From IMG/VR virus record IMGVR_UViG_3300013902_000158, positions 1-5,613 of that record: 5,613 nucleotides of DNA; one strand, given 5' to 3'. Below, piece by piece: positions 1-5,613 of the stretch; positions within the stretch are counted from its first letter, which is position 1, and each line of letters opens with the position of its first letter. Made by a program: the position numbers and the translations under genes. Under the pieces are notes generated by a model. That model saw only the letters and a list, made by a program, of their open reading frames with translations, had not been told where the DNA came from and searched no databases. The DNA comes from a virus.

Positions 1-77
1 TTGTTGTTCAGTTATTTTTATACCTGGGTAGTCGCTCCCCAATGGAATTAATACGTCTGGTCCTTTTTGCGGTTCTG
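1..77. repeat. Terminal redundancy copy 1 (identical to 5537-5613)
   Basis: Base-by-base comparison: ttgttgttcagttatttttatacctgggtagtcgctccccaatggaattaatacgtctggtcctttttgcggttctg occurs at both ends of the window. Confidence 0.97.
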
Positions 78-690
78 GTAATGCAGTTGAGAAGTAGTCT
101 GCTTTGCGGTTGATTTGATATGGCTTACCGCCTACAGTCCAGTTGCCGTCTGGGTCGTATATAATGTCATCATCGCCGGTTAACGGTGCGAATGGTTCTT
201 CGATATTTTGGTCACGCCAGATTTGGTCACAAATCCAGTTGTAAGCACGTAATTTTAACGCGCTTGCTTTGAATTCCGCTTGTCCTGTTGGCCAGCCAAA
301 ATGGTCCAGTACTGAGCCGTTTTTGATTGGTTTTCCAGTTGGTATGCTAACTTTTGGTACTTTGTATGCAGTTGGTGACACCCATGCGCTTTCTGTGTTT
401 TCACCCATCAGGTTGTTCCAGTGGTCCCAGATTTGGAAGTGTGGTACATAACACCACATATATTCAATCCAACCGCGTGCGATTGTCATATATCGTGATG
501 TATTCAGACGCGCCAGAATAGATGTTGTGATTTTCCAAGTGCTCCCCGGGTTGATTTGTATCGTTGCGAATGCTGGAATAACGTCACCTGTGTTGCAGGT
601 GTAAATGTGTTCGAATGGTTTTGGTATAAATGAGTTTTTACCGTAGTTTCTTGTTGCTGTTGCAGCCAGGTTTTGTACTTGTTTTGCCAT
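1..690 (-). CDS. VP1: Major capsid protein VP1 (phiX174 F homologue), 5' part: codons 1-230 of a 537-aa protein that continues at 5536 across the circular junction
   Basis: Hand translation from ATG 690-688 runs to base 1 with no stop: MAKQVQNLAATATRNYGKNSFIPKPFEHIYTCNTGDVIPAFATIQINPGSTWKI...EYMWCYVPHFQIWDHWNNLMGEN...LRAYNWICDQIWRDQN...KADYFSTALPEPQKGPDVLIPLGSDYPGIKITEQQ. The blocks VP-x-x-x-W-x-x-W-x-x-x-MGE, RAYN-x-I-x-x-x-x-x-RDQN and DYF-x-x-x-LP-x-PQKG are the conserved microvirus capsid N-terminal blocks as I recall them. GGAGG lies 10 nt upstream of the ATG. The ATG overlaps the TAA of the upstream ORF (TAATG). It is missing from the ORF track because it runs off the window edge. Confidence 0.93.
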   Translation of the reverse strand, partial: MAKQVQNLAATATRNYGKNSFIPKPFEHIYTCNTGDVIPAFATIQINPGSTWKITTSILARLNTSRYMTIARGWIEYMWCYVPHFQIWDHWNNLMGENTESAWVSPTAYKVPKVSIPTGKPIKNGSVLDHFGWPTGQAEFKASALKLRAYNWICDQIWRDQNIEEPFAPLTGDDDIIYDPDGNWTVGGKPYQINRKADYFSTALPEPQKGPDVLIPLGSDYPGIKITEQQ

Positions 691-1061
691 TATTCATTTT
701 CCTCCCCTCTGGTTTCTTTTATTTCATTTAATTGTTTTGTTTTTTCTGCCAATTCCAGTTGTTTTTTTAGTTCTTTTTCTGCGATTTGCCCGCATTTTAT
801 GATTCTGTTTGCTGTAATTGGGTCCAAGTTCATATCGATTATTACGTCAGATGTTGGCAGTTCTTTATTTGCGTTTTCCAGCTGTTTCAACCCGCCCGCT
901 CGTTCAATCAGTTCTTTGGCAATCGTTCCATCACGTCCTTCTTGTATAAAGTCGTGTACTTTTATTTCTTTGCCGAATTTTGTAAAAGTTGCGTCTTTGC
1001 AACACAGACCTTTCACCGGTTTTCCGATGTTTTCGAATTTATAGCCAGGTATCAATGACAT
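690..1061 (-). CDS. 123-aa hypothetical protein with a coiled-coil, acidic C-terminus; possible internal scaffolding protein, judged by position only
   Basis: Track ORF. There is a strong SD: TAAGGAGGAAAAACA precedes the ATG at 1061. The stop overlaps the VP1 start. The C-terminal KELKKQLELAEKTKQLNEIKETRGEENE is charged and helical. I do not recognise the canonical Chlamydia-phage VP3 motifs, so the function is inferred from synteny. Confidence 0.75.
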   Translation of the reverse strand: MSLIPGYKFENIGKPVKGLCCKDATFTKFGKEIKVHDFIQEGRDGTIAKELIERAGGLKQLENANKELPTSDVIIDMNLDPITANRIIKCGQIAEKELKKQLELAEKTKQLNEIKETRGEENE

Positions 1062-1237
1062 TGTTTTTCCTCCTTATTTATTGGATGTTCCACCTCTTGG
1101 TTGTAAGATTGGACGGTTTTTATAGCTGCCGCGATTAGCTGTAGCATTAAAAACACGGCTGTAATTAGTTGCTTTTTTTCCACGCATGATAATTTTCTCC
1201 TTTTATTTGTAAATTTCTTCTGTTTTGTGTTTTTCAT
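1052..1237 (-). CDS. 61-aa overprinted ORF: basic N-terminus, one predicted transmembrane helix, acidic tail; candidate small membrane or lysis protein
   Basis: Track ORF MKNTKQKKFTNKRRKLSCVEKKQLITAVFLMLQLIAAAIKTVQSYNQEVEHPINKEEKQCH. It covers the whole 37-aa gene in another frame and runs 10 nt into the 123-aa gene. The SD is weak (GGGA about 12 nt upstream). Its Leu/Val codons (CTA, GTG) are unlike those of the capsid gene. Confidence 0.3.
   Translation of the reverse strand: MKNTKQKKFTNKRRKLSCVEKKQLITAVFLMLQLIAAAIKTVQSYNQEVEHPINKEEKQCH
1074..1187 (-). CDS. 37-aa highly basic protein, J/VP8-like DNA-binding (packaging) protein; below the ORF-track length cutoff
   Basis: Hand translation gives MRGKKATNYSRVFNATANRGSYKNRPILQPRGGTSNK plus TAA. 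It has 9 Arg/Lys and no acidic residue. The SD reads AAAAGGAGAAAATTATC-ATG. Its stop TAA is fused to the GGAGG SD of the next gene (TAAGGAGG). Size and charge match phiX174 J (38 aa) and the small basic proteins of gokushoviruses. Confidence 0.65.
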   Translation of the reverse strand: MRGKKATNYSRVFNATANRGSYKNRPILQPRGGTSNK

Positions 1238-1275
1238 GGTTTTTAATTCCCAGTGTCAGGATGTTCAGTAAGCTT

Positions 1276-1533
1276 TCAGCGATGCTGAATACGCAAGTCC
1301 AACAGATTTTCATTTTTTATTCTCCTTTCTAATTCTTCATTGGTTTTGTCCAATTTCCATTTGTTAATTTCTTGTTTTCTTTTATTTGTATTCATGTCTA
1401 TGCTTAATTTTTCTGCCAGTTCCAGAATGGTTTCTCTTGGCAATCCCCGACACGAAAGTGCTAAGTCATAGACAGGAATTTTTGATTTGACGGCTTTGTT
1501 CAAAATCCACCAGATTTTTGATACGTCGTTCAT
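1276..1533 (-). CDS. 85-aa hypothetical protein; possible helix-turn-helix followed by a charged coiled coil
   Basis: The internal ATG at 1533 of the 112-aa track ORF is preceded by ACTAAGGAGACAAAA, an AAGGAG SD with a 7-nt spacer. The protein is MNDVSKIWWILNKAVKSKIPVYDLALSCRGLPRETILELAEKLSIDMNTNKRKQEINKWKLDKTNEELERRIKNENLLDLRIQHR. The segment VYDLALSCRGLPRETILELAEKL has a helix-turn-helix-like pattern, which is weak and not verified. Confidence 0.7.
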   Translation of the reverse strand: MNDVSKIWWILNKAVKSKIPVYDLALSCRGLPRETILELAEKLSIDMNTNKRKQEINKWKLDKTNEELERRIKNENLLDLRIQHR

Positions 1534-1550
1534 TTTTGTCTCCTTAGTAT

Positions 1551-1612
1551 GGTGCGCCGCGCGCGGGTAGTGCGCCGCCGTTAAGAGCAGGGCGCACGAA
1601 AAAGCCCGCGGC
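1551..1612. promoter_or_regulatory. GC-rich compound hairpin element with three GTGCGCC copies
   Basis: 46 of 62 bases are G+C by my count, in an otherwise AT-rich genome. GTGCGCCGC is directly repeated at 1552-1560 and 1570-1578, and its complement GGCGCAC lies at 1591-1597. The inner stem is 1570-1576/1591-1597 and the outer stem CGCGGG/CCCGCG is 1562-1567/1605-1610. The element lies between the stop of the 93-aa gene (1618) and the SD of the 85-aa gene. Confidence 0.6.
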
Positions 1613-1617
1613 AAACC

Positions 1618-1899
1618 TTACGAATCTCGTTTCGCAGGTTCAATTTCATTGATGCTACACACTTTGCGCGTTGTAGGCATTTTTTCTGCGTCTATAATGT
1701 TTTCAATGCCGCCGGATTCAGTGTTATATGTCCCGCAACAGTGCAATTCATAGTGTGATGCATTGTCGTTGAATTGTTTATCAGCGTTCAGAGTGTTACC
1801 CATCATTCGCATTGCCACTTTGTCATTTGGTGCCATAAATGTACGTTCGTTAAAGGTTTCTGCGTCCATGTCGTAAATCGCATAAATTTTCAAAATCAT
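1618..1899 (-). CDS. VP5: 93-aa VP5-like non-structural protein (small conserved gokushovirus protein usually encoded after Rep)
   Basis: Track ORF MILKIYAIYDMDAETFNERTFMAPNDKVAMRMMGNTLNADKQFNDNASHYELHCCGTYNTESGGIENI... This fits my recollection of the ORF5/VP5 pattern (IYD-x-KA-x-x-F-x-x-PF...ND-x-x-A-x-R-x-F...DY-x-L-x-x-x-G-x-(F/Y)-(D/N)-x-x-(T/S)G). The SD is AAAAGGAGAATAAAA-ATG. It lies downstream of Rep, as VP5 does in gokushoviruses. Confidence 0.6.
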   Translation of the reverse strand: MILKIYAIYDMDAETFNERTFMAPNDKVAMRMMGNTLNADKQFNDNASHYELHCCGTYNTESGGIENIIDAEKMPTTRKVCSINEIEPAKRDS

Positions 1900-1901
1900 T
1901 T

Positions 1902-2117
1902 TTATTCTCCTTTTGTTGCGTTAATAAAAATTGCTTTAATGATTGCGTTGATTTTTTCTTTTATCTCTTTGTTTTCGTTTGTTAAATTTTCCATTTGTTT
2001 TGTTAAATTAGTTATTTTGTTTTCGTTGTTTTCTTCCTTTTTTTTCAGTAGTTCATAATTTTTATTTGTTGTGAAATTTTCCCAGTACAGTTTTTTCAGC
2101 GTTTGTTTCCAAAACAT
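1902..2117 (-). CDS. 71-aa hypothetical coiled-coil protein (Asn/Lys/Glu-rich)
   Basis: Track ORF. The SD-like AAAGGGA lies about 10 nt upstream of ATG 2117. The stop TAA (1902-1904) sits inside the SD region of the next gene, giving tight packing. There is a heptad-like NLTKQMENLTNENKEIKEKINAIIKAI. No family was recognised. Confidence 0.6.
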   Translation of the reverse strand: MFWKQTLKKLYWENFTTNKNYELLKKKEENNENKITNLTKQMENLTNENKEIKEKINAIIKAIFINATKGE

Positions 2118-2149
2118 ATTTTTTCCCTTTCGTTTTAAGTTTTTATGAG

Positions 2150-2179
2150 GTCAGTAGGGCGATTATTTCGCCCCCTGAC
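2150..2179 (-). promoter_or_regulatory. Stem-loop at the predicted 5' end of the transcript from the 2186-2214 promoter
   Basis: GTCAG-TA-GGGCGA-ttatt-TCGCCC-C-CTGAC forms 5+6 bp stems with a 5-nt loop. No T-run follows on either strand, so it is not a classical terminator. The predicted start site G2179 is the first base of the stem. Confidence 0.55.
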
Positions 2180-2185
2180 AATCGT

Positions 2186-2214
2186 ATTATATCATAAGGC
2201 GCATAATGTATCAA
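2186..2214 (-). promoter_or_regulatory. Near-consensus sigma70 promoter with extended -10, reading into the 71-aa, VP5, J-like, VP1 and VP2 gene string
   Basis: The minus strand reads TTGATA (2214->2209), a 17-nt spacer, TGA (2194->2192) and TATAAT (2191->2186). That is 5/6 at -35, a perfect -10 and a TGn extension. Confidence 0.6.
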
Positions 2215-2264
2215 GGATTATGTTGAGTGCGTCAGCACTGAACATAATCGGCGTTATGCGCCTT
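2196..2264. promoter_or_regulatory. Two inverted dif-like XerC/XerD recombination sites forming a 69-nt imperfect palindrome (putative attP)
   Basis: Minus strand 2264->2237 reads AAGGCGCATAA-CGCCGA-TTATGTTCAGT, the canonical 11-6-11 layout. Plus strand 2196-2228 reads AAGGCGCATAA-TGTATC-AAGGA-TTATGTTGAGT. Both are compared with E. coli dif, GGTGCGCATAA-TGTATA-TTATGTTAAAT, quoted from memory. Stems: 2196-2206/2254-2264 (11 bp), 2216-2224/2241-2249 (9 bp), 2226-2230/2235-2239 (5 bp). Confidence 0.6.
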
Positions 2265-3447
2265 GTGAATCGCCTTTATTTCTGCGCAACAGCGCAAGTT
2301 TTTTTAATTTTGTTTCGTATGTTCTTGTTATATATTCTTCTTCACTTAAATCAGTTTTTTCTAATATTTTTTTCCAATTTATTTCTCCGATTTTGCATTT
2401 CCAATAGTCGTATTCTTCATATTCTTCTTCGTTTTCGCTTCGCCATTTTTTTTCCATCGCTTTTGGTAATTTTGCCAAAAATGTTTTTCCGCGGTTTTTC
2501 ATAATAATACCGCCGTTTTCTTTTATTTTGTCTTTGTTTTTTATCCAGTAAAAATACCCGATAAATCCCAGTGATGATGCACCGATGAATTCTAACTGTT
2601 TTTTTCTTTTCATTTTTTCTATTTCTTCATTGGTTCTGCTTGTTTTTTTTGTACAGTATCTTGCAACGTAAGCGGCTGTTTCAGTGGTTGCGTAACCGAT
2701 TATCACGAATCCTTTACCCCAGATTTTGTTGATTTTTTTTGATGTGTATAACCAATACCCTCGTCTGTCTTTGCTGTAACGTCTTAGGTCTGCTGGTTTG
2801 AAATTCCAAATAACTGCATGATAGTGCGGTCTTTTGGTTTTTGGTCCGTATTCTCCACAGTTCAGGTATCTGATTGGTTTTCGGTTCTTGCGTCGCGCGT
2901 TTTGTCCAAACAGGTCTTCAAGTTCGTTTGAATATATCTCTTCAAGGTTGTTGTTTTCGATTGTTAAATCTATTTCTGATGCTTTTTGTGTATGTTTGTA
3001 CAAATGATATCTTATTTTCTTCCAGAAGCTCTGAATATCAGCGCGGCGCAATTTACGGTCGTGTGGTAGATTGTAATTGTCGTATGTGAATGTGTAGAAT
3101 GTTGCGTTTTTCCACATCTGGTTTTCGCACCATGCTTTGGTTGCCCATTCTTTCGAATGTTCAGTTCTGCATATTTCGCATTTACCGCATCCAACTTGGT
3201 TAAAGTTGAAAAATCCCATGTTGTATAATCTGCGATGTGTCAGGAATTTACTATGTCTTGGATTTTTGTCGTAATATACCCACCATTTACCGGTGCACAT
3301 GTTTATGACGCCTTGTTCCAGAGAACCGTTTCCGAGTGCCAGCAGGTTTTGTTTGTTGAAAATTCGTTTTTTGCACAACCAATCGATGTTATCGAATATT
3401 GCTTGTTTGTTGATGGTGTAGATATAATGACGGTGTTTGCATTGCAT
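2254..3447 (-). CDS. VP4: Replication initiation protein VP4 (phiX174 A-like HUH rolling-circle endonuclease), 397 aa; alternative start at 3300 would give 348 aa
   Basis: Track ORF with the superfamily motifs: the Cys cluster GCGKCEICR, motif 1 ATFYTFTYDN, the HUH motif KRPHYHAVIWNF preceded by RYLNCGEYG, and the double-Tyr catalytic motif AAYVARYCTKK (Y-x-x-x-Y as in phiX174 A). The canonical N-terminus resembles MCTGKWW at 3300. However, the 49 upstream codons use AAC 6 times and AAT never, like the capsid gene (AAC 12, AAT 2 in its first 230 codons), which favours the 3447 start. Confidence 0.9.
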   Translation of the reverse strand: MQCKHRHYIYTINKQAIFDNIDWLCKKRIFNKQNLLALGNGSLEQGVINMCTGKWWVYYDKNPRHSKFLTHRRLYNMGFFNFNQVGCGKCEICRTEHSKEWATKAWCENQMWKNATFYTFTYDNYNLPHDRKLRRADIQSFWKKIRYHLYKHTQKASEIDLTIENNNLEEIYSNELEDLFGQNARRKNRKPIRYLNCGEYGPKTKRPHYHAVIWNFKPADLRRYSKDRRGYWLYTSKKINKIWGKGFVIIGYATTETAAYVARYCTKKTSRTNEEIEKMKRKKQLEFIGASSLGFIGYFYWIKNKDKIKENGGIIMKNRGKTFLAKLPKAMEKKWRSENEEEYEEYDYWKCKIGEINWKKILEKTDLSEEEYITRTYETKLKKLALLRRNKGDSQGA

Positions 3448-3484
3448 TTTGAACTTCTTTTGGCTTTTTCTTCGAATAAGAAAA

Positions 3485-3594
3485 AGTTGGGACGTCTGGC
3501 TCTTGATATATATAGTCCCAACTGACAGGATTCAGAGTGAATAAGGGTTTCAGTCCGAATCCTGCGATTGGTAAATCGGTTTGTGTTGACAAAC
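3485..3594. promoter_or_regulatory. Array of four consecutive hairpins in the large intergenic region; candidate complementary-strand origin
   Basis: Four stems are present. AGTTGGGAC/GTCCCAACT is 3485-3493/3515-3523 (9 bp). CAGGATTC/GAATCCTG is 3526-3533/3557-3564 (8 bp). CGATT/AATCG is 3565-3569/3574-3578 (5 bp, loop GGTA). GTTTG/CAAAC is 3579-3583/3590-3594 (5 bp). The last three abut without spacers. Confidence 0.5.
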
Positions 3595-3614
3595 TTGCTC
3601 TCCTATGTTATGCT
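3586..3614 (+). promoter_or_regulatory. Near-consensus sigma70 promoter on the strand opposite to all phage genes
   Basis: TTGACA (3586-3591), a 17-nt spacer, TGt (3606-3608) and TATGCT (3609-3614). That is a perfect -35, optimal spacing, an extended -10 and a -10 that keeps T1, A2 and T6. Confidence 0.5.
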
Positions 3615-3639
3615 TGTTCTATAACCATAGGATTTTGAT

Positions 3640-3756
3640 ATGAATATGAAGCACGGTCCTTTGTATTGGATTCTTACTGTTTTTTGCGGTGTTTGGTGTT
3701 TCTTACTCATTTTTGCTGTTGTCGGTTCTTTAATTACTGCGATTTTTTACATGTAA
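3640..3756 (+). CDS. 38-aa hydrophobic single-helix peptide encoded antisense to the rest of the genome; below the ORF-track cutoff
   Basis: Hand translation gives MNMKHGPLYWILTVFCGVWCFLLIFAVVGSLITAIFYM plus TAA. The SD AGGA (3629-3632) lies 7 nt before the ATG, and there is an in-frame stop at 3628-3630. The ORF lies about 19 nt downstream of the predicted start of the 3586-3614 promoter. It falls in non-coding DNA apart from the last 10 nt, which overlap the end of VP2. Caveat: the T-rich plus strand favours hydrophobic codons. Confidence 0.4.
   Translation: MNMKHGPLYWILTVFCGVWCFLLIFAVVGSLITAIFYM
3671..3722. repeat. Imperfect 23-nt direct repeat with 29-nt period
   Basis: TTCTTACTGTTTTTTGCGGTGTT (3671-3693) aligns with TTCTTACTCATTTTTGCTGTTGT (3700-3722). 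About 18 of 23 positions are identical, including the blocks TTCTTACT and TTTTTGC. Confidence 0.5.
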
Positions 3757-4568
3757 TTGTTGTAGTTGTGGTTTATTACAGGTGCTTTTTTTGTTGCGCC
3801 CGCTGCGAATGGTATGATATTTGCGACCTCGTTGAAGGTTAATCCCATTGCTTTCATTGCTTGTCCGAATCTTGTGCTATAAAAAGCGTTTTCGATTTCG
3901 GCTTGTTTTTCTCTGTTGAGGTTTTCCATTTTAATTGCCGTCAATTCTGATATCTGTTTCTTTTCTTCGATACTCAGTAGTTCGTATTGTTTTTTGACAT
4001 TTTGGATTTCAGCGTTTTTCTTTTCAGTTTCCGCTTGCAGGTTTTGAGTGTTCGCCTGAGTTTCCGTTGCTTGTGCTGATTTGACTGCTGTATCTGCTGC
4101 AATGTTGGAAATTTCGGCTTTTGATTTGCCGTCAATGTATTTGTTTTCAGAGAATGTTTTCGCCGCCGCCGCGATTGAATTGATGCTGCCGCTTACTGCT
4201 CCGATAGCGTTGCCAACTTTGCTCATGGTGTCTGCTCCTGATGGTTCAGGTGTCATTGTTGCTTGCGCCCCCGGGCCGGTTTGTGCGCCGGTTTGTGCCG
4301 CTGCCGCTGGATTTAGTCCTGCCAGTGCTAAATCTTCTTTTTCTCGTTGATGCGCTGTGTTTGCCATCATTTCTTGCCATTCACGGTTCTTTTGTGCTTC
4401 TTCCGCGTTGGCTTTGTTTGTTTCACGTGTTTGTGCTGCTCCTGTGAATTTGTCCCATGTGTTGCTTATTATGTTTTGACCGCGTTCAGTCAATGCTAGT
4501 GATGTGCCTGCTGTAAATGGTGCTGCTACGTAGCCGACTACATTTCCTAATTCTTTCCAAAAGCCCAT
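3747..4568 (-). CDS. VP2: DNA pilot (minor capsid) protein VP2 (phiX174 H analogue), 273 aa
   Basis: Track ORF with a strong SD (AAAAGGAGTTAAAAA-ATG). The block NREWQEMMANTAHQREKEDLALAGLNPAAA matches the conserved gokushovirus VP2 block as I recall it (SNTA-x-QR-x-x-x-D-x-x-x-AGLNP). It is followed by an Ala/Gly/Gln/Thr-rich linker and a long coiled coil. It lies immediately downstream of VP1. Confidence 0.88.
   Translation of the reverse strand: MGFWKELGNVVGYVAAPFTAGTSLALTERGQNIISNTWDKFTGAAQTRETNKANAEEAQKNREWQEMMANTAHQREKEDLALAGLNPAAAAQTGAQTGPGAQATMTPEPSGADTMSKVGNAIGAVSGSINSIAAAAKTFSENKYIDGKSKAEISNIAADTAVKSAQATETQANTQNLQAETEKKNAEIQNVKKQYELLSIEEKKQISELTAIKMENLNREKQAEIENAFYSTRFGQAMKAMGLTFNEVANIIPFAAGATKKAPVINHNYNNYM
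3749..3792 (+). terminator. Weak intrinsic-terminator-like hairpin plus T7 run just after the 38-aa ORF
   Basis: The TGTAAT/ATTACA stem is 3752-3757/3775-3780, extended by AC/GT (3749-3750/3782-3783) across one mismatch, with a 17-nt loop. It is followed by C and TTTTTTT (3786-3792). The stem is AT-rich and the T-run also encodes Lys-Lys of VP2 on the other strand, so it may be coincidental. Confidence 0.25.
4275..4298. repeat. Perfect 12-nt tandem duplication inside VP2
   Basis: GCCGGTTTGTGC occurs at 4275-4286 and again at 4287-4298. It is in frame and encodes AQTG-AQTG within the low-complexity linker AAAAQTGAQTGPGAQAT. Confidence 0.9.
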
Positions 4569-4590
4569 TTTTTAACTCCTTTTCTTAAAT

Positions 4591-4606
4591 GCCCCCTTTC
4601 GGGGGC
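4591..4606 (-). terminator. GC stem-loop between VP1 and VP2 (possible attenuator or mRNA-stabilising hairpin)
   Basis: The minus strand reads GCCCCC-GAAA-GGGGGC, a 6-bp all-GC stem with a GNRA-type tetraloop. It lies 6 nt after the VP1 stop and is followed by ATTTAAG, so the T tail is short. The VP2 SD begins about 10 nt downstream. Confidence 0.5.
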
Positions 4607-4612
4607 TGTTTA

Positions 4613-5613
4613 TTAAATACGGTCGATGCCCGGTATGCTGTGCAGTGGAATTGTGTCAGTGATTTCAAATTCAGCCACAAAGTCCACCAACCACTGATTG
4701 GCATTTTCTGATGTAACGAAGATTGTACGGTCAGTGTTGCTTGGATTTTCTTTCATCCATGCATTTGACAGTGTTGGCATTTCTTCGTATTTGTCTGCCA
4801 TGTGTACATAGTCCATGGTTTGTTCATAGTTTGAGCGTATTTGACCAGTAATCAATGACATGTAGTTTTTATATTCTGCTCCGCGCTCTGCGTAACCGAA
4901 TATTGATTTGGTTGCCATTGTTCCGTTTGCGCCGCCAGTTGCCCACAGTTCGTAATCGTAGATTGGTTGGTCACCTAAGCCCGCAAATTCTGGATGCCAG
5001 AAGTCGAACCGGTCTTCTTTCATGTCTTCTTGTGGAATACCGTATTGGTATTTGTGTTCGAAACGGATTGCAACCAAACACATCAGAGTACCTGCGTATT
5101 TGAAACTGAATGTTTCTTGTTCACTGCGGTTGTTTGTGTAACCGAATGCAGTAATTGTGCCCTGTGGAGATGTTGTGTCTGTTGCTGATGTCTGTGTGAC
5201 TTGATTGAATTCGATTGGGAATCTGCCCATATTCAGAATACGTGGACGTCCTAATTCCAGTACGTCAACCTCGACGCCCCAACGCGCCCACAGCATTTCC
5301 GGTGCACGTGTACCGCTGCGTGAATCTCTCTCGTAAATGTGCAGTGTTGTGATACTGTCTCGGATTTGTTGCAGTTTCGGCATTTTAATTTCAAGGTTGA
5401 ATGCTGAATTTTGTGTTTTTGTGGAATCACTGATGTTTTTGTACCATCCGATAGTTCCAATTTCTGATGTACCAGTCGCGCCGCCTGTTTTGGCGTTTCG
5501 TATCATGATTGTTTCGTTCGGGTCAACTTGTGCTTGTTGTTGTTCAGTTATTTTTATACCTGGGTAGTCGCTCCCCAATGGAATTAATACGTCTGGTCCT
5601 TTTTGCGGTTCTG
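4613..5613 (-). CDS. VP1: Major capsid protein VP1, 3' part (307 codons plus stop from 5536 down to 4613; 5537-5613 duplicates codons already counted in 1-77)
   Basis: The track ORF 4613..5578 is in phase with the 1-690 segment: 42 nt from 5578 to 5537 equals 14 codons, and 690 nt equals 230 codons. Its M at 5578 is a TTG (Leu in PLGSDYPG), so it is an ORF-caller artefact. Total length is 230+307 = 537 aa, typical of gokushovirus VP1. Confidence 0.93.
   Translation of the reverse strand, partial: EPQKGPDVLIPLGSDYPGIKITEQQQAQVDPNETIMIRNAKTGGATGTSEIGTIGWYKNISDSTKTQNSAFNLEIKMPKLQQIRDSITTLHIYERDSRSGTRAPEMLWARWGVEVDVLELGRPRILNMGRFPIEFNQVTQTSATDTTSPQGTITAFGYTNNRSEQETFSFKYAGTLMCLVAIRFEHKYQYGIPQEDMKEDRFDFWHPEFAGLGDQPIYDYELWATGGANGTMATKSIFGYAERGAEYKNYMSLITGQIRSNYEQTMDYVHMADKYEEMPTLSNAWMKENPSNTDRTIFVTSENANQWLVDFVAEFEITDTIPLHSIPGIDRI
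5537..5613. repeat. Terminal redundancy copy 2 (identical to 1-77); signature of a circular-contig overlap
   Basis: Same 77-mer as 1-77. Position 1 corresponds to 5537 and position 77 to 5613. Confidence 0.97.

What the first reader, a model, noticed from the sequence alone, without database searches (positions are those of the whole stretch)
2196..2264. Inverted pair of dif-like XerC/XerD sites that folds into a CTXphi-attP-like forked hairpin at the Rep stop codon
Seen in the sequence:
- Plus-strand 2199-2211 (GCGCATAATGTAT) is identical to 13 consecutive bases of E. coli dif (GGTGCGCATAA-TGTATA-TTATGTTAAAT, quoted from memory).
- 2217-2224 (ATTATGTT) matches the next 8 bases of dif, but 5 extra bases (CAAGG, 2212-2216) sit in the central region.
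- On the minus strand, 2264->2237 reads AAGGCGCATAA-CGCCGA-TTATGTTCAGT. This has the canonical 11-6-11 geometry, with the XerC arm at 8/11, the XerD arm at 9/11 and an unrelated central region.
- The two sites are inverted, so either single strand can fold. An 11-bp stem forms the XerC arm, an asymmetric bubble (9 nt against 4 nt) forms the central region, a 9+5 bp stem forms the XerD arm, and the loop is 4 nt.
- The XerC arm also encodes the last Rep codons and the stop (GGC GCA TAA).

Established knowledge: CTXphi ssDNA integrates through such a folded hairpin using host XerCD and no phage integrase. Gokushovirus prophages flanked by dif motifs have also been reported in Enterobacteria.

Inference: this microvirus, which encodes no integrase, is temperate and uses the hairpin as its attP. 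The arm sequences point to a proteobacterial host.
Basis: partly seen in the sequence, partly recalled or inferred. Interest (0 to 1): 0.85.

Follow-up and report, generated by a model that had tools for sequence, protein, structure and literature searches.

The report
CTX-like two-site attachment hairpin in microvirus
This small single-stranded DNA phage carries two inverted copies of the bacterial chromosome-resolution site (dif) that can fold into one hairpin. Related prophages show this is where the phage joins the chromosome of a gut alphaproteobacterium, using the host's own XerC/XerD enzymes much as the cholera-toxin phage does.

Summary
Window 2196-2228 (+) reads AAGGCGCATAA-TGTATCAAGGA-TTATGTTGAGT (site B, 11-nt spacer). 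Window 2264-2237 (-) reads AAGGCGCATAA-CGCCGA-TTATGTTCAGT (site A, 6-nt spacer). No such sites are expected by chance, and both strands fold far better than shuffles.

The window is a circular 5,536-nt microvirus with no integrase. Relatives (Rep 60-96% identical) are prophages in Candidatus Enterousia (Alphaproteobacteria) contigs, always between FtsJ/TlyA and MscL. The host dif there is AAGGCGCATAA-TGTATA-TTATGTATAGT, and its XerC arm matches both window arms 11/11.

Most relatives carry one canonical dif. Eight lineages, including the window, carry the inverted pair. Four complete paired-type prophages share one layout: an intact dif on the left, and both phage sites side by side after Rep. 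That is the product described for CTX-phi. The spacer rules also match CTX.

One twist remains. The prophage layout and the G·T wobble asymmetry (20 versus 2) both place the active fold on the strand complementary to the genes. Simple integration of virion DNA is therefore not shown.

A near-consensus promoter straddles the crossover point and is split by integration.

Verdict: a new variant of a known kind.

The parts
2196..2228 (+). Site B, the attP1-like site. XerC arm 2196-2206 AAGGCGCATAA, 11-nt spacer 2207-2217 TGTATCAAGGA, XerD arm 2218-2228 TTATGTTGAGT. This is the site where the crossover with host dif maps; the inferred XerC cut lies between 2206 and 2207 on the + strand.
   Evidence: Prophage right ends keep this site with its long spacer. 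Homology to L006 ends at 2196. The spacer starts TGT in all 8 lineages, as does the host dif spacer TGTATA.
2229..2236 (.). Tip of the hairpin: a 2-bp stem extension (GC/GC) around a 4-nt loop.
   Evidence: In relatives this stem changes sequence but keeps pairing: AGTGC/GCACT, AGTTGC/GCAACT, AGCCGC/GCGGCT, ACCCCTT/AAGGGGT.
2237..2264 (-). Site A, the attP2-like partner site. XerC arm 2264-2254 AAGGCGCATAA (which also encodes the last Rep codons and the stop), 6-nt spacer 2253-2248 CGCCGA, XerD arm 2247-2237 TTATGTTCAGT. It supplies the complementary strand of the fold. It is not the crossover site.
   Evidence: The first three spacer bases are YGC in 7 of 8 lineages, and their complement pairs with TGT through G·T wobbles. 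The site is kept intact next to site B in all paired-type prophages.
2254..3447 (-). Replication initiator (Rep) gene. Its stop codon (2254-2256) lies inside the XerC arm of site A.
   Evidence: (PF23343, E = 1e-17).
2186..2214 (-). Sigma-70-type promoter that straddles the crossover point. The -35 TTGATA (2214-2209) lies inside the long spacer of site B. After a 17-nt gap comes an extended -10 TG-n-TATAAT (2191-2186) beyond the XerC arm. It reads into the downstream gene block.
   Evidence: 11/12 match with TG. The same arrangement is in the free genome L035. TTGAC is conserved in the long spacer of 7 of 8 lineages. No such promoter is found at either junction of prophage L010. This is pattern-level evidence only.
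2150..2179 (-). Second conserved hairpin, between the promoter and the first downstream gene (ORF 1902-2117). Its function is unknown; a 5'-leader structure or a complementary-strand origin are candidates.
   Evidence: the structure is present in most of 19 genomes examined (window plus 18 relatives), with different sequences, and shows no strand asymmetry.

Best explanation
The 69-nt element is the attachment site of a temperate microvirus that has no integrase and uses the host XerC/XerD dimer-resolution enzymes. In the field's terms it is a CTX-type IMEX site (integrative mobile element exploiting Xer).

Proposed mechanism:
- The two inverted dif-like sites pair within one strand. This gives a forked hairpin with a duplex XerC arm and a duplex XerD arm.
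- The arms are held at a workable distance by the 6-nt strand, while the 11-nt strand bulges out.
- XerC cuts the long-spacer strand between 2206 and 2207 on the window + strand. It also cuts the top strand of the host dif (AAGGCGCATAA^TGTATA-TTATGTATAGT).
- One pair of strands is exchanged. The exchange is stabilised by the shared TGT, and by wobble pairing of the host TGT with the complement of the short spacer.
- Replication or repair then converts the junction into a prophage.

The product has an intact dif on the upstream side. On the Rep side it has the two phage sites as ordinary duplex DNA. Neither is a usable duplex substrate, because one has an 11-12 bp spacer and the other has no spacer homology. 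Integration should therefore be far less reversible than in the single-dif relatives.

The active fold is on the strand complementary to the genes. It most likely forms by cruciform extrusion from the supercoiled replicative form, not from the incoming virion strand.

Integration also splits the promoter that drives the downstream gene block. This may help keep the prophage silent without a repressor.

Shown: the sites, the fold, the prophage layout and the position of the crossover. Inferred: XerC-only catalysis, the need for folding, the cruciform, and the promoter switch.
For: - Sites and fold.
- Relatives are prophages at one conserved locus (LeuRS-FtsJ/TlyA | dif | MscL-shikimate kinase) in Ca. 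Enterousia and related contigs.
- The host-side XerD arm at the left junction is almost always TTATGTATAGT (TTATGTATACT in two), whereas the arm at the right junction varies with the phage.
- Four complete paired-type prophages (L010, L011, L054, L055) all read dif(6-nt TGTATA) | phage genes ... Rep | site A | loop | site B (11-12 nt spacer) | host. Three partial ones agree (L006, L007/L008, L056).
- The break in homology falls exactly at window 2196.
[quoted passage not shown] CTX spacers are 12 and 7 nt (PMC3089051, PMC4246890). Xer duplex sites normally have 6-8 bp spacers (PMC5357621).
- The hairpin is conserved in 8 lineages, with the arms fixed and the spacers and tip stem varying, the latter with compensating changes.
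- Strand asymmetry: the fold of the window + strand is 2.2-4.2 kcal/mol more stable in 8 of 8 lineages. It contains 20 G·T wobbles, against 2 in the opposite strand. A neighbouring conserved hairpin shows no such bias.
- Promoter.
Against: - There is no biochemical or genetic test. XerC/XerD binding, cleavage and the need for site A are all inferred.
- Formal covariation within the arms is weak, because the arms hardly vary. Only 2 pairs show compensatory changes, and shuffles reach the observed score in 62 of 500 trials. The concerted C-to-T change in both XerC arms also tracks the host dif, so it may reflect host matching and not pairing.
- The exchanged strand is the complement of the coding strand. 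In all characterised Microviridae that strand is never free single-stranded DNA (established knowledge). An extra step, a cruciform, must therefore be assumed, and cruciforms with an internal bubble are costly to extrude.
- Free circular genomes with the complete pair exist (the window and L035). Either excision or purely lytic spread must therefore occur, which sits uneasily with strictly irreversible integration.
- A terminus location for the host site could not be shown on the short flanks available.
Confidence: 0.6

Rival explanations
1. Plain duplex integration, as in VGJ-phi or enterogokushovirus EC6098. Only site B, as double-stranded DNA in the replicative form, recombines with host dif. 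Site A and the hairpin play no part in recombination; they would be a leftover or serve another purpose.
For: Thirteen of 14 GenBank relatives and several prophages use a single duplex dif in the same position and orientation as site B. The product layout does not by itself distinguish a duplex crossover from a folded-strand crossover at site B. The replicative form is the only stage at which the relevant strand exists.
Against: In all 8 paired lineages the spacer of site B is 11-12 bp, outside the 6-8 bp range of Xer duplex sites (PMC5357621). The 12-bp attP1 of CTX is reported to be unusable as a duplex (PMC4246890). A long spacer never occurs without the inverted partner in the 27 genomes examined. 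The first three bases of the site A spacer are constrained (YGC), as expected if they pair with TGT. G·T asymmetry and the compensating changes in the tip stem point to selection for folding.
Confidence: 0.17
2. An exact copy of the CTX-phi mechanism. The incoming packaged single strand folds and is integrated directly, before complementary-strand synthesis.
For: The virion strand can also form the hairpin (-21.4 kcal/mol, z = -5.8). The site architecture is CTX-like. Which strand this clade packages has never been determined.
Against: If the packaged strand is the coding strand, as in all studied Microviridae, XerC could cut only the site A strand. The prophage would then carry the hairpin upstream of the gene block and a dif directly after Rep, in the opposite orientation. 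None of the seven paired-type prophage ends shows this. On that strand the wobbles become A·C mismatches. Base composition gives no verdict on the packaged strand: the coding strand is A-rich, but so is that of phiMH2K.
Confidence: 0.1
3. The palindrome is mainly a replication or transcription signal, such as a complementary-strand origin or a Rep terminator, and its likeness to dif is incidental.
For: Microviruses need hairpins for complementary-strand priming (PMC9865509). The element sits in the main intergenic region, right after Rep.
Against: The prophage junctions fall exactly in it. Its XerC arms are 11/11 identical to the host dif. It is not followed by a T-run in the window. Single-site relatives lack the palindrome but keep the dif.
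Confidence: 0.03

Closest known systems
CTX-phi attP(+) of Vibrio cholerae (Inoviridae): attP1 AGTGCGTATTA-TGTGGCGCGGCA-TTATGTTGAGG and attP2 AATGCGTATTA-TACGCCA-TTATGTTACGG (PMC3089051)
   Same: Two inverted dif-like sites. One has a long spacer (12 nt versus 11-12 here) that starts with the TGT shared with host dif. The other has a short spacer without homology, whose complement pairs with TGT by wobble. There is no phage integrase. The prophage ends up with one intact dif plus both phage sites side by side. Even the XerD arm of the long site is 10/11 identical (TTATGTTGAGG versus TTATGTTGAGT).
   Different: The virus family differs (icosahedral Microviridae, not filamentous), and the host is an alphaproteobacterium. 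The sites are 8 nt apart, not about 90 nt, so the hairpin is about 69 nt and not about 150 nt. The cleavable strand is the complement of the coding strand, so the layout relative to the genes is mirrored and the substrate is probably not the virion strand. A promoter is built into the spacer. Nothing has been tested experimentally.
Enterogokushovirus EC6098 and related E. coli gokushovirus prophages (Kirchberger and Ochman 2020, PMC7062461); also the Rhodobacter microvirus Ebor (PMC11980548)
   Same: Microviruses without an integrase that integrate next to host dif through a phage dif-like motif. For EC6098 the dependence on XerC/XerD was shown experimentally. Thirteen of 14 GenBank relatives of the window have this single-motif design.
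   Different: Those phages have a single 28-bp motif, and their integration is freely reversible: EC6098 excises continuously. The window has an inverted pair with an 11-nt spacer. No E. coli genome carries anything similar. The window capsid protein is only about 29% identical to the two gokushovirus reference VP1s tested, Chp2 and phiMH2K.
Bacteroidetes microvirus proviruses BMV4-6 (Krupovic and Forterre 2011, PMC3091885)
   Same: [quoted passage not shown] The idea of a two-site microvirus attP is therefore already in print.
   Different: The hosts are from a different phylum and the viruses from a different group (Alpavirinae). The text passages retrieved here contain no mention of a hairpin, of spacer geometry or of which strand is exchanged.
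VGJ-phi attP (29 bp, duplex, XerC-catalysed, reversible)
   Same: The crossover is on the XerC side, and homology is confined to the XerC side of the spacer. It is the model for the single-site relatives.
   Different: VGJ has a single site with a 7-bp spacer that is usable as a duplex. The window site that carries the homology has an 11-bp spacer.
Integron attC sites (from established knowledge, not tested here)
   Same: A recombination site that is active only as a folded single strand, with strand choice set by unpaired bases. It can form by cruciform extrusion from double-stranded DNA.
   Different: A different recombinase (IntI), different sequences and different biology. It is cited only as a precedent for cruciform-derived substrates.

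Membership tests
CTX-type IMEX attachment site (folded two-site attP that exploits XerCD) | Two dif-like XerC/XerD binding sites in inverted orientation | tested here: met
   for the window. The same pair is present in 7 further lineages.
CTX-type IMEX attachment site (folded two-site attP that exploits XerCD) | Neither site is a usable duplex substrate: one spacer is too long, the other lacks homology to dif | tested here: met
   The spacers are 11-12 nt and 6 nt (CGCCGA against host TGTATA). The 6-8 bp norm comes from PMC5357621. Actual inactivity of the duplex forms was not tested.
CTX-type IMEX attachment site (folded two-site attP that exploits XerCD) | Pairing within one strand gives a forked hairpin with duplex XerC and XerD arms around an unpaired centre | tested here: met
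   Predicted folds, z = -5.8 and -8.1. This is computation only.
CTX-type IMEX attachment site (folded two-site attP that exploits XerCD) | Homology to host dif is limited to the bases next to the XerC cleavage point, and the partner strand pairs by Watson-Crick or wobble pairs | tested here: met
   The long spacer starts TGT in 8 of 8 lineages. The short spacer starts YGC in 7 of 8 lineages, which gives T·G, G-C, T·G pairing. The rule is taken from PMC4246890.
CTX-type IMEX attachment site (folded two-site attP that exploits XerCD) | Integration leaves one functional dif plus the two phage sites adjacent at the other end | tested here: met
   Seen in L010, L011, L054 and L055. Function of the left dif is inferred from its canonical sequence.
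CTX-type IMEX attachment site (folded two-site attP that exploits XerCD) | The substrate is the packaged (+) single strand | tested here: inconclusive
   Layout and wobble asymmetry place the active fold on the complement of the coding strand. The packaged strand of this clade is unknown, and base composition gave no answer. If the coding strand is packaged, as in studied Microviridae, this feature is not met.
CTX-type IMEX attachment site (folded two-site attP that exploits XerCD) | XerC catalysis alone, with the junction resolved by replication, and irreversible integration | not testable with these tools
   This needs catalytic mutants and in vitro assays. A crossover on the XerC side of the spacer is consistent with the junction sequences.
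CTX-type IMEX attachment site (folded two-site attP that exploits XerCD) | No element-encoded recombinase | tested here: met
   Six window proteins scanned against Pfam show only Rep and Phage_ORF5 above threshold. The remaining large ORF is the capsid protein. The capsid and the small ORFs were not scanned separately.
Single-motif dif-exploiting microvirus (EC6098 / VGJ-type) | One 28-29 bp dif-like site with a 6-7 bp spacer that is homologous to the host spacer on the XerC side | tested here: not met
   In the window, the site with spacer homology has an 11-nt spacer, and the 6-nt site has no homology. Close relatives do meet this feature.
Microviridae | Circular genome of about 4-6.5 kb encoding a Phage_F-type capsid protein, a pilot protein, an HUH-type rolling-circle Rep and a scaffold protein | tested here: met
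   77-nt terminal redundancy gives a 5,536-nt circle. Rep matches PF23343. The capsid protein is 64-82% identical to annotated microvirus capsid proteins and about 29% to Chp2 and phiMH2K VP1.

The most novel reading that the evidence does not exclude
The recombination-active hairpin is made by the strand that is not packaged. It would form as a cruciform extruded from the replicative form, or on lagging-strand template DNA in the chromosome. It would also act as a genetic switch: integration splits a strong promoter whose -35 box lies inside the site's spacer. A 5.5-kb phage with neither integrase nor repressor would thereby gain stable, silent lysogeny. A rarer alternative is that this clade packages the strand antisense to its genes, which would be a first for Microviridae.
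Probability: 0.3. Interest if true: 0.8.

Novelty: new variant of a known kind. Interest (0 to 1): 0.62.

Why it matters
- Xer-exploiting integration through a folded two-site attP has so far been worked out only for filamentous phages (CTX-phi, with predictions for CUS-1 and Ypf). For microviruses, only the single-motif, freely reversible mode has been demonstrated.
- This finding shows, with natural integration products, that a clade of gut microviruses has the CTX-type design. It sits next to sister lineages with the simple design, which offers a ready-made natural comparison of reversible and locked lysogeny.
- It assigns a host, the uncultured gut alphaproteobacterium Candidatus Enterousia, to a group of rodent and lemur faecal 'Microviridae sp.' genomes.
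- It raises two testable questions: which strand folds, and whether splitting a promoter substitutes for a repressor.

Tried and rejected
- E. coli genomes: no match to the genome, so the phage is not an enterogokushovirus.
- IMG/VR scan with Rep peptides: nothing found.
- IMG/VR scan with the long-spacer pattern: 15 contigs, none encoding a microvirus capsid or Rep. They are probably filamentous phages with CTX-like sites. Not pursued.
- JGI metagenome scan: only one close relative.
- GC skew of host flanks, to show a terminus location: no sign change on flanks under 10 kb. Inconclusive.
- Base composition, to infer the packaged strand: the coding strand is 41% A and 19% T in the whole clade, but the isolated gokushovirus phiMH2K is similar. 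No verdict.
- Wobble asymmetry of the neighbouring hairpin as an independent strand marker: it has almost no wobbles. It is useful only as a control.
- Formal covariation on the arms: weak, because the arms are nearly invariant.
- XerD-first exchange on the virion strand: rejected, because it predicts that the 11-nt spacer moves to the left junction, and that is not seen.
- L012, where dif follows Rep on the coding strand, was considered as a possible virion-strand product. Its intergenic region looks like that of the single-site phages, and the contig lacks the other end. Left open.

Full report
**What the window is.**
- The first and last 77 bases are identical, so the window is a circular genome of 5,536 nt.
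- All genes lie on the minus strand. They are the major capsid protein (690..1 joined to 5536..4613), the pilot protein (3747-4568), Rep (2254-3447, PF23343), a Phage_ORF5 protein (1618-1899), a scaffold-position ORF (690-1061) and small ORFs.
- The nearest GenBank genomes are unclassified Microviridae from rodent and lemur faeces: the bajarodmic, Dipodfec, Peromfec and Dulem viruses. Their Rep proteins are 60-63% identical to the window's.
- The capsid protein is about 29% identical to the two gokushovirus VP1s compared, Chp2 and phiMH2K.
- No recombinase was found.

**The observation.**
- I call the plus-strand site 'site B'. It reads AAGGCGCATAA-TGTATCAAGGA-TTATGTTGAGT at 2196-2228, an 11-11-11 layout.
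- I call the minus-strand site 'site A'. It reads AAGGCGCATAA-CGCCGA-TTATGTTCAGT at 2264-2237, an 11-6-11 layout.
- The core pattern occurs twice, against 0.00 expected by chance.
- Both strands fold into the described forked hairpin far better than shuffled sequence: -21.4 kcal/mol (z = -5.8) and -25.6 kcal/mol (z = -8.1).
- The Rep stop codon lies inside the XerC arm of site A.

**Relatives are prophages, and they identify the host.**
- Many Rep homologues lie on long bacterial contigs.
- Fetching them showed complete microvirus genomes of 5.1-5.9 kb inserted at one conserved place. That place is between a FtsJ/TlyA-type methyltransferase (with LeuRS beyond it) and MscL-shikimate kinase, followed by RF1 and HisRS.
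- Two such contigs belong to MAGs named Candidatus Enterousia sp., Alphaproteobacteria.
- The sequence next to the FtsJ-side host flank is almost always AAGGCGCATAA-TGTATA-TTATGTATAGT, or a one- to two-base variant. The XerD arm at the other junction varies with the phage. The first sequence is therefore the host dif.
- Its XerC arm is identical (11/11) to both XerC arms of the window, a better match than to E. coli dif (8/11).
- Tandem arrays of two different microviruses occur at this site (L005, L006), as is usual for elements that exploit dif.

**Two designs in one clade.**
- Thirteen of 14 GenBank relatives, and the prophages L003/L004, L005, L009, L053 and L057/L058, carry a single canonical dif (spacer TGTATA). 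It lies about 140 nt after Rep, on the strand opposite the genes. This is the VGJ-phi / enterogokushovirus design, in which both junctions stay recombination-competent (PMC4246890, PMC7062461).
- Eight lineages carry the inverted pair: the window, L006 (Rep 96% identical), L007/L008, L010, L011, L035 (Dulem virus 207), L054 and L055/L056.
- In all eight, the site on the non-coding strand has an 11-12 nt spacer that begins TGT, and the partner has a 6-nt spacer unrelated to TGTATA.
- A long spacer never occurs without the partner.

**Where the crossover is.**
- Four complete paired-type prophages (L010, L011, L054, L055) have the same layout. It reads: host | intact dif with 6-nt spacer and host-type XerD arm | phage genes ... 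Rep | site A | loop | site B with its long spacer and phage-type XerD arm | host.
- The partial ones (L006, L007/L008, L056) agree.
- Window-to-L006 homology (90%) stops exactly at window 2196, the outer end of the site B XerC arm. Beyond that point L006 carries a different microvirus.
- The exchange therefore takes place at site B, on the XerC side of its spacer.
- An XerD-side exchange would move the long spacer to the left junction. An exchange at site A would invert the relationship between phage and dif. Neither is seen.

**Comparison with CTX-phi.**
- The published CTX sites are attP1 AGTGCGTATTA-TGTGGCGCGGCA-TTATGTTGAGG (12-nt spacer) and attP2 AATGCGTATTA-TACGCCA-TTATGTTACGG (7-nt spacer).
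- Neither works as a duplex. Paired within the single strand, they form attP(+).
- Specificity rests on the bases next to the XerC site.
- Each of these features has its counterpart here.
- Xer duplex sites normally have 6-8 bp spacers (PMC5357621). Site B is therefore unlikely to work unfolded.

**Evidence that folding is selected, and on which strand.**
- Across the eight lineages the arms are nearly invariant. The spacers differ, and the stem beyond the XerD arm changes sequence while keeping its pairing.
- Because the arms hardly vary, the formal covariation test is weak: 94.6% of cells are paired, only two pairs show double changes, and shuffles reach the score in 62 of 500 trials.
- Strand asymmetry is more telling. 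The fold of the window + strand, with site B as the top strand, is 2.2-4.2 kcal/mol more stable in all eight lineages. It contains 20 G·T wobbles, against 2 for the coding-sense fold, where the same positions become A·C mismatches.
- Among these wobbles, the TGT of site B pairs with the complement of the YGC that begins the site A spacer. That is the CTX arrangement.
- A neighbouring conserved hairpin shows no strand bias, so the asymmetry is not a general effect of base composition.

**The strand problem.**
- Layout and wobble asymmetry agree that the exchanged, folded strand is the complement of the coding strand.
- In every studied member of Microviridae the packaged strand is the coding strand, and the complementary strand is never free (established knowledge).
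- If that holds here, the substrate cannot be the incoming virion DNA. A hairpin of the coding strand would be cut in site A and would give the opposite layout, which was not observed.
- The simplest way out is a cruciform extruded from the supercoiled replicative form. Integron attC sites provide a precedent (my own knowledge).
- I could not determine the packaged strand. The coding strand is 41% A and 19% T, but phiMH2K is similar.

**A promoter built into the site.**
- On the coding strand, TTGATA (2214-2209), a 17-nt gap and TG-n-TATAAT (2191-2186) match the sigma-70 consensus at 11 of 12 positions.
- The -35 box lies in the extra bases of the long spacer, and the -10 box lies beyond the XerC arm.
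- Dulem virus 207 has the same arrangement.
- TTGAC is present in the long spacer of 7 of 8 lineages.
- Neither junction of prophage L010 has such a promoter in the gene orientation.
- Integration thus separates the -35 box from the -10 box and the downstream genes. This is pattern matching only, but it would explain why the spacer is long and how a phage without a repressor could stay quiet.

**Prior knowledge and novelty.**
- Microvirus prophages flanked by dif motifs are known in Bacteroidetes, Enterobacteria and Rhodobacter (PMC3091885, PMC7062461, PMC11980548).
- Krupovic and Forterre had already remarked that BMV4-6 carry an extra dif-like sequence 'reminiscent of CTX'.
- I found no paper in the searchable library that describes a forked-hairpin attP, its spacer geometry or its integration products in Microviridae, nor any paper linking microviruses to Ca. 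Enterousia.
- I therefore rate the finding a new variant of a known kind.
- On a quick neighbour-joining tree of Rep, without support values, paired and single designs are interleaved. This suggests that the att module is swapped between lineages, perhaps through the tandem arrays.

**Verdict.**
- What remains open is the mechanism: whether the fold is needed, which strand folds and in what form, and whether integration is irreversible.
- Confidence that this is a XerCD/dif attachment site with the crossover at site B is about 0.9. Confidence that it works as a folded CTX-type site is about 0.6.

Noticed in passing
window 2186-2214 (minus strand): A near-consensus sigma-70 promoter (TTGATA, 17 nt, TG-n-TATAAT) straddles the attachment crossover. 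Its -35 box lies inside the long spacer of the dif-like site. The free genome L035 has the same arrangement, and both junctions of prophage L010 lack it.
   Followed up: partly
window 2150-2179: A second hairpin lies between the promoter and the first downstream gene. In coding sense it reads GTCAGGGGGCG...CGCCCTACTGAC and is followed by CTCA. A hairpin occupies this position in most of the 18 relatives examined, with different sequences, and shows no strand bias. Function unknown.
   Followed up: partly
window 1549-1612: A GC-rich island in an AT-rich genome holds three GGCGCAC heptamers: two direct and one inverted. The genome has four in total, against 0.49 expected. The island is conserved at the start of L006. 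It may be a Rep origin or a set of binding repeats.
   Followed up: no
L005 1289-11382; L006 4957 onward: Two different microviruses are integrated in tandem at the same dif. In L006 the second phage starts immediately after the XerC arm of the window-like phage. On a Rep tree, phages with paired sites and with single sites are interleaved, which suggests that the att module is exchanged.
   Followed up: partly
whole window and relatives L001-L040: There is extreme strand skew. The coding strand is 41-44% A and 19-21% T, with 51% A at four-fold degenerate sites. This is the opposite of phiX174 and Chp2 (T-rich) but similar to phiMH2K.
   Followed up: partly
L012 741-768: A relative (Rep 67% identical) in a 'Proteobacteria bacterium' MAG has a canonical dif on the coding strand 80 nt after Rep. 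The host flank is inverted, with the LeuRS side next to Rep. The site orientation is therefore opposite to that of all other relatives. The other end of the prophage is missing from the contig.
   Followed up: no
L015, L017-L021, L023, L025, L027, L028 (IMG/VR): These contigs lack microvirus genes but carry the same XerD arm plus a 10-12 nt spacer plus a XerC arm. Some have an attP2-like partner upstream. They are probably filamentous phages with CTX-type sites.
   Followed up: no
L003 11353-11984: About 630 nt of non-coding DNA lie between the right-hand dif and MscL in some hosts. This may be debris from earlier integrated elements.
   Followed up: no

Follow-up and report, generated by a model that had tools for sequence, protein, structure and literature searches.

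The window, the whole stretch of 5,613 nucleotides at positions 1 to 5,613 of the IMG/VR virus record IMGVR_UViG_3300013902_000158, carries a short plus-strand reading frame between the genes for the DNA pilot protein and Rep. It is preceded by a promoter-like sequence, here designated P_anti, and all other genes in the window are located on the minus strand. This antisense orientation in an otherwise one-strand genome, as well as the coordinates of the promoter, Shine-Dalgarno (SD) sequence, ATG, open reading frame (ORF), stop and T7 run, had been proposed in a sequence-only reading of the same DNA, and all proved correct on re-reading. The features of the locus are the following:

3586-3591, plus strand: -35 hexamer TTGACA of the antisense promoter P_anti (promoter scan)
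3606-3614, plus strand: extended -10 element TGtTATGCT, 17 nt past the -35 hexamer (TG at 3606-3607, TATGCT at 3609-3614; promoter scan)
3629-3632, plus strand: Shine-Dalgarno sequence AGGA, 7 nt 5' of the ATG (window sequence)
3640-3756, plus strand: 38-codon ORF (ATG at 3640, TAA at 3754-3756) for a single-helix hydrophobic peptide, MNMKHGPLYWILTVFCGVWCFLLIFAVVGSLITAIFYM (ORF list)
3762-3792, plus strand: hairpin (3762-3785) and T7 run (3786-3792), a proposed but unsupported terminator inside the pilot coding sequence
3747-4006, minus strand: C-terminal third of the DNA pilot protein gene, exchanged together with the peptide ORF in several relatives (relative comparison)
3579-3594, no strand assigned: hairpin/palindrome with a 6-bp stem and a GTTG loop, enclosing the -35 hexamer (folds)
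3455-3578, minus strand: four more conserved hairpins from P_anti to the Rep start, including GTTGGGAC-(TATATATATCAAGAG..)-GTCCCAAC (folds)

The stop codon of the peptide ORF overlaps the end of the pilot gene (3747-3749) by 10 nt, and P_anti points away from Rep, with the origin hairpins in between, and towards the late operon, with which it is convergent. P_anti matches the consensus at 10/12 positions and carries the TG, being the second-best promoter match of the genome in the scan; with its two hexamers, a spacing within 16-18 bp and the optional TG it is a predicted bacterial sigma-70 promoter. The peptide ORF was predicted by gene callers in six near-identical contigs and is unannotated in all GenBank relatives examined.

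Evidence for a gene from the window sequence alone is weak. Promoter-like matches of at least 9/12 were found 11 times genome-wide against 10.7 expected from shuffles, and an ATG-initiated ORF of 22 aa or longer is present in 44% of the composition-preserving shuffles of 3568-3786, an ORF with an SD in 6%. T makes up 40.5% of the plus strand over the window and 47-55% in this region, and therefore hydrophobic ORFs arise easily here; this counter-point to the gene had already been raised as a caution and is borne out by the shuffles.

The comparison set comprised about 30 related microvirus genomes and prophages, of which 27 non-redundant ones, with Rep 42-96% identical, formed the main set. 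No relatives were retrieved from IMG/VR by scans with Rep, pilot or a conserved DNA motif, or from JGI metagenomes by a capsid scan. The sole metagenome contig returned by the motif scan (L010) proved unrelated, and another candidate from the genome scan (L012) codes for no protein of the window. The antisense arrangement recurs between pilot and Rep in 26/27 main-set relatives and in 4/4 additional same-species relatives, namely a near-consensus sigma-70 promoter followed by an SD or a leaderless start, an ATG and a hydrophobic ORF of 19-38 codons that terminates at or near the pilot stop. One genome (L007), with an intergenic region of no more than 157 nt, first appeared cassette-free for this reason; its cassette lies within what is annotated as the pilot tail. 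At the site homologous to the -35, TTGACA or a hexamer one mismatch away from it is present in 25/27 relatives, with a 12/12 match to the promoter consensus in six genomes (L011, L013, L014, L019, L022, and L023) and an 11/12 match in at least eight further ones. The -10 variants TATAAT, TATGAT, TATACT or TGnCATAMT are found at the same spacing; in L025 the TG of the extended -10 is unchanged and the n base altered, and in the same-species genomes three spacer positions differ while the hexamers and the TG are invariant.

Most relatives carry an SD (AAGGA, AAGGG or AAGAGG) 6-8 nt ahead of the ATG, and in five the ATG is located exactly 6 nt past the -10, a leaderless geometry; in L022 the start codon is GTG instead of ATG. 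The conservation check proposed earlier thus came out in favor of the gene, in that relatives keep the promoter hexamers as well as the ATG and its SD (or, in place of the SD, the precise leaderless spacing), and zero relatives were found with a frameshift or stop in this frame while the nucleotide sequence was kept. The peptide frame is the sole frame open in all genomes, the other frames containing stops. A sense ORF in the same region (window 3603-3710, minus strand, 35 aa) was discarded, as only 8/28 genomes have a comparable sense ORF over the region and the matching frame contains stops. Among the 27 non-redundant relatives the ORF was seen in 23 against 8.7 expected from shuffles and the ORF with an SD in 18 against 0.7, and hence the cassette occurs far beyond chance, with the reservation that the genomes compared are mutually related and the counts across them are not independent.

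Substitutions within the ORF are biased in the manner expected of coding sequence. The window and L025, genomes 90% identical overall, differ in the 117 nt of the ORF by 3 synonymous changes and V18I, whereas L038 and L006 differ by 1 synonymous and 0 non-synonymous changes, and pN/pS was 0.3-0.4 for the pairs L032/L030, L014/L018, and L005/L022. The pooled pN/pS was 0.28 (binomial p = 4.6e-5), a signal limited to five close pairs and 44 substitutions because the divergent peptide families, with pN/pS near 0.8, are saturated or unalignable. The N-terminal MKHGPLYWIL is common to the window and L032 (Rep 66%) despite five synonymous codon changes, and between L005 and L022 the ORF forms an island of 92% identity in flanks that are 69-74% identical. 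The synonymous versus non-synonymous comparison called for by the sequence-only reading therefore gave mainly synonymous or conservative change in close pairs, in which the peptide ORF, as judged from these alignments, is under purifying selection. Start signals, a retained frame and a synonymous excess are together the marks of a putative translated small protein-coding gene.

The alignments also indicate that the ORF moves between phages as a cassette, in some cases along with the C-terminal third of the pilot gene. Phages with 94-99% identical Rep encode unrelated peptides and an identical peptide is found in phages with only 64% Rep identity, the recombination breakpoints being located at the ATG or within the promoter. 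In L017 and L018, for instance, Rep is 99% identical, the peptides are unrelated and the breakpoint lies between -35 and -10. The same-species genomes L035, L037, and L038 keep the promoter, leader and SD of the window (the leader and SD with 1-2 differences) and carry three different ORFs from the ATG on. When the window is compared with L037 or L038, similarity ends at about window position 4006-4015 and restarts at the peptide ATG, and the C-terminal pilot segment of L038 is about 93% identical to that of L006, against about 65-70% upstream. The matching with the pilot is not strict, since L005 and L022 have the peptide in common and not the pilot C-terminus. In a distant relative the same slot is occupied by a 76-aa signal/lipobox-like protein. 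From these comparisons, the coding part is evidently an exchangeable allele, while the promoter, the start and the hydrophobic character are always kept.

The region from P_anti to Rep is rich in secondary structure. The hairpin of the -35 (3579-3594) is the outermost of five hairpins located between P_anti and Rep, and its stem shows compensatory changes among relatives (CTTTGT/ACAAAG, ATTTTT/AAAAAT, AAATGT/ACATTT, CCTTGT/ACAAGG, and CTATCT/AGATAG). The segment 3455-3578, with a DNA fold z of -6.6 and compensatory stem changes, is 72-88% conserved over the GenBank relatives matching there, and its hairpins are probably the replication-origin region, which is context and lies outside the gene proper. 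Part of the conservation of the -35 and the spacer may serve replication, since both belong to a conserved hairpin. It could be proposed that the ORF is a chance product of a T-rich spacer and that the promoter-like sequence is part of the origin, acting as a site where RNA polymerase primes the complementary strand, as in M13 or F Frpo, or as a protein-binding palindrome, an explanation in keeping with the frequency of ORFs in the window shuffles and with the position of the -35 in a conserved hairpin beside four other origin-like ones. This is very improbable in view of the number of genomes with both ORF and SD, the purifying selection and the breakpoints at the ATG. Moreover, the single-strand promoters of M13 ori(-) and F Frpo hold both hexamers in a long imperfect duplex hairpin, whereas here half of the -35 falls within a 4-nt loop closed by a 6-bp stem and the -10 within a separate hairpin, the latter folded in the window only. 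The use of this promoter for primer synthesis, put forward earlier as an alternative, is unlikely, P_anti having the form of a linear duplex-type sigma-70 promoter with a position coupled to the ORF start.

The hairpin and T7 run that had been taken for a terminator did not stand up. The hairpin at 3762-3785 folds with -6.5 kcal/mol (z = -0.73), the element was not listed by the terminator scan of the window, and an equivalent is missing in most relatives, including a 90%-identical one in which the hairpin criterion also fails; the stable, GC-rich and conserved hairpin with a U-run that characterizes intrinsic terminators is therefore lacking. The T7 run is the antisense of pilot Lys-Lys codons. 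Because there is no convincing terminator, the transcript probably continues antisense into the pilot gene. This fits a further proposal, that function resides in the antisense RNA or in transcription itself, the ORF being secondary; P_anti would oppose read-through from the late operon into Rep or yield RNA antisense to pilot and capsid mRNA, so that replication and virion genes stay low in lysogens. In line with it, the promoter is far better conserved than the peptide, and no sense Rep promoter was found by the promoter scan within 3448-3600, so that Rep may depend on read-through opposed by P_anti. It leaves unexplained, however, why ATG and SD are retained, why the leaderless spacing is exact and why the frame is open in every genome, as well as the synonymous-biased change and the conservation islands confined to the ORF; an RNA function, besides, would be compatible with a functional peptide as well, and as the sole explanation it is improbable.

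Altogether, the segment 3586-3756 on the plus strand is in all likelihood a genuine, expressed antisense peptide gene, encoded opposite to all other genes. The retained signals and the synonymous-biased change in relatives agree with the hidden plus-strand gene for a small single-helix membrane peptide postulated at the outset. In the proposed mechanism, host sigma-70 RNA polymerase would initiate at P_anti (TTGACA-N17-TGtTATGCT), a step derived from sequence and comparison, and produce a short mRNA on which the SD AGGA would drive translation of the 38-residue peptide; this would consist essentially of one transmembrane helix inserted into the inner membrane. Expression would be possible only from the replicative form or an integrated prophage, because the promoter exists only in duplex DNA.

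Integrated copies are indeed known for this group, and the earlier idea of expression from a prophage is in agreement with the finding of the same phage species and its relatives in bacterial contigs. These prophages adjoin mscL/aroK in contigs of Candidatus Enterousia and of related MAGs, and L026, the sole prophage checked for repeats, has dif-like repeats on its flanks. An intact cassette is present in the prophages L011, L013, L026, L028, L030, and L032-L038; in the comparison of cassette presence with dif sites, the strict dif motif misses several genomes. To judge by these genomes, the clade is temperate and its prophages, integrated in Candidatus Enterousia, are dif-flanked in the case checked. 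The cassette, with its own promoter, its intact state in prophages and a product whose hydrophobic helix would target it to the envelope, has the attributes of a putative moron of the superinfection-exclusion or lysogenic-conversion type.

Regarding the role of the peptide, homology searches provided little guidance. An exact-protein look-up retrieved only genomes at least 99.9% identical and is hence uninformative; tblastn against phages and searches of 5.8 billion proteins and 1.8 billion representatives returned homologs from its own cluster only, one extra match to a repetitive protein of 2895 aa being due to chance. Pfam, PHROGs and PADLOC gave sub-threshold transmembrane noise only. It is tentatively proposed, at somewhat less than even likelihood, that the peptide serves superinfection exclusion or a form of immunity at the level of the envelope; produced in lysogens and carrier cells, it would block pilot-mediated DNA entry of related phages. 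Consistent with this role, the promoter appears strong and constitutive in the prophage, near-identical phages show allele swaps of the kind known from immunity regions, there is a linkage between the ORF and the C-terminal domain of the pilot protein, and the slot of the distant relative encodes the signal/lipobox-like protein described above. Gokushovirus carriage has been reported to confer superinfection immunity (PMC7062461). Against an exclusion factor, the near-universal presence of the cassette looks more like an essential function, and neither a lysis gene nor another conserved small membrane ORF was found on the sense strand.

These two observations lead to the main alternative, in which the peptide is the missing lysis protein, similar to phiX174 E or the single-gene lysis (Sgl) proteins, made from the replicative form and lethal on accumulation. 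No lysin or peptidase was found in the window or in 14 relatives, no amidase among the window proteins, and no conserved small membrane ORF on the sense strand of these genomes; a holin, which would require an endolysin partner in the same genome, is not indicated. The peptide is Sgl-like in size, with one transmembrane helix that contains a proline in 15/29 peptides, and Sgl proteins are likewise extremely diverse in sequence. By form alone, then, and with no other lysis candidate at hand, it is compatible with an E/Sgl-like protein, although it has no homology to E. On the other hand, a near-consensus and seemingly unregulated promoter would kill lysogens, where these phages are common; expression would drop rather than rise late in infection, as the promoter is convergent with late transcription; and swaps of unrelated alleles between 99%-identical phages resemble specificity or immunity modules more than housekeeping lysis. 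A lysis function is accordingly considered rather unlikely.

Returning to exclusion, a more specific version may be formulated in which the pilot-Rep slot is a heteroimmunity-type cassette, whose peptide, located in the inner membrane and specific to a type, would match the C-terminal domain of the pilot protein and let a lysogen or carrier cell exclude phages of the same pilot type; this is possible, if doubtful. Were it true, allele swapping would be driven by frequency-dependent selection, and the Microviridae would gain their first functional gene on the complementary strand. It would also supply a mechanism for the superinfection immunity of gokushovirus carriage, for which, to our knowledge, none has been identified. 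Microviruses are textbook one-strand genomes, and the literature search on microviruses with antisense, ambisense or opposite-strand genes found no description of such a gene. A conserved, promoter-equipped and horizontally exchanged antisense gene would mean that, for one temperate gut clade at least, real biology is masked by the one-strand assumption, and would offer a concrete candidate for carriage/lysogeny superinfection immunity or for host lysis, with peptides of 19-38 aa that are directly testable by synthesis or expression.

Several known systems share traits with this locus. The type I toxins Hok, Ldr, TisB, Ibs, and Fst are hydrophobic peptides of 19-60 aa with their own promoter and a complementary overlapping transcript, and the cassette might by analogy be an addiction module in which a membrane-depolarizing peptide is opposed by the 3' end of the late sense transcript as antitoxin, stabilizing the prophage or episome. 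Size, hydrophobicity and promoter fit, complementarity is guaranteed by the convergent overlap with the pilot transcript, and the long structured leaders of some relatives could gate translation. Yet Rfam gave nothing relevant in the window and the promoter scan no minus-strand promoter within or just downstream of the ORF for a dedicated antisense RNA, so that only late-operon read-through could pair with the peptide mRNA; the peptide shows no similarity to known toxin families (Pfam, PADLOC), and the mRNAs of several variants have no leader or a short unstructured one, lacking the locks on translation that type I toxin mRNAs typically possess. An addiction module is thus hardly probable. phiX174 E and the Sgl proteins of ssRNA phages, including the 37-aa LysM, are likewise tiny, fast-evolving proteins with one transmembrane helix from phages without a muralytic enzyme, but they are encoded on the coding strand, usually overprinted, and promoterless, whereas the present gene is antisense, prophage-resident and endowed with a near-consensus promoter.

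T4 Imm, P22 SieA, TP-J34 Ltp and T5 Llp, in turn, are superinfection-exclusion membrane proteins or lipoproteins, small, envelope-located and acting on DNA entry, highly variable and moron-like, with their own promoter active in the lysogen; Ltp targets the tape-measure protein of the incoming phage, a functional analog of the pilot protein. They have no sequence similarity to the peptides described here, which are much smaller than most of them. The small protein DicB (PMC6832061) can be placed in the same class of exclusion proteins.

The genetic arrangement, finally, recalls rstR/ig-2 of CTXphi. RstR, at about 110 aa, is a repressor that binds DNA, and CTXphi is filamentous, of a different phage family and virion type; the peptide, a transmembrane product of 19-38 aa that is almost entirely a hydrophobic helix with no match to DNA-binding families, cannot be a classical repressor. 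Nevertheless, in both cases ssDNA phages integrate at dif, through host XerCD, and carry one gene opposite to all others beside the replication gene, and in both, unrelated alleles replace this gene among near-identical phages while the flanks are conserved.

A circular microvirus genome is complete in the window, which consists of a 5536-nt unit and a 77-nt terminal repeat; the minus strand carries every recognisable gene, and the plus strand has a T content of 40.5%. The sequence-only reading had described, antisense to the phage genes, a complete expression cassette for a 38-aa hydrophobic peptide, and its coordinates for promoter, SD, ATG, stop and T7 run were all correct when the sequence was read again.

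Features of the window
692, wrapping round to 4613, minus: major capsid
4568 to 3747, minus: DNA pilot protein
3746 to 3448: pilot-Rep intergenic region, 299 nt, site of the peptide cassette on the plus (antisense) strand
3447 to 2254, minus: Rep
Minus: small ORFs, including an ORF5-family protein and a scaffold-like protein
3586-3591, plus: -35, TTGACA
3606-3607 and 3609-3614, plus: extended -10, TG and TATGCT, 17-nt spacer from the -35
3629-3632, plus: SD, AGGA
3640, plus: peptide ATG
3754-3756, plus: peptide stop TAA, 10-nt overlap with the pilot stop
3786-3792, plus: T7 run

All elements of the cassette were upheld except the terminator, as the hairpin proposed for it (-6.5 kcal/mol, z = -0.73) is not among the results of a terminator scan and has no counterpart in most relatives. 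Judged from the window alone, the peptide ORF is not significant. The antisense promoter ranked second among sigma-70 matches in a promoter scan of the whole genome, and promoter-like matches of at least 9/12 numbered 11 genome-wide, no excess over the 10.7 expected from shuffles. When the region was shuffled, 44% of trials contained an ORF of 22 aa or more starting with ATG, and 6% an ORF with SD, justifying the earlier caveat that hydrophobic ORFs arise easily on the T-rich plus strand. An inverted repeat (CCTATGTTAT...ATAACCATAGG, 3601-3633) covering the -10 and SD of the antisense gene is kept in same-species relatives and may serve as an operator or as a structure of the single strand; the RNA of 3575-3640 folds with z = -3.1.

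Six contigs encode exactly this peptide, with an identity to the window of 99.9% or more, which makes them uninformative. In GenBank, 15 records representing 14 different genomes, all of microviruses from rodent or lemur faeces, have a Rep about 60-63% identical to that of the window, and in two further records the identity is 42-44%. A search with the conserved hairpin motif led to copies integrated in MAG contigs of Candidatus Enterousia, one of 103 kb and one of 45 kb, and a search with the Rep protein yielded 70 relatives, of which many lie on contigs 10-180 kb long. The comparison set comprised 27 non-redundant genomes or prophages and four same-species relatives (Rep 94-96% identical), and the order capsid, pilot, intergenic region, Rep is common to all compared relatives.

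The antisense cassette, from promoter through leader to hydrophobic ORF, is present in 26 of the 27 non-redundant relatives, with promoter and translation start retained; the exception is an 'unverified' partial record (L024), and in L007, where it is apparently absent, it sits within the annotated pilot tail. At the homologous place the sigma-70 promoter matches 12/12 in six relatives (L011, L013, L014, L019, L022, L023), and a further eight or more have 11/12. Leaders are short, with AAGGA, AAGGG or AAGAGG 6-8 nt upstream of the ATG, or longer and structured, or place the ATG exactly 6 nt past the -10, a leaderless-mRNA geometry (L005, L017, L019, L031, L033). The ORFs (19-38 codons) terminate close to the pilot stop or at it: the distance is no more than about 14 nt in approximately half of the genomes, others have the stop deeper inside the pilot gene, and in seven the two stops interlock; the 29 distinct peptides have a median length of 30 aa and a median uncharged stretch of 22 residues. 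Compared with composition-preserving shuffles, the ORF was seen in 23 genomes vs 8.7 expected and the ORF with SD in 18 vs 0.7, while only 8 of 28 genomes have a sense-strand ORF across this region. One GenBank relative (L014, OQ686883.1) has two successive hydrophobic antisense ORFs in its pilot-Rep region, MKGLSFLCY... (30 aa) and MSDFIYVLIV... (32 aa), the second similar to the single leaderless ORF of L019.

The open frame is conserved, and substitution patterns show purifying selection on it. The L025 genome as a whole has 90% identity to the window; its ORF departs from that of the window at 4 of 117 nt (three synonymous third-position changes and V18I) and its promoter at three spacer bases, the hexamers and TG being unchanged. 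The window and L032 (Rep 66%) share MKHGPLYWIL despite five synonymous codon changes. The 28-aa peptides of L038 and L006 (Rep 64%) are identical, their ORFs differing by one synonymous change, and the ORFs of L005 and L022 form an island of 92% identity within flanks that are 69-74% identical. Pooling five close pairs (Nei-Gojobori) gave pS 0.21 and pN 0.059, a ratio of 0.28, with 21 of 44 changes synonymous vs 20% expected (p = 4.6e-5). Divergent peptide families give a ratio of about 0.8 and are saturated, therefore the selection signal rests on the close pairs.

Peptide type does not follow the Rep tree. L017 and L018, with Rep 99% identical, agree base for base from Rep up to and including the -35; between -35 and -10 the similarity breaks off abruptly, and the peptides encoded are unrelated. 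The window's species has at least four peptide alleles (window/L025 type, L035, L037, L038) with promoter, leader and SD almost unchanged. Same-species relatives are about 88-89% identical to approximately pilot residue 187 of 273, then unrelated until exactly the peptide ATG; because similarity ends inside pilot and resumes at this ATG, the exchanged unit, as read from the alignments, comprises the peptide together with the C-terminal third of pilot; in the case of L005/L022 only the peptide is exchanged. These comparisons identify the ORF as an exchangeable cassette in which a start-aligned, putatively expressed hydrophobic ORF is restored every time through recombination. The pilot C-terminal third (3747-4006, minus) is a recombination hot spot, and the L035 pilot gene differs throughout.

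Prophages of this clade, including the window's own species, adjoin mscL and aroK in contigs of Candidatus Enterousia, an alphaproteobacterium and the clade's host, and in related MAG contigs (L011, L013, L026, L028, L030, L032-L038). L026, the one prophage checked for repeats, is flanked by 27-nt dif-like direct repeats (TAYACATAATATACATTATACGCCTTT) at 3616-3642 and 9327-9353, 5711 nt apart. Just past the Rep stop the window (2188-2268, minus) has two inverted dif-like sites (GGCGCATAA-CGCCGA-TTATGTT and an imperfect partner), which fold as ssDNA into a forked hairpin (-21.2 kcal/mol, z = -6.8) resembling the folded attP of CTXphi. From the prophage locations and these sites we infer that the clade is temperate by XerCD/dif integration; the integrated state would provide a duplex template where the antisense promoter could drive the main active gene. 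The strongest sense-strand promoter (TTGATA-N17-TGnTATAAT, 2214 to 2186) overlaps the forked hairpin. Two contigs (L032 1-8200 and L025 1-9460) each hold two different microvirus genomes in tandem, with two capsid and two Rep genes, which is consistent with successive XerCD integrations into a single dif site or, for L025, possibly with a chimeric assembly.

Between the antisense promoter and Rep, five consecutive hairpins (3455-3594, sense strand; DNA fold z = -6.6) show compensatory stem changes across relatives, one of them, GTTGGGAC-(TATATATATCAAGAG...)-GTCCCAAC, with a nearly invariant loop sequence; this region is probably the replication origin or nick site. The alternative raised earlier, that the antisense promoter serves primer synthesis, is unlikely, the promoter being of duplex type, coupled in position to the ORF start and with half of its -35 in a hairpin loop, not in a long duplex.

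Altogether, the peptide ORF is probably a real expressed gene, and the earlier proposal of a hidden gene expressed from duplex forms gains support from the conserved promoter and start, the selected frame, cassette exchange and residence in prophages. Transcription would start at about 3621, and the translated peptide would insert into the membrane. Searches of proteins, family profiles and phage genomes found no homologue or family. A role as an exclusion or immunity-like factor is tentatively favoured for several reasons. Expression in lysogens is implied by the near-consensus promoter of a prophage gene; alleles are replaced among near-identical phages, a hallmark of modules for immunity and specificity, the nearest analogue being rstR of CTXphi, which is also the only antisense gene of an ssDNA phage that integrates at dif; the ORF is tied to the C-terminal domain of pilot; a signal/lipobox-like protein occupies the same slot in a distant relative (L042); and gokushovirus carriage confers superinfection immunity (PMC7062461). 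In L042 (PQ007383.1, Rep 36%), where pilot ends at 2544 and Rep starts at 3052, that protein is encoded by an antisense ORF of 76 aa lying between the two. The ORF has an SD, its product is signal-peptide/lipobox-like at the N-terminus (..VLCSC..), its stop codon interlocks with that of pilot, and a homology search matched nothing but itself.

The main rival, a lysis protein, is less likely; in its favour, the antisense cassette is almost universal and these genomes have neither a lysin nor another conserved small membrane ORF. A 36-aa sense-strand ORF (MKICWTCVFSIAESLLNILTLGIKNHEKHKTEEIYK, 1203-1313, minus) with a partly hydrophobic N-terminus is a weak alternative lysis candidate, since the relatives yielded no comparable hydrophobic sense ORF above the threshold. 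A type I toxin, or transcription interference by the antisense promoter, is also possible.

The literature searched for microvirus antisense, ambisense or opposite-strand genes described no antisense gene in Microviridae, and the largest microvirus curation discarded reverse-oriented calls on principle (PMC9239249). No GenBank relative examined has the ORF annotated. Among phage genes, those for small membrane peptides transcribed from a promoter of their own are already known; a conserved, recombining complementary-strand peptide gene in a microvirus is new.
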